Origin: Alphaproteobacteria bacterium | Lineage (GTDB): Bacteria > Pseudomonadota > Alphaproteobacteria > SHVV01 | NCBI GenBank assembly: GCA_965261735.1 | Contig: OZ253470.1 | Coordinates: 3,552,001 to 3,616,000, forward strand | Reading direction: 5' to 3' | Length of the DNA: 64,000 nucleotides | In this document: one piece after another, positions 1-64,000 of the stretch | Numbering within the stretch: position 1 is the stretch's first letter | How the letters are laid out: the number at the start of each line of letters is the position of its first letter | Program-made: the position numbers and the translations under genes | The notes under the pieces: generated by a model | What the model saw: only the letters and a program-made list of their open reading frames with translations | Database searches by the model: none | Told to the model about the DNA's origin: nothing

Positions 1-136
1 ACTGCGGCACGGCGGGAGAGCCGTTCCACTTTGAAAACCGCCCTGGCGTCCTGCGCTGCCGCAAGTGCCGCCAGAACACCGGGCTGACGGTGGGAACAGT
101 GATGGAGCGTAGCCACACTCCGCTGAACGTCTGGTT

Positions 137-1530
137 GGTTGTGTCTCGAAAGTGGTGGAAATTGGTTTTGGCGCCTCTCCGAGCGGGTTGAGTTTTGCGG
201 CGGTCAGGCTGCGCGGTCAAGGGTTTCGTCGGCGATTAGCTGATCGAGGGTTTCCCATCCATCGACTTTGCGCATCTGGATTTGGCCGGAAGCGAGGAGT
301 GCCCAGAGGAGCATCGGCACTGTTTCGGGACACGGCAGCACGGTCTGTGTTTTGATCCGGCGCTTGAACTCCTCGTTGAGACGCTCAATGGCGTTGGTCG
401 TTCGGGCTGATTTCCATTGGCTCTTGGACAGGCGCGTGAAGGTAAAGAGCTTGTCGCCCGCTTCTGCGAGGCTGTCCGCGACGGCCCTGCATTTCAGCCG
501 CCACTTGCGGACAAACGCCTTGCGGCGGGTTTCCACCTCGGAGGCAGTGTCGGCATAGATCATATCGCGGTAATCTTCGCTCAGCTCGTCATGCATGTGT
601 TTGGGAGCATGACCCAGAAGGTTGCGGTGCTTGTGCACGGTGCAGCGTTGAACGGGAAGGTCATCGCCCCAAAGCGCCGACAGAGCCGCCTCCAGTCCCG
701 GCGCGCCATCGACGATGACAAACCCGGGCCGTTTCAGTCCACGCGCATCAAGGTCGTCGAGGAACTGGCGCCACGCCGCCTGGCTTTCTCCGCCCATATT
801 CCCGATCGAAAGCAAGACCTTCTGGCCATCCCGGCGCACCCCTATAGCCGCGAGAACCGAGATGTTGGTGGCCTTGCGGTCCAGTCGGGTCTTGATCACA
901 GTGCCGTCAAGGATCAGCCGAACGATATCCTCATCCGCGAGGCCACGGCTGCACCAGGCGTCCCAATCGACCTTCACCTTGCGCCACGCCCGGCTCACAA
1001 CGTCCTTGCTCACAGCACCCCGGAAGAGCCCGAACAGCGCGCGTTTCACCCGCCGCGTGTTGGTTCCGGACAGATACACCGAAGCGATCAGCGCCTCGGC
1101 CTTTCTGGTCAGCCGCTGGTAGCGCGGCAGCGCCCGCGAACGCCATTCCGACGCCCGACCGTCTTCCTCAACGATCCGCGCACGCGGCACGCTCACCCTC
1201 TCGGTCCCGAATGTCCCCGTCAGTTGCCGCTCCCGGTGCCCGTTCCGATACCCTTGCCGAAGCGCGTCCTCTCGACCGTATCGGCAGCGCCCGAGAAACT
1301 GCGCAAGTTCCTCCTCAAAAACGGCCTCGATCGTGGATCTGATGTTCTCCCGCAGCCGGTCCTCGAGCGGATCATAGCCGGCGTCATTGGCCAGTAGCGA
1401 AAGCGCGGAAGTCTCGGTAGTGTTCTTCATGGCGTGATCTCCTTGGCGGTGCTAGCCGCCGATTGGGTGGTTGTCTTGTCACCCGGAGATTACGCCATCC
1501 TCAAATTTCCACCACTTTCGAGACACAGCC
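137..1530 (-). mobile_element. IS256-family element type A
   Basis: 27-bp terminal IRs GG(T/C)TGTGTCTCGAAAGTGGTGGAAATT; 8-bp target duplication GTCTGGTT at 129-136 and 1531-1538. Confidence 0.95.
204..1430 (-). CDS. IS256-family transposase
   Basis: YRNG, LILDG, IVDGAPGL, QRCTVHK, RTTNAIERLNEE motifs of Mutator/IS256 DDE transposases. Confidence 0.95.
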   Translation of the reverse strand: MKNTTETSALSLLANDAGYDPLEDRLRENIRSTIEAVFEEELAQFLGRCRYGREDALRQGYRNGHRERQLTGTFGTERVSVPRARIVEEDGRASEWRSRALPRYQRLTRKAEALIASVYLSGTNTRRVKRALFGLFRGAVSKDVVSRAWRKVKVDWDAWCSRGLADEDIVRLILDGTVIKTRLDRKATNISVLAAIGVRRDGQKVLLSIGNMGGESQAAWRQFLDDLDARGLKRPGFVIVDGAPGLEAALSALWGDDLPVQRCTVHKHRNLLGHAPKHMHDELSEDYRDMIYADTASEVETRRKAFVRKWRLKCRAVADSLAEAGDKLFTFTRLSKSQWKSARTTNAIERLNEEFKRRIKTQTVLPCPETVPMLLWALLASGQIQMRKVDGWETLDQLIADETLDRAA

Positions 1531-1931
1531 GTCTGGTTCTGGGCCGCTTATCTGGTCGCCAGTCAGACGCCCGGCATGTCCGCCGTGCAGTTTCAGCGGT
1601 AACTTGGTCTTTCGCGCTACGAGACGGCCTTTCAAATTCTCCACAAGCTCCGCTCGGGCATGGTGCGGCCCAACCAAGACAGGATCGGTGGACAGCCCAA
1701 GAACCATGTTGAGGTGGACGAAACCTGGGTTGGCGGGCGAACGCGTGGGGAAGGCCGTGGTGTTCACCACAAGGTTCCCGTCTCCTGTGCCATCGAGGTG
1801 CGTCATCGAAAGCCGGGCACCAAGCTCGACAACCGGAAAGACGGACGCTATGCCGGACGCGTTCGGCTCGCCGTCGTGCTCGACCGTAGCGCCGAGTCGC
1901 TCTGTGGGTTCGTCGAGAGCACCGTCGCGCC

Positions 1932-1992
1932 GCGGTAGAGCAGCTGATTTGTAATCAGCAGGTCGGGAGTTCGAATCCCCCATCCGGCACCA
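1932..1992 (+). pseudogene. 5'-truncated tRNA-Thr(TGT), possible att remnant
   Basis: GGTAGAGC D-arm, GCTGA-TT-TGT-AA-TCAGC anticodon arm, GTTCGAATC T-loop, ends TCCGGCACCA; 5' acceptor strand replaced by IS1595 sequence; A-C mismatch in T-stem. Confidence 0.85.
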
Positions 1993-2387
1993 CTTTTTCA
2001 ATGAGTTAGTAGACGACCAGCGGATCGGACGCAGTTTGAGTGACCATAGAGTGACCGCGCCAACCGATTTGAAGGGGTTCTGAGGCAGGGAATCAGGCGA
2101 TAGAGCCTCCCGCTCGACGACCGCCCGGGCCGAGGTCGGCGGCCGCCCCTCGCTCACGCTGGTGCCGGCGCGGACCTAACCCGCTAGAGCGGACATCGGC
2201 GCTCGAGAGTAGGCTTTCTGTGGTCGAGCGGTCGTACCGGCGACCTGTCGGAACTTCGGCGTAGCACTGTGATGTTTCATGCACCCAAAACCACCACCGA
2301 ATCTGCGACGCGGCCGCTTGATTCGGGGTTAGAAATCGCGGGCGCCGCCCCGAACTAGCCATCGACACAAGCGTTGTCCTTCGCGGG

Positions 2388-3500
2388 TCAACGGGTGCTT
2401 GCCGGTATCTCGACCCGAAACAGCGCCTCCGCGTTGCGGATCGTGGCGGCTTCGACGGCGCCGGCGTCGAGGTGCGAGAAGATGCGCTCGATCACGTCGT
2501 GGGAGCGGCCGAAGGTGTTGCGGATATGCGGGAAGTCGGAGCCCCACAGCAGCCGCTCCGGTGCGACGATGCCGGCGACGTGAGCAACGTAGGGGTCATC
2601 GATCACGCCGAAATAGACATGATCGAGATAGTCGCGCGCGGCACGCTTCGGCGGCGCCAGGCGAAAGTGCGGGCCGAAGCTCTTTTCGAGCTGCTCGACC
2701 CGAAAGAGCCAATAGGGTACCCACGATACCTCGTACTCGCCAACCACCAGCTTTAGTTCGGGAAAGCGGTCGAGGATGCCGCCGAAGATAAAGTCGTTGG
2801 CGAGGACGAGGCCGATGTCGTGCGAGGTGTCGAGCTGCAGTCGCGCGACCTCGCCGAGGCGGTCGTCGGGCAGGACCGAGGGGTCCTTCCGGTTGCCGGT
2901 GAGAATATGGAGCTGGACCGGCATGCCGATCTCCTGCGCGCGCGCCCAGAACGGGTCGTAGCGGCGGTCGTAATAGGGCGGCCACTCGGGCCGAGTTTCG
3001 CCATTGATCATGACGCAGCGCATGTCGCGGCGGGCGGCACGTTCGAGCTCGCGTATGGCCCAGTCGACGTCCTCCATGTGAACGAGTGCGATGCCCAGCA
3101 GGCGTTGGGGCGCGTGGCTGCAGAACTCCGCCAGCCAGTCGTTGTAGACCGAAAAACAGTCGCGGATCATGGCCGTGTTGCTGGAGGGATAGATGAACAG
3201 GCCGAAGGTCGGGCCCAACACCTCGGCCTGGACGCCGTCCTCGTCCATCAGGCGGACGCGATCGGCCGGCTCCATGGCGGCGTAATTGAGCTCGTCGTTG
3301 CTGGCTTCCTCGATCAGGGCGTCGGGATCGACATCACGCAGATAGTCATCGCCGGTAAAGATGTAGCGCCCGGGCACGCCCGCACGCTCGTCGACCACGC
3401 GCGGAATCGCCTCGCCGTACTTATTGGCGAGGGCGCGCTCGAAAATGTCGTCCGGCTCGATCACGTGCGAGTCGGCGGAGATCACTCGCTGCTGCGCCAT
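2388..3500 (-). CDS. Amidohydrolase_2 family protein (hydrolase/decarboxylase)
   Basis: ISADSHV, YNDWLAEFC, YDPFWARAQE, LHI, LWGSDFPH motifs; start placed at ATG 3500. Confidence 0.88.
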   Translation of the reverse strand: MAQQRVISADSHVIEPDDIFERALANKYGEAIPRVVDERAGVPGRYIFTGDDYLRDVDPDALIEEASNDELNYAAMEPADRVRLMDEDGVQAEVLGPTFGLFIYPSSNTAMIRDCFSVYNDWLAEFCSHAPQRLLGIALVHMEDVDWAIRELERAARRDMRCVMINGETRPEWPPYYDRRYDPFWARAQEIGMPVQLHILTGNRKDPSVLPDDRLGEVARLQLDTSHDIGLVLANDFIFGGILDRFPELKLVVGEYEVSWVPYWLFRVEQLEKSFGPHFRLAPPKRAARDYLDHVYFGVIDDPYVAHVAGIVAPERLLWGSDFPHIRNTFGRSHDVIERIFSHLDAGAVEAATIRNAEALFRVEIPASTR

Positions 3501-3571
3501 CGACCCTGTCCCAGGCACCATCATTCGAGCCCAGGCGGGGTCCCCAGCGGGACCCCGCCCATGCCGTGCGC

Positions 3572-4591
3572 TCAATTAGGCAGGTACTTGTTGGTAAAGT
3601 AGTTGGCCGGCTCGTCGCCGACGGTGATCAACTTAGCCTTCAGCGCCCAATCCATGGCCGCTTTCCAGACCGAGGCCTCCTGCTCGTAGAACTTGCCGTT
3701 CGGGCCCTTCCAATCGGGCAGCGTGACATCGGTGAAGCTGGAGTGGTCGGCGAGCGTGAACACCTCGTTGCGTTTGGCGAAAATCTTGTTGTACACGTCG
3801 CGGTTCTGCTCGAACTCGGCATAACCCTTCTTGGTGGCACGCAGGAAGCGGCAGGTCGTGGCCGAGTTCCTCTCAATCCAATTCTCATTGGCGACGAACA
3901 TCATGAAGTAGAAGTTGGGAACGCCGTAGTCGCTGTAGAGCCAGAAATCCACCGGCGGCTTCCCTTGCTCCTTGCGCTTGGCGTTGACCGCGGCCGGCTC
4001 GCCGTAGACCAACCCGTGCCCGGTATCGACCTTGCCCTCGACCACCAACTGGACGACGCCGAAGCCGGGATCGACCATGTTGACGTCTTCCTTGGTCAAG
4101 CCGCCGGTCTCCAGCATCGTCGCGAATGCCGCCTGCGATGCCGGCAAGGGACCGATGGCGATGTTCTTGCCTTTGAGGTCGGCGACCGTCTTTATGCCGG
4201 ATTCGGGCGGGATCATCATGCCTTGTGCGTAGGGGTAGAGGATAATACCGACCGAGACCACGGGAATGCCGGTATCGCGGGCATTCATGACCTCGGGCAC
4301 GTAGCTCATGGCGAAGTGGGCGCGTTCGCGCGCGACAAGCTTGATCGGATCGGCGACCTGCGCCGGGGCGATGAGCCTGACGGTGAACCCTTCGGCCTTG
4401 TAGTAGCCCTTCTCCTGCGCGGCGATGATCGGTCCTTGCGAGGACCAGGGCAGCCAGTCGCCCATCACCGTGATGGCCGACATCTCGGCCGGCGGGCCAC
4501 ACGTGTCGGCCTGCTGCGCCCTCGCCGAAGTGGCCGAGAGCCCGATGACGAGCGCGGAAGCGGCTACAAAGATCGTTCTTGTCGTCAGCAT
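3572..4591 (-). CDS. ABC transporter substrate-binding protein, NMT1/THI5-like
   Basis: Signal peptide; DWLP..AQEKGYYKAEG, GIKTVADLKGK, FTNKYLP motifs. Confidence 0.85.
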   Translation of the reverse strand: MLTTRTIFVAASALVIGLSATSARAQQADTCGPPAEMSAITVMGDWLPWSSQGPIIAAQEKGYYKAEGFTVRLIAPAQVADPIKLVARERAHFAMSYVPEVMNARDTGIPVVSVGIILYPYAQGMMIPPESGIKTVADLKGKNIAIGPLPASQAAFATMLETGGLTKEDVNMVDPGFGVVQLVVEGKVDTGHGLVYGEPAAVNAKRKEQGKPPVDFWLYSDYGVPNFYFMMFVANENWIERNSATTCRFLRATKKGYAEFEQNRDVYNKIFAKRNEVFTLADHSSFTDVTLPDWKGPNGKFYEQEASVWKAAMDWALKAKLITVGDEPANYFTNKYLPN

Positions 4592-4669
4592 GCTTGGTCT
4601 CCCTTGCTATTGGCCGGTTGGTCGTCGTTCAGTCCACCGACGTGATTGGTGCTCGATTTTACAGTCTTC

Positions 4670-5170
4670 CTAGAGCGGCGTCGAAATGTTGTTGGTCACC
4701 GAGAAGGTGTCGGCGATGACGATCTTTTCCTTGAACTTGGGCGCGCCGTCCACGAACACGACCTTGTCCTCGTAGCGGCCGGCGCTGAAGAGTTGCGTGG
4801 TCCCTTCGAGAATGTCAGTCACGTGAACGACGTAGTTGGCGGCAACGAGGTGCGCGCCATCCTGCTCGCCGACAACGCGAACGTTGCCGATCAAGTGGCG
4901 GTCGAGCCGCCGGGTGTAGACGAGCGCTTCACGCAACAGCACGACGCGGTCGCGGAGCTGGGCCTTGCTGCTGCACGATATCAGCGCCACCGGCAAGCCG
5001 CGGTCGGCGTTCTCGCGCGGGATGATCTTGTAGACACCGTCCTCGACGAAGAGATCAGGCCACTCCTCGAGGCGGTCCCCGTCCAGGCAGCGGCCGTACG
5101 CGCTCTCGAGATCGACGATCCGTTGGTTCAGCAGGAGATGCGCGACCTGTTGCTCGACGTCGCCGCTCAT
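4670..5170 (-). CDS. Ring-hydroxylating oxygenase beta subunit (NagH/AndAd-like) 1
   Basis: LEEWPDLF..YKIIPREN, LRDRV, GRYEDKV; ATG 5170 overlaps the alpha-subunit stop (ATGA). Confidence 0.9.
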   Translation of the reverse strand: MSGDVEQQVAHLLLNQRIVDLESAYGRCLDGDRLEEWPDLFVEDGVYKIIPRENADRGLPVALISCSSKAQLRDRVVLLREALVYTRRLDRHLIGNVRVVGEQDGAHLVAANYVVHVTDILEGTTQLFSAGRYEDKVVFVDGAPKFKEKIVIADTFSVTNNISTPL

Positions 5171-6435
5171 GCCGCCTCGCCCGCGACCTCGATACCCATC
5201 AGCTTGCAGTAATAGCGCCAGAAGCCGCGCACCGGCACCTCGGTGACGATATGGTCGTCGCTGACGATGGGGCCGAGGCCGCCCATCTCGATCACCGTGT
5301 GGCGGTCGGCCTGGCGGCGGATGCCCTTCTGGATCAGCACCGGCGCCTCGCCGTCCTCCATGTTGATGAATCCCGCCGGGCCACGCAGGTTGGCCTGCCA
5401 AAGGCGCATGGCGCGCAGTTCCGGATCGTCGTCGGTGTAGCCGAAGTGGGTGTAGTGGAGCTCGAATTCGTCGGGCCCGCTCGTGCGCACCTGTTCGGTC
5501 ATGAGCACGTTGTTCATTTGCGAGAACAGCACGTTGGGAAAGATCGACAGCCCTTCCAGAACGCGGCCGTCGCCGACTTCGTCGCGCCAGTCGAGGAACG
5601 AGGGGTCCTCCAGCTTGAGCGGGTGCTCGATCTGCGCCTCGCGCTCGGTGCCGGCGTAGCCCTCGGCGATGAGCTCGGGCGTGTCGGTATCGACCACCGC
5701 GTAGTAATGGTTGTGGCGCGCCTCGGCATCGAGGCTCATCGCCCCTTCCTGGGTCAGCCGGTGGATGCCGTAGGCCAGCGGCAGCAGGTGCAGTAGGCCG
5801 CCGTGGTAACCGTCGTTCACGTTCTCGCGGTAGAGCTTCCAGTTGCAGATCAGGCGCTGGCGCATGTATCCGAGAATCTCGATCGGCTTGCGGAACTTGC
5901 GATCGAGCGCAGCCAGCGCGGTCTCGCCGAGGAAATCCTCGAGGCTCTCCGCGTTACGGTCGAAGGTCGCGAAAACCACGCCGCGGTAGGTCGCGACCTC
6001 CAGGGTGCGCAAGCCGTGCTGGCCCTTGTCGAAGCTGTCGGGCATGCCGCCCTTGCCGTCGACCCCGCGCTGGAAGGGCACGCCGATCAATCGCCCGCGC
6101 AGGTCGTAGCACCAGTGGTGATAGATGCAGGTGTGGGTGGCCCGATTGCCGAAGGGCTCGCGCACCACCATCGAGCCGCGATGGGCGCAGCTGTTGACGA
6201 AGGCGTGAATGGAGCCGTCCTCGGCGCGGTTGACGGCCACCGGCGTATCGCCGACGTAGGTGGTCTTAAAGTCGCCGGAGTTGGGGATCTCGGCATCGAG
6301 GGCCAGGAAGTTCCACACCGGGCCGTGAAAGATGCGCTCCTGCTCGCGCTCATAGACGTCCTGGCTCAGATACACGCCGTAAGGCACGCGGCTGAAGTCG
6401 GATGCCGGCCAAGTCAGGTCGCTCCATGTCTGCAT
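5167..6435 (-). CDS. Rieske ring-hydroxylating oxygenase alpha subunit 1 (salicylate/anthranilate/terephthalate group)
   Basis: CAHRG..CIYHHW Rieske ligands; ENVNDGYHGGLLH iron site; MEDGEA; RGFWRYY. Confidence 0.92.
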   Translation of the reverse strand: MQTWSDLTWPASDFSRVPYGVYLSQDVYEREQERIFHGPVWNFLALDAEIPNSGDFKTTYVGDTPVAVNRAEDGSIHAFVNSCAHRGSMVVREPFGNRATHTCIYHHWCYDLRGRLIGVPFQRGVDGKGGMPDSFDKGQHGLRTLEVATYRGVVFATFDRNAESLEDFLGETALAALDRKFRKPIEILGYMRQRLICNWKLYRENVNDGYHGGLLHLLPLAYGIHRLTQEGAMSLDAEARHNHYYAVVDTDTPELIAEGYAGTEREAQIEHPLKLEDPSFLDWRDEVGDGRVLEGLSIFPNVLFSQMNNVLMTEQVRTSGPDEFELHYTHFGYTDDDPELRAMRLWQANLRGPAGFINMEDGEAPVLIQKGIRRQADRHTVIEMGGLGPIVSDDHIVTEVPVRGFWRYYCKLMGIEVAGEAA

Positions 6436-6452
6436 GCTGACCGCTCCTCAAG

Positions 6453-6941
6453 CTACAGTGGCGAAGAAATGTGGTTGGCCACGGAAAATGTATCCAGCAC
6501 CACGAGCTTTTCCTTGAACTTGGGTTCATCCGCGACGAAGACGACTTTGTCGGCATAGCGGCCGGTGCTGAACATTTGCGTCGTGCCGTCGAGCAGATCG
6601 GTCACGTACACGGCGTAGTTGGCATCCACCTGATAGACCCCGTCCTCGGCAGCTGCGACGTGCACGTCGGTAACGATATGACGGTTGAGCCGCAGCGTGA
6701 AAACCGTGGCGCTGCGCAGGATGAGCACGCGATCGCGCAGTTGTTCCTTTCGGTCGCAGTCGATGACCGCGAGTGGCAAGCCATAGTCAGCGTTCTCGCG
6801 CGGCACGACACGATAGGTGCAGTCGTCGGCGAAAAAATCGGGCCACGCCTCCAGCCGGTCCTCGTCGATACACTGGGCGTAGGCGAATTCGAGATCGGCG
6901 ATGCGCTGCGCCGCAACGAGCCCTGCGAGCGCGTCGCTCAC
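6453..6941 (-). CDS. Ring-hydroxylating oxygenase beta subunit 2
   Basis: Paralog of 4670-5170; GTG 6941 overlaps the alpha-2 stop (GTGA). Confidence 0.9.
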   Translation of the reverse strand: MSDALAGLVAAQRIADLEFAYAQCIDEDRLEAWPDFFADDCTYRVVPRENADYGLPLAVIDCDRKEQLRDRVLILRSATVFTLRLNRHIVTDVHVAAAEDGVYQVDANYAVYVTDLLDGTTQMFSTGRYADKVVFVADEPKFKEKLVVLDTFSVANHISSPL

Positions 6942-8212
6942 GCCGCCGGCCGCCTCGCCTGAGTGCGGAACCCCATAAGATCGCAGTAGTGGCGCCAGAA
7001 GCCGCGCACCGGCACCTCGGTAGTGATGTAGTCCTGGTCCGCAATAGCGCCGGTACCGCCCATCTCGATGACCGTATGGGCGTTGGGACTGCCGCGCATG
7101 CCGCGCTGGATGAGAACCCCGGATTCGCCGTCCTCGATGGAGATGATCCCGCCGGGGCCAAGCATACCCATCTGCACCAGGCGCATGCGGCGCAACTCTG
7201 GATCGTCGTCGGCGTACCCAAAGAACGTCCAGTACACCTCGAACTCGTCGGCACTTGTGGTGCGAATCTGCCGCGTCGCCATGGTGTTGGAGAACTGGTG
7301 CACGAGGAGATTGGGAAACACGGCGAGCACCATCACAGAGCGGCCATCCCCGATCTCGTCGCGCCAGTCGATGATCGCGGTGTCGGCAAGCTTGAGCGGG
7401 CTCGCGATCTTGGCGCCGTGGACGACCTCGCCGTAGCCCTCGGCCGCAGCCTCCGGCGTATCGGTATCGATCACGACGTGGTCGACGTGGTGGCGGCCGC
7501 GCTTGTCGAACACCATGCCCGCCTCGTGGGTCAACCGGTGAATGCCGAAGATGACCGGCAGCTGGTGGAGGAGTCCCGAGTGGTAGCCGTCGGCGACATT
7601 CTCCCAATAGGCCTTCCAGTTCGACGGCAGGCGCTGGCGCACGTGGCCGAGCACCTCGATCGGCTTGGACAGATAGCGGTCGAGAAAGTCGAGCACGGGC
7701 CGATCGAGGTACTCCTCGAGCGGCTCGACGTCGGCGTCGAACGAGCCGAAGACGAGGCCGCGGTAACTCGCCGTCTTCAGCGTCCGCAACCCGTGCCGCG
7801 CCCGATCGAAGCTCTCGGGCATGCCGCCGTGGCCGCCAACGCCGCGCTGGAACGGGACGCCTATCAGGTTGCCCTTCGGATCGAAGCACCAGTGGTGATA
7901 GATGCAGGTGTGGCTCGCGGCGTTGCCGCAGGGTTCGCGCACCAGCCTCGTGCCCTTGTGCGAGCAGCTGTTGAGGAAGGCGCAGACGGAGCCGTCCTCG
8001 GCGCGGGTCACCACCACGGGTGCATCACCGACGAAGACGCACTTGAAGTCCCCGGGCAGCGGGACCTCCGCCTCGAAAGCGAGAAAACACCACACCGGCC
8101 CTTGAAAGATGCGCGCCTGCTCGCGTTCGTAGACCCCTTGATCGAGGAACACGGGGTACGGCACGCGGCTGAAGTCGGCGGCCGGCCAGATCAGGCTATC
8201 CGGATCGTTCAT
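6938..8212 (-). CDS. Rieske ring-hydroxylating oxygenase alpha subunit 2
   Basis: CSHKG..CIYHHW; ENVADGYHSGLLH; paralog of 5167-6435; start placed at ATG 8212. Confidence 0.92.
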   Translation of the reverse strand: MNDPDSLIWPAADFSRVPYPVFLDQGVYEREQARIFQGPVWCFLAFEAEVPLPGDFKCVFVGDAPVVVTRAEDGSVCAFLNSCSHKGTRLVREPCGNAASHTCIYHHWCFDPKGNLIGVPFQRGVGGHGGMPESFDRARHGLRTLKTASYRGLVFGSFDADVEPLEEYLDRPVLDFLDRYLSKPIEVLGHVRQRLPSNWKAYWENVADGYHSGLLHQLPVIFGIHRLTHEAGMVFDKRGRHHVDHVVIDTDTPEAAAEGYGEVVHGAKIASPLKLADTAIIDWRDEIGDGRSVMVLAVFPNLLVHQFSNTMATRQIRTTSADEFEVYWTFFGYADDDPELRRMRLVQMGMLGPGGIISIEDGESGVLIQRGMRGSPNAHTVIEMGGTGAIADQDYITTEVPVRGFWRHYCDLMGFRTQARRPAA

Positions 8213-8359
8213 GGCCTTGTCCGGCGGCGGAGCCAACGCCGGCTGCTGATTGAAGGATCGCGTTCCTCTTGGACCGAGTAGGCTAGCTTCCTCGCCCATC
8301 GCGGCGTTTGCCCTCCGAGCGCGTAACCTAATACAGGCACCGACAAAAGCCTGCCGCGC

Positions 8360-9532
8360 TCAAGAGCTTTGGTAGCGGTCGCCGTTGAGCGACTGCCACA
8401 CCAGGTTGTCAAAATGATGGGTGCCATGTTCGCTGCGCCACGAGTTCTCGGCGTCAACCATCAACCGCCCCTGGGTGTAGCCCAAAGCCTTGACGCCGAG
8501 GGCTTGGCGTTCGATTGCAGCGCGGTCCTGTGGGAACACGACCTCGTTGTAGTTGTCGAACTGGGCCTGATCGTGTGCGGTGGGCTGCTCGTGCTGGCAC
8601 AAATTGATCACGTGACGCTCGCAGGTCTCGGGCGAGATCGACATCGCGCGCAAAATCATGAAGTTCGGCGGGCCCTGCTCGGCAGTGAACACCATATTGG
8701 GCCACAGATACCAGATGTAGATGTCGATGATCTCGGCATCACCGAAACCGTAAGGCAGCTTGTCCTTGTGGTTTTCGATCAGGTCGCGGTTGCCGATGAT
8801 GCGGTGCTCCTGCCAGAACTCCTCCTCATGGGACTCCCAGCTCGTGGTGAGCGAGGCGTCGGACGTGGCCATTTGCTGCGGATGTATCACCGGGCAGTGG
8901 TAGCACTCCATACCATCGAGGATGAACTTCCAGTTCGCCTTGACGGGAAACGTCTTGCGCTGGGCGAAATGGAGATCGTCGAAGCGCGGGATGACGGCGC
9001 GGAAGCGTTCGAGCAGCCCGCCGGCCTGGCTCGCCAGCGACGGCGCCGCGCGATCGAGGTTGACGTAGACCATCGGTCCGAAGGCCTCGACCTGAATCTC
9101 ACTCAAGCAGAAATCTTCCAATCGAAAACCGGCAACATTCTCGGCGTTTCCGGCTGCCTTCAGGTTGCCGTGACCATCGTAGGTCCAGGCGTGGAAGGGG
9201 CACGTGATCATGCGCGCGTTGCCCTTGCCCTCGAGCAGGATGTGGCCGCGGTGCATGCACACGTTGTAGAAGGCGCGGAGTTCACCTGAGGCGGCGCGGA
9301 TGACGAAGACGGGCTGATCGAGAATGTTTGCGGCGATATAATCACCGGGCGCCGTGAGGTCGCCGAGATAACCTACGTACTGCCAGGTTTTGCACCAGAT
9401 CTCATCCTTCTCGGCGGCGAAGACATCGGGATCGTAGTAGTAGTACGCGGGCAAGGTCGCCGAGTGTCGCGCGTCGGCGTTGAATCTCGACTTAAATCCG
9501 TCGGATTCTTGGGCCAGCGGTGCTTTCCGCAC
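8360..9532 (-). CDS. Rieske oxygenase alpha subunit, carnitine/choline monooxygenase (CntA/YeaW)-like group
   Basis: CMHRGH..CPFHAW; NWK..ECYHC..H with Glu at the bridging position; QGRLMVD..SEHGTHHF C-terminus. Confidence 0.8.
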   Translation of the reverse strand: MRKAPLAQESDGFKSRFNADARHSATLPAYYYYDPDVFAAEKDEIWCKTWQYVGYLGDLTAPGDYIAANILDQPVFVIRAASGELRAFYNVCMHRGHILLEGKGNARMITCPFHAWTYDGHGNLKAAGNAENVAGFRLEDFCLSEIQVEAFGPMVYVNLDRAAPSLASQAGGLLERFRAVIPRFDDLHFAQRKTFPVKANWKFILDGMECYHCPVIHPQQMATSDASLTTSWESHEEEFWQEHRIIGNRDLIENHKDKLPYGFGDAEIIDIYIWYLWPNMVFTAEQGPPNFMILRAMSISPETCERHVINLCQHEQPTAHDQAQFDNYNEVVFPQDRAAIERQALGVKALGYTQGRLMVDAENSWRSEHGTHHFDNLVWQSLNGDRYQSS

Positions 9533-9608
9533 GTCCGCGCCTCCTCAGCGTCATCACGCCGCTTAGTGTTGCTGGCGCAGATCGGTGGGTCAAGCCAGCG
9601 ATTGCCGG

Positions 9609-10436
9609 TCAGCCTAATACAAAACTAATCATGAGCCGATTGAACTTGTCCGCGTACTCTGATTGCGGCTTGTGATCGCACGCGTCGAAGATCTCGACTC
9701 GGCAATCCGGCATGCGGCCTTGACCCTCGAGCGCCCGCTGCCAGCTGGCGCGAGGATCGTGGCGACCGATCACGACCAGCGTAGGGACGTTCATCTCCGC
9801 GAGCCGGTGGCGCACGTGCCACTCGGGATCGTCGGCGGAACGAACCACGCCCTCGATCGTTTCGGTGAAGGCCTGCTGCCGTCCCGGTAGCGCGAACGCC
9901 GTGAGCTGGCTCAGGATGATCTCCTCGAACACATCGCCCTTGAGGTAGCTGGAGCCGATATTGCGTTCGCGAATCATCGCCGCCGAAGGCGCCGCCAGCG
10001 CCGCGGATTGGTTGGCCTGTGCGTCGCGCGCGGCTTTTTCGAGTTCCTCGGGCGTGTCGAACACCGGCGCGCCCACAAGCACGAGCTTGTCGAGCTGATG
10101 TGGCCGTTCGAAATAGGCGAGGGCGCTGATCATGCCGCCGAACGAACTACCAGCCAGCGTGTAACGATCCATGCCGAGCCGGTCGACGAAGCCGAACAAG
10201 TGCTGGAGCTGTACCTCCTGTGGCACGGCATCCGCCATATCGATCGAGTCGGAATAGCCGTGGCCGATCAGGTCCAGGGCGTAGACCGAAAAATGCTCGG
10301 CCAGGGCATCGATATTGCGCACCCACGTGTCCGCGGCAGCTCCCACACCGTGCACGAGAACGAGATTCGGACCGCTGTCCCCGCCATGGTAGTAGCGGGT
10401 GCGGATGCCATTAACCGGGACGAACGAAGCGCGCAT
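9609..10436 (-). CDS. Alpha/beta hydrolase
   Basis: LVHGVG, DLIGHGYS, GSSFGG nucleophile elbow, C-terminal His. Confidence 0.88.
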   Translation of the reverse strand: MRASFVPVNGIRTRYYHGGDSGPNLVLVHGVGAAADTWVRNIDALAEHFSVYALDLIGHGYSDSIDMADAVPQEVQLQHLFGFVDRLGMDRYTLAGSSFGGMISALAYFERPHQLDKLVLVGAPVFDTPEELEKAARDAQANQSAALAAPSAAMIRERNIGSSYLKGDVFEEIILSQLTAFALPGRQQAFTETIEGVVRSADDPEWHVRHRLAEMNVPTLVVIGRHDPRASWQRALEGQGRMPDCRVEIFDACDHKPQSEYADKFNRLMISFVLG

Positions 10437-10759
10437 AAGACGCCCGCGATGTTGGGGCGACGGAGACTCCGGGACACTTTCACATTGGCGAAGCCGAGCA
10501 AAGCAAAACAGGATTCTCCGCCGTCGATGCGGCGTTCAACGCACGCATCGCTGGAAGGACGAGGAGACCGACGGGCGATGAACTGACCGGCTATGTTTCA
10601 GCCCGAAGACCGCGCCACGCCCGAGCGCGGAATAGGCCTCAGCGGCACTGGTTTTGAGCAGCGCACCCCATCCACCCTGATGAACGGCATGCGCAACGGC
10701 GGCGGGTTTACGCACATGGGTGGATACGTGTTCGCGAAGCGCAGCGAGTTTCGGCCGTG

Positions 10760-10990
10760 CGCTGAAAGCTTGATGACCCCATCCCGATCAATATCGAACC
10801 GCTCAAAAGGGCGGCTACTGCGCCATTCCTCGCGCGTGAGGTTGCCGTCACCATTTGTGTCCTGTTGGGACATGACCTTTTGGGCTGTGGGACGGGCCTC
10901 TTGAGAATTGGCCCGATCAACTGCCAGATTGGCGGCCAAGGCCGCAAAGAACAATAGTTGCTCATACGATCTGCGAAGGCGATTGTGCAT
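10760..10990 (-). pseudogene. Secreted EF-hand protein, N-terminal fragment
   Basis: Signal-like stretch then DTNGDGNLTREE and DIDRDGVI loops in the 10598..11824 frame; sequence turns unrelated afterwards. Confidence 0.55.
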
Positions 10991-11030
10991 GATGTTCGTG
11001 ACAACACCCGTTCGCCCGACGTCGGCGCGG

Positions 11031-12479
11031 GATCGTGTCCCGCGGAGTGGTGTAAGAGCGTTGCGCTCTACGCGGCTCCCGGCGTGTAGGGCCGGGACGT
11101 TCAGGCTGCCACGGTGGGCAGCGTGATGGGGACACCATCGCTCAGCGGAGCGATGGATTCCAGCGTCATGTATCTCCTTGAGACGGCCCACTCGTCGTTC
11201 TGCTCGAGAAGGATGGCGCCGACGAGCCGTGTGATGGCGGCTTCGTTGGGAAAGATACCGACGACGTTGGTGCGACGCTTGACCTCGGCATGGAGCCGTT
11301 CGATCGGGTTTGTGGAGTGCAATTTCTGACGGTGCTCCCTGGGGAAGCTCATGTAGGCGAGGACGTCGTGCTCGGCTTCGTCCATGAGAACTGCCAGCTT
11401 GGGCACCTTGGGCCTGAGCTGGTCGGCGACCTGGCGCCACTGGACCTTCGCGCTGTCGGCGTCCTCCTGGGCGAAGGCGGTGGCGACGAAGGCGGAGACG
11501 ACGCGCCGGCCCTGGCGGCCGGCATGGGCCAGCAGGTTGCGGGCGAAGTGCACGCGGCAGCGCTGCCATGTGGCGCCGAGGATCCGGGTCGCGGCGGCCT
11601 TCAGGCCCTTGTGGTCGTCGGAGATCACCAGCTTCACGCCGCGCAGCCCGCGCCGGGCCAGCGAGCGCAGGAACTCGGTCCAGAAGGTCTCGGCCTCCGA
11701 CGCGCCGATCGCCACGCCCAGGACCTCGCGGCGGCCTTGGTCGTTGACGGCCACAGCCACGGTCACCGCGACCGAGACGATGCGTCCGGTCTGGCGCACC
11801 TTCACGTAGGTGGCGTCGAGCCACAGATAGGGCCAGTCGCCCTCCAGCGGTCGATCGAGGAAGCCGGTGACCTTATCGTCGATCTCGCCGCACAGCCTGG
11901 AGACCTGGCTCTTGGAGGCGCCCGACATCCCCATCGCCTGAACCAGATCGTCGACCGAGCGGGTCGACACCCCCTGGATGTAGGCCTCCTGGATCACCGC
12001 AGCCAGCGCCTTCTCGGCCATCCGCCGCGGCTCCAGGAAGCCCGGGAAGTAGCTTCCCTTCCTCAGCTTCGGGATCTTCAGCTCGACCGTGCCGGCCCGC
12101 GTCTCCCAGGACCGGTCGCGGTAGCCGTTGCGATGGGTGATACGATCCGCCGAGCGCTCGCCGTGCCCGGCGCCGGTCAGGCCCTCAACCTCCAGTGCCA
12201 TCAGCCGCTCGGCCGTGAAGCCGATCATCTCGCAAAGCAGATCGGCATCGGAGCTCTTCTCCAAAAGCGCGCGCAGGGTCATCATGTCCTGGGTCATCGT
12301 GGTTCTCCTTCGGGTCAGGTTGGTTTGCACTAGCCCAACCCTAAACCGGAACCGCGATGGCCTCCGCTGTGGATAGCCGGCTTGCCTACGCCAGACTCTC
12401 GGCGGTCGCTACGGCAAGCCGCCTACCCACAGCTACCAGAGGCTCCAACAACTCCTACACCACGTCCTGGGACACGACC
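11031..12479 (-). mobile_element. IS256-family element type B, copy 1 (intact)
   Basis: IRs GATCGTGTCCC.../...GGGACACGACC; 8-bp TSD CGGCGCGG at 11023-11030 and 12480-12487. Confidence 0.95.
11101..12297 (-). CDS. IS256-family transposase
   Basis: [37 protein letters not shown]; RBS AGGAGA before ATG 12297. Confidence 0.95.
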
Positions 12480-12749
12480 CGGCGCGGCCTTTACTCATGG
12501 TACGCGATCCGCTGCGCTACAGCACTGAGACAGCAGACAATATCAAAGCCGGACTAGCCGGTGCGAGCCTATCACTGGGTGTCCCGGGCCGACGGCGGCA
12601 TCGCCGGTCAGGTCCGCTCCCTAAGGTGAAGCAGACGAAATCGGGAGCAAAGCAGACGTTGCCGCTCGAAGGTCGGCTCTCGGGGGTAGAGCGGTCGGTC
12701 AGGCGACCTGTTCCGAGGTTCGCCTCCTAGCCACAACCGGACTTAACCT

Positions 12750-13060
12750 GCCGACCGGGTCGTTGCCAAGGTGGAAGGGCATCCCGGCGAGCTGTATCCG
12801 CGCGTCGGGCTCATCGTCACCAACCTGAGCCGCCCCGCTGAGCGGGTGGTGGCCTTCTACAATCGGCGCGGCACAGCGGAGCAGCACATCAAGGAGGGCA
12901 AGAACACCAGCAAGTGGACGCGCCTGTCGTGCCGCAGCTTCCGCAACGACGCCGTCCGGCTGCAGGTGCACGCTCTCGCCTACAATCTCGGCAACTTCCT
13001 GCGCATCCTGGGGTTGCCGGGTGCCGTGGAGCAGTGGTCGCTAACGATGCTCTGGAAGCA
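12750..13060 (+). pseudogene. IS1380-family transposase internal fragment
   Basis: HPGELYPRVGLIVTNL..FYNRRGTAEQHIKEGK..LAYNLGNFLR. Confidence 0.85.
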
Positions 13061-13152
13061 AGCGGATTGTATGTCGGGCGATTTCGAGTCACCATCAACC
13101 ATCTGGGGGGTTCCACACGGGGGATCCCGAACTAGAGGTGGGAGGCCTCACA

Positions 13153-13500
13153 ATGAACATGCCAGCATCGGTAAAGCCCGCGTCATGGGGCGCGGTCGGT
13201 GGCGCGATCGCTGCAATGGTTATCGGTTTTGCCTTGGGTGGCTGGGTAACGGGCGGAACGGCCGGAAAGATGGAGGTGGCAAGCGCAGAGGCGGCTATCG
13301 TCCAAGCATTTACGCCACTCTGCGTCGCCAAGGCGGAGCAGCAGCCGGAACAGCTCGTGCTCCTGAAGGAGGAGGACAGCTGGAAGCGCGACGATTTTGT
13401 CGTCAAGGCCGGCTGGGTCGATAACGTGACCGAAAAATACCGCTCCGCGGTCGCAGGAGCGTGCGCGCCGACAGTGGTGGAAGGCATGGGAGCTAAATAG
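13153..13500 (+). CDS. Conserved alphaproteobacterial hypothetical membrane-anchored protein
   Basis: GGAGG RBS; WGAVGGA..IGF..GGWVTGGTA N-terminus with two Cys. Confidence 0.7.
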   Translation: MNMPASVKPASWGAVGGAIAAMVIGFALGGWVTGGTAGKMEVASAEAAIVQAFTPLCVAKAEQQPEQLVLLKEEDSWKRDDFVVKAGWVDNVTEKYRSAVAGACAPTVVEGMGAK

Positions 13501-13558
13501 ACTTGTCCGGTATCAGCCCTACAGGGCGCCATCGAGTGCTTGACGGCCAAGCTGGTGG

Positions 13559-13883
13559 GTGCTGGCTCCGCTCCCAATCAAGGGCATCCCGGAGGTTTAC
13601 CGCGAACGCCTCAAGGAGATGAACGCCGACACCCGCAGCCTGGGCGCCCACTACAAGACGCCGGGGCGCAATCGCCTGATGGTCGAGCGCGCCAAGGAGC
13701 TGGGGCTCTACGACTGGCTGATCTCGCGCTCGCCGCGACCGTGGGGTACCCGACGTGATCGGTCGCTTCGAGGATTTAGCCGCCAAGGGCCTCAAGAACT
13801 GGGTCATCCATGGCGGCCGCATCAAGGACAAGGTCGCCCATCTCGATATGCTGTCGCGCGAGGTCATGCCCCATCTCGCCTGA
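13559..13883 (+). pseudogene. LLM-class flavin oxidoreductase C-terminal remnant (frameshifted)
   Basis: WGT, shifted frame DVIGRFEDLAAKG..LSREVMPHLA; no N-terminus. Confidence 0.55.
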
Positions 13884-13949
13884 CACGATGGCGGAACACC
13901 CGGCGCTTGCGTGACTTCAGCCCAGCGACCAGCAAGAGGAGCTGCCGCT

Positions 13950-14124
13950 CGAAAGAACGCCAAAGAAGGATAGTACGGCGCCAACTCCGGGAAACGCGAA
14001 TCAGTCCAGCCAACTGAATCCTCCGGACATCAATATCAACCTGCAGATTCACATCTCTTCCGATGCGACGCCAGATCTAATCGATCAAATATTCGCTAGC
14101 ATGGCTAAGCACAATCAACTTTGA
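13950..14124 (+). pseudogene. C-terminal remnant resembling DUF5343-type proteins
   Basis: PDININLQIHISSDATPDLIDQIFASMAKH translated by eye. Confidence 0.45.
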
Positions 14125-14190
14125 CTTCTTGCATCAAGTGGGATCGCGCGTAGTTTCGATCAACAGTCACGAGAACCGAGGGACTTATTT

Positions 14191-14562
14191 ATGATCAGTT
14201 ATGTAACGATCGGAACGAACGATCTTGAAGTCAACGCCAAATTCTATGACGCGGTTTTAGGCGTTTTGGGTGCCAGCCGGTCGCTCGAAACGGAAAGATT
14301 CATTGCGTGGAGGGGGAAGTCGGGTGGACCCGCGGTTAGCCTTTCCAAGCCGTATGACGGCAATCCTGCCACGGTCGGCAACGGGATGATGGTCAGCCTG
14401 ACCGCGGAGAGCCCTGAGATAGTAGATGCCATTCACAAGAAAGCGCTGGAGTTGGGAGCAAAGGATGAAGGCGCACCTGGACCTCGGGGCAGCGGTGAAA
14501 ACTATTTCGGTTATTTCCGTGACCCAGATGGTAACAAGCTGTGCGCCGTATATTTTGCTTAG
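14191..14562 (+). CDS. VOC/glyoxalase family protein
   Basis: MISYVTIGTNDL, ATVGNGMMV, DEGAPGPRG, YFRDPDGNKL. Confidence 0.92.
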   Translation: MISYVTIGTNDLEVNAKFYDAVLGVLGASRSLETERFIAWRGKSGGPAVSLSKPYDGNPATVGNGMMVSLTAESPEIVDAIHKKALELGAKDEGAPGPRGSGENYFGYFRDPDGNKLCAVYFA

Positions 14563-14731
14563 GAGCAGGGTTCCACCGGTCCAAGGCGAGATCGTTGTAG
14601 CCATACCACTCCGGTGATGAGGATCAAGGCGGCGGGGGAGCAGATGCTGCGCTCTACGTACTCTTTACCGCTGTGACCGGAAACCCGCCCAACGTCCAAC
14701 CGCGCGCCGGCTGAGGTGGTGGAGCTGCTGA

Positions 14732-16162
14732 GTGGCCAGCGAACACTGCGATGTCTTGATCATTGGCGGCGGCCCCGGCGGCATTAGCGCAGCCAGCATG
14801 GCCGTCCTGCATGGGAAAACGGCAACCATTATCAACGATGGCCCGCTTATGGGCTACGGTATCGAAGGGGCGTTCAGGTCCAAGGCCGGCTTCGAAATCG
14901 TCCGCGAGTACCTGCACGTGAAGTTCCGCAACGACGTTTTCGGCGAGATCCCGGTGATGGATTTCGCCAAGCTGAAACGGGGTATCGACCGCTCGGCGGC
15001 CAGCTTGGGCGCGATGCTGGCTACCCGATTACGGCGTCTCAATATCCGCGTGGTGCAGGGCCGCGCCACCTTCGTCGATACACACCGCGTGGTCGTCGGC
15101 GACCAGGAGTTTTCTGGCGAGCACATCATTATAGCCACCGGAACCCGGCCGCGAGTTCTGCCGCGGATGATGGTCGATGGGACCCGGATAGTCACCAGCG
15201 ATGAAGCCATCAACCTGTCGCATTCGCCAGCGAGTGTCCTGATTCTCGGCGCCGGCATCATTGGCTGCGAATTCGCCAGTATGTTCAACGCCGTCGGCAC
15301 CAAGGTTCATCTTGTCGATACCAAATCCCGGATCATGTCGAACGAGGATCACGACATCAGCGCGTTCATTGAAAACGCCTTCGCGGCCAGGGGCATCGAC
15401 GTCATCCCCGCCAGCCGCTATCAGAGCCATCAGCTCATGGACCGCGGCGTTCGCACAACGTTGTCCACCGGCGACATCGACACCGAAATGATCCTCGTTG
15501 CCGTGGGCCGCGCGCCCGCCATCGAAGATCTTAATTTGGCGGTCACCGGGGTTGCACTCGATTCGCAAAGCTATATTCGCATCGACGCCAATGCCCGCAC
15601 CAATGTGGCGCACATTTATGCCGTCGGTGATATCGGCACCCGCAACGTGCCAAGTGATTTGTCATTGGTTCATGTCGCCGAAGCCGAGGGTCGGTGCGCC
15701 GCCGCCCACATTCTCGGCATTGACTATCCCCAAGGCCTCGACCACATCCCCTATATCGTCTTCACCATTCCCATGATGGCGGGCGCCGGCGTCACCGAAT
15801 CTTACGTGCGCAAAACCCATGGCGGCGTCCGGGTCGGCAAATACCCCTTTGCCCGCAACCACCGCGCCCATGCCATTCAACCGCCGATCGGGTTTGTGAA
15901 ACTCATCGTCGGCCCACTCGGTGACGACAGAATTCTCGGCGTACGCGCGGTCGGCCCCAACGCCGACGCGATCGTTGGCGCGGCGGCGATTATGATCGAG
16001 CGCAATCTCCCTTATAACTACATCCTTGAATCGATCTTTCCGCATCCGTCGTTGCTGGAATGCCTTAAGGGGGCCGCCCATATTATCGCCGGCGATGCGC
16101 TTCAGTATGAGGAGGGCGAAGAACTGACCATCGCCCAAGCGCTCGGTGGAACTAACTCGTAA
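14732..16162 (+). CDS. Class I pyridine nucleotide-disulfide oxidoreductase-like flavoprotein lacking redox cysteines
   Basis: GGGPGG, IATG, GAGIIGCE, YAVGD, HPSLLE; CxxxxC segment reads LMGYGIEGAFRSK. Confidence 0.85.
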   Translation: MASEHCDVLIIGGGPGGISAASMAVLHGKTATIINDGPLMGYGIEGAFRSKAGFEIVREYLHVKFRNDVFGEIPVMDFAKLKRGIDRSAASLGAMLATRLRRLNIRVVQGRATFVDTHRVVVGDQEFSGEHIIIATGTRPRVLPRMMVDGTRIVTSDEAINLSHSPASVLILGAGIIGCEFASMFNAVGTKVHLVDTKSRIMSNEDHDISAFIENAFAARGIDVIPASRYQSHQLMDRGVRTTLSTGDIDTEMILVAVGRAPAIEDLNLAVTGVALDSQSYIRIDANARTNVAHIYAVGDIGTRNVPSDLSLVHVAEAEGRCAAAHILGIDYPQGLDHIPYIVFTIPMMAGAGVTESYVRKTHGGVRVGKYPFARNHRAHAIQPPIGFVKLIVGPLGDDRILGVRAVGPNADAIVGAAAIMIERNLPYNYILESIFPHPSLLECLKGAAHIIAGDALQYEEGEELTIAQALGGTNS

Positions 16163-16318
16163 CCGAGTGCCGTATCTTTAGAGCGGCTATGGGCCACACC
16201 ATTTGTGGGTTGTCACAACCTCGCCGGGTTGTTCTGCTCATGGTGGTCATATGCCCTGCGACTCACTCCCCAGCTCTTGCAGGCAATATGCAATCGGGAG
16301 ATGGATTGGAGAGAGTCG

Positions 16319-16660
16319 ATGGAATTCGAAGCAGAGGTCGCAAGGCTGCACGCGGAACTGCGTTTGCCCGGCTTGGCAGTGGGTATGATACGGGGCCGCG
16401 AACTATGGTGGTTCAATGGCTACGGCTTTGCTGACCTGGCGGAGAAAACTCCGGTGACGCGCGACACGCCGTTTCACCTGGCGTCCCTGACCAAGACCTT
16501 TGCGTCCACCCTGCTCATGCAACTGGTCGAACAGGGCAAACTCGACCTCGACACACCCGCCGCGACGTTCGGCATCGATCTGAAAAGCCGTGGCACCATC
16601 ACCGTGCGGCACCTCTTTTCTCACACCTCCAGAGGCAAGCCCGGCAAGCGTTATCCTCCA
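16319..16660 (+). pseudogene. Serine hydrolase (beta-lactamase family) N-terminal fragment
   Basis: LPGLAV, FHLASLTK (SxxK), ITVRHLFSHTS; truncated against the MFS gene end. Confidence 0.8.
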
Positions 16661-17767
16661 TCCGGCACCATATCGTCGCCGGCTAAGCTTGGGCAGCCTC
16701 GGGCGATATTGCGGCCTTCAGCGTGAGAAACGCGCTCGCCGCTCCGAGAAGCGCCAAGCCCGCAGAAATCAGCATGACGAGGCGATAGCCGGAGACAAAG
16801 GCTTCGGCTATCGCGCTCTCGAGCGCTGCGCGGGCGGCGCCGCCGACACCGGCAGGCACCTGCGCACCGGCGAGCTTAACGCGCTCGGCATCGAGCGCCT
16901 CGCGGACCCCGGAGGGCAGTTCGAGCGTCGCGAGGCTGCCGTCGAGACCGCTATTGAAGGCGGCAAGAACGAAGATGCCCATGACCGCGATGGCGAGGAG
17001 CCCCGCGACCCGCGAAACGGCATTGTTGATGCCCGAGGCGATGCCCGCGCGACCCTCGTCGACGGCGCCCATGACGAGCGTCGTGACTGGAGCGGCGCTG
17101 ACCGCCATTCCGAGGCCCAACACGACCATCGCCGGGAAGATCGTGGCCCAGTAATTCCCGCCTACCGCGGGAACGGCGAAGAGTGCGAACCCGGCAGCCG
17201 CAAGAATCTGCCCCGCGACCAGCGGCGTCCGGCCGCCGTAGCGGTCGGTCAGGCCGCCGGACCAGCGCGACAAAGCGCCGACGATGAGGATGAAGGGCAG
17301 GAACGCGGCGCCGGCCTCGGTCGCCGAGTATCCCTGCACCTGAACGAGATTGAAGGGCACGTAAAACAGCCCGCCGGAGAGAGCGCCATAGAGCAAGAGC
17401 GTGATGAGGTTGGCGCCGGCGAAGGTGCGCGAACGAAAAAGGCCGGGCGGCACCATCGGCGCCGATAGGCGCGCCTCGACGACCAGGAACGCCCCGATAC
17501 CAACAATGCCGACGGCGAGCGCACCCAGCACCATGGCATCGTCGAGGCCGCGCTGGCCCGCCTCGATCAGCCCGAAGACAAGGGCGCCGAGGCCAACCGT
17601 CACCAACAGCGCTCCCATGCCGTCGAGCCGGTACTCTCTGGTCTTGCCGTGGCTCTCGGGTACGTACCGGATCAGGATGGCGACGACGACGACCGCCGCG
17701 GGGACGTTGATGAAGAAGATCCACCGCCACGAGACGTTGTCCACCAACCAGCCGCCCAAGACCGGAC

Positions 17768-18850
17768 CTAGTGGATTGATTCCAACGTTTGGAACCCTCT
17801 GTTTCGTGCGGCGATGATATGATCGGGGTCGGCTTTCCAGATGAAGGGTTTTGGGTTTGCGTCATTGTATTCGCGGACAAATCGGTTGATGGCGTCCTGA
17901 AGGTCGACGACGGATTGGAAGACGCCGTATTTGAGCCTGCGCCGCGTTAGTTTGGCGAAGAAGCCCTCGACGGCATTGAGCCACGAGCACGAGGTTGGCG
18001 TGAAGTGGAAGGTCCAGCGTGGATGGCGGGCGAGCCAGGCGCGGACCTTGTCCTTCTTGTGCGCGGCGTAGTTGTCGAGGATGACGTGGACGGCCTTGTC
18101 CGTCGGCACCTCGCGCTCGATGCGGTTGAGGAAGCGGATGAACTCCTGATGGCGGTGGCGCTGCATGTTCTGTGCGATGACCGTACCGTCCAGCACGTTG
18201 AGCGCGGCGAACAGCGTCGTCGTGCCATGCCGTTTGTAATCATAGGTCATCGTACCGGCGCGGCCCTTCTTCATCGGCAAGCCGGGTTGGGTGCGGTCGA
18301 GCGCCTGGATCTGTGATTTCTCATCAACCGACAGCACCACGGCATGGGCCGGCGGATCGACATACAAGCCGACGATATCTGTGAGCTTCTCGGCGAAGGC
18401 GGGATCATTGGAGAGCTTGAAGTGCCGCCAGCGGTGCGGGCTGAGGCCATGGGCCTTCCAGATCGCTTGGACCGTCGACGCCGCGACGCCAGCAACCTTC
18501 GCCATCGCGCGCAGCGTCCAGTGGGTCGCCTCGTGCGGCGGCGCTTGCTGGGTCAGGCGGACGATCTCGGCGACGCGCTCCGGCGGGATCGGCGCTTTGC
18601 CAGGCGGACGGGACCTGTCGCGAAGCAAGCCGTTGACACCCTCGTGCATGAACCGCTCCTGCCAGCGCCAGACACAGGTCTTGGACTTGCCGGTCTCGGC
18701 CATGATCGACGAGTTCCCGAGCCCCTCGTCGCTCTTCAGGATGATCCGCGCCCGCCAGACATGTTTCTGCGAGCTCTTCGGGTCCGCGACGATAGCTTGC
18801 AATCGCTGACGGTCGCCAGACGTGACAGTAAAATGGATGCCGGTGCGCAT
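17768..18850 (-). CDS. IS630-family transposase
   Basis: VDEKSQIQAL, YKRHGTTTLFAAL, LDNYAAH, SWLNAVE. Confidence 0.95.
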   Translation of the reverse strand: MRTGIHFTVTSGDRQRLQAIVADPKSSQKHVWRARIILKSDEGLGNSSIMAETGKSKTCVWRWQERFMHEGVNGLLRDRSRPPGKAPIPPERVAEIVRLTQQAPPHEATHWTLRAMAKVAGVAASTVQAIWKAHGLSPHRWRHFKLSNDPAFAEKLTDIVGLYVDPPAHAVVLSVDEKSQIQALDRTQPGLPMKKGRAGTMTYDYKRHGTTTLFAALNVLDGTVIAQNMQRHRHQEFIRFLNRIEREVPTDKAVHVILDNYAAHKKDKVRAWLARHPRWTFHFTPTSCSWLNAVEGFFAKLTRRRLKYGVFQSVVDLQDAINRFVREYNDANPKPFIWKADPDHIIAARNRGFQTLESIH

Positions 18851-18919
18851 AGCACAGACTCGCATGACACCGCACAATACGGAATCTCAAATCGGACTCT
18901 TTCGTTCCGATCAATCCAC
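17771..18919 (-). mobile_element. IS630-family element
   Basis: IRs GTGGATTGAT/ATCAATCCAC; TA duplication at 17769-70 and 18920-21 within a CTAG target. Confidence 0.95.
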
Positions 18920-19440
18920 TAGCGCCATCGCCAGCGCGGTCATGCCCGACCAGGTGCCGATCGCCCGGCCGCGTTGCTCCGCGCTGAAGGTGGCGCTGAT
19001 GAGCGCCAAGCCGCCCGGCACAAGGAGCGCCGCGCTCAGGCCCTGAACGGCCCTCGCGAGGATGAGCTGCGGCGTGTCCGGGGCGAGCCCGCACCATACC
19101 GACGCCGCCGCAAAGGCGACGACGCCCACGCCGAAAGTGCGCCGGCGCCCGTAGGCATCGCCCACCATGCCGCCGACAAGGATGAGGGCGGCCAGGAACA
19201 GCGCGTACGACTCGACGACCCACTGTAGCTGCGCCGCGCTGGCGGCGAGTTCGACCTGGAGAACGGGCAGCGCAACGTTGACGACCGTGGCGTCGATGAA
19301 GGCCATGCTCGACCCGATGATCGCCGCGGCCAACACCCAGCGCCCGGTAATCTTCGCGCACGCCTCGCGGTCGGGCGCCGCACGGATCGCACCTTCGCAG
19401 GACGGTTCTGGACAGTAGATCGCGATGTGCGCTCGCGGGC

Positions 19441-20430
19441 CTAACTTTCGCCCGCTACGGTTGCGCGCGGCGGCGGCGGCGCGGCCTCGGCCATGCGTCG
19501 CAGGTCTTCGGCGGTGCGCGCCTTGGGCGCGCCCGCCGGCATCAGCCCGCGCGGCATAAAGACCATCAACAGGACGATCGTCATGCCGTAGAGCATGAGG
19601 CGGAAACGCGGCTCGTCGGTTGTCGTCAGCCACGGCATGAAATAGACGAAGGCGGCGCCCGCGACCGTGCCCCAAAACGTGCGCAGCCCGCCGAGCAGCA
19701 CGCCGAGCAGCAGGATGAACGTAAGATTGACGCCGAACTCGGGCGGATAAAGGATCGTGACCCGGTGCGCCCAGAGGTTGCCCCCGAGGCCGGTGATGAA
19801 GCCGCCGATGACCCACGCCAGCAATTTCGTCCGCTTGACGTTCACGCCCATCGAGCCGGCGACGAGTGGGCTCTCGCGGATCGCCTGAAACGCGAGCCAG
19901 AAGCGCGATTTTTCCAGCCGCCACAAGGCGAACATCACGATCAGGACGACGATGAGAACGGGTGGCCACTCGGCGCGCAGCGGAATGCCCGGGAATCCGA
20001 GCGCGCCACCGACGTATTCGGTGGTCAGCCACACCGTGATCAAGGCCTCGCCAATGGCGAAAGTGCTGATGGCTAAATAGAACCCGGTCAGGCGTAAGCC
20101 CAAAAGGTACCAATAGAGGAAACCGGCGAACGACCCGGCGAGGCCGGAGAGCGGCAGCGATAGCCAAAACGGTATACCGAGCTTGACGACGAGCACCGCC
20201 GATGAGTAGGCCGTAATGCCGACCATGCCGGCGTGACCGAGCGAGTACTGCCCCGCGGCAAAGAGGACGAAGCAACCGAGCGCGCTGACGAGGTAAATGC
20301 CGTAGTCGACCGTGAGATCGAGCAGGAAGAGCCAGGTTACGCTCGAGTAGTGCAGGACGAGACCCCGCCAGGTGGCCTCCCAGCTGAGACCGAGCAGGCG
20401 CTCGAGGAAATCCGGCGTGAGCGTGTCCAT
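19441..20430 (-). CDS. Branched-chain amino acid ABC permease (LivM-like)
   Basis: GQYSLGHAG, LRLTGFYLAIST, AIRES..GVN, LGGLRTFWG. Confidence 0.88.
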   Translation of the reverse strand: MDTLTPDFLERLLGLSWEATWRGLVLHYSSVTWLFLLDLTVDYGIYLVSALGCFVLFAAGQYSLGHAGMVGITAYSSAVLVVKLGIPFWLSLPLSGLAGSFAGFLYWYLLGLRLTGFYLAISTFAIGEALITVWLTTEYVGGALGFPGIPLRAEWPPVLIVVLIVMFALWRLEKSRFWLAFQAIRESPLVAGSMGVNVKRTKLLAWVIGGFITGLGGNLWAHRVTILYPPEFGVNLTFILLLGVLLGGLRTFWGTVAGAAFVYFMPWLTTTDEPRFRLMLYGMTIVLLMVFMPRGLMPAGAPKARTAEDLRRMAEAAPPPPRATVAGES

Positions 20431-20435
20431 TGCCG

Positions 20436-21326
20436 CTACACCTCGCGCGCCACGCGACCTTCCTCGCCGAACAGGCCGTGCGGGCGGAGCAGCAGAATGG
20501 CGACCATCCCGGCGTAAGCCACGAGGTCACGATAGGTCGACCCGCCGAGGCCGACCGCCAGTGTTTCCATAACGCCGAGGATCACCCCGACATAAAGACA
20601 TCCTCTCATGTTGCCGATGCCGGCGACGATGAGGACGACGATCCCCTTGAGGCCCAGCACCAGGCCGACGAAGGGGTAGGTCGAGCCGAAGGTCATCGCG
20701 TTGAGGATGCCGGCGACGCCGGCGAGTGTCGCGCTGACGGCAAAGCCGAGGACGATGACGCGATCGGTGTTGATCCCGACGCACTTGGCGATATCCGGGC
20801 TTTGGGCCAGGACGCGGATCGCCTTGCCCGGGCCCGTACCGCGCAGAAACAGAACCATGCCGACCATCACGCTGACCGATAACAGGATCAGCACGACCTG
20901 CGTGTCCGAGACCTCGAGCTGGCCGATCAGCGCGTAGTAGGTCGGCTCGAAGGGGCGCGGGACGATCTTGGGATCGCCGTCGGTAATGACGGTGACCAGG
21001 TTCTCCAGGAAGAGCGCGGCCCCCAGGGTCGCCACTTTGGTGTTCCACCAGTTGCCGCGCAGCGGCCTCACGGCCAGGCGTTCGACCAGCAGGCCCGTCA
21101 CCATCGCCAGCGCGATCCCGACGACGGCCGCGAGCCAGAAATTCTCAAGGCCGAAATAGTAGGCCAGCAGGAGGCCGTAAGAGCCGACCATCATCGTCGC
21201 GCCATGCGCGAGATTGAGCACGTTCATGGTGCCGAACACGAGGTTGAAGCCGATCGCGACGATGGCGTAGATCGCCCCGGTGGAGATACCGATGAAGATC
21301 TGCTCGGCTAGATAGCCAACCTGCAT
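20436..21326 (-). CDS. Branched-chain amino acid ABC permease (LivH-like)
   Basis: GAIYAIVAIGFNLVFG..NLAHG, GKAIR, RPHGLFG. Confidence 0.9.
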   Translation of the reverse strand: MQVGYLAEQIFIGISTGAIYAIVAIGFNLVFGTMNVLNLAHGATMMVGSYGLLLAYYFGLENFWLAAVVGIALAMVTGLLVERLAVRPLRGNWWNTKVATLGAALFLENLVTVITDGDPKIVPRPFEPTYYALIGQLEVSDTQVVLILLSVSVMVGMVLFLRGTGPGKAIRVLAQSPDIAKCVGINTDRVIVLGFAVSATLAGVAGILNAMTFGSTYPFVGLVLGLKGIVVLIVAGIGNMRGCLYVGVILGVMETLAVGLGGSTYRDLVAYAGMVAILLLRPHGLFGEEGRVAREV

Positions 21327-21521
21327 GTCCGCACCCCTAGCCAGCTCCCCGGCTGGCCCTGCACGCCGCGGTGCGTCCCGGCACGAGGGCGCCGGCGGCC
21401 GCGGCGCCCGATAATCCGGCGTATCGTGTGCTGATGCAAGGTCTGCGGCCGGACCGCTCCGGCGCCCGGGAGCGCGGGTCGACTTGTCGCGAAGCCCACC
21501 ACCCGGTAACGACGGCGTTGT

Positions 21522-21943
21522 CTAGGGCACGACGGTAAAACCCTCACGCTGTGCGGCGGTGGCCAGCCTCTCGTCAAGGCAGACGAAGCCGAGCGCGCCG
21601 GGGTCATCTCCGGCGGCGACGAGACCAGCGGCAAGCTGAAGCGAATCCGACGCCCGCAGGGCGTGCGTCCGCAAGACTCGGAGGGCTAGGACGCGGACCT
21701 TCGTCGACGGGTCACCTCCACCCAGGATGGCTCCAGCGCCCGCAGGCGGGCCATCGTGGCGTTCGCGGCCGCAACCGAGATATCACCCGCGCGTTCCCGC
21801 CGTGCGACGGCGGAGGCGCACTCGACCGGCGTGCCCCACCACACGATCATGCCGCCATCGGCTTTGAGCATACCGAGCAGGTTCTCGCGCGCCGGCTCAG
21901 CAACGAGCAGCGGTACGACGGCGGAGCTATCCCAGAACTTCAG
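21522..21943 (-). pseudogene. VapC/PIN toxin, frameshifted
   Basis: KFWDSSAVVPL..WWGTPVECASA then, in another frame, LRASDSLQLAA..FVCLDERLATAAQREGF; CTG at the expected start. Confidence 0.8.
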
Positions 21944-22165
21944 CGGTCCTCCACTCTTTCTTCGAGGAGCGCCGCCAGCACGCTGCGCCGGGAGCGCTCC
22001 GGATCCGCCATCAGGAGCTTGAGCGGCACCGGCTGCGAGGGCCGGCGGACGAGGCCGGCGTCCTCCAGCCCCGCGAGGCGCTCGTCGGCGCCGGCCACCC
22101 CGCCGACGCGCTCGATGCGCGCGATCGGCCGGTTCCGCTCGAATACGAGCACGGTCTCGCGCAGG
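21940..22165 (-). pseudogene. Phd/YefM-type antitoxin, 5' truncated
   Basis: ETVLVFERNRPIARI..LLEERVEDR; stop overlaps the toxin start. Confidence 0.65.
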
Positions 22166-22229
22166 CGCTTGAGCGCGGCCGTGAAATCTGCTCCACTTTT
22201 TCGGCGGAGTCGACGCGAGGGATGTGGCG

Positions 22230-23894
22230 ATGACGAACGAGCTGATGAATCCGTGCGGTGAGTTCACGCACCGGGAAATGCCCCTGGCACGGCGCCCCGG
22301 CCTCGGCGCGGGCAGCACCGTCGGGCTGCTCCACAATGGCAAGAGGAATGCCGATCGGTTGGTCGAAGACGTGGCCGCACTGCTCAGCGAGCGCGTCGGC
22401 GGCCTCAAATTCGTGCGCATGGGTAAGGAATCCAGTGTGCCGGCGGACTTTTCCGCCGGCTTCCTGGAGGAGTGCGATCTCGTCGTCGCCGCGCTCGCGG
22501 ATTGAGGCTCGTGCACGTCGTGGTGTATCCATGACACAGTCTTCTTGGAAACGCAGGGCATAGCGACCGCGACGCTGTGCACCGACGAGTTTCATTCGCT
22601 GGGCAAGGCGGAGGCCGAGATCCTCGGCATTCCCGGCCTGCCGCTGGTCATCATCCCGCACCCCATGGCCAAACGGCGGCCCGACGAGGTCGCCGAAATC
22701 GCCGCCGGCGCGATCGACGAGATCGTCGCCGCCTGGACCGGCGATCCGGCCGAATTGTCGGCAACCTATGCGGCGCGAGTCCCCGACCAACTCGCCCGTC
22801 TGCGCTATCATTCGTTGTTCGAGGGCAATTTCAGCGCGCCCGATGCGCCGGAAACCTTCGGCGCGCCAGACGGACTCGACGCCGTCAACACCCTGTTGCA
22901 GCGCCGAGGCTGGACCGATGGTCTGCCGGTGGTGCCGCCGACCCGGGCGCGCTGGGAAGCCATGCTGGGTGACTGGAACAAAGAGGACCTCCTCGGCCTG
23001 ATCGAGCCCAAGTTGGGTCGCGCCACGGCCGGGAGAGTCGCGGCCAACGCGGTGATGGCCGGTGCGCACCCCGAGCAGTTTCCCGTGCTCGCCGCTGCCG
23101 TGCGGGCCGTGACCGAAGCGCCGCTCAACCTCAAGTCCCTGCAAGCCACAACCCATCCCTGCACCGTGATGATGATGATCAATGGGCCCGTAGCCGAGCG
23201 GGTTGGCGTCAACGCGACCTACAACCTGATGGGCCAGGGCCGCCAGGCCAACGCGGCTCTCGGGCGCGCGCTGCGCTTCGTACTGCTCAACATCGGCGGC
23301 GCCACCCCGGGCGTGCTCGACCGCGCGACCATGGGCACGCCGGCGAAGTACACCTTCTGCTTTGCCGAGAACGCAACCGACAACCCGTGGCAGCCGCTAC
23401 ACGTGGAGCGCGGCTTCCCGGCCGAGCAAAGCACCGTCACCGTGGCCGGCGTGGAAGGGCCGCACAACGTCAACGACCACTACGGCCGAACCGCCGAGGA
23501 AGTGCTGCTGACGGTTGCCGGTACCCTCGCCACGACGGGCTGCAACAACGCCTACATCGGCGGCGAGATCATCGTCGTGCTGGGGCCCGAACACTGCGAG
23601 ATCATCGCCCGCGACGGCTTCTCGAAGGGCGATGTGAAGCGCTTCCTGCTCGAGCGCGCGATCGTGCCGGGCTGGCACATTTCGGAGGCCCAGGGCGAGG
23701 CCATGGCCGCGCGCGTTCCCGAGCGCTTCATCGGCGCCGACTGGCGCCAGGGCGTGCGCATGTTCTCGCACCCGGACGACGTGGTCGTGGTGGTCGCCGG
23801 CGGCGCCGGCCGGCACTCCTGCATCATCCCCTCGTTCGGCTACACGAGGTCGGTCACGGTACCGATCACCGACGCGACGGGGGCGGCGCTGTAG
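22230..23894 (+). CDS. Predicted UGSC-motif selenoprotein fused to a large WTDGLP-domain protein (Sec TGA at 22503-22505)
   Basis: ORFs 22224..22505 and 22545..23894 are in frame; read-through gives ALAD-U-GSCTSWCIHD; SECIS-like hairpin downstream. Confidence 0.85.
22517..22535 (+). promoter_or_regulatory. Candidate bacterial SECIS hairpin
   Basis: GTCGTGG-TGTAT-CCATGAC, 7-bp stem (one G-U) beginning 11 nt after the TGA, G at loop position 2. Confidence 0.7.
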
Positions 23895-23918
23895 GCCTCT
23901 TCGGGTGAGGGACCAGCG

Positions 23919-24422
23919 CTAGTCTTCCGGCGCGGCGGAGCCGTAGGCGCCGCGGAAGAACAGCAGCGGCTGATAGCGGGAGTCGCGCCAAACCCGCAGC
24001 ACGCGGCAGACGAAGATCACGTGGTCGCCGCCATCGTACTGGTGCCAACCCTCGCACTCGAACACGGCAAGCGAATCATTGAGGACGGGGCAACCGGTGG
24101 CGCCGAGGCGGTGGGGCAGGTCGCGCCACTTGTCGGTCAGGGCCGTCGCGAACCGCTCCGACAAGCTGCGCTGATGGGCGGCCAGTACATTCACGGCAAA
24201 GTGCGAGGACCGCTGGAAGGCGTCAACGCTATTGAGCGACCGCGCCAGGCTGAACAGTACGAGCGGTGGCTCGAGAGAGACCGAATTGAACGAGTTCACC
24301 GTTACGCCGCAGGGCTCCGCGGAGTCGTCGCGACAGGTGACGATTGTCACCCCTGTGGCAAAGCAGCCCAGCGCCTCCCGTAGGACACGCGGATCGGGTG
24401 CCGACGGTTCGACAGCTTTCAT
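23919..24422 (-). CDS. Flavin reductase (HpaC/DIM6-NTAB family)
   Basis: LGCFATGVTIVT, NSFNSVSLEPPL, GGDHVIF, PLLFFRGAY. Confidence 0.93.
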   Translation of the reverse strand: MKAVEPSAPDPRVLREALGCFATGVTIVTCRDDSAEPCGVTVNSFNSVSLEPPLVLFSLARSLNSVDAFQRSSHFAVNVLAAHQRSLSERFATALTDKWRDLPHRLGATGCPVLNDSLAVFECEGWHQYDGGDHVIFVCRVLRVWRDSRYQPLLFFRGAYGSAAPED

Positions 24423-24645
24423 GCGTGCCTTCCCTCGCGGCTCCGCGCGTTACCGGGTCGTCTCGGCGCGCTGGCGTGGGACCACCTTGACGACCTCGGG
24501 CGCGTCGATCAACAGGGTCTTTTCCAGGCCGCGCGATAGATCATGTTGCCGCCAATTGACAACGAACACGGTGGATGCGTTCATGCGGCCTTGCCGCTAC
24601 ATGGCAAAGGAAAGCCCCCCCAGCAGGGCCTCGGGTGATGACGGC

Positions 24646-25530
24646 ATGACCGACGAAGGGGATATCAAGTACATCGATGTCGAGGGCATACGTACTCGAT
24701 ATTTCGAGAAGGGGAAGGGCGAGCCGCTCGTATTGATCCACGGCGGCGCCATGGGCACAGGCTCATCGCTTGGCATTTTTGGAGAGAACCTTGATGCACT
24801 CGCCAGGTCTTTCCATGTGTTTGCCTTCGACAAGATCGGCCACGGTTACACGGACAATCCAGAGACTGACGACGACTACACCATCGAGCGCATGACTGCG
24901 CACGCCTACCAACTCATTCGCGCCGTGGGGTTGGACAGAACAAACCTGATCGGGCAATCGAGGGGAGCGTTCAACGGCGTGTCACTGTGCCTCGACTACC
25001 CGGAGCTGGTCCACGGTTTCGTGCTGTGCAACAGCGCGTCGATGACGCCCGGGGTCGCCGCAATCCCGCCCTTTAGCAAAAAGGCCAGGGCGGAGGCGCC
25101 GTTCGAGGCCGGAACCAAAGAGTGGGTGAGGTATCGCTCCGAGATCATGTGCTACTCGAAGGCGTGCGTGAGCGATGATTACGTGGACGAGTGGCACAAG
25201 GTCTATCACCTGCCGAAGTCGACGGTGGCGCGCGAGAAGATGAAGACCTTGGGCCCCGGCCTTTTCGAACCGGGCTTCGATGCCGTCAAGGAGCGCGAGC
25301 TCGCGCGCATCCGCGAGGGTGCGCTGCGTGTCCCGACCCTGGTTCATTGGGGTAAGAACGATCCGTCGGCCGCGTTGGACCCGATGGGCTATAGCGTGTT
25401 CAATCTCCTGTCGGAGAACGCTGCCGAAGTGTCGATGTACGTGGCCAACCAGGCCGGGCATTTCGCCTTCAAGGAAAAGCACGCCGATTTCAATCGCGTC
25501 GTGACCGGCTTCTTCGAGTCGCTTGACTGA
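24646..25530 (+). CDS. Alpha/beta hydrolase (ring-cleavage product hydrolase/deformylase-like)
   Basis: PLVLIHGG, DKIGHGYTD, GQSRG, AGHF; start placed at ATG 24646. Confidence 0.85.
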   Translation: MTDEGDIKYIDVEGIRTRYFEKGKGEPLVLIHGGAMGTGSSLGIFGENLDALARSFHVFAFDKIGHGYTDNPETDDDYTIERMTAHAYQLIRAVGLDRTNLIGQSRGAFNGVSLCLDYPELVHGFVLCNSASMTPGVAAIPPFSKKARAEAPFEAGTKEWVRYRSEIMCYSKACVSDDYVDEWHKVYHLPKSTVAREKMKTLGPGLFEPGFDAVKERELARIREGALRVPTLVHWGKNDPSAALDPMGYSVFNLLSENAAEVSMYVANQAGHFAFKEKHADFNRVVTGFFESLD

Positions 25531-25548
25531 CGCGCGGCAACGGGAGGG

Positions 25549-26595
25549 ATGACTATGCAGATGGCAGACTCGGCGTTAACGCCGCTGTTCATGGAGGAGT
25601 TCAAGTGGTGCAAGGTGGGGGCGAACGAGAGCGTCGCCATCGTCACGGAATCGGAATCGCGCTGGCAGTATGCGCAGGCGGCCCAGACCGCCTTGGCCGC
25701 CATTGGGGCGCGCGCGTTCCAAGTGATGTTGCCCAGTACATCGGCCGAGCAGACCGGGACACCCCGCATCCAGAGGGGCGGCGCGAGCTCGGTGGTGCTC
25801 GATGATTTTCCCGAGGTCACCGAGCTCCTGAAGGGAGTCGATTTCGTCGTCGACCTCAGCCTCGAGGGCCTGCTCCACTCGAAACAAAGAGGCGAGATTC
25901 TCGGGAGCGGCACGCGGACGCTACTGATCAAGGAGCCCCCCGATGCCCTCGCCAGGCTGCTGCCGACGGAGGAGCGCAGCCGGCGCATCGATCAGGCCGT
26001 GGCGCGCTTGAGTGATGCGGCGGAGATGACGGTAACGTCGGAAGCCGGGACGAACTTTCGGGTCGATCTGCGCGGCGGCATCGTCAAAGGCGCCTACGGC
26101 TACTGCGACAAGCCGGGAACGTCGGCGACCTGGGCGACCTGCGCGGTGATTGCCTACCCCTCGTCGCTGGAGGTCAATGGCGACGTCGTGCTGGCGTGCG
26201 GCGACATCGTGTTCCCCTTCTACCGCTACATAGAGAGCCCCGTGACCCTGCGCTTCAAGGACGGCTTCGTCGAGGAGGTCGCGGGTAGCGGACTGGATGC
26301 CGAACTCATGCGCGACTATTTCGGGCGCTGGAACGACCGCAACGCCTACGGCATCTCGCACGTCGGCTGGGGGCTGCACGAAAGGGCGCTGTGGGATGCG
26401 CTGGCGTTCTACGGCAAGGAAGCCGCGGGCGTCGACGGCCGCAGCTTCGAGGGCAACTTCCTTATCTCGACAGGTCCCAACTACGCGGCGAACCGGCACA
26501 CGCCCTGCCACTTCGACATCCCCATGCGGAACTGCAGCATACATGTGGACGGGAAACCGGCGGTGCTGGAAGGAAAGGTCGTGGGCAACGCCTAG
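25549..26595 (+). CDS. 2,5-dihydroxypyridine 5,6-dioxygenase (NicX)-like protein
   Basis: YGISHVGWGL, DGRSFEGNFLISTGPN, TPCHFDIPMRNCS as recalled for the NicX/peptidase M29-like fold. Confidence 0.78.
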   Translation: MTMQMADSALTPLFMEEFKWCKVGANESVAIVTESESRWQYAQAAQTALAAIGARAFQVMLPSTSAEQTGTPRIQRGGASSVVLDDFPEVTELLKGVDFVVDLSLEGLLHSKQRGEILGSGTRTLLIKEPPDALARLLPTEERSRRIDQAVARLSDAAEMTVTSEAGTNFRVDLRGGIVKGAYGYCDKPGTSATWATCAVIAYPSSLEVNGDVVLACGDIVFPFYRYIESPVTLRFKDGFVEEVAGSGLDAELMRDYFGRWNDRNAYGISHVGWGLHERALWDALAFYGKEAAGVDGRSFEGNFLISTGPNYAANRHTPCHFDIPMRNCSIHVDGKPAVLEGKVVGNA

Positions 26596-26616
26596 GCCCG
26601 GAAGGAGAGACGACCG

Positions 26617-27657
26617 ATGCAGTATGCGGTGTTCATGAATTTCCAGTGCCGCGACGGACAGGACTACAACTCGCTCTACCGCAGCCGGCTCGAGGAGGCG
26701 GAGTGGGCCGAGAAGCTCGGGTTTTACGGGGTGTTTCTCGCCGAGCACGCGTTTTGCGAGCACGGCCGCCCCTCACCCGCGGTCACGCTCGCCAACATGG
26801 CCGCGCGGACCAGCCGCCTGCGGCTGGGTACGGCCGTCAGCGTCCTGGCCTGGCACAATCCGCTGGAGGTCGCCCAGGACTACGCGACGCTCGATATCAT
26901 GTCGGAGGGCCGCGTCGATTTCGGCGTCGGGCGCGGCGGGTTCAAGCGCGAGTTCGACGGCTACGGCGTCGACTGGGTGGAGTCCCAGCCGCGCTACCTC
27001 GAGGCCCTCAAGATCATCCTGCAGGCTTGGAAGGGAGAGCCGTTCTCCTACGACGGCGAGTTCTTCAAGATTCCCGAGGTCGCGGTCAATCCGGTGCCGG
27101 TTCAGCGCCCGCATCCGCCGCTATGGCAGCCCACTCTCTTTCCCGCATCCATGCATGCGGTCGTGCCCCAAGGCATAACGCCCATCGTCGGCGCATCCTT
27201 CAGCCCGCTGCACGTCGTCAAGAAGAACTTCGAGCACCTTGCCGAGGCGATGGAGAATGCGGGGCGGACCGACATGTGCCGGGTCGGCCACCCGCTCATC
27301 TTCCTCAGCGACACGGTCGAGAAGGCCCGCGAGGAGGCAAGAGAGGGCGTCGAGTGGCTGGTCGACGACTTCGCCGGCATTTTCGAGCTGCCCGAGGGCG
27401 AGGTCTATCCGGAGCAGTTCAAGGGTCGCGAGAAGATGGCGCAGTACGTGCGTTCGCTGACCTACGAAAAGATCGTCGAGGAGGACCTGATGTGGATCGG
27501 CGACCCGAACTACGTCACCGACCGCTTGCGCTGGCTGCGCGACGAGTGCGGCGCCAATTTCATTATCTCGAACATGAGCCCCGGCGGCATGGAGCACGAG
27601 AAGGTCGCGAAGTCGATGGAGCTACTAGCAACAAAGGTGATGCCGCAACTCGCATAG
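26617..27657 (+). CDS. LLM-class flavin-dependent monooxygenase
   Basis: AEH, RLRLGTAV, ATLDIMSEGRVDFGVGRG, PVQRPHPPLW, VMPQL. Confidence 0.92.
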   Translation: MQYAVFMNFQCRDGQDYNSLYRSRLEEAEWAEKLGFYGVFLAEHAFCEHGRPSPAVTLANMAARTSRLRLGTAVSVLAWHNPLEVAQDYATLDIMSEGRVDFGVGRGGFKREFDGYGVDWVESQPRYLEALKIILQAWKGEPFSYDGEFFKIPEVAVNPVPVQRPHPPLWQPTLFPASMHAVVPQGITPIVGASFSPLHVVKKNFEHLAEAMENAGRTDMCRVGHPLIFLSDTVEKAREEAREGVEWLVDDFAGIFELPEGEVYPEQFKGREKMAQYVRSLTYEKIVEEDLMWIGDPNYVTDRLRWLRDECGANFIISNMSPGGMEHEKVAKSMELLATKVMPQLA

Positions 27658-27786
27658 CCTCGAGGAGACGATCGACCGCGCGGGAGCGCGCCGTTGCCTA
27701 TGCCATAGGGGGACGAACCGGCCGAATGATCTCGAACCCGGCGAACGATCGATCCCGTGACTTGCGGGATCCCCGGGACTACACGA

Positions 27787-28074
27787 TCACTGTCGTTGAG
27801 CTTGCCGCAGACGCGACGACTTTTTGCTCTTGGCGGCCGCTTTCTCGGCGGCGGCCTCCTCGGCGGCTCTCTTGTCGGCCGCCTCTTTCGCTAGGCGCAG
27901 CCCACGCAGCTTCGCGGTGTGATCCGCTTCCTGCTGCCGTGCTTCCTCTTTTTCTCTTAGGTCCTGCTCGTCCTTCCGCTGGGTTGCGGAGAAGTGCCCC
28001 TCGGCCCTCGATCTCGCTGACTTCAGCATTTTCGGCAATCCTCTGTTTCGGTTCGAGGGATTTGTCGTTGCCAA
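27787..28074 (-). CDS. Small basic hypothetical protein downstream of the cold-shock gene
   Basis: TAKLRGLRLAKEAA motif; start uncertain. Confidence 0.6.
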   Translation of the reverse strand: MATTNPSNRNRGLPKMLKSARSRAEGHFSATQRKDEQDLREKEEARQQEADHTAKLRGLRLAKEAADKRAAEEAAAEKAAAKSKKSSRLRQAQRQ

Positions 28075-28196
28075 CGAAGGGACCGGGAATCAGTCGGCCT
28101 AATTCCCTCGGTCCGGCGACGCGACCGTTGCCGGCCGCGTCGCCGATCGCGCGTGGCGACCGCCCCCAGCGTTGGCTAGAGGCGGTGCCCTGCGGG

Positions 28197-28406
28197 TTAG
28201 TCGATGAGGGTCAGGTTCTCGGCGGAGGATTTGCCGTTCTGTCCGGGCTGAAGATCATAAGAGACCTTCTGCCCCTCGTTAAGCGTACTCAATCCGGCAC
28301 GCTCGACGGCCGAAATGTGAATGAAAGCGTCTTTCGAGCCGTCTTCCGGCTCGATGAACCCAAAACCCTTGGCCGGGTTGAACCACTTTACGGTACCAGT
28401 TGTCAT
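28197..28406 (-). CDS. Cold-shock protein (CspA family)
   Basis: GTVKWFN..KGFGFI..FIHISAVERAG. Confidence 0.96.
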   Translation of the reverse strand: MTTGTVKWFNPAKGFGFIEPEDGSKDAFIHISAVERAGLSTLNEGQKVSYDLQPGQNGKSSAENLTLID

Positions 28407-28649
28407 AGTCATTTCCTCTAACGGGAGTGTTGATTCCGCGCTTCACATCATGTGCCGGCGCGGTCGGTTTAACGCTCACATTGTCAGGGGATAGCTAAGA
28501 CAGCCGGCATGCCGGTTATCCAGATGTCACGAATCGAATGCAATACGTATATAAGTACAATAGTGGACTCTCCCCGAAATTGCAATGAAGCGGTGGCCGT
28601 CCCGGGCATTTAGCGTCCTGGGCCCCCGCGCCATATCCCCTCGGGCGCC

Positions 28650-30099
28650 GATCGTGTCCCGCGGAGTGGTGTAAGAGCGTTGCGCTCTACGCGGCTCCCG
28701 GCGGGTAGGGCCGGGACGTTCAGGCTGCCACGGTGGGCAGCGTGATGGGGACACCATCGCTCAGCGGAGCGATGGATTCCAGCGTCATGTATCTCCTTGA
28801 GACGGCCCACTCGTCGTTCTGCTCGAGAAGGATGGCGCCGACGAGCCGTGTGATGGCGGCTTCGTTGGGAAAGATACCGACGACGTTGGTGCGACGCTTG
28901 ACCTCGGCATGGAGCCGTTCGATCGGGTTTGTGGAGTGCAATTTCTGGCGGTGCTCCCTGGGGAAGCTCATGTAGGCGAGGACGTCGTGCTCGGCTTCGT
29001 CCATGAGAACTGCCAGCTTGGGCACCTTGGGCCTGAGCTGGTCGGCGACCTGGCGCCACTGGACCTTCGCGCTTGTCGGCGTCCTCCTGGGCGAAGGCGG
29101 TGGCGACGAAGGCGGAGACGACGCGCCGGCCCTGGCGGCCGGCATGGGCCAGCAGGTTGCGGGCGAAGTGCACGCGGCAGCGCTGCCATGTGGCGCCGAG
29201 GATCCGGGTCGCGGCGGCCTTCAGGCCCTTGTGGTCGTCGGAGATCACCAGCTTCACGCCGCGCAGCCCGCGCCGGGCCAGCGAGCGCAGGAACTCGGTC
29301 CAGAAGGTCTCGGCCTCCGACGCGCCGATCGCCACGCCCAGGACCTCGCGGCGGCCTTGGTCGTTGACGGCCACAGCCACGGTCACCGCGACCGAGACGA
29401 TGCGTCCGGTCTGGCGCACCTTCACGTAGGTGGCGTCGAGCCACAGATAGGGCCAGTCGCCCTCCAGCGGTCGATCGAGGAAGCCGGTGACCTTATCGTC
29501 GATCTCGCCGCACAGCCTGGAGACCTGGCTCTTGGAGGCGCCCGACATCCCCATCGCCTGAACCAGATCGTCGACCGAGCGGGTCGACACCCCCTGGATG
29601 TAGGCCTCCTGGATCACCGCAGCCAGCGCCTTCTCGGCCATCCGCCGCGGCTCCAGGAAGCCCGGGAAGTAGCTTCCCTTCCTCAGCTTCGGGATCTTCA
29701 GCTCGACCGTGCCGGCCCGCGTCTCCCAGGACCGGTCGCGGTAGCCGTTGCGATGGGTGATACGATCCGCCGAGCGCTCGCCGTGCCCGGCGCCGGTCAG
29801 GCCCTCAACCTCCAGTGCCATCAGCCGCTCGGCCGTGAAGCCGATCATCTCGCAAAGCAGATCGGCATCGGAGCTCTTCTCCAAAAGCGCGCGCAGGGTC
29901 ATCATGTCCTGGGTCATCGTGGTTCTCCTTCGGGTCAGGTTGGTTTGCACTAGCCCAACCCTAAACCGGAACCGCGATGGCCTCCGCTGTGGATAGCCGG
30001 CTTGCCTACGCCAGACTCTCGGCGGTCGCTACGGCAAGCCGCCTACCCACAGCTAACAGAGGCTCCAACAACTCCTACACCACGTCCTGGGACACGACC
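28650..30099 (-). mobile_element. IS256 type B copy 2, transposase frameshifted
   Basis: Near-identical to 11031-12479; extra T near 29074; flanks CGGGCGCC/TAATTTAC are not a TSD. Confidence 0.95.
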
Positions 30100-30673
30100 T
30101 AATTTACCATATGAGTGAGTTGCATTTTGTCTTTGATTCACCCGCCACCAGTTCCGAAAAACACCCCGATGCCCCCCCCCGAAACGCGGGCGAAGCAACC
30201 TCCGAGTGACCGAAGCCTTCCGGTGCGATGCCGGCGATCGATCGCCCATCCTTTGCGGAACTGTTGCGTGAGCGATTCCGTTCAACATAATCGCGCTTGA
30301 GGTTTTCCTTCGGTGCGCGCGGGGGTCCGGCGTCCGGTAGGAGCCTGGGTCTTTCGAGCGGGATGCGGTGCCGGTGCATCGCCCGGCTTGCCCCGGCCGG
30401 CGATGCCGGTTGGGGCGGATTGGACGAGCGACCGAACGATCCCGCGGCGTGGCGGACATGAGGGCGATGGCAAGCCACGCCTGGCGCTGCCGGGCGACCT
30501 GCCGAAATCGTTGCAGTATCTCGACGACGGCCAGCTTGACGAGCCGATGCGGGCTGGCTGGCGGAGGCGCGCCGACGGGGATGGAGAGTGGGAACGACGA
30601 TGCCGGTTCATCCACGAGGCGTCGCAAAATCTCGGCGCCGGCGGAGGTTCGCCCTAGATATTCTGTAGGTCGT

Positions 30674-30955
30674 TGGTAGCGACCGTAAATTTCCCATTTG
30701 TAACGACCCAAATTTTCTCACTTTGGGCTTGTGCTGAAGGCGTACCGGGCCGCTCTGTTGGCTTTACCAACAGAGCGGGATCGGTGCGCGGATGTACAAA
30801 TCGGAAACCAGGATGTTGTTGAAGCACTATCTGGACCGGGGCGTCTCGAAGGCGGAGCTGTCGAGGCGGTTCGGGGTGAATCGTCGGACGATCCACAATT
30901 GGGTCGATACCGGCCAACTGGACCGGGATCTGGCGGCCGGTGCGCGAGGGTACGT
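30674..30955 (+). mobile_element. IS21-family left end with truncated istA
   Basis: TG..GCGACCGTAAATTTCCCA with a second subterminal repeat; HTH ORF MYKSETRMLLKHYLDRGVSKAELSRRFGV from 30792. Confidence 0.65.
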
Positions 30956-31270
30956 GAAGGCCCTCAGGATGAAGCGGTGGAGGGAGAACCGTCCATCCCA
31001 TTAGTTGGGGTTGCGGCCGTGACAAGAAGGTCGAGGAGGTCTGTGGCGAGCATGCCTACGAGGGCATCTCCGGCCACGGCTGAGGCTCCACGGCCTCGGT
31101 CCGCGACGGCCGGAGTATGGCTGCACCGGTTTAGAAGACGTTGAAACCTACCTGAATGAGTGGCATGGGCAGGAAGAGCTTCCCCGCCTCATTGAAGAGT
31201 GCGCCCAGGCCGTAAGCGACGAGGCGTCCGGCTAAGCCATCCAGAGGATAAACGTCGAGTGTGGCCAAGG

Positions 31271-33727
31271 TCACAGCCACTCACGCTCGCGGAATGCCAC
31301 AAGATCGACGCCGGGCGGCGCATACCAGCCGCCTGCCGCGTATCGGGCGCCGAGCTGGAGTGCAACCTCCTTGTTGCCGTAAGGAATTCGCAATGGCGTG
31401 CCCGTCTGCGGACCCGTTCGGGCGTCGCCGGGTTGTGCCACCCTTTCTGCGGCGCTTGCAGATTTCCCCGTCCGCGGTGTTTTTGTTCCCGCTTTCTTCC
31501 CCTTCGCCGTGGAGGCGCGCTTACCGGCCGCTGACGCCTTGCGGCCCTTTGCAGGCTTCGGTTGCCGGTTCGCATCGATCCACGCCGACATTTCAGCAGT
31601 GCAGACCCTGGCCTCGTCTGGAATAGCGACGTCCTTTTCCCGCGCGATCGCCTCGGCAAACGATACTTGCGCTGGACTCGGCGGTCTGGGGCCCGTTTCT
31701 CCCGTGGGTTTCCTATCTGCATCCTGGGCTGTTCGCTCTGGAGCATGCAAATCCAGGAACGCCCGGCAGATCGCGCCCGATTTCGTATATCCCGCCGGCG
31801 GCTTGATACCCTTGTGCCGGGCGATCGAAGCGGCAAATTTCTTCATCGCAGCCGTCGGTGGTTGCTCGCCGCCGTTTTCCCTACTGAGAGCCATTCCCAG
31901 TTCAATTGCCTCCCCGGCAACGGCGCCGTCCCCGAGGCTGCCGATGATTCGCCGGGCGGCATCGCACACCGCGTCGATCGCGCCCATCATCTCCTGTTTG
32001 CCGGTCACCACATCGTCGAGCAGGCATTCGAGTTCCGCCGTCACCCCTGGATCGACCAAGGCCGGATCGGCACGTTCGAGAACCCCGAACAGCGCCAGCC
32101 CGCGGTCGGTCGGTACGATGTTCTGTCTCTGGGCCGTCAGGAATCCCTGCTTCTTCAGCCCGCCGATGATTTCCGCCCGCGTTGCCGGCGTGCCGATCCC
32201 CTTGGCCTCCTTGAGGCGGCCCCGCAGGGTCTCGTCCTCGACGAAGCGCCAGGCATTCTGCATCGCCTCGATCAGCGTGCCTTCCTTGTAGCGCGGCGGC
32301 GGACGGGTCTCCTTGTCCTCGATCTCCAGACCGCGCAACCGTGCGGCTTCCTTGTCGCGGAAGGCGGGCAGGACCTGCGCTGCCTCGCCCTTTTCCTCGG
32401 CGGGCCGCCAATCGGGGAAGGCGTCGCGCCATCCAGCTTCAATGGGCTGACGCCCGGCTGCGCGGAACCCGAAGCCGCGAGCATCCAGCGTCACGGTCGT
32501 CTGCCGGTAGCGGTAATCGGGCATGACCGATGCGAGGTACGACCGCGCCACGGCGTCGAACAGCTTCTTCTCGTCGCCCGACAGGCGCGGCCAGATCTCG
32601 CCCAGATCGCCGATCGTGTTGACGTTGGGGATGACCGCGTGATGGCTAGCGCCTTCGAGCCCCTTATCATGGAAGCTGCCGTTCCGGCCCTCGCGGATCA
32701 CCGGTGGCGACGGTACGGAGACGGTGCCGTAGGATCTCCCCGCTTGCAGCCCGGCGACTATCTTCGGTACGTCCCCGATCGCACTCTCCGGCAGGTATCG
32801 CACCTCGGCGCGTGGATAGGTCAGGATCTTCTTGCCCGCGCCGTCATAGAGTTCCTGCGCGACCTCCAGGGTCTTGGAGGCCGGCCAGCCGAACCGGGCA
32901 CTGCAAAGCTTCTGCAGCGAAGGCAAATCGTGAAGCCTGGGCGGGCGTTGCCGCTTGTCCTCGACCCGCACGCCGAGCGGACCCTCGAAGTCCCGCGCCG
33001 CGGTTACGACCTTTTCTGCGTTCTCGCGCTTGAGGATGCGGTCTTTCGGTGCGTGCCGCATCCGGAACGTGCCGCCTTCGACATGGGCCGCGGCCACGAC
33101 CTCGAAGTAGGGGACCGGCACGAAGTCGCGGATTTCCAGTTCGCGCTTGCACGCGATCGCTAGGGTCGGTGTCTTGACCCGGCCCACACCGATCACGCCG
33201 CGCGCGCCCCGGCCAAGCGTGACGGTCGCGGTGCGGGTCAGCGACAGGTTGTAGATCTGATCGGCCTGCCGGCGCGCCACGGCGGCGGCGTAGAGGCGGG
33301 CATGGTCGCTGTTGGGCCGGGCGCGCCCGAACGCTTCGCGGATGGTCTGCGCGTCCTGCGCGGTGAACAGCACCCGCAAAACCTCGCCGCGATAGCCGCA
33401 ATGCTCGAGGATCTCCTGGCCGATGAGCTGTCCCTCACGGTCACAATCGGTGGCCAGCCAGACGCGTGTGGCGGTGCGCAACGCCGTGCCAATGGCCTTC
33501 AGTTTCGCGGCTTTGTTGCCGCCCGAGGCCGGTTTGGTGCCGTATAGCTCGTCGGGCCTCAGCAATACCGCCGACCAGCGTTTCCAGGCCGGGTTCACGT
33601 CCTCCGGCTCGCACAGATCGAGCAAGTGACCCTCGGCCGGAAGGACGGCGCCATAGCGGGACCCGACGGCGGCGCGGACATCCTTCGCCTGGCTGGATTT
33701 CTCTGTGATGACGATCTGATCGGTCAT
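31271..33727 (-). CDS. topB: Type IA DNA topoisomerase III, plasmid type, with long C-terminal extension
   Basis: VITEK and DCDREG TOPRIM, GRVKTPTL, catalytic TYPR, GIGTPATRA. Confidence 0.9.
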   Translation of the reverse strand: MTDQIVITEKSSQAKDVRAAVGSRYGAVLPAEGHLLDLCEPEDVNPAWKRWSAVLLRPDELYGTKPASGGNKAAKLKAIGTALRTATRVWLATDCDREGQLIGQEILEHCGYRGEVLRVLFTAQDAQTIREAFGRARPNSDHARLYAAAVARRQADQIYNLSLTRTATVTLGRGARGVIGVGRVKTPTLAIACKRELEIRDFVPVPYFEVVAAAHVEGGTFRMRHAPKDRILKRENAEKVVTAARDFEGPLGVRVEDKRQRPPRLHDLPSLQKLCSARFGWPASKTLEVAQELYDGAGKKILTYPRAEVRYLPESAIGDVPKIVAGLQAGRSYGTVSVPSPPVIREGRNGSFHDKGLEGASHHAVIPNVNTIGDLGEIWPRLSGDEKKLFDAVARSYLASVMPDYRYRQTTVTLDARGFGFRAAGRQPIEAGWRDAFPDWRPAEEKGEAAQVLPAFRDKEAARLRGLEIEDKETRPPPRYKEGTLIEAMQNAWRFVEDETLRGRLKEAKGIGTPATRAEIIGGLKKQGFLTAQRQNIVPTDRGLALFGVLERADPALVDPGVTAELECLLDDVVTGKQEMMGAIDAVCDAARRIIGSLGDGAVAGEAIELGMALSRENGGEQPPTAAMKKFAASIARHKGIKPPAGYTKSGAICRAFLDLHAPERTAQDADRKPTGETGPRPPSPAQVSFAEAIAREKDVAIPDEARVCTAEMSAWIDANRQPKPAKGRKASAAGKRASTAKGKKAGTKTPRTGKSASAAERVAQPGDARTGPQTGTPLRIPYGNKEVALQLGARYAAGGWYAPPGVDLVAFREREWL

Positions 33728-33844
33728 GGCAAACCGTCCGGGAGTATTCTGCGCCGACGAGGCTGGATGAACATAAAGTGAACATCCAGACACGGCAAGC
33801 CGATCATCGTCGGTAATGCCGAACCGGTTCCGAAGGTCCCTCGC

Positions 33845-35683
33845 TCATCCCGCATCGGCCAGGGCGCTGTCGATGGCGGCGAGAAACGGCGTTGCAAACG
33901 CCTTCAGCTTGGCCGCGCCGACGCCGTTGACCTCAGCGAACTCCTCTTCGGTGCGCGGGCGGCGGCGCGCCATGTCGATCAGCGAGCGGTCCGGGAACAC
34001 GATATAGGCCGGCACGCCGCGCGCCCTGGCGAGTTCCAGCCGCAGGGCCTTCAGCACATCCAGCAGCGCCGCCTGACTATCGTTCAGCGGATGTTCCGAT
34101 TGTTTCTTGCGGGTTTCGCGCGGCGCGGCGGACGGCCGTGCAACCACCGTCTCCCCGCGGTAGAGGAATACGCCTTCGCCCCGCAGCAGCGCGCGGCCCT
34201 TGCCGGTGATCGCAAGCCCGCCATAGCCCGCGATGTCGAGCCGCAGGAACCCGGTCGCCACCATCTGGCGGATCAGCGAGCGCCACTCGTTCTTGCCGCG
34301 TGCCGCGCCAACTCCGAAAGTCGGTAGCCGGTGATGGCCGGTCCGCGTGATCTTTTCAGTCTGCGCCCCACACAGGATATCGATCACATGCGCCGCGCCG
34401 AACCGTTCGCCCGAGCGGTGGACTGCCGACAGGATCTTTTGCGCATCTTCGGTCCCGTCGGCACGCTCGGCCGGGTCGAGACAGGCATCGCAATTGCCGC
34501 AGGCCTCGATTTCCTCTCCGAAGTAATCCAGCAGGGCCACCCGCCGGCAGGCCGGCGCCTCGCAATACCCGAGCAAGGCGTCGAGCCGTTTGTGCTCGCG
34601 GCGCTTGCGCTCAATGCCCGCATCCTCGTCCTCGATGAACACCCGGCGCATGCGGATGTCGGCCAGGCCATAGACCATATGGGCTTCCGCGGGTGCACCG
34701 TCGCGTCCCGCCCGGCCGATCTCCTGGTAATAGGCCTCGATGTTGCCGGGTAGGTCGGTGTGAAAGACATAACGCACGTCCGCCTTGTCGATCCCCATGC
34801 CGAAGGCGATGGTGGCGACGATGACCACCCCCGGATCGGTCATGAAGATATTCTGGTGCGCCTCCCGTTCCTCCTTCTCCATGCCCGCGTGATAGGGAAG
34901 CGCCCGTATACCGTCCGCCGTCAGCAGGGCGGCGGTTTCTTCCGTCTTCTTGCGCGACAGGCAATAGACGATGCCGCTCTCGCCTTCATGGCGTGCAATA
35001 AAGTCCCGCAACTGGCGCTTCCAGTCGCGTTTCATCTCCACCGACAGCTTGATGTTCGGACGGTCGAAGCCGAGGACGAAGGACTCCACCGAGCCCCCGA
35101 ACAGCCGCTCTGCGATGTCCTCGCGGGTCACTTCATCGGCGGTCGCCGTCAGCGCGGCGATTGGAACCCCGGGGAACAGATCCCGCAATCTGCACAGGTC
35201 TTCGTATTCCGGCCTGAAGGCCGGTCCCCATTGCGAGATGCAATGCGCCTCGTCGATGGCGAACAGCTTCACCGGCAATCGTGCCAGTGAGGCCAGCATC
35301 GGCTCGGTCATCAGACGTTCGGGCGCCATGTAGAGTAGCCGCGTCTCGCCTGCCGCGACCCGGCGCCAGGCGGCTATGTTGTCGGCACGCTCATTTGCGG
35401 AATTGATGCTGTCGGCCGCGACGCCGGCAAGCCGTAGGGCGGCGACCTGGTCCTGCATCAGCGCGACCAGCGGAGACACCACGACAGTGAGCCCATCCGT
35501 GATCAGAGCGGGAATCTGAAAACACAGCGACTTGCCCGATCCCGTTGGCATCACGGTGAGCACGTTGCGTCCGGCCAGGAGCGCCTCGATGGCCGCTTCC
35601 TGGCCCGGGCGGAACCCGTCGAACCCAAATACACCCCTCAGCACTTGGCGTGCGGCGGCTGTCTGCTCCTCCAACGTGCGCAT
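33845..35683 (-). CDS. recQ: ATP-dependent DNA helicase RecQ
   Basis: MPTGSGKS, DEAHCISQWG, QEIGRAGRDG, CRR..CGNCD zinc site, RQC and HRDC domains. Confidence 0.96.
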   Translation of the reverse strand: MRTLEEQTAAARQVLRGVFGFDGFRPGQEAAIEALLAGRNVLTVMPTGSGKSLCFQIPALITDGLTVVVSPLVALMQDQVAALRLAGVAADSINSANERADNIAAWRRVAAGETRLLYMAPERLMTEPMLASLARLPVKLFAIDEAHCISQWGPAFRPEYEDLCRLRDLFPGVPIAALTATADEVTREDIAERLFGGSVESFVLGFDRPNIKLSVEMKRDWKRQLRDFIARHEGESGIVYCLSRKKTEETAALLTADGIRALPYHAGMEKEEREAHQNIFMTDPGVVIVATIAFGMGIDKADVRYVFHTDLPGNIEAYYQEIGRAGRDGAPAEAHMVYGLADIRMRRVFIEDEDAGIERKRREHKRLDALLGYCEAPACRRVALLDYFGEEIEACGNCDACLDPAERADGTEDAQKILSAVHRSGERFGAAHVIDILCGAQTEKITRTGHHRLPTFGVGAARGKNEWRSLIRQMVATGFLRLDIAGYGGLAITGKGRALLRGEGVFLYRGETVVARPSAAPRETRKKQSEHPLNDSQAALLDVLKALRLELARARGVPAYIVFPDRSLIDMARRRPRTEEEFAEVNGVGAAKLKAFATPFLAAIDSALADAG

Positions 35684-35715
35684 CAGTGCCGAAACTGGGA
35701 GATGTTAACCAGAGA

Positions 35716-36000
35716 TCAGGCGCCCGCCACCCTCTTCAACGCGGCCGCCGGTCGGAATTTCAGAACCTTGGAGGCCTTGATCCGGATCGCTTCGCCCGTT
35801 TGCGGATTGCGGCCCTTGCGCGCCGGACGCCTGGTGATGGTAAAGGTGCCGAAGTTGCCGATGGTGTAGCGGCCTTCCTTCTTCGACTTCTTCAGCCCAG
35901 CCTCGACCTCGCCCAAGACCAGGTCGACCGTGCGCTTGGCCTCGGCCTTGCTCATGTTGCCCTTCCTGGCGACATTCTCGATGAATGCGGCTCTGCTCAT
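35716..36000 (-). CDS. HU-family DNA-binding protein
   Basis: FGTF..RPARKGRNPQTGEAIRI..FRP. Confidence 0.95.
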   Translation of the reverse strand: MSRAAFIENVARKGNMSKAEAKRTVDLVLGEVEAGLKKSKKEGRYTIGNFGTFTITRRPARKGRNPQTGEAIRIKASKVLKFRPAAALKRVAGA

Positions 36001-36230
36001 GATGTGTGGCCTCTGTTGTTCCCCGAACCGAAACAGTCTCCTAAGGCCACTACATATAGTGCCCTTTTACCCATGTGTATACTACAGGCGGCTCCAAAGG
36101 CCCTGTTTTAAAGGACTTCGTTGTGGGCAGGCGTTGAAAGCCATCAATGCGGTGGCTTGAGCGTGTTGCCATTCCGCGCGTATGCAGTTGACGCCGGTCG
36201 TGTGGTACACGCGGGTGCCTCGGCGATCGC

Positions 36231-37664
36231 GGTCGTGTCCCAGGACGTGGTGTAGGAGTTGTTGGAGCCTCTGGTAGCTGTGGGTAGGCGGCTTGCCGTA
36301 GCGACCGCCGAGAGTCTGGCGTAGGCAAGCCGGCTATCCACAGCGGAGGCCATCGCGGTTCCGGTTTAGGGTTGGGCTAGTGCAAACCAACCTGACCCGA
36401 AGGAGAACCACGATGACCCAGGACATGATGACCCTGCGCGCGCTTTTGGAGAAGAGCTCCGATGCCGATCTGCTTTGCGAGATGATCGGCTTCACGGCCG
36501 AGCGGCTGATGGCACTGGAGGTTGAGGGCCTGACCGGCGCCGGGCACGGCGAGCGCTCGGCGGATCGTATCACCCATCGCAACGGCTACCGCGACCGGTC
36601 CTGGGAGACGCGGGCCGGCACGGTCGAGCTGAAGATCCCGAAGCTGAGGAAGGGAAGCTACTTCCCGGGCTTCCTGGAGCCGCGGCGGATGGCCGAGAAG
36701 GCGCTGGCTGCGGTGATCCAGGAGGCCTACATCCAGGGGGTGTCGACCCGCTCGGTTGACGATCTGGTTCAGGCGATGGGGATGTCGGGCGCCTCCAAGA
36801 GCCAGGTCTCCAGGCTGTGCGGCGAGATCGACGATAAGGTCAACGGCTTCCTCGATCGACCGCTGGAGGGCGACTGGCCCTATCTGTGGCTCGACGCCAC
36901 CTACGTGAAGGTGCGCCAGACCGGACGCATCGTCTCGGTCGCGGTGACCGTGGCTGTGGCCGTCAACGACCAAGGCCGCCGCGAGGTCCTGGGCGTGGCG
37001 ATCGGCGCGTCGGAGGCCGAGACCTTCTGGACCGAGTTCCTGCGCTCGCTGGCCCGGCGCGGGCTGCGCGGCGTGAAGCTGGTGATCTCCGACGCCCACA
37101 AGGGCCTGAAGGCCGCCGCGACCCGGATCCTCGGCGCCACATGGCAGCGCTGCCGCGTGCACTTCGCCCGCAACCTGCTGGCCCATGCCGGCCGCCAGGG
37201 CCGGCGCGTCGTCTCCGCCTTCGCCCAGGAGGACGCCGACAGCGCGAAGGTCCAGTGGCGCCAGGTCGCCGACCAGCTCAGGCCCAAGGTGCCCAAGCTG
37301 GCAGTTCTCATGGACGAAGCCGAGCACGACGTCCTCGCCTACATGAGCTTCCCCAGGGAGCACCGCCAGAAATTGCACTCCACAAACCCGATCGAACGGC
37401 TCCATGCCGAGGTCAAGCGTCGCACCAACGTCGTCGGTATCTTTCCCAACGAAGCCGCCATCACACGGCTCGTCGGCGCCATCCTTCTCGAGCAGAACGA
37501 CGAGTGGGCCGTCTCAAGGAGATACATGACGCTGGAATCCATCGCTCCGCTGAGCGATGGTGTCCCCATCACGCTGCCCACCGTGGCAGCCTGAACGTCC
37601 CGGCCCTACCCGCCGGGAGCCGCGTAGAGCGCAACGCTCTTACACCACTCCGCGGGACACGATC
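36231..37664 (+). mobile_element. IS256 type B copy 3 (15-bp in-frame deletion variant; transposase 36413-37594)
   Basis: TSD GCGATCGC at 36223-36230 and 37665-37672; protein reads VVSAFAQ instead of [12 protein letters not shown]. Confidence 0.95.
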
Positions 37665-37773
37665 GCGATCGCATGCGCTGTTGCTCGTGAACTGTTGCAT
37701 AACAGTGGTAATTGGTTGTACCGAAGCCACGCCACGCTGCAGTGAGAGAGGCCGGAAATGAGAGGTTCAGGAA

Positions 37774-38051
37774 ATGGCTATCGATGAAACTGGGCTCACC
37801 AAGGGTCGGGTAAGAAAATTAAACGCGCTTCGGAAATCTGTCGGTGACGACCTCGCCGAAGAAGTTTTCGCAAAGTGGTTGGAGCGCCAATCTGCTTCAC
37901 AAGCCAAAGACAAACTCGATCCCGTGGCGGTGAAGATCGTCGTGGCTCTCGCAGGCCTTGAGAATGACCCGAAATTCAATCTCGGCAATCAGGGTTACAC
38001 ACTGTGCCGCGCCAAAGGCAAGGGCGCGTCGGGCTTCATCGCATACAAGAA
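37774..38051 (+). CDS. Small hypothetical protein whose 3' end is cut by IS1595 type B (in-frame read-through into the transposase)
   Basis: AGGA RBS; MAIDETGLTKGRVRKLNALRKS..GFIAYKN then the IR. Confidence 0.65.
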
Positions 38052-38112
38052 CGCGATTATCAACTTGACACGTCACGCCTCAATCCCCATATGCAGGGGA
38101 CAGGAGGAAATA

Positions 38113-38967
38113 ATGACGACTTTCTACGATTTTCAGCAGCAGTTTCCCGATGACGAGGCGTGCCTTCACCACATAATGGTGAAGCGTTACGGCGGCACCG
38201 AGATTGACTGCCCGAAGTGCGGGGCGCATGGGAAGTTCTACCGCCTGGCACGTGATCGCGCGTATCTCTGCCAGCACTGCAAACACCACATTTATCCGTG
38301 CGCAGGCACATTCATGCACCGCACGCATCTGCCGCTTCACAAGTGGTTCTACGCCATAGTCCTGTTCACCACATCGCGCCACGGCGTCCCCGCGAAGGAA
38401 CTGGAGCGCCAACTTGACGTGTCCTATCCCACGGCTTGGCGCATGGGCCATTTGATCCGCAAGCACATGGCTAATACTGACGGAGAGTGGCCGCTGGACG
38501 GCGATATTGAAGCCGACGAGACCTATGTTGGTGGCCGTACGACCGGTGGCAAGCGCGGTCGCGGCGCTCTGAACAAGACCGTGGTGTTCGGGATGCTGGA
38601 GCGCGACGGCGACGTGATGGCGAACGTTGTCCCGAACGTTCGAAAGCGGACTTTGCAGGCGTTTATCTCCGAGAACGTCGAGCCGGGTAGCACCGTTCAT
38701 ACTGACGAACTCAAGTCTTACAGCGGATTGGCGACGATTGGGTATACGCACCAGACCGTCAACCACAGCGCGGGCCAGTACGCGCGCAGCTCTAGCCATG
38801 TGAACTCGATTGAGGGCTTTTGGGCGCGGTTGAAGCTGTCGATTCGCGGGACGCACGTTCATGTGTCCGGGAAGCACCTTCAGAAGTATGTGAAGGAGTT
38901 TGAGTATCGCTATAACCGCCGGAAGCGGCCTGGAACGATGTTTGGCGATCTGGTGGCCCGCTTCTAA
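38113..38967 (+). CDS. IS1595-family transposase
   Basis: AGGAGG RBS; CPKC..CQHC zinc ribbon, EADETYVGG, VHTDE, NSIEGFW, YVKEFEYRYN. Confidence 0.93.
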   Translation: MTTFYDFQQQFPDDEACLHHIMVKRYGGTEIDCPKCGAHGKFYRLARDRAYLCQHCKHHIYPCAGTFMHRTHLPLHKWFYAIVLFTTSRHGVPAKELERQLDVSYPTAWRMGHLIRKHMANTDGEWPLDGDIEADETYVGGRTTGGKRGRGALNKTVVFGMLERDGDVMANVVPNVRKRTLQAFISENVEPGSTVHTDELKSYSGLATIGYTHQTVNHSAGQYARSSSHVNSIEGFWARLKLSIRGTHVHVSGKHLQKYVKEFEYRYNRRKRPGTMFGDLVARF

Positions 38968-39029
38968 GCATCCGGTCCAAGAGCGCATCGAAGCGTTGCC
39001 ATGCGATCTCGGGCGGATAGGCATTGTCT

Positions 39030-39545
39030 TTATTCACCGCCCGCCTCCGATTGCATCTTTCCCCATAGGCGCCGAGCGCCGCGTATGTTCCGAACTCTCG
39101 CTTCAGCACCAAGGCGGACGAGAAATCTGTGCCAGCCCGCAGTGATCCCCTTCCCTGTCACAGGTGGATGGGGAATACGTAATCCGTCTAAAGCTCTCGC
39201 TAGTTTGCGAACGTTTTCCTCATCACGCCCTTCTATTTCTACCTGCCCAATTCGGCCGGGGTTCACATACCATTCAAGACTGACCCGCACGCTGGTGAAT
39301 TCATCGGTCATACCTCCCAAGCGATTGGATGGGCGGAAAAGCTGGTGCAGATGCCAGCTCATATAAATGAACGCCACACTGAACATGGCAGTGAAGGCGG
39401 CATATTCCGGTGTGCTCAACTCCTTCAAGCCTCCGCCCCAAATCCATGAGACGACGCTCCATACGAGACCTCCGAAGAACAACAACCAGCCCAGAAGCCG
39501 CACCACGTACAGGGCCTTGCCCAGGAGAATCTTGCTCTGGTCCAT
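39030..39545 (-). CDS. Passenger membrane protein (two predicted TM helices)
   Basis: 171-aa ORF wholly inside the IRs, hydrophobic N-terminal segments. Confidence 0.6.
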   Translation of the reverse strand: MDQSKILLGKALYVVRLLGWLLFFGGLVWSVVSWIWGGGLKELSTPEYAAFTAMFSVAFIYMSWHLHQLFRPSNRLGGMTDEFTSVRVSLEWYVNPGRIGQVEIEGRDEENVRKLARALDGLRIPHPPVTGKGITAGWHRFLVRLGAEARVRNIRGARRLWGKMQSEAGGE

Positions 39546-39592
39546 GCCCGAAGCGTACTCGCCCGCCGTGACGTGTCAAGTTGATAATCGCG

Positions 39593-39936
39593 TTCGCAAT
39601 TGGGATGCTGGCCGGTTCTATGATTCGCTTCTCGGGGATATCGGAGCGAAGCGGACAAGGGAAGCAGAAACTTTCATCCGGTGGGAGGCCCCATCGGGTG
39701 AAACGACATTCTGCGTAGCCAAGCCCTATGATGGAGACTCGGCTACTGTAGGCAACGGCACAATGATTGCGCTCAAAGTCGAAAGCGAAGAGCAGGTGAA
39801 TGCACTACATGCCAAGGCTCTTGAGCTCGGGGGGAAGGACGAGGGGGCACCCGGCCCGCGTGGCACTAGCGGATTCTACGGCGGGTATTTCAGGGACCTG
39901 GATGGAAACAAGCTGGCTTTCTACATCATGAAATAG
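39593..39936 (+). pseudogene. VOC family protein, N-terminus removed
   Basis: Paralog of 14191-14562 (ATVGNGTMIAL, YFRDLDGNKL) beginning at the IS end. Confidence 0.82.
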
Positions 39937-39959
39937 GGGTTGTGGGAGACCTCGCTCGG

Positions 39960-40229
39960 TGGCTCAAACCGTTTTTCTCTGACAACGCCGCTGCTGCCGC
40001 TACTGATCGAAGCGGTCCCGGGGAAAAGAGAACACGAAAACCAGCGGCTCCGCGCCGGTGCGCCGGAAGGCGTGCCGGGCCGTGGGCGGGATATAGACCG
40101 CGCACGGCCCGACCGTCGTTGTCGGCCGTCGATCTCCATCTGCCCGCGACCGTTGACGATGCAATAGGTCTCCTCGGGCTCGTGGTGATGAAGCAGGAGC
40201 CGTGCTTCAGGCGGGATTTCCGCGCACAA
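39960..40229 (-). pseudogene. Cupin-domain fragment
   Basis: AEIPP..LHHHEPEETYCIVNGRGQMEIDG; frameshifted and 5' truncated. Confidence 0.65.
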
Positions 40230-40231
40230 AG

Positions 40232-42071
40232 AACTGGGCGTCTTATCTGGTCGCCAGTCAGACGCCCGGCATGTCCGCCGTGCAGTTTCAGCGGCAACTT
40301 GGTCTTTCGCGCTACGAGACGGCCTTTCAAATTCTCCACAAGCTCCGCTCGGGCATGGTGCGGCCCAACCAAGACAGGATCGGTGGACAGCCCAAGAACC
40401 ATGTTGAGGTGGACGAAACCTGGGTTGGCGGGCGAACGCGTGGGGAAGGCCGTGGTGTTCACCACAAGGTTCCCGTCTCCTGTGCCATCGAGGTGCGTCA
40501 TCGAAAGCCGGGCACCAAGCTCGACAACCGGAAAGACGGACGCTATGCCGGACGCGTTCGGCTCGCCGTCGTGCTCGACCGTAGCGCCGAGTCGCTCTGT
40601 GGGTTCGTCGAGAGCACCGTCGCGCCGCGATCGCTGATCGTTACTGACGATTGGAGCGGCTATGCTTGCCTATCCGGTTAACGCCCATGACCGCTACATG
40701 TAGGGTGCCGCCACTCTCCCGAGTAAAGCTCGGCATAGGTTGGAGCAGAGGTGTCGCCCGCGATGCCGAGCAATGAGCGGAAGGCGTTGAACGGGTAGAA
40801 CCGCCTGTTGAAGCGGAAGGTGAACTCGTTGAGGTAGGCTTGTAGGTGCTGGTGGCTAACGCCGTGGGTGGATACCGATCAGCCACGTCTTCAGGTTGGC
40901 GAAAACCAGATGGATGATCGGCAGGTATTGCTCGGCAACCTCTGGATCACCACACTCGGCAACAGCGAAGTGCTCATAGCCGCGCTTACCGAGGCCAGCA
41001 TAGCCGCTCCAATCGTCAGTAACGGTCAGCGATCGCGGCGCGACGGTGCTCTCGACGAACCCACAGAGCGACTCGGCGCTACGGTCGAGCACGACGGCGA
41101 GCCGAACGCGTCCGGCATAGCGTCCGTCTTTCCGGTTGTCGAGCTTGGTGCCCGGCTTTCGATGACGCACCTCGATGGCACAGGAGACGGGAACCTTGTG
41201 GTGAACACCACGGCCTTCCCCACGCGTTCGCCCGCCAACCCAGGTTTCGTCCACCTCAACATGGTTCTTGGGCTGTCCACCGATCCTGTCTTGGTTGGGC
41301 CGCACCATGCCCGAGCGGAGCTTGTGGAGAATTTGAAAGGCCGTCTCGTAGCGCGAAAGACCAAGTTGCCGCTGAAACTGCACGGCGGACATGCCGGGCG
41401 TCTGACTGGCGACCAGATAAGCGGCCCAGAACCAGACGTTCAGCGGAGTGTGGCTACGCTCCATCACTGTTCCCACCGTCAGCCCGGTGTTCTGGCGGCA
41501 CTTGCGGCAGCGCAGGACGCCAGGGCGGTTTTCAAAGTGGAACGGCTCTCCCGCCGTGCCGCAGTGCGGGCAGGCAAAGCCGTCTCCCCAGCGGGCTTTC
41601 TCCAGGTAGGCGGCGCAGGCCGCATCATCGGGGAAAAGTCGCTGGAACTCGGGTAGCGAATGCGGGAATGGGAGATCGGCGCGGTCGAGAACATCCATGG
41701 CGCGCTCCCCTATATCCGGGTTGAGGCAAGCGGCTATGCTGGCCTCGGTAAGCGCGGCTATGAGCACTTCGCTGTTGCCGAGTGTGGTGATCCAGAGGTT
41801 GCCGAGCAATACCTGCCGATCATCCATCTGGTTTTCGCCAACCTGAAGACGTGGCTGATCGGTATCCACCACGGCGTTAGCCACCAGCACCTACAAGCCT
41901 ACCTCAACGAGTTCACCTTCCGCTTCAACAGGCGGTTCTACCCGTTCAACGCCTTCCGCTCATTGCTCGGCATCGCGGGCGACACCTCTGCTCCAACCTA
42001 TGCCGAGCTTTACTCGGGAGAGTGGCGGCACCCTACATGTAGCGGTCATGGGCGTTAACCGGATAGGCAAG
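40232..42071 (+). mobile_element. IS1595 type A, 5'-truncated outer copy interrupted by an inverted copy of itself
   Basis: 40232-40664 and 41731-42071 join into a continuous element ending at IR AACCGGATAGGCAAG. Confidence 0.9.
40665..41730 (-). mobile_element. IS1595 type A inner copy (frameshifted, deletion in left end)
   Basis: 8-bp TSD CGGCTATG at 40657-40664 and 41731-41738; left IR reduced to AGGCAAG. Confidence 0.9.
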
Positions 42072-42114
42072 GAATGGACTTATGGGTCTAGAAGTCGCTT
42101 GAAAGGAGCTACCC

Positions 42115-42282
42115 ATGGCCAAGAAGCTGGACGTAGTGATCCCGCCGACAGACAAAACGGCGGAGGAAGTCGCAAAGGCGCTGTTCAAGCTCTCTCCGAG
42201 AGCGACCAAGCCATACAAAGCCACGGCGGCCTCGGCCTCACCTGATCGAGACGAAAGGGGCCGCCCCCGTTCAGAATCGTAG
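42115..42282 (+). CDS. Small hypothetical protein (55 aa)
   Basis: AAGGAG RBS; MAKKLDVVIPPTDKTAEEVAKALF; below the ORF-track cut-off. Confidence 0.5.
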   Translation: MAKKLDVVIPPTDKTAEEVAKALFKLSPRATKPYKATAASASPDRDERGRPRSES

Positions 42283-42464
42283 GGGAGCGCGCTAGCCGCT
42301 TCGGTTTGGCCTGTGACCACCCGCAGCGGTGGCCACGCCTTCTCCAACGCCTTCCGCCAAGCCGTTCGCTGCATCGCAGCCAGCCTGGGGATCGGGCTCG
42401 TTCCTGGCCTGCTCCATACCGGCCTTGGCGATGATGCGGAGCGCCTTGGCTTCACGGGGCACGC

Positions 42465-42848
42465 TCACCATGTGATGTTCTCGGCTTCGGGAACCTTGAC
42501 GCCCAGCACGATCTGCCTCTCGCTGGGCCAGCCGTAGACCCCCACCATGTATTCGTAAATGCCCTTGCCGACCCGCTTGGTCGGGTTCGGGCCGGGGCCG
42601 AGGCTCTTGGCCATACGCAAGAAGTTGTCGCCGAGCTGGCGTGCGTTGCGTTTGTTCGTGATATCGGAGACCACCAGAGCGAGCTTGAGCCTGCACCCCT
42701 TCTGCACAATGGCGGCATCTCTAACCAGCAGATGATCCGACTTGAAGGCGTCTTCGACCATCTTCTTCTCCGCAGCTGGATACGCCGGACATTCGCTCCC
42801 CCCGCTGGTGCCACTCGTGAGATCGAGCACGAAGCCGACGAACAACAT
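42465..42848 (-). CDS. Hypothetical protein
   Basis: 127-aa ORF with globular composition; start uncertain. Confidence 0.5.
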   Translation of the reverse strand: MLFVGFVLDLTSGTSGGSECPAYPAAEKKMVEDAFKSDHLLVRDAAIVQKGCRLKLALVVSDITNKRNARQLGDNFLRMAKSLGPGPNPTKRVGKGIYEYMVGVYGWPSERQIVLGVKVPEAENITW

Positions 42849-42948
42849 GAAGCCGACGAACAGCGCCTGTCTTGGAGTCCGTTAGACTGAGAAGAGACCT
42901 AATATATTGTAAAAGAACAATAATATTCGTTAGCAGGGAAGTTGTAAT

Positions 42949-44053
42949 CTTGTCTATCCGGTTAACGCCCATGACCGCTACATGTAGGGTGCCGCCACTC
43001 TCCCGAGTAAAGCTCGGCATAGGTTGGAGCAGAGGTGTCGCCCGCGATGCCGAGCAATGAGCGGAAGGCGTTGAACGGGTAGAACCGCCTGTTGAAGCGG
43101 AAGGTGAACTCGTTGAGGTAGGCTTGTAGGTGCTGGTGGCTAACGCCGTGGTGGATACCGATCAGCCACGTCTTCAGGTTGGCGAAAACCAGATGGATGA
43201 TCGGCAGGTATTGCTCGGCAACCTCTGGATCACCACACTCGGCAACAGCGAAGTGCTCATAGCCGCGCTTCCCGAGGCCAGCATAGCCGCTCCAATCGTC
43301 AGTAACGATCAGCGATCGCGGCGCGACGGTGCTCTCGACGAACCCACAGAGCGACTCGGCGCTACGGTCGAGCACGACGGCGAGCCGAACGCGTCCGGCA
43401 TAGCGTCCGTCTTTCCGGTTGTCGAGCTTGGTGTCCGGCTTTCGATGACGCACCTCGATGGCACAGGAGACGGGAACCTTGTGATGAACACCACGGCCTT
43501 CCCCACGCGTTCGCCCGCCAACCCAGGTTTCGTCCACCTCAACATGGTTCTTGGGCTGTCCACCGATCCTGTCTTGGTTGGGCCGCACCATGCCCGAGCG
43601 GAGCTTGTGGAGAATTTGAAAGGCCGTCTCGTAGCGCGAAAGACCAAGTTGCCGCTGAAACTGCACGGCGGACATGCCGGGCGTCTGACTGGCGACCAGA
43701 TAAGCGGCCCAGAACCAGACGTTCAGCGGAGTGTGGCTACGCTCCATCACTGTTCCCACCGTCAGCCCGGTGTTCTGGCGGCACTTGCGGCAGCGCAGGA
43801 CGCCAGGGCGGTTTTCAAAGTGGAACGGCTCTCCCGCCGTGCCGCAGTGCGGGCAGGCAAAGCCGTCTCCCCAGCGGGCTTTCTCCAGGTAGGCGGCGCA
43901 GGCCGCATCATCGGGGAAAAGTCGCTGGAACTCGGGTAGCGAATGCGGGAATGGGAGATCGGCGCGGTCGAGAACATCCATGGCGCGCTCCCCTATATCC
44001 GGGTTGCGCCCATTCTAGCCCTAGTGGGTGTGGGTGTAAACCGGATAGGCAAG
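42949..44053 (-). mobile_element. IS1595 type A, complete copy (transposase 42962-43981)
   Basis: IRs CTTG(C/T)CTATCCGGTT; TSD GTTGTAAT at 42941-42948 and 44054-44061; CPHC..CRKC, VEVDETW, TDDW, YLNEF. Confidence 0.95.
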
Positions 44054-44109
44054 GTTGTAATCAAGACGAATGCGGATTTCATCAATCGACTGACCCTCCC
44101 TGAACGCAA

Positions 44110-45240
44110 TTGGCTCCGGATGGCAACGCGGTCGCGCGAGGGGCGTCCGTCCGTTCGCGCGGGGAAGGTCGGGACGAAAGCGCGGGAGCCGGCGGCGCCT
44201 TACGCTGTTCCTTCCGGGGAGTCACGGCACGGGGTGGAGCCCGGACTACAGCCACTTGGCAATACTGCGCCGGAGCCGGCAGGTGGGGGCGGCATGCCCT
44301 CTCCGAACGGCTGGAAGCCTGGGGCGCTGCGGGCTACGGCCAGGGCGAGCTCACGGTGACGTCGAAGAAGCCGGGGACCGACGAGGATGGCGCGGCGATC
44401 CGCACCGACCTCGAGCTCGGGATGGCGGCGGCGGGGCTGCGCGGCGTGCTGCTCGACCCGGAATCGGGGTCCGGCTTCCAGCTGACCGGCAAGACCGATG
44501 CGATGGTCGTGCAGACGGCCTCCGGCCGCGGGCGCAGCGCCGACGGCGGCAATCTAGCGCCGGCCCGGGCCACGGTGTCGCGGCTGCGCCTCGGCCTGGA
44601 GGGCTCCTGGCCGATCGGGCTCGGCGGCGGGGCGACCCTCACGCCGAGCCTGGAGATCGGGGTGCGCCACGACGACGGCGACGCCGAGACCGGTTTCGGC
44701 CTCGACCTCGGCGGCGGGCTCGCGCTCAGCGACCCGGGGCGCGGTCTCAAGGCCGAGCTGCGCGGGCGCGGGCTGCTCTCCCACGAGTCGAAGGGCTTCC
44801 GCGACCTCGGCTTCGCGGGTTCGCTCGCCTGGGAAGGGAAGCCGTCCTCGGACCGGGGCGCGAAGCTGACGCTGACCCAGACGGTGGGCGGCACGTCCTC
44901 CGGCGGCGCCGATGCGCTGCTGTCCCGCACCACGCTGGACGGGCTGGCGGCGAACGACAACGGCGAGGGGAACCGAGACCTGAAGAGCCGCCGGCTGGAG
45001 CTGAAGTTCGGCTACGGCTTCTCCGCCTTCGGCGACCGTTTCACCTGGATGCCCGAGGCCCGCGTCGGCCTGTCGGATACGGGGCGCGACTACAGCCTCG
45101 GCTGGCGGCTGGTGCGGGGCGGATCCGGCAGCGAGGGCGGCTCGCTCGAACTCTCCTTCGAGGCGCGCCGTCGCGAGAGCGCCAATGACGACACCCCGCC
45201 GGAGCACGAGGTCGGCCTGCGGCTCACGGCTCGGTTCTGA
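44110..45240 (+). pseudogene. Autotransporter-like outer-membrane beta-barrel, C-terminal fragment
   Basis: WGAAGYGQGEL, SRLRLGLEGS, TPSLEIGVRHD.GDAETGFG, terminal Phe; barrel-like sequence starts about 44300, passenger absent. Confidence 0.7.
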
Positions 45241-45341
45241 CGGGAACGGCAGGAGAGGAGAGTCGGGATGATCGGATTCGAGACGGTGCGGCCGGCGGCC
45301 GGCATTGCCGCGGCGGCGCCTGGGCACGGGAAGGGAGGTCC

Positions 45342-45545
45342 ATGACCGCGGAGGACGATGACGGCAAAGCGGCGGCGGAACCGGGCACCGCCCCGGAGGC
45401 GATCGTGGCGGCCGGCTGCGGCGCCGGCAAGACGCTCCGGGAGATCGCCATCGACCTGTTCGGCGCCGCACGGGTGGACGCCGAGTGGCATGCCGACGGC
45501 TGGATGCGCGCAAGGGTGCAGCGGCTGCGCCGATCCGGGCTGCCG
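45342..45545 (+). pseudogene. DUF2285-like HTH fragment
   Basis: GKTLREIAIDLFGAARVDAEW..DGWMRARVQR. Confidence 0.45.
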
Positions 45546-45569
45546 GCCCGGCGGCCCCCTGCCCCGGCC

Positions 45570-46302
45570 CCCGAAGGGCGAGGAGCGGCGGGTGGTCGAG
45601 GTCGATCACCGAAGCGGCGCGGCGATGCTGGAAGGCAGGAATGGGGAGACGGTTTCCTGGAATCCCAACCGCATCGCCGGGCGGACCGGCGGCGCGGAGG
45701 TCTACCGTGCGGAGGCGATCGAGCTGCGCGCCGGCGACCGCGTTCGCTGGACCCGGAACGACATGGGTCTCGGATTGGTCAACAGCCGGACCGCCGAGGT
45801 GGTCTCGGCAAGCGAGGACCCCGTATCGTTCCGGCTCGAGGACGGGCGAACGCTGGCGCTGGGGCGGAACGACCCGCAGTTGCGCCACCTCGATCATGCT
45901 TGGGCATCTACGGTTCACGCGTTCCAGGGGCGCACGGTGGACAATGTGATCGCGGCGATGGAGGCCGACCACCCGCACCTGACGACGCAGAAGAGCCTCT
46001 ACGTCGAGATCAGCTGGGCCAGGGACCGGGCCGAGCTGGTGACGGACGATGCGGAGCGGCTGCGGGAGCGGCTCGAAACGGCGACCGGCGAGCGGATATC
46101 GGCTCTGGAAGGGATCGCGCCGCCGCGGGAGGCATCGGCAAAGGGCGCCGACGCGGTTGGCGATACGACCGTGACACCGCCGGAACGAGACAAGCGGCCG
46201 GCCCCTGAGGCGGAACGGGACGGCGCCGACGCGGTCCGCAGGGTTCGCGAGCCGGCGGCACCGGTCCGCGAGATGGCGGTCGAACTGGAACTGGAGCTGT
46301 GA
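45570..46302 (+). pseudogene. MobF/TrwC-TraI relaxase-helicase C-terminal fragment
   Basis: GDRVRWTRND, HLDHAWASTVHAFQGRTVD, LYVEIS.ARD helicase motifs V/VI. Confidence 0.85.
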
Positions 46303-46601
46303 CGGCCGGCGGCATGGCGATGGAGCCGGCGCGTATCCAGCGGGTCGTGTCGCCGGCTCCTCGCCACGCGTGGCGGCCCTGCCGGGTTCACCCTCTGCCG
46401 CCCCTGCGCCCTGCCTTCGATCCGGAATGCCGGCCCCCGCTCTCGAGCGCCAGAAGATCGAGCGGCCTGCTCCATGGCCAGCTCCTCCGGCGGCATATCT
46501 TCGGGCAAGGAGGCGTAGCTCCGCCTGTGCGCGACGACCCCAGCCTCACATCAAAGTCAACGCACCAGCCCGAGTGGCAGTCTCTTGCGCTGCCTCTCGG
46601 C

Positions 46602-48149
46602 TTAGTCTCGCGCCGGCGTTGACACCTCGTGCCGCACCAAGCCCGAGTAGGACTCCTGGACGTCGCCGAACTCGCGGAAATAAAGACGCGAAGCGTCGCG
46701 CATCGGCTGGTAGTCCCAGGGAGTGCGAGCGCCGGCGCCGAGCGCCGCGCTCACGAGGCGCCGCGCCGCCTGGCTTTCCCGCACCGCTTGATCCAGGGCA
46801 TCGACATCCCAGGTTTCGGCGGCGATTGCTTCCAGTTCCGCGCGTGCACCGGCGCTGGCGGGACGGTGGGCGAGGTCGTGGAGTTCGTCCGGGTCGGCGC
46901 TGAGGTCGAAGAGCATCGGCGGGTCACCATGACTCACGATGAGCTTGTGCGAGCCCTTTCGGACCATCAGCTGGGGCGCACGCGCGCCCTCGGCCGTGTA
47001 CTCGGCGCACACGAGGTCCGGCCAGTCCGGCGCGCCGGCCGCAGACGCCAGCGGGGCAAGCGAGTGGCCGTCGATCGGCGCCGCCAGCTCCGGCAAGGCG
47101 CCGTCGCCCGCCGCTTCGAGCAGAGTTGGAAAGAGATCGAGGAGAGAGACATTGGCTTGCACCCGGCGCGGCGCGAAGGCGAAGGGTGCGTGCATAATCA
47201 GGGGAACCCGGATCGACCATTCGAAGAAGGACATCTTGAAGAACATGCCGCGCTCGCCGAGCAAGTCGCCGTGATCGGACGTGAAGATGATCATCGTGTC
47301 GTCGGCTGCGCCAATATCGTCGAGGGTTTCCAGTAGCTTGCCGACCTTCGCATCGACATAGCTCGTCATCGCGCAATAGGCGCGGCGCATGCGCAGAACA
47401 TCCGATTCGCCGACCGCGTCGCGGTGTCGCCCCGTGAGGAACCAGTGCCGCCGGCTGTGAGGGTCCCGGTTCTCGAGCGGAATGTCCGCGACCGCCGGGC
47501 GATCCATCTCGACGCCGCGGTACTGCTCCCACCACGAGGGAGGCGCGAGATAGGGATCGTGGGGGGAGATGAACGACACGGTGAGCGCGAATGACTGGTC
47601 GTCGTTGTCGTCGGCTCGCTCGTGCAGCCAGCGTATCGCCTCGAACTCGACCTCGTCGTCGTAGGCGACGTTGACGCTGCGGCGGTGGGGCCCGGCATCG
47701 AGCACCGGGTGCATGCTGTGGTACCACTCAAGCCAGCTCTCGTCATCCAGGCACCAGTCCGGCGACCACAGGAAAGCGGACGGATAGATGTCGGTGGTGA
47801 CGCGCTCCTCGTAGCCGTGAAGCTGATCGGGTCCGACGAAGTGCATCTTGCCGGCGAGACAGGTGCGGTAGCCTGCGACACGCAGATAGTGGTTAAAGGT
47901 CGGGACGGAGGAAGGGAACTCGACCGCGTTGTCGAACGCGCCGACCCGTGAGGGCAGCCGCCCGCTCAACATCGAGAACCTTGCCGGCGCGCAGAGCGGA
48001 AAGTTGCAGTAGGCGTTCTCGAACACGACGCCTTCCTCGGCGAGACGGTCGATATACGGAGTACGCGCCCGGGAGTGGCCGTAGGCGCGCAGCATCTGCG
48101 GGGCGAGCTGGTCGGCCATGATCAGAAGGAGGTTCGGACGGCTTGCCAT
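46602..48149 (-). CDS. betC: Choline-sulfatase
   Basis: PNLLLIMADQL, CAPAR formylglycine motif, GKMHFVGPDQLHG, WDYQP. Confidence 0.85.
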   Translation of the reverse strand: MASRPNLLLIMADQLAPQMLRAYGHSRARTPYIDRLAEEGVVFENAYCNFPLCAPARFSMLSGRLPSRVGAFDNAVEFPSSVPTFNHYLRVAGYRTCLAGKMHFVGPDQLHGYEERVTTDIYPSAFLWSPDWCLDDESWLEWYHSMHPVLDAGPHRRSVNVAYDDEVEFEAIRWLHERADDNDDQSFALTVSFISPHDPYLAPPSWWEQYRGVEMDRPAVADIPLENRDPHSRRHWFLTGRHRDAVGESDVLRMRRAYCAMTSYVDAKVGKLLETLDDIGAADDTMIIFTSDHGDLLGERGMFFKMSFFEWSIRVPLIMHAPFAFAPRRVQANVSLLDLFPTLLEAAGDGALPELAAPIDGHSLAPLASAAGAPDWPDLVCAEYTAEGARAPQLMVRKGSHKLIVSHGDPPMLFDLSADPDELHDLAHRPASAGARAELEAIAAETWDVDALDQAVRESQAARRLVSAALGAGARTPWDYQPMRDASRLYFREFGDVQESYSGLVRHEVSTPARD

Positions 48150-48329
48150 CGATTTTCGTGTGGTTGAGTGGCCGCGGATATCAAGCCGCCCTCAATATGA
48201 GGCGCATGGCTGAATGTCAGTGTTTCATGCGCCATCCCGTCACGCCAGCGACAATGAGAAAGGGACGGCAGCACTGTAACGGGTTCCGGCTTCGCGGTCG
48301 CACCTCAGCCCTCACGGTGGTGGATTCGG

Positions 48330-48633
48330 CGGCGATGTTTGCCGAGTCCCGCGTCGGCAGGCGCAGGTATTCGTGGCGCAGATTGCTGACGCGATTGTCT
48401 CTCAGCCAGAGGTGATGGAAAGTTCCGGCGATACCGTCGTCCCAGGTGACGCGGATGGATCGTGACTGCCGTCTGGAGGTGCGGAGTCGAGGGCCGCGCG
48501 CACCGTCTTGTGGAAGTGAAAAACGCCGCTCTCGTGGCGTGGGCTCAGTGGCCCCCGGTCGTACACGCCGGCGTCGAGATTCTGCTGGATGAGCGGCACG
48601 ATCCATTGGTCCTCCTCCGACACAAGGGTGCCG
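48330..48633 (-). pseudogene. Degraded fragment resembling the gamma-butyrobetaine hydroxylase N-terminal domain
   Basis: IRVTWDDG..FHHLWLRDN motif; frameshifted, cut by IS21. Confidence 0.45.
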
Positions 48634-49042
48634 TGGGAACGGCGGTGCGAAATTAGTCCACGGTAGCGGCGGGATTGTCTCGCTGCGGGCGAAGCAAAAC
48701 TCTGCCACTTGAGCCCTTCGCGGCGACGGGGAGGGCGGGGGCATGCATACCGTGGAACTTTATCGGAAGGTCCGTCTCTCCTGCCGGGACGGGATGAGCG
48801 AGCGTGCGGCGGCGCGTCATTTCGGGATTTCGCGCGAGAGCGTGAAGAAGATGCTGTGCTTTTCGGTGCCTCCGGGCTATCGGCGGACGGCACCGGTTCG
48901 GCGCCCGAAGCTGGACGGGTTCAGCGAGATCATCGACCAGTGGCTGAAGGAGGATCTGAAGCAGCTGCGCAAGCAGCGCCACACGGCCAAGCGTATCTTC
49001 GACCGGCTTCGCGCCGAGCACGGGTTTTCCGGCGGCTACACG
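48634..49042 (+). mobile_element. IS21-family left end with truncated istA (48743-49042)
   Basis: MHTVELYRKVRL..RKQRHTAKRIFDRLRAEHGFSGGYT; cut by IS256. Confidence 0.85.
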
Positions 49043-51849
49043 GGTCGTGTCCCAGGACGTGGTGTAGGAGTTGTTGGAGCCTCTGGTAGCTGTGGGTAGG
49101 CGGCTTGCCGTAGCGACCGCCGAGAGTCTGGCGTAGGCAAGCCGGCTATCCACAGCGGAGGCCATCGCGGTTCCGGTTTAGGGTTGGGCTAGTGCAAACC
49201 AACCTGACCCGAAGGAGAACCACGATGACCCAGGACATGATGACCCTGCGCGCGCTTTTGGAGAAGAGCTCCGATGCCGATCTGCTTTGCGAGATGATCG
49301 GCTTCACGGCCGAGCGGCTGATGGCACTGGAGGTTGAGGGCCTGACCGGCGCCGGGCACGGCGAGCGCTCGGCGGATCGTATCACCCATCGCAACGGCTA
49401 CCGCGACCGGTCCTGGGAGACGCGGGCCGGCACGGTCGAGCTGAAGATCCCGAAGCTGAGGAAGGGAAGCTACTTCCCGGGCTTCCTGGAGCCGCGGCGG
49501 ATGGCCGAGAAGGCGCTGGCTGCGGTGATCCAGGAGGCCTACATCCAGGGGGTGTCGACCCGCTCGGTCGACGATCTGGTTCAGGCGATGGGGATGTCGG
49601 GCGCCTCCAAGAGCCAGGTCTCCAGGCTGTGCGGCGAGATCGACGATAAGGTCACCGGCTTCCTCGATCGACCGCTGGAGGGCGACTGGCCCTATCTGTG
49701 GCTCGACGCCACCTACGTGAAGGTGCGCCAGACCGGACGCATCGTCTCGGTCGCGGTGACCGTGGCTGTGGCCGTCAACGACCAAGGCCGCCGCGAGGTC
49801 CTGGGCGTGGCGATCGGCGCGTCGGAGGCCGAGACCTTCTGGACCGAGTTCCTGCGCTCGCTGGCCCGGCGCGGGCTGCGCGGCGTGAAGCTGGTGATCT
49901 CCGACGACCACAAGGGCCTGAAGGCCGCCGCGACCCGGATCCTCGGCGCCACATGGCAGCGCTGCCGCGTGCACTTCGCCCGCAACCTGCTGGCCCATGC
50001 CGGCCGCCAGGGCCGGCGCGTCGTCTCCGCCTTCGCCCAGGAGGACGCCGACAGCGCGAAGGTCCAGTGGCGCCAGGTCGCCGACCAGCTCAGGCCCAAG
50101 GTGCCCAAGCTGGCAGTTCTCATGGACGAAGCCGAGCACGACGTCCTCGCCTACATGAGCTTCCCCAGGGAGCACCGCCAGAAATTGCACTCCACAAACC
50201 CGATCGAACGTGTGTGGACGCCCCCGTTGATGCAAGCAGTTTTTGGTCGGCTCGGTGCATGCGGTCAGGTGCTGTCGTGTGTCCGGCCTCTCTATGCGGC
50301 AGATGACACGCCGCGGGCCCGTATGGAGATACGCGGATTGGGTCCAAATCGGTTACGCGAGCTTGAAAGCTCTCCGTTCGGATGCTGGTTTTCCCAACCC
50401 GGTCTCGTTGACCTTTGCCCTTACCTGTCCTCCGTCCTGCCCACATCCCCGACGGCTTCCCGCACTTCGCCGTTCTCTCAGGCGGTGGCGGGAGCCCGGT
50501 AGCTCTTCTTCTTCGTCAGTAGCACCCAGACGATGCGCGCCATCCTGTTGGCCAGCGCCACCGCGACGAGCATCCTCGGCTTGCGCGCCAGCATCCCGGC
50601 CAGCCAGGGGTCCGTCGTCACGCCGCGCCGAACCGCCCAGCGGACCACAGTCATCGCGCCTGTGATCAGCAGCCGTCTCAGATCGCGCTGGCCCATCTTC
50701 GATATCTTGCCCAGCTTCGGCTTGCCGCCGGTCGTGTGCTGGCGCGGCACGAGGCCGAGCCAAGCGGAGAAGTCGCGGCCGCGCCGGAAACTCTCCATCG
50801 GCGGTGCGAAGGCCTGGATTGCCATCGCGCTGATCGGCCCGATCCCCGGCACGCTCATCAGGCGCCTCGCCTCCTCATCCTGCCGTGCTCTCACGTGGAC
50901 CTCCCTCTCCAGGCCCGCAATCTTCGCATCGAGGCCGGCGATCTGCTCAAGCAGAAGGCCGGCCAGCTCGCGGACCGCTTCCGGCAACCTCGAAGCCGGT
51001 CCCTCAAGCGCCGAGGCCAGCCGGCCGACATGAGCCGGCCCTGTGGGGCAATGACACCGAACTCCGCCAGATGGCCGCGCAGCGCATTAATCGTCTGGGT
51101 GCGCTGGCGCACCAGAAGATCGCGCGTCCGGAACAGCATGCCCCGAGCCTGCTGTTCCTCCGTCTTCACAGCCACAAAGCGCATGGTCGGCCGCGACGAC
51201 GCCTCGCAGATCGCCTCCGCATCCGACGCGTCGTTCTTTTGCCGCTTGACGTACGCTTTGACGTAGATCGGTGGGACCAGTCGCACCGCATGGCCGAGAC
51301 TGCCGATCTCCCGGCCCCAATGGTGCGCGCCGCCGCACGCCTCCATCGCCACCGTGCAGCGTGGCTGCGCAGCCACAAAGTCCAACAGCTTCGCCCGGCT
51401 CAGCTTCTTGCGGAACGCAACCGACCCATCCGCCCGCGCACCGTGCAGCTGAAAGCTGTTCTTCGCCAGATCGATCCCGATCATGTGAACCTGTTCCATG
51501 GACGCCCCCATCCTCGCTTGGCGTTAACAACACCGCCAACCTGGCACATCGCGATGCCGTCGGGAGGGGCGTCCACCCCATCGGCTCCATGCCGAGGTCA
51601 AGCGTCGCACCAACGTCGTCGGTATCTTTCCCAACGAAGCCGCCATCACACGGCTCGTCGGCGCCATCCTTCTCGAGCAGAACGACGAGTGGGCCGTCTC
51701 AAGGAGATACATGACGCTGGAATCCATCGCTCCGCTGAGCGATGGTGTCCCCATCACGCTGCCCACCGTGGCAGCCTGAACGTCCCGGCCCTACCCGCCG
51801 GGAGCCGCGTAGAGCGCAACGCTCTTACACCACTCCGCGGGACACGATC
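49043..51849 (+). mobile_element. IS256 type B copy 4 (15-bp deletion variant) interrupted by IS1111
   Basis: Both IRs present; transposase split at NPIE|R; no TSD. Confidence 0.93.
50211..51581 (-). mobile_element. IS110-family (IS1111 group) copy 1, recombinase frameshifted
   Basis: 1 bp shorter than copy 2 (about 51040); CG core at 50209-10 and 51582-83; subterminal IRs GTGGACGCCCC. Confidence 0.93.
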
Positions 51850-52247
51850 CTGGCTGAAAGGGCTGTTTCCCTCGCGAACGAAAGAGATCCTGAAACGGGA
51901 GAGCCAATACAGACGTTAGTATCCATCACTTCGACGCGATGGCCGGGGGATTTGGGATCCGTCGAGGTGTCCCCGGCTGACACCATTGAATCGGTGATAA
52001 GGCGGGTTCGAGAAGTCCACGAACAGTCGTAAGCGTGTTCAGTGCCGACGATGGCACCGGCGAAAAGCGGAGGTGAGCGTAGGATCGTGGAGGCACAAAC
52101 TCCATAGAGGGGAACGATTGGTGAGGAAGCTGACGCAGATCATTGTTGTTGTCTTGGGGCTGTCGGTTTTCTCGGCGTTAGCCCCGGCCTCGGAGCCCGG
52201 AGCAAACTTGCATTGCACAGAATTGCAGAAGCTTGTTGTCGAGTTGT

Positions 52248-53589
52248 TGAGGTGGCCTCGGTTTGTCGGACAGCTTGGCGGCTTGATTAAGGTGTATTCC
52301 AGTTGTCGTTCATGCCGCCAGAATCCCTTTGCATCGATCTCCTTGCCGTTGTTGTTGCGCCTGTGGGGATGTGGGCAAGGCGCGTAGCGGCTTGTCCATC
52401 ATATCCACAGGCGGGGCGCCGCGGTAGGCCTCGGCCGGCGTTTCCCCCCCGAGCGCCGAGTGCGGCCTCTCGGTGTTGTAGAAGTCGATCCACTCGCCGA
52501 TGACGCGCCGGGCCTCGAAGCCGTCGGCGAGCTCGCGCAGATAGACGGCCTCGTATTTGAGCGAGCGCCACAGCCGCTCAATGAAGATGTTGTCCAGGCA
52601 CCGGCCCCTGCCGTCCATCGAGATCCGGATGCCGGTCTCCCGCAAGCGCCCGGTGAAGGCGAAGCCGGTGAACTGGCTGCCCTGGTCGGTATTGAAGATC
52701 TCCGGCGTGCCATGGCGGGCCAGCGCCTCGTCGAGCGCGTCTGTGCAGAAGCCCGCATCCAGGGTGTTCGACAGACGCCAAGCCAGCACATGCCGGTTGG
52801 CCCAGTCCATGATCGCCACCAGGTAAAGAAAGCCGCGCCGCACCGGGATGTAGGTGATGTCGGCGCACCAGACATGGTTCGCCCGCTCGATCGTCAAGCC
52901 TCTGAGCAGATAGGGGTAGACCCGGTGCTCGGGATGCGGATCGCTGGTGCGCGGCGCCCGATAGATCGCCTGAAGCCCCATCAGGCGCATCAGACGACCG
53001 GCCCGGCGACGACCGACGCGCACGCCCTCGCGGCGTAGATGACGGACCATCTGACGGGCGCCGTAGAACGGATACTTCAGGAACAACTCATCAATGCGCC
53101 GCATCAGCGCCAGGGTCTCCGGGCTCTCGCCCTTGGGCGTGTAATAGAGCGAGGAGCGTCCGATCGACAGCAAACGGCATTGACGGCTCAAGCTCAGCGC
53201 CGGGTGAGCGCGTATCACCATCGTTCGCCTCTCGGCCCGGCTCATCGACCGGACCCTCGAGACAAAAAATCCCGCTCCACCGTCAACTCGCCGATCTTCG
53301 CGTGAAGATCACGGATCTCGCTCTCATGGTCCCGACGGCGGCGCTCGCCCCCGTTCGAAAACACTTCGCCAAGACCATCGATCGCCTGCCGCTTCCATGT
53401 GCTCACTTGGTTCGGATGAACCTGGTGCTGCGAGGCGATCTCCTGAAGCGTCCGGTCGCCACGAAGCGCCTCAAGCGCGATCTTCGCCTTCAGCTCCCCG
53501 GAAAACCTGCGTCTCTTACTCATCGCGTATCCCTCCTCAGTCGGCGGAATACACCTTAAAAACCTGTCCGATTTTCCGGGGCCACCTCA
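52248..53589 (-). mobile_element. IS3-family element (orfA 53242-53523, orfB 52310-53245)
   Basis: IRs TGAGGTGGCC..CGGACAG; WCADITYI, NTDQGSQF, DNIFIERLWRSLKYE; overlapping ORFs with a T6 run at the end of orfA. Confidence 0.95.
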
Positions 53590-53970
53590 GGCCGGGACGT
53601 TCAGGCTGCCACGGTGGGCAGCGTGATGGGGACACCATCGCTCAGCGGAGCGATGGATTCCAGCGTCATGTATCTCCTTGAGACGGCCCACTCGTCGTTC
53701 TGCTCGAGAAGGATGGCGCCGACGAGCCGTGTGATGGCGGCTTCGTTGGGAAAGATACCGACGACGTTGGTGCGACGCTTGACCTCGGCATGGAGCCGTT
53801 CGATCGGGTTTGTGGAGTGCAATTTCTGACGGTGCTCCCTGGGGAAGCTCATGTAGGCGAGGACGTCGTGCTCGGCTTCGTCCATGAGAACTGCCAGCTT
53901 GGGCACCTTGGGCCTGAGCTGGTCGGCGACCTGGCGCCACTGGACCTTCGCGCTGTCGGCGTCCTCCTGG
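53590..53970 (-). mobile_element. IS256 type B 3' fragment
   Basis: Matches about 11091-11471; both ends lost. Confidence 0.9.
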
Positions 53971-54045
53971 GTAAGCGCGGCTATGAGCACTTCGCTGTTG
54001 CCGAGTGTGGTGATCCAGAGGTTGCCGAGCAATACCTGCCGATCA
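53970..54045 (+). mobile_element. IS1595 type A internal sliver (about 75 bp)
   Basis: Matches about 55820-55895. Confidence 0.88.
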
Positions 54046-54989
54046 GGAAGTCCTCTTTCAGGAACCGGTTGGCGGCCGCCATATCGGTGATGCCAGCGAG
54101 CTCGAGTTCCTGCGGCAGGCGTTTCTGCAGGGTGCCGAACATGCGCTCCGAGCGGCCCCGGGCCTCCGGCGAATAGGCCGGGATCAGCTCAATACCGAGT
54201 TGCTGCAGGGCACGTCCGACCTGGGTTGGATTGTCCTTGTCGACCTTGCCGCCGGCCTCCGGCGTGTGCCAATAGTGCGAGGCCCGGTCTGCATAAAGCG
54301 AGCAGAACAGCCCCATGGCCGACCCCACCTCCAGCAGCGCCACAAAGCTCGACATGGTGCCCTCCTCGGCGACGAAGAAGGCGGAATAGATCTCCGAAGT
54401 GGCATCGTCCATGGTCACGATCAGGTCCCAGTACTGACCCGGCACCCATTGGTGCGCGGAGCCGTCCTGGTGCAACATCATGCCGACCATCGGCCGGCGC
54501 GGCCGCTTGCGGCGGTGCACGCCGCGCCGCGGCGCCGGCGCGATCCGGCCGTGCGCCTGGAGCGTCAGCCGCACCCAGTTGTAACTGCGCGTGACGTCGT
54601 GCTTTGCAACCAGCTTCTCCCAGAAGTGCCAGGCGGTGTAATGCCGGTACCTGGTATCGAACAGATCCAACAGTGCCACCACCTCGTCGACCCCGGCGCG
54701 GCGCGCGGAAACCCGACCCAGGCGGCGGTCGTAAAGACCCTCCGCGCCCTCGGCCTCAAAGCGATCGCGCCAGCGTCGGAACGTGCGCTCGGACATGCCC
54801 AGGATCTCGGCTGCCTCCAGCTGACTCAACTCACCCCTGTAGGTGCGTCCGTAAACCTCATCGAACTTCATCAATCTCAACCCCTGTAACAGCTCTGTCC
54901 GGCGCATCAGCTCCGCCACTTTCTGGAGGAGTTCTAATGCCGGACAGATCATTTGTTACATTGACCGGCCATATCACGTGTTATCGACA
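54045..54989 (-). mobile_element. ISNCY/IS1202-like element, 3' truncated
   Basis: Left end TGTCGATAACACGTGATATG; HTH, HQDGS, MDDATS, YADRAS, SPEARGRSERMFGTLQKRL. Confidence 0.82.
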
Positions 54990-55039
54990 CGCAGGACGCA
55001 AGCCAGTTGTAATGCGAGCGGTTCCGAGTTACAATTAAC

Positions 55040-56144
55040 CTTGCCTATCCGGTTTACACTCACACCCACTAGGGCTAGAATGGGCGCAAACCGGATATAG
55101 GGGAGCGCGCCATGGATGTTCTCGACCGCGCCGATCTCCCATTCCCGCATTCGCTACCCGAGTTCCAGCGACTTTTCCCCGATGATGCGGCCTGCGCCGC
55201 CTACCTGGAGAAAGCCCGCTGGGGAGACGGCTTTGCCTGCCCGCACTGCGGCACGGCGGGAGAGCCGTTCCACTTTGAAAACCGCCCTGGCGTCCTGCGC
55301 TGCCGCAAGTGCCGCCAGAACACCGGGCTGACGGTGGGAACAGTGATGGAGCGTAGCCACACTCCGCTGAACGTCTGGTTCTGGGCCGCTTATCTGGTCG
55401 CCAGTCAGACGCCCGGCATGTCCGCCGTGCAGTTTCAGCGGCAACTTGGTCTTTCGCGCTACGAGACGGCCTTTCAAATTCTCCACAAGCTCCGCTCGGG
55501 CATGGTGCGGCCCAACCAAGACAGGATCGGTGGACAGCCCAAGAACCATGTTGAGGTGGACGAAACCTGGGTTGGCGGGCGAACGCGTGGGGAAGGCCGT
55601 GGTGTTCACCACAAGGTTCCCGTCTCCTGTGCCATCGAGGTGCGTCATCGAAAGCCGGGCACCAAGCTCGACAACCGGAAAGACGGACGCTATGCCGGAC
55701 GCGTTCGGCTCGCCGTCGTGCTCGACCGTAGCGCCGAGTCGCTCTGTGGGTTCGTCGAGAGCACCGTCGCGCCGGGATCGCTGATCGTTACTGACGATTG
55801 GAGCGGCTATGCTGGCCTCGGTAAGCGCGGCTATGAGCACTTCGCTGTTGCCGAGTGTGGTGATCCAGAGGTTGCCGAGCAATACCTGCCGATCATCCAT
55901 CTGGTTTTCGCCAACCTGAAGACGTGGCTGATCGATATCCACCACGGCGTTAGCCACCAGCACCTACAAGCCTACCTCAACGAGTTCACCTTCCGCTTCA
56001 ACAGGCGGTTCTACCCGTTCAACGCCTTCCGCTCATTGCTCGGCATCGCGGGCGACACCTCTGCTCCAACCTATGCCGAGCTTTACTCGGGAGAGTGGCG
56101 GCACCCTACATGTAGCGGTCATGGGCGTTAACCGGATAGGCAAG
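55040..56144 (+). mobile_element. IS1595 type A, complete copy (transposase 55112-56131)
   Basis: IRs CTTGCCTATCCGGTT; flanks CAATTAAC/CAATCAAC (7 of 8 match). Confidence 0.95.
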
Positions 56145-56265
56145 CAATCAACTCGCCGATAAGGTGTCCAAATGGGAAATCTCGGGCACAATCCCTGCCA
56201 AGGCGCGGGCGGGCCGGACCGGGTGAATCGTATCGGCAATGGCAAAACAGCGAGGGAGAGAACTC

Positions 56266-56763
56266 ATGAAGAAACTCGTCATGACATTGGCGGCTCTTGG
56301 CGCGTCGGTGAGCGTTGCGCACGCCGGCCAGTACTTGCAGGCCTCCTCTTCGGTTACCCAGTGCCCGGGCAAGGCGCCCAAGCTGGTGGAGATGGACATC
56401 GTCGATGCCGCCAACGGCATCACGCTGGCGAACAACAAGGTGACCGTCGGCGAGGCCGGGCCCTATCTGATCGTCGCCGCGCCGCAAGTCGGGCGCGAGG
56501 GCGGGGGGCCCTACGGCTGCTTCGACCTGTGGCTGCGGGTCAACGGCACGGATGTCGCCAACTCCAACGTGCAGCTCTGCCAGGACGAAGGCAGCATGGC
56601 GAAGGACGTCATCATTTCGCAGGGTATCGTTCCCATGGAGGCGGGCGACGTGCTGGAAGTGATGATGTCGGCCAGCAACCCCGACGCCAATATGTGCATC
56701 GAGGCGATTCAGCCGGCCGGCGAGCCGTTGGTACCGGCGATCATTTTCTCCATGATCGAGTAA
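56266..56763 (+). CDS. Secreted protein with a probable C1q/TNF/BclA-like beta-sandwich
   Basis: Signal peptide ending AHA; VTVGEAGPYLI, WLRVNG, MEAGDVLEV pattern. Confidence 0.65.
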   Translation: MKKLVMTLAALGASVSVAHAGQYLQASSSVTQCPGKAPKLVEMDIVDAANGITLANNKVTVGEAGPYLIVAAPQVGREGGGPYGCFDLWLRVNGTDVANSNVQLCQDEGSMAKDVIISQGIVPMEAGDVLEVMMSASNPDANMCIEAIQPAGEPLVPAIIFSMIE

Positions 56764-57014
56764 GGGGCGGAGGGGCAACCGACAAACGCGCCGGAATGCG
56801 GCGCGCGCCTGTCCGCGCTGATTCGAGGCAGAGCGGCGGTCACGGCGTGTCGGAAGGATTACCGGGCCGTATCCCTTCTGTCACGCTGTGGAGGCGTCCG
56901 ACCAGCGGGTGAGGGTCCGAGTGTCGAGCCGCACGGTTTCCTGCCACAGCGGCCATTCGCTGTCTCCGCGCATCCGGGCAGCCACGGCTTGGCCGAACGT
57001 GTGTGGACGCCCCC

Positions 57015-57266
57015 GTTGATGCAAGCAGTTTTTGGTCGGCTCGGTGCATGCGGTCAGGTGCTGTCGTGTGTCCGGCCTCTCTATGCGGCAGATGACACGC
57101 CGCGGGCTCGTATGGAGATACGCGGATTGGGTCCAAATCGGTTACGCGAGCTTGAAAGCTCTCCGTTCGGATGCTGGTTTTCCCAACCCGGTCTCGTTGA
57201 CCTTTGCCCTTACCTGTCCTCCGTCCTGCCCACATCCCCGACGGCTTCCCGCACTTCGCCGTTCTC
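57015..57266 (-). ncRNA. Predicted bridge/seek RNA of the IS1111 element (second copy at 50226-50477)
   Basis: Contains CCGAACG and GUAACCG around a small hairpin (match the target) and ACACACG (matches the element end); boundaries approximate. Confidence 0.78.
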
Positions 57267-58289
57267 TCAGGCGGTGGCGGGAGCCCGGTAGCTCTTCTTC
57301 TTCGTCAGTAGCGCCCAGACGATGCGCGCCATCCTGTTGGCCAGCGCCACCGCGACGAGCATCCTCGGCTTGCGCGCCAGCATCCCGGCCAGCCAGGGGT
57401 CCGTCGTCACGCCGCGCCGAACCGCCCAGCGGACCACAGTCATCGCGCCTGTGATCAGCAGCCGTCTCAGATCGCGCTGGCCCATCTTCGATATCTTGCC
57501 CAGCTTCGGCTTGCCGCCGGTCGTGTGCTGGCGCGGCACGAGGCCGAGCCAAGCGGAGAAGTCGCGGCCGCGCCGGAAACTCTCCATCGGCGGTGCGAAG
57601 GCCTGGATTGCCATCGCGCTGATCGGCCCGATCCCCGGCACGCTCATCAGGCGCCTCGCCTCCTCATCCTGCCGTGCTCTCACGTGGACCTCCCTCTCCA
57701 GGCCCGCAATCTTCGCATCGAGGCCGGCGATCTGCTCAAGCAGAAGGCCGGCCAGCTCGCGGACCGCTTCCGGCAACATCGAAGCCGGTCCCCCAAGCGC
57801 CGAGGCCAGCCGGCCGACATGAGCCGGCCCCTGCGGGGCAATGACACCGAACTCCGCCAGATGGCCGCGCAGCGCATTAATCGTCTGGGTGCGCTGGCGC
57901 ACCAGAAGATCGCGCGTCCGGAACAGCATGCCCCGAGCCTGCTGTTCCTCCGTCTTCACAGCCACAAAGCGCATGGTCGGCCGCGACGACGTCTCGCAGA
58001 TCGCCTCCGCATCCGACGCGTCGTTCTTTTGCCGCTTGACGTACGCTTTGACGTAGATCGGTGGGACCAGTCGCACCGCATGGCCGAGACTGCCGATCTC
58101 CCGGCCCCAATGGTGCGCGCCGCCGCACGCCTCCATCGCCACCGTGCAGCGTGGCTGCGCAGCCACAAAGTCCAACAGCTTCGCCCGGCTCAGCTTCTTG
58201 CGGAACGCAACCAACCCATCCGCCCGCGCACCGTGCAGCTGAAAGCTGTTCTTCGCCAGATCGATCCCGATCATGTGAACCTGTTCCAT
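57267..58289 (-). CDS. IS110-family DEDD recombinase
   Basis: GIDLAK, MEAC, KNDASDA, PGIGP, LGLVPRQHTTGGK, VALANRMAR. Confidence 0.95.
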   Translation of the reverse strand: MEQVHMIGIDLAKNSFQLHGARADGLVAFRKKLSRAKLLDFVAAQPRCTVAMEACGGAHHWGREIGSLGHAVRLVPPIYVKAYVKRQKNDASDAEAICETSSRPTMRFVAVKTEEQQARGMLFRTRDLLVRQRTQTINALRGHLAEFGVIAPQGPAHVGRLASALGGPASMLPEAVRELAGLLLEQIAGLDAKIAGLEREVHVRARQDEEARRLMSVPGIGPISAMAIQAFAPPMESFRRGRDFSAWLGLVPRQHTTGGKPKLGKISKMGQRDLRRLLITGAMTVVRWAVRRGVTTDPWLAGMLARKPRMLVAVALANRMARIVWALLTKKKSYRAPATA

Positions 58290-58390
58290 GGACGCCCCCT
58301 TCCTCGCTTGGCGTTAACAACACCGCCAACCTGGCACATCGCGATGCCGTCGGGAGGGGCGTCCACCCCATCGGTTACCGGCCGGACGGC

Positions 58391-60286
58391 GTGACCGCCG
58401 CCGGTCTCGGCCTCGGTGTCGGGGCGGCGCTGATCGCCTACATGGCGAGCGACCGCAAGGACGCCGGCGTCTGGCTGCGCTTCGGCCCTTACGGCGCGGG
58501 GCTGGCGGTGTGTGCGGCCTCGCTCTGGACCGGCATCGTCCGTCCCCTGCAAGGCGCGGGCTCCTTCGGCGCCGCGATGGCCTGGCTCAAGGATCTCGAC
58601 GGCCTGGGGCTGGTGCTGCTCGCCGTGCCGCCGCCGGCCCTCATGCTGCTGACCGTGCTCTGGTTCGAGGTGGCGGTCGGCAGCGTCAAGTACCTCGACA
58701 GCGGGCGCCGGCGGCGGCGGGCCGAGTCCGATCTTCACGGCCACGCGCGGCTGCTCGGCCGCCGCTTCCTGCGCAGGCTCGTGCGGCGCAAGGGGATTCT
58801 GCTCGGCCAGTGGGGCGCGGGCCGCAACGCGAGATTGATCGGCTGGTCCCTCGAAGGCTCCGCCATCACCGTCGCCCCGCCGCGCGCGGGCAAGGGCGCA
58901 ACCATCGCGCTCAACCTTCTCTCGCCGGACGACCGGGGTTTCCAGGGCTCGACCGTCACCATAGACCCGCGCGGCGAGCTTTGGTGCATTGCCGCCCGGC
59001 GCCGCCGCCAGATGGGGCGCAACGTCCTGCTGCTCGACCCCTTCGGCGTGGTGGGCGGCCACAAGGAAGCGTTCCCGAAATGCCATCTGCCGGACGTTAC
59101 GAGTGCGACCTACAACCCGCTGGAGTTCATACGGAAGGATGAGAACCTTGCCGTGCGCGATATCAACGTGCTGCTCGACGCCTTGCTCACCCCGCCGCGC
59201 CCGGACGCGCACCAGAACAGCCGGCACTTCTACGAGTCCGCCCGCGCCATCATCGCCGGCTACATGGCCTGGGTGCGCTTCAAGGCCGAGCCGCCCCAGC
59301 GCAGCCTGGCCACCCTCTACCGGATGCTGTCGATGACGCCGGAGGAATGGGAGGCATTCGCGGGGCGGGTCCTGGACACGGACCGCTTCACCGGCGGGCT
59401 CACCCATATCGCGGTCGAGCGCCAGGCCCAGGTCGGCCGGGAGGAAGGCGGCTCCACCTTCACCACGGTCGCCAACCAGCTCGCCTTCCTCAACTACCCC
59501 GAGCTGTTGGCTCACACCTCGGCCTCCAGCTTCGATCCCTTGGATCTGGCCAAGGGCGATACCGACCTCTTCGTGGTCGCACCGGAAGAGACCATTGAGC
59601 ACGTCAAGGGCTGGCTCCGCCTCTGGGTCGCCATCCCCAACGCCGTCGCCGGCATCCAGCCGCTGGAGCGCGACCTACTCATCGTCATCGACGAGATGCC
59701 CCGCCTCGGCTACCTCAAGCCGGTCATGGACGGCTACACCATGGCCGCCGGCAAGGGCGTGCATTTCTGGTGCTTCGCGCAGTCGATTTCCGCCCTCGAT
59801 TCGAGCTGGGGCAAGGAGCACCGCAAGACGCTGCTGCACCTCGCCGAGGTCGTCCAGGTCCTGGGTTTCCCGCGCACCGACGCCGAGGGTGCCGAGGAGC
59901 TCTCCAAGGCCATCGGCACCGCCACCTTCGAGGGTCGCACCGAGAGCCGCTCGGGCACCATCGCCGAGAGCCGCATCGTCACCGCCAATACCCAGTGGCA
60001 GGCGGGAGACTCCAGATCCCTGGTCCGCGAGCGTCTGGTCACCCCGGACGAGTTGATGACGCTGGGGCCCGACCGCCAATACGTGATCGCGGCCGCCAAG
60101 GACATGCCGCGCGACGCGCTCCATCTCCATCACGCCCACTACTGGCGCCGCCGCGACGCGGAACATCTCGCCGATCCCAACCCGTTCGTGCTGCGCAAGC
60201 AACGCGCGGCAGGGGCTGGGTCTGGTAGTGCGGAGAGGCGGACGGGGCCGGGTTCGATACTGACAGCCGGAAGGAGGGTGACATGA
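58391..60286 (+). CDS. Type IV coupling protein VirD4/TraG
   Basis: N-terminal TMs, HGHAR, APPRAGKG Walker A, IDPRGEL, IVIDEM Walker B, RLVTPDEL; true start may be displaced by IS1111. Confidence 0.85.
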   Translation: MTAAGLGLGVGAALIAYMASDRKDAGVWLRFGPYGAGLAVCAASLWTGIVRPLQGAGSFGAAMAWLKDLDGLGLVLLAVPPPALMLLTVLWFEVAVGSVKYLDSGRRRRRAESDLHGHARLLGRRFLRRLVRRKGILLGQWGAGRNARLIGWSLEGSAITVAPPRAGKGATIALNLLSPDDRGFQGSTVTIDPRGELWCIAARRRRQMGRNVLLLDPFGVVGGHKEAFPKCHLPDVTSATYNPLEFIRKDENLAVRDINVLLDALLTPPRPDAHQNSRHFYESARAIIAGYMAWVRFKAEPPQRSLATLYRMLSMTPEEWEAFAGRVLDTDRFTGGLTHIAVERQAQVGREEGGSTFTTVANQLAFLNYPELLAHTSASSFDPLDLAKGDTDLFVVAPEETIEHVKGWLRLWVAIPNAVAGIQPLERDLLIVIDEMPRLGYLKPVMDGYTMAAGKGVHFWCFAQSISALDSSWGKEHRKTLLHLAEVVQVLGFPRTDAEGAEELSKAIGTATFEGRTESRSGTIAESRIVTANTQWQAGDSRSLVRERLVTPDELMTLGPDRQYVIAAAKDMPRDALHLHHAHYWRRRDAEHLADPNPFVLRKQRAAGAGSGSAERRTGPGSILTAGRRVT

Positions 60287-60412
60287 CCGGAAAGAAACCC
60301 TTGGGGCTGGAATGACGAGTCCGGGGACGGCACGGTCCCGCCGGTCTCGGAAGCGGCCGCCCCGCCCGGCGGCGGCACTGAGGCCGACACGGATGCCAAT
60401 GGCCCGTCGCCC

Positions 60413-61033
60413 GTGACTACGGCGGCGCCCGCAAATCGGGGCGGGGGCAGGCGTGGCGGCAGCAGGGGGCAGGCGGCCGGCGGAACGGATGCGCCGCAGA
60501 AATCCGGGGATGAAGACGGTACGGCGGGGGACAGCGACGGGATTGCGCAATTGCGTCATCTGGTCAGCGAGCTCATCAAGGGCGCCGAGAAGAAAACGGC
60601 GAGCAAGCTAGCTCGCCTGGAGAAGCAGGGGAAGACGCTGGCCGAGAGCGCGGAGGCTAACGCCATCATGCTGCGGCAACTGGTGGAGCGACAGCCGGGA
60701 GCCGGAGCGGAGAGCGAGGCAGCGGCCGAGGGGGCGGCGAAGCTCTTGGCGCGGATCGGGACCCATGCGGCGGATTTTGGGCGATGGGTGGAGTTGGAAC
60801 GGCGCGGGCGCAGGCGCTGGTGGGCGCTGGCCATCGCCGCCGGGTTCCCGGCGTTCCTCCTTCTCGGCCTGCTGGTGGAACAGCAGTTCCAGGTCATCCC
60901 GATGCACGACCCGACCGGAGGCTGGCGCGGCCATGTCTGGGAACAGTACGGACGAACCGTCGTCGATTGCGCGGTCGAGGCGATGAGGACTGATGCGAAG
61001 GTCGACTGCCCGCTCGTAGTCCGCAGGCCGTAG
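60413..61033 (+). CDS. Hypothetical membrane-anchored protein downstream of virD4
   Basis: One TM near the C-terminus, DPTGGWRGHVW..C..C; frame open from 60287, start uncertain. Confidence 0.6.
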   Translation: MTTAAPANRGGGRRGGSRGQAAGGTDAPQKSGDEDGTAGDSDGIAQLRHLVSELIKGAEKKTASKLARLEKQGKTLAESAEANAIMLRQLVERQPGAGAESEAAAEGAAKLLARIGTHAADFGRWVELERRGRRRWWALAIAAGFPAFLLLGLLVEQQFQVIPMHDPTGGWRGHVWEQYGRTVVDCAVEAMRTDAKVDCPLVVRRP

Positions 61034-61321
61034 GCGGACGCTGTCCAAGGAAATGGATAAGACCGTGCCTTTATCGACGGTCGTGGTTACGTTGGTCGGG
61101 GCTGGATAGACGGCGCAGTAGGTGCCGGACGGAGCGTGGATACGAGTGTGAAGGCAGCGGCTCGGGAGACCGGTTCGGCCGCGCGGGCCCCTTGGTAGTA
61201 GGGAAGAGAGACGGACCGGCCGCCGGGTACTGTAAGCGGCCCGCGCCTACGCACGGGAAACGAGCGGAGATGGATCTTGGCCTGTAAGACGTGAGCGTGG
61301 GTGTGGTACTTAACGCGATGG

Positions 61322-61861
61322 TTACGCGCGTATCGCCTTCAAGCGTTGCCGGAGCGTTTTCAGTTCAGACGTTGGCATGGTTCTCGCCACGGCCACTATC
61401 AGGTCGAGAAACGGAGCGTCCGCGTTATCCGGCTTGGTTCCGAGATTTTCGTCATACACCTCGTTGAGGACGCTGATACGCATTTTCCGGCTGGGTGCCT
61501 TCCCAAAATGGGCCAGGAAAGCCGATAGCTCCGAACTGAGACGTCGATAAAGTTCGGAAGACGGATCGAGCTCCCTGAACCATTGCTGAAGCTGGGCCTC
61601 GGTTCTTCGTCCATCGAGCCCCCTTCGCGATAGTCTGATGTACGTTCGGGCATCGATTCCCTCGTAGCCGACGAATTTCGACGGACCAAACTGCCACCGC
61701 CCGTCCTCGCCTTGCTGAGCGTACCACGCACGCGCGTAGGCCAAGCGGCTAGACAGTGCGGGACTCCGCCGGACTTCATCCGCGAAGCGGTGGATGGCAT
61801 CGGATACAGTGCTAGGTGACAAAGCGAGTGAGGGCATGTTCATTTTCCTCGTGTTGATCAT
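61322..61861 (-). CDS. Hypothetical protein
   Basis: AWYA..FGPSKFVGY..DGRRTE..L.QWF pattern; AT-rich upstream region; start uncertain. Confidence 0.65.
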   Translation of the reverse strand: MINTRKMNMPSLALSPSTVSDAIHRFADEVRRSPALSSRLAYARAWYAQQGEDGRWQFGPSKFVGYEGIDARTYIRLSRRGLDGRRTEAQLQQWFRELDPSSELYRRLSSELSAFLAHFGKAPSRKMRISVLNEVYDENLGTKPDNADAPFLDLIVAVARTMPTSELKTLRQRLKAIRA

Positions 61862-62236
61862 TGCATAAGATGTAGAATATGAGAGCCAATTATGTTATGC
61901 AAAATATTTATGAATAAAATGATGAACATCAAAACACAAGGTGGAATCAATATGTTACCTAATTGTTCGCGAGTAGGTTTCTGGCATGGACGAGATCGGC
62001 GCGACGATGAGGACCGGCCACCGGTATCTGTCGATGCGGAAGCCTCTAAGTGGAGATGGGCACACCCGCGACCGGGCTGGCCAGGACGACTCGACTCGGT
62101 AGTGAGAGTAACCGGGAACGGTCACGGTGATCTGTGCTGAAGGGGGTCGCCAGGACGCGCGGGAGAGGGAGGTTTGGCTCTGCGACACGCCTGAACACAT
62201 GATCCACTACGACGGTGAGCGGTTCCTAGGTTCTAG

Positions 62237-62495
62237 TGACCTGCCCCCGTCGACTGGTCCGGTTTGAATGTTAGTGCATTGACGGTTTCTCGGCCACGCT
62301 GGGTGGCCGGCGGAGCGTAGCGGAGCCGGGTGGGCAGCTTGGCATGACGATCGTTTCCGGGGCCGGCGGCCGGTATCCCAGGCTGCCGTGTGGGCGGAAG
62401 GCGTTGTAATGGCGCCGCCAGGATTCGATGAGAACCTGGGCTTCCCTCAGGGTGTAGAACCGAGGCGCGCCGTAGCACCTCTTGCTCTGCTCGAA
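62237..62495 (-). mobile_element. IS3-family 3' remnant
   Basis: FYTLREAQVLIESWRRHYN..PHGSLGYRPPAP plus a terminal IR starting TGACCTGCCCC. Confidence 0.75.
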
Positions 62496-62639
62496 GATCG
62501 ACAGCGCCGCCGACGGCACTCCAGGCGCGAAGGCGCCGCACACAAACCGTCGCTGCCAGGGCAGAACCGAGAACGTCTGCCCGGCTAGCCGCCCTTGCGT
62601 TACCGGCAGGCCCCGGAGATAGGGGAGTAGGGCTATCAT
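62496..62639 (-). pseudogene. Possible phage terminase large-subunit N-terminal fragment
   Basis: GRLAGQTFSVLPWQRRFV..AALSI, cut just before the expected Walker A. Confidence 0.5.
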
Positions 62640-62769
62640 GCTCTACCGAGCCCTTGCCCCCTTCCACTTGTAGGACGGATTGCCCAGTTTCTCCCAGAAG
62701 TCCAACCAAATAGTGCCATCCGGCTCGGTGCCGAAAGACAGTATTACGGCCTTCAGTCGTTCATCCTTT

Positions 62770-63875
62770 CTTGCCTATCCGGTTAACGCCCATGACCGCT
62801 ACATGTAGGGTGCCGCCACTCTCCCGAGTAAAGCTCGGCATAGGTTGGAGCAGAGGTGTCGCCCGCGATGCCGAGCAATGAGCGGAAGGCGTTGAACGGG
62901 TAGAACCGCCTGTTGAAGCGGAAGGTGAACTCGTTGAGGTAGGCTTGTAGGTGCTGGTGGCTAACGCCGTGGTGAGATACCGATCAGCCACGTCTTCAGG
63001 TTGGCGAAAACCAGATGGATGATCGGCAGGTATTGCTCGGCAACCTCTGGATCACCACACTCGGCAACAGCGAAGTGCTCATAGCCGCGCTTCCCGAGGC
63101 CAGCATAGCCGCTCCAATCGTCAGTAACGATCAGCGATCGCGGCGCGACGGTGCTCTCGACGAACCCACAGAGCGACTCGGCGCTACGGTCGAGCACGAC
63201 GGCGAGCCGAACGCGTCCGGCATAGCGTCCGTCTTTCCGGTTGTCGAGCTTGGTGCCCGGCTTTCGATGACGCACCTCGATGGCACAGGAGACGGGAACC
63301 TTGTGGTGAACACCACGGCCTTCCCCACGCGTTCGCCCGCCAACCCAGGTTTCGTCCACCTCAACATGGTTCTTGGGCTGTCCACCGATCCTGTCTTGGT
63401 TGGGCCGCACCATGCCCGAGCGGAGCTTGTGGAGAATTTGAAAGGCCGTCTCGTAGCGCGAAAGACCAAGTTGCCGCTGAAACTGCACGGCGGACATGCC
63501 GGGCGTCTGACTGGCGACCAGATAAGCGGCCCAGAACCAGACGTTCAGCGGAGTGTGGCTACGCTCCATCACTGTTCCCACCGTCAGCCCGGTGTTCTGG
63601 CGGCACTTGCGGCAGCGCAGGACGCCAGGGCGGTTTTCAAAGTGGAACGGCTCTCCCGCCGTGCCGCAGTGCGGGCAGGCAAAGCCGTCTCCCCAGCGGG
63701 CTTTCTCCAGGTAGGCGGCGCAGGCCGCATCATCGGGGAAAAGTCGCTGGAACTCGGGTAGCGAATGCGGGAATGGGAGATCGGCGCGGTCGAGAACATC
63801 CATGGCGCGCTCCCCTATATCCGGGTTGCGCCCATTCTCACCCTAGTGGGTGTGGGTGTAAACCGGATAGGCAAG
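62770..63875 (-). mobile_element. IS1595 type A full-length copy, frameshifted
   Basis: Both IRs; 1-bp insertion near 62975; no TSD. Confidence 0.93.
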
Positions 63876-63883
63876 GACGGAAC

Positions 63884-64000
63884 TAAGGTGGCTTCGGTTT
63901 GTCGGACAGCTTGGCGGCTCAGTTAAGGTGTATTCCAGTTGTCGTTCATGCCGCCAGAATCCCTTTGAATAGATCTCCTTGCCGTTGTTGTTGCGCCTGT
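63884..64000 (-). mobile_element. Right end of an IS3 element related to 52248-53589
   Basis: High but imperfect identity to 52248-52363; runs off the window. Confidence 0.85.

Follow-up and report, generated by a model that had tools for sequence, protein, structure and literature searches.

An IS1111-group insertion sequence with a candidate guide RNA matching its insertion site in an alphaproteobacterial genome

The window, a 64,000-nt stretch of an alphaproteobacterial genome (contig OZ253470.1), contains what is very probably a structurally intact IS1111-group element of the IS110 family, with a DEDD recombinase and, in its right end, a ~150-nt structured RNA gene (seekRNA or bridge RNA). 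RNA-guided IS110/IS1111 recombinases are compact and programmable, consisting of one ~340-aa protein and one short RNA, and a mechanism of this kind was first described in 2024. An initial annotation had interpreted the element as an RNA-guided IS1111, and every part of that interpretation that sequence analysis can test was borne out. At the level of sequence, guides, flanks and ends demonstrably vary together across relatives. Transcription, RNA-protein binding and reprogrammability would be expected of this element by analogy with characterized relatives.

Element boundaries and recombinase

The IS1111-type element has a body of 1372 nt without the core dinucleotides, with the recombinase on the minus strand. 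A re-reading of the sequence upheld the coordinates initially given for it. The element and its second copy in the window comprise the following features.

57000–58371, minus strand: insertion sequence body, with ends defined from 14 copies; this span plus one CG is the inserted unit per empty site
56998–56999, unstranded: core dinucleotide CG at the right-end (RE) junction; CG is single in the empty site
58372–58373, unstranded: core dinucleotide CG at the left-end (LE) junction, from the junction read, the empty site and 13 of 13 distinct sites
58356–58366, unstranded: LE arm of the sub-terminal inverted repeat, with GTGGACGCCCC as its recombinase-strand sequence; all 11 nt complement 57003–57013, and the repeat is kept in relatives
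57003–57013, unstranded: RE arm of the sub-terminal inverted repeat, the 11-nt partner of the LE arm
57267–58289, minus strand: recombinase/transposase gene, 340 aa, with a DEDD (RuvC-like) N-terminal domain and a Transposase_20 C-terminal domain, from Pfam, NCBIfam and PDB matches
50211–51581, minus strand: another copy of this element, lying within an IS256-like element; a 1-nt deletion causes a frameshift and a stop after 202 codons

On the plus strand, the left junction reads ...GGCCGAA-CG|TGTGTGGACG and the body starts at 57000; the right junction reads ...GTCCACCCCAT|CG-GTTACCGG and the body stops at 58371. The sub-terminal repeats begin 3 and 5 nt inside the element ends, and their length of 11 bp falls within the 7–17 bp reported for IS1111 elements (PMC11208160). 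Non-coding sequence extends for 267 nt downstream of the gene (57000–57266) versus 82 nt upstream (58290–58371). The 11-bp repeat and the long non-coding stretch that follows the gene agree with the IS1111-type layout initially proposed.

Membership of the recombinase in the IS110 family, also proposed initially, was confirmed by matches to PF01548 (DEDD_Tnp_IS110, 8.7e-15), PF02371 (Transposase_20, 4e-22) and NCBIfam NF033542 ("IS110 family RNA-guided transposase"; score 316.9 bits, cut-off 140). Sequence matches in the PDB include ISCro4 (9t56, 6.9e-13) and IS621 (8wt6, 6.8e-10). IS1111 transposases are described as 330–350 aa long with a C-terminal GL-P----S/T-G motif (PMC11187229); the 340-aa product fits this range, and GLVPRQHTTG in its translation corresponds to the motif.

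The genome holds 14 full-length copies with at least 99.3% identity, 13 of which keep the 340-aa frame intact, an active expansion that the locus explains. Two further copies are truncated at the 5' end and retain the whole RNA gene. A sister element, 81% identical, is present in five copies. Copies of the element interrupt other mobile elements, and one adjoins a conjugation gene.

An empty site was identified for the second window copy. Genome positions 3624207–3624267 and 3625041–3625101 read ...gatcgaa-CG-gctccatg... with one CG, and the occupied counterpart (body at genome 3602211–3603581) has CG on both sides. The element boundaries are independently supported by this comparison, because the unoccupied site carries a single CG and the occupied site carries two. 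No target duplication beyond the shared core was found between the empty and occupied sites, and AAC-CG occurs on the LE side of 11 of the 13 distinct sites. CG, initially proposed as the core, is present at both junctions in all 13. As judged from these sequences, insertion is precise and orientation-specific, leaving one CG on each side.

Target guides and insertion sites

The reverse complement of 57139–57171 reads CCGAACGG A GAGC TTTCAA GCTC GC GTAACCG. As RNA, this is exactly the target-loop string that the initial annotation gave, CCGAACGG-A-GAGC-UUUCAA-GCUC-GC-GUAACCG, and it contains two predicted guide arms.

57163–57170, minus strand: 5' arm of the target loop, CCGAACGG; in element orientation its complement is C-CG-TTCGG on the top strand, which covers the core and the right target half
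57139–57145, minus strand: target loop 3' arm GUAACCG, from sequence, family covariation and the site logo

The arms CCGAA-CG(-G) and GUAAC-CG match the two halves of GTAAC-CG-TTCGG and overlap on the CG core. As in IS1111 elements, the top-strand match comes first and the bottom-strand match lies 3' of it. The proposal that two arms match two target halves therefore stands, in the strand order described for the group in PMC11187229.

Matches of 7–8 nt can arise by chance in a GC-rich genome, and the correspondence between the non-coding end and the flanks could in principle be coincidental. This explanation is effectively refuted. From the genome's own 7-mer frequencies, the arrangement CCGAACG, 5–40 nt, GTAACCG on one strand is expected about 4e-5 times per 277-nt stretch; its 16 occurrences in the 5.03-Mb genome all lie in element copies (14 full-length and two truncated). 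Guides and flanks also covary among relatives. The family test covered 40 distinct target loops in 70 loop-site combinations, drawn from copies in this genome and relatives in other genomes. Guides match their own flanks at 6.51/7 (left) and 5.86/7 (right), compared with 4.15 and 4.05 when cross-paired. The summed match is 12.37/14 versus 8.37 (sd 0.22) after permutation, a value reached in 0 of 2000 permutations. Before the test, 17 of 99 elements were left out (10 with no end pair, three with unclear ends and four with the anchor missing). These dropped elements could hide exceptions to the guide-flank rule.

Individual relatives show the same correspondence. The sister element has a TG core and the arms UGGUACA and AAAAAUG, and its sites read GCAAAAA-TG-TACCA; a second sister variant with the arms UGGGUCA(A) and AAAAUUG lies at CCAAAAT-TG-ACCCC. 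A relative (L033) that differs by one guide base (GUAAGCG) is inserted at GTAAG-CG. Sequence comparison thus documents that the guides of the sister element were altered together with its sites, which we read as natural retargeting. Because guides covary with flanks and ends across relatives, the guide match seen in a single copy extends to a family-wide rule.

Within this genome, agreement with the guides is uneven between the two halves. Among the 13 distinct sites, left positions −5 to −1 agree with GTAAC in 11, 5, 13, 11 and 13 cases, and right positions +1 to +5 agree with TTCGG in 5, 11, 6, 9 and 8. In 5 of the 13 sites the right flank is at chance level. The target predicted initially, CCGAACGGTTAC, stands as the guide-encoded optimum but not as a description of the usual site: both halves are fully matched (5/5 and 5/5) at one distinct site, which is that of the window copy. 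Unoccupied full 12-mer and 10-mer targets are absent from the genome. Since the 9-mer AACCGTTCG has 32 unoccupied occurrences, about chance level for 10 million positions, the absence of a free perfect target is unremarkable.

A possible but rather doubtful account of this asymmetry is insertion by "half-match", in which the core together with the bottom-strand arm, (G/T)AAC-CG, would be near-obligatory and the right half dispensable. Four sites (633634, 656352, 3616994/3602201 and 2903537) have 4–5 of 5 matches in the right half and 3–4 of 5 in the left half, and this opposite weighting suggests a trade-off in total pairing. At three of the five sites with unmatched right flanks, the flank begins with AT(G), as does the left end of the element itself, a resemblance hinting that a donor-side arm may be able to replace the target-side arm. 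If half-match insertion does occur, IS1111 would provide a natural counterpart of the half-match recombination described for IS621 in vitro (bioRxiv 10.64898/2026.08.31.748434).

Conserved RNA structure

The guide arms lie within a conserved block of the right end, for which a consensus fold was derived from the family alignment.

57052–57202, minus strand: conserved RNA block of ~151 nt, a candidate long seekRNA/bridge RNA, conserved across 40 distinct sequences and with a consensus fold
57182–57189, minus strand: 5' strand of stem P1, GGGUUGGG, pairing with 57124–57131 (CCCAAUCC); eight pairs, 99.4% paired, five changed on both sides
57174–57177 with 57133–57136: stem P2 inside P1, CCAG with UUGG, from the consensus fold
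57148–57161, minus strand: hairpin P3 at the apex of the target loop, GAGC UUUCAA GCUC; RNAalifold alignment pairs 47–50/62–65, two of four with compensatory changes
57074–57108, minus strand: donor-side stem-loop, with P5 (57108–57105/57077–57074) enclosing P6 (57103–57099/57089–57085), from the consensus fold

This fold has five helices and places the guides in loops, with 98.1% of 1000 cells paired. Compensatory changes occur in 8 of 25 pairs, a number equaled by none of 500 shuffles, and slid controls pair at 22–47%. The compensatory changes indicate selection for RNA structure rather than for DNA sequence. A candidate outer helix, P0, would pair GGUCA (57202–57198) with UGACC (57056–57052); it is 94.5% paired and almost invariant. 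Beyond P0, no convincing closing stem for the donor region was found by eye or by an all-against-all column scan, which gave an uninformative mass of conserved-column pairs.

A search of positions 56500–58900 against Rfam with E values up to 1 gave no fitting family; a spurious match to IRES_mnt scored 19.8 bits against a gathering score of 100. The single-sequence fold of a 166-nt piece was not clearly better than shuffles (z −0.93), and single-sequence minimum free energy (MFE) folds recover P1, P2 and P3. Two other MFE pairings were rejected. One joined the two target arms to each other and was set aside for the alignment-based fold; the other was a GUAU/AUAC hairpin over the CCAU arm, which is not conserved in relatives.

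Contigs from four RNA libraries (two studies) cover 57052–57339 or parts of it; this speaks for presence of the sequence rather than for its transcription, strand or ends, and such libraries may contain DNA. Contigs of two libraries (X1 and X2, two runs of one study) stop at 57052, and this shared end is a weak hint of an RNA end.

Donor guides and predicted circle junction

Two further arms of the RNA block are predicted to read the element's own ends, and a candidate promoter element lies beside them.

57065–57071, minus strand: donor loop 3' arm ACACACG, identical to the final 5 nt of RE followed by the core, hence complementary to the bottom strand
57112–57117, minus strand: 5' arm of the donor loop, CUCCAU, which can pair with LE ATGGAG or, through one G-U, with ATGGGG
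57019–57024, minus strand: TTGCAT, candidate −35 of a promoter that would be completed only in the circle junction (TTGCAT-N17-CACGAT)

The donor guide ACACACG named in the initial annotation was recovered as the reverse complement of 57065–57071, and it tracks the right end and core. It matches RE plus core at 7/7 in 28 of 31 unique combinations and at 6/7 in the other three, following nine RE variants. The mean match is 6.75 versus 5.02 after permutation, with 0 of 5000 permutations reaching the observed value. The weaker CCAU match, recorded there as weak, is also present (CCAT is the reverse complement of 57112–57115) and behaves as such. (C)UCCAU hardly changes across the LE variants ATGGGG, ATGGAG, ATGGGA, ATGGAA, ATGGTG, AGGGAG and ATAGGG; the arm does not covary with these variants, and no consistent core pairing was found for it.

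Target choice might instead depend on protein contacts or on DNA-DNA contacts of the non-coding end, with the guide-like stretches never used as RNA. We regard this as very improbable. In its favor, the evidence for an RNA molecule is indirect, the long sub-terminal repeats suggest that a protein recognizes the ends, and covariation is scant at the 5' donor arm. Against these points, compensatory changes preserve the fold whose loops carry the guide stretches, and in ISEc11, ISPa11, ISKpn4 and ISPst6 an RNA is reported to co-purify with the transposase, to be essential and to be reprogrammable (PMC11187229).

Under the favored RNA-guided reading, and following what is described for ISEc11, ISPa11, ISKpn4 and IS621, the element would excise as a circle joining RE-CG-LE. 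The circle junction would read ...GTCCACACA-CG-ATGGGGTGG... and, as in relatives, would create a promoter driving the recombinase gene and, behind it, the RNA, which would then bind the recombinase and bridge the circle junction to a matching target, and recombination across the core, with CG as the presumed strand-exchange site, would insert the element. A junction promoter is stated for the family (PMC11187229). Here, the hexamer CACGAT would be formed from RE CA, core CG and LE AT. Of 37 unique end combinations, 34 have a TTGNNN hexamer at the candidate −35 position, 33 have a spacer of 16–18 nt, and 36 have a junction hexamer that fits NA(C/T)GAT. No circle-junction joints were present in the contigs of the four RNA libraries, a form of data that drops rare forms. 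A scan of the linear element for sigma-70-like promoters gave 0 against 0.1 expected, and its two terminator-like sites do not exceed the number in shuffles; in a GC-rich alphaproteobacterium these results are uninformative.

Status of the window copy

Excision of the element had initially been proposed to restore the target GGCCGAA-CG-GTTACCG. The junction letters and CG cores of this claim hold, but former contiguity of the flanks is not supported: contigs from two RNA libraries run from the left flank through CG into GTTA(T/C)(T/C)CCAAG... and not into the right flank of the window copy. This continuation was not found in the genome at up to two mismatches. The two flanks of the window copy may not be original neighbors. 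Joined, they would read GGCCGAA-CG-GTTACCGGCC. A search of 40 relatives for the TraG-like flank gave usable homologues in two genomes (G001, 79%; G002, 73%), neither of which has the left flank of the window copy.

These observations raise the alternative that the window copy is not autonomous or fresh, lying at a rearrangement breakpoint with a weakened RNA stem and relying on the RNA and protein of other copies. We consider this unlikely. A G>A change at 57108, private to the window copy, turns a P5 G-C pair kept in 39 of 40 aligned sequences into A-C, and RNA-library contigs have C on the plus strand at this position, unlike the window copy. A single A-C in a 4-bp stem may nevertheless be tolerated. 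Five substitutions relative to the copy consensus are private or in the minority, yet the copy retains an uninterrupted 340-aa frame and shows no change at either end, either core or any guide arm. To the right of the copy, a TraG/VirD4-like frame lacks 26 N-terminal codons present in its 79%-identical homologue in G001, and similarity to that homologue ends within 3 nt of the junction. Both flanks nevertheless match the guides perfectly, as expected for direct insertion, and the contigs in which the left flank runs into different sequence may stem from a related strain with a different gene order.

Comparison with known systems

The relatives form a natural series on a protein scaffold 66%–98% identical to the window recombinase. 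It includes 40 different target loops and nine right-end variants, each RE variant matched by its donor guide, and comes from environmental Alphaproteobacteria, Longimicrobiales, Binatia and other groups. It could help define the guide code of IS1111-type elements with reversed strand order, contrast a strongly RNA-read right end with a weakly RNA-read left end, and gauge mismatch tolerance in the right target half.

IS1111-group elements for which a seekRNA is described are ISEc11, ISPa11, ISKpn4 and ISPst6 (Siddiquee et al. 2024, PMC11187229). According to that description, they share with the present element a ~340-aa transposase with a DEDD domain, PF02371 and the GL-P----(S/T)G motif, sub-terminal inverted repeats, a long non-coding stretch after the gene, an RNA in which the top-strand match precedes the bottom-strand match and the two overlap in the target, and natural retargeting among close relatives. 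They differ in sequence, host and target (here GTAAC-CG-TTCGG). The same account describes target matches and reports that 70–100 nt of RNA are enough, whereas here a donor arm, ACACA-CG, is also present within a ~150-nt block. Bridge RNAs are reported as predicted in the RE of 93% of IS1111 elements (PMC11208160).

IS621 (Durrant et al. 2024, PMC11208160) resembles the element in having a single DEDD recombinase, seen in the match to PDB 8wt6. As described, its RNA is encoded in the left end, ahead of the recombinase gene, whereas here it lies downstream, with the order reversed in both regions. The sub-terminal repeat given for the IS110 group is 2–3 bp versus 11 bp here, and, unlike in IS621, the left-end arm here is short and constant. 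The ISCro4 transposase is the best sequence match among solved structures, in an alignment that spans both domains and takes in the catalytic stretches IGID and KxDxxDA; it is a distant match, compared by protein sequence only. ISPpu9 of Pseudomonas putida (PMC12288879) is described as a member of the IS110 family whose transposase gene is followed by a small-RNA gene, with additional solo copies of the RNA in the genome, to which we liken the two 5'-truncated copies here. It differs in targeting REP sequences, and the likeness is one of description only. The locus adds no new principle; it is an ordinary but well-supported new example, with the architecture of published IS1111 seekRNA/bridge RNA elements.

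Element layout and recombinase

Window positions 56990–58380 contain a single minus-strand mobile element with the following features.

57000–58371, minus strand: element body, 1372 nt (sequence read)
56998–56999 and 58372–58373: bracketing CG dinucleotides (sequence read)
58289..57267, minus strand: recombinase frame, 340 aa, the sole long frame in the element
57003–57013 and 58356–58366: perfect 11-bp sub-terminal inverted repeat, 3 and 5 nt inside the element ends

The recombinase matches Pfam families DEDD_Tnp_IS110 and Transposase_20 and scores 316.9 bits, above the cut-off of 140, with the NCBIfam model NF033542 (IS110 family RNA-guided transposase). Its sequence matches among solved structures are the ISCro4 and IS621 transposases, and its translation contains GLVPRQHTTG, an instance of the published IS1111 transposase motif GL-P----S/T-G (PMC11187229). 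Non-coding stretches of 267 nt and 82 nt lie downstream and upstream of the gene. The element thus has the IS1111 layout, in which the repeats are sub-terminal and the right end is long (PMC11187229; PMC11208160).

The sub-terminal repeat motif occurs a third time across the start codon (58289–58298, GGGGCGUCCAUGG), in perfect complementarity to the left-end repeat (58356–58365), which lies 57 nt farther upstream; the resulting hairpin could mask the ribosome site and start codon of a read-through transcript. Another pair, 57237–57251 just past the stop codon and 58340–58354 in the 5' untranslated region, is 87% complementary over 15 nt (CCGACGGC/GCCGUCGG), and an alignment shows its matching core in the sister element as well, an 81%-identical relative in the same genome.

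Guide strings and genomic insertion sites

All guide strings quoted in the initial annotation were recovered from the sequence at the positions given there. The recombinase strand reads CCGAACGG-A-GAGC-UUUCAA-GCUC-GC-GUAACCG at 57171–57139, ACACACG at 57071–57065, and CCAU at 57115–57112. In element orientation, the occupied site is CGGTAAC-CG-TTCGGCC. The GUAAC-CG target arm has the top-strand sequence of the left half and core and would pair with the bottom strand, and the CCGAA-CG-G arm is complementary to the top strand of core and right half (C-CG-TTCGG). This paired 7-mer arrangement occurs 16 times in the 5.03-Mb genome, every time inside element copies, with about 4e-5 expected per 277 nt.

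The genome, a single contig that is 98% complete, contains 14 full-length copies (identity at least 99.3%), five copies of the sister element (80.9%–81.9% identity), and element fragments. The 340-aa frame is kept in 13 of the 14; the exception, at window 50211–51581, has a 1-nt deletion and stops after 202 codons. That copy is nested in an IS256-like element, and the nested pair is duplicated and inverted just past the window end (genome 3616735–3619542). Two uninterrupted copies of the IS256-like element read ...gatcgaa-CG-gctccatg... with a single CG, whereas CG stands at both junctions of the occupied copy, which fixes the element ends and shows that no target duplication extends beyond the core. 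Two 5'-truncated copies (genome 3363440–3364077 and 4279542–4279948) keep the whole RNA gene and right end without a complete recombinase gene and could provide RNA in trans.

The 14 copies yielded 13 distinct flank pairs, all with a CG core. Matches to GTAAC at left positions -5 to -1 were found at 11, 5, 13, 11, and 13 of these sites, and matches to TTCGG at right positions +1 to +5 at 5, 11, 6, 9, and 8. A 5/5 match in both halves is found at the window copy alone. At two sites (1547527 and 374876) the right match is shifted by one base (CG-G-TTCG), and at five (3634566, 1278686, 3689040, 1544434, and 4466640) the right flank is at chance level. Three of these five guide-unmatched right flanks start with AT(G) (ATGGCC, ATAAGC, and ATGTGA at 3634566, 1544434, and 4466640, respectively), resembling the element's own left end, ATGGGG.

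Covariation of guides with sites and ends

The sister element has a TG core, and its loop arms and sites differ from those of the window element in exactly matching ways: one variant carries UGGUACA(C)...AAAAAUG at GCAAAAA-TG-TACCA, the other UGGGUCA(A)...AAAAUUG at CCAAAAT-TG-ACCCC. A scan of one genome per species added 80 loci (protein identity 66%–98%) from metagenome-assembled genomes of Alphaproteobacteria, Longimicrobiales, Binatia, and other groups. Ends were assigned by pattern in 89 of 99 elements (19 own, 80 foreign); after three with unclear ends and four in which anchors were not found were dropped, 82 remained, representing 70 distinct loop-site combinations and 40 distinct loops. 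Loops matched their own flanks at 6.51/7 positions on the left and 5.86/7 on the right, versus 4.15/7 and 4.05/7 for the flanks of other loops. The summed own-flank match of 12.37 (permuted mean 8.37, sd 0.22) was reached by none of 2000 permutations. Compared with the window element, the relative L033 has a single changed guide base (GUAAGCG) and is located at GTAAG-CG, a site found nine more times: at relatives L034, L035, L036, L038, L042, L043, and L044 and at two degraded left ends in this genome (4361875 and 4401747).

Of 31 distinct combinations, 28 have a donor arm (the 7 nt after GGCCGG) identical to the final 5 nt of the right end followed by the core; in the other three this arm matches at 6/7. 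The donor arm tracks nine right ends (ACACA, ACAGA, ATAGA, ACATA, ATGTA, ATATA, ATGCA, ATACA, and ATGGA) with CG or TG cores, and the observed match of 6.75 (5.02 permuted) was reached by none of 5000 permutations. The initial annotation aptly called the CCAU match weaker: the left-end arm (C)UCCAU is nearly constant while left ends vary (ATGGGG, ATGGAG, ATGGGA, ATGGAA, ATGGTG, AGGGAG, and ATAGGG). Among the relatives compared, its two candidate core-reading bases do not follow the core.

In three relatives (L043, L044, and L102), the core differs between the two sides, being CG at the left and CA at the right. The right end of L102 adjoins CGTATCTCCATA, the donor-arm region of another copy; one element has therefore inserted into the RNA gene of another.

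RNA structure and RNA-library contigs

A consensus fold of 40 distinct sequences (RNAalifold) contains five helices, listed here with a candidate outer helix.

57189–57182 with 57131–57124: P1, long stem
P2: short helix
P3: apical hairpin between the two target arms
P5: donor-side stem, enclosing hairpin P6
57202–57198 (GGUCA) with 57056–57052 (UGACC): candidate outer helix, 94.5% paired

On the alignment, 98.1% of 1000 cells are paired and 8 of 25 pairs show compensatory changes, a level reached by none of 500 shuffles; slid registers pair at only 22%–47%. The internal loop that separates P2 from P3 contains the target arms, and the donor arms are on either side of P5. The base of P5 (57108) is A-C in the window copy, the sole such case among the 40 sequences, and G-C in the others. 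Being almost invariant, the outer helix is no more than a candidate; it would bound an RNA of about 151 nt.

Contigs covering the element, non-coding end included, were found in four metatranscriptome libraries from two studies (for example, 57052–57339, 57052–57184, 57186–57307, and 57164–57270). Some contigs bridge to sequence flanking a different genomic copy, which shows that the sample contained this organism or one very close to it. Contigs over the non-coding end count as presence only; transcription, strand, and ends are beyond contig data. No circle junction was found among the contigs of these libraries.

Neighborhood of the window copy

The right-hand neighbor is a frame for a TraG/VirD4-like conjugative coupling protein (58373–60283, plus strand; E 3.4e-29, below family cut-offs) that starts at the element junction and lacks 26 N-terminal codons of a 79%-identical homolog in a relative genome (G001, locus L112). 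Similarity to that homolog ends within 3 nt of the junction, and the element seems to lie at the breakpoint of this truncated conjugation gene. Two RNA-library runs (X5 and X6) have contigs in which one CG joins the left flank to GTTA(T/C)(T/C)CCAAG..., a joint that constitutes a guide-matching empty site; this continuation was not found in this genome. The claim that excision restores the target holds as arithmetic on the two flanks, but it is doubtful that these were ever neighbors, and the window copy may be located at a later rearrangement. The left flank (56900–56999) has high contig depth in X5 and X6. An IS1595-family transposase gene is at 55112–56131 (plus strand; NF033547, 5.9e-57), and genome positions 3.60–3.64 Mb are dense with repeated mobile elements.

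Proposed mechanism and comparison with known systems

The element has the parts and the pairing potential, its guides covary with sites and ends, and its insertion is precise, CG-bounded, and in one orientation. By analogy with studied relatives, it would excise as a circle joining the right end, CG, and left end, creating TTGCAT-N17-CACGAT at the junction. A TTGNNN hexamer is present at this position in 34 of 37 distinct end combinations, a 16–18-nt spacer follows it in 33, and the junction hexamer NA(C/T)GAT is present in 36; members of the family are stated to have a promoter at this junction (PMC11187229). The transcript would carry the recombinase gene and then the RNA behind it. This RNA would bind the recombinase, hold the circle junction via ACACA-CG and CUCCAU, and hold the target via GUAAC-CG and CCGAA-CG, and strand exchange would take place at CG.

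Arm order is reversed relative to IS621 in both target and donor regions, as reported for IS1111 seekRNAs, and the predicted length falls inside the 145–170 nt reported for long seekRNAs (PMC11187229). For 93% of the IS1111 elements in ISfinder, a right-end bridge RNA has been predicted (PMC11208160). Full-length relatives (60%–80% nucleotide identity) occur in 126 plasmid records from Rhizobium, Sinorhizobium, Microvirga, Methylocystis, and others, where the annotation reads no more than IS110 family transposase. Because publications of 2024 described how IS110/IS1111 elements recognize target and donor through an RNA guide (PMC11187229, PMC11208160) and relatives are already annotated, the window element is a further example of this known type, of some interest for its asymmetric use of target halves, nearly constant left-end arm, and rich natural series of guide variants.
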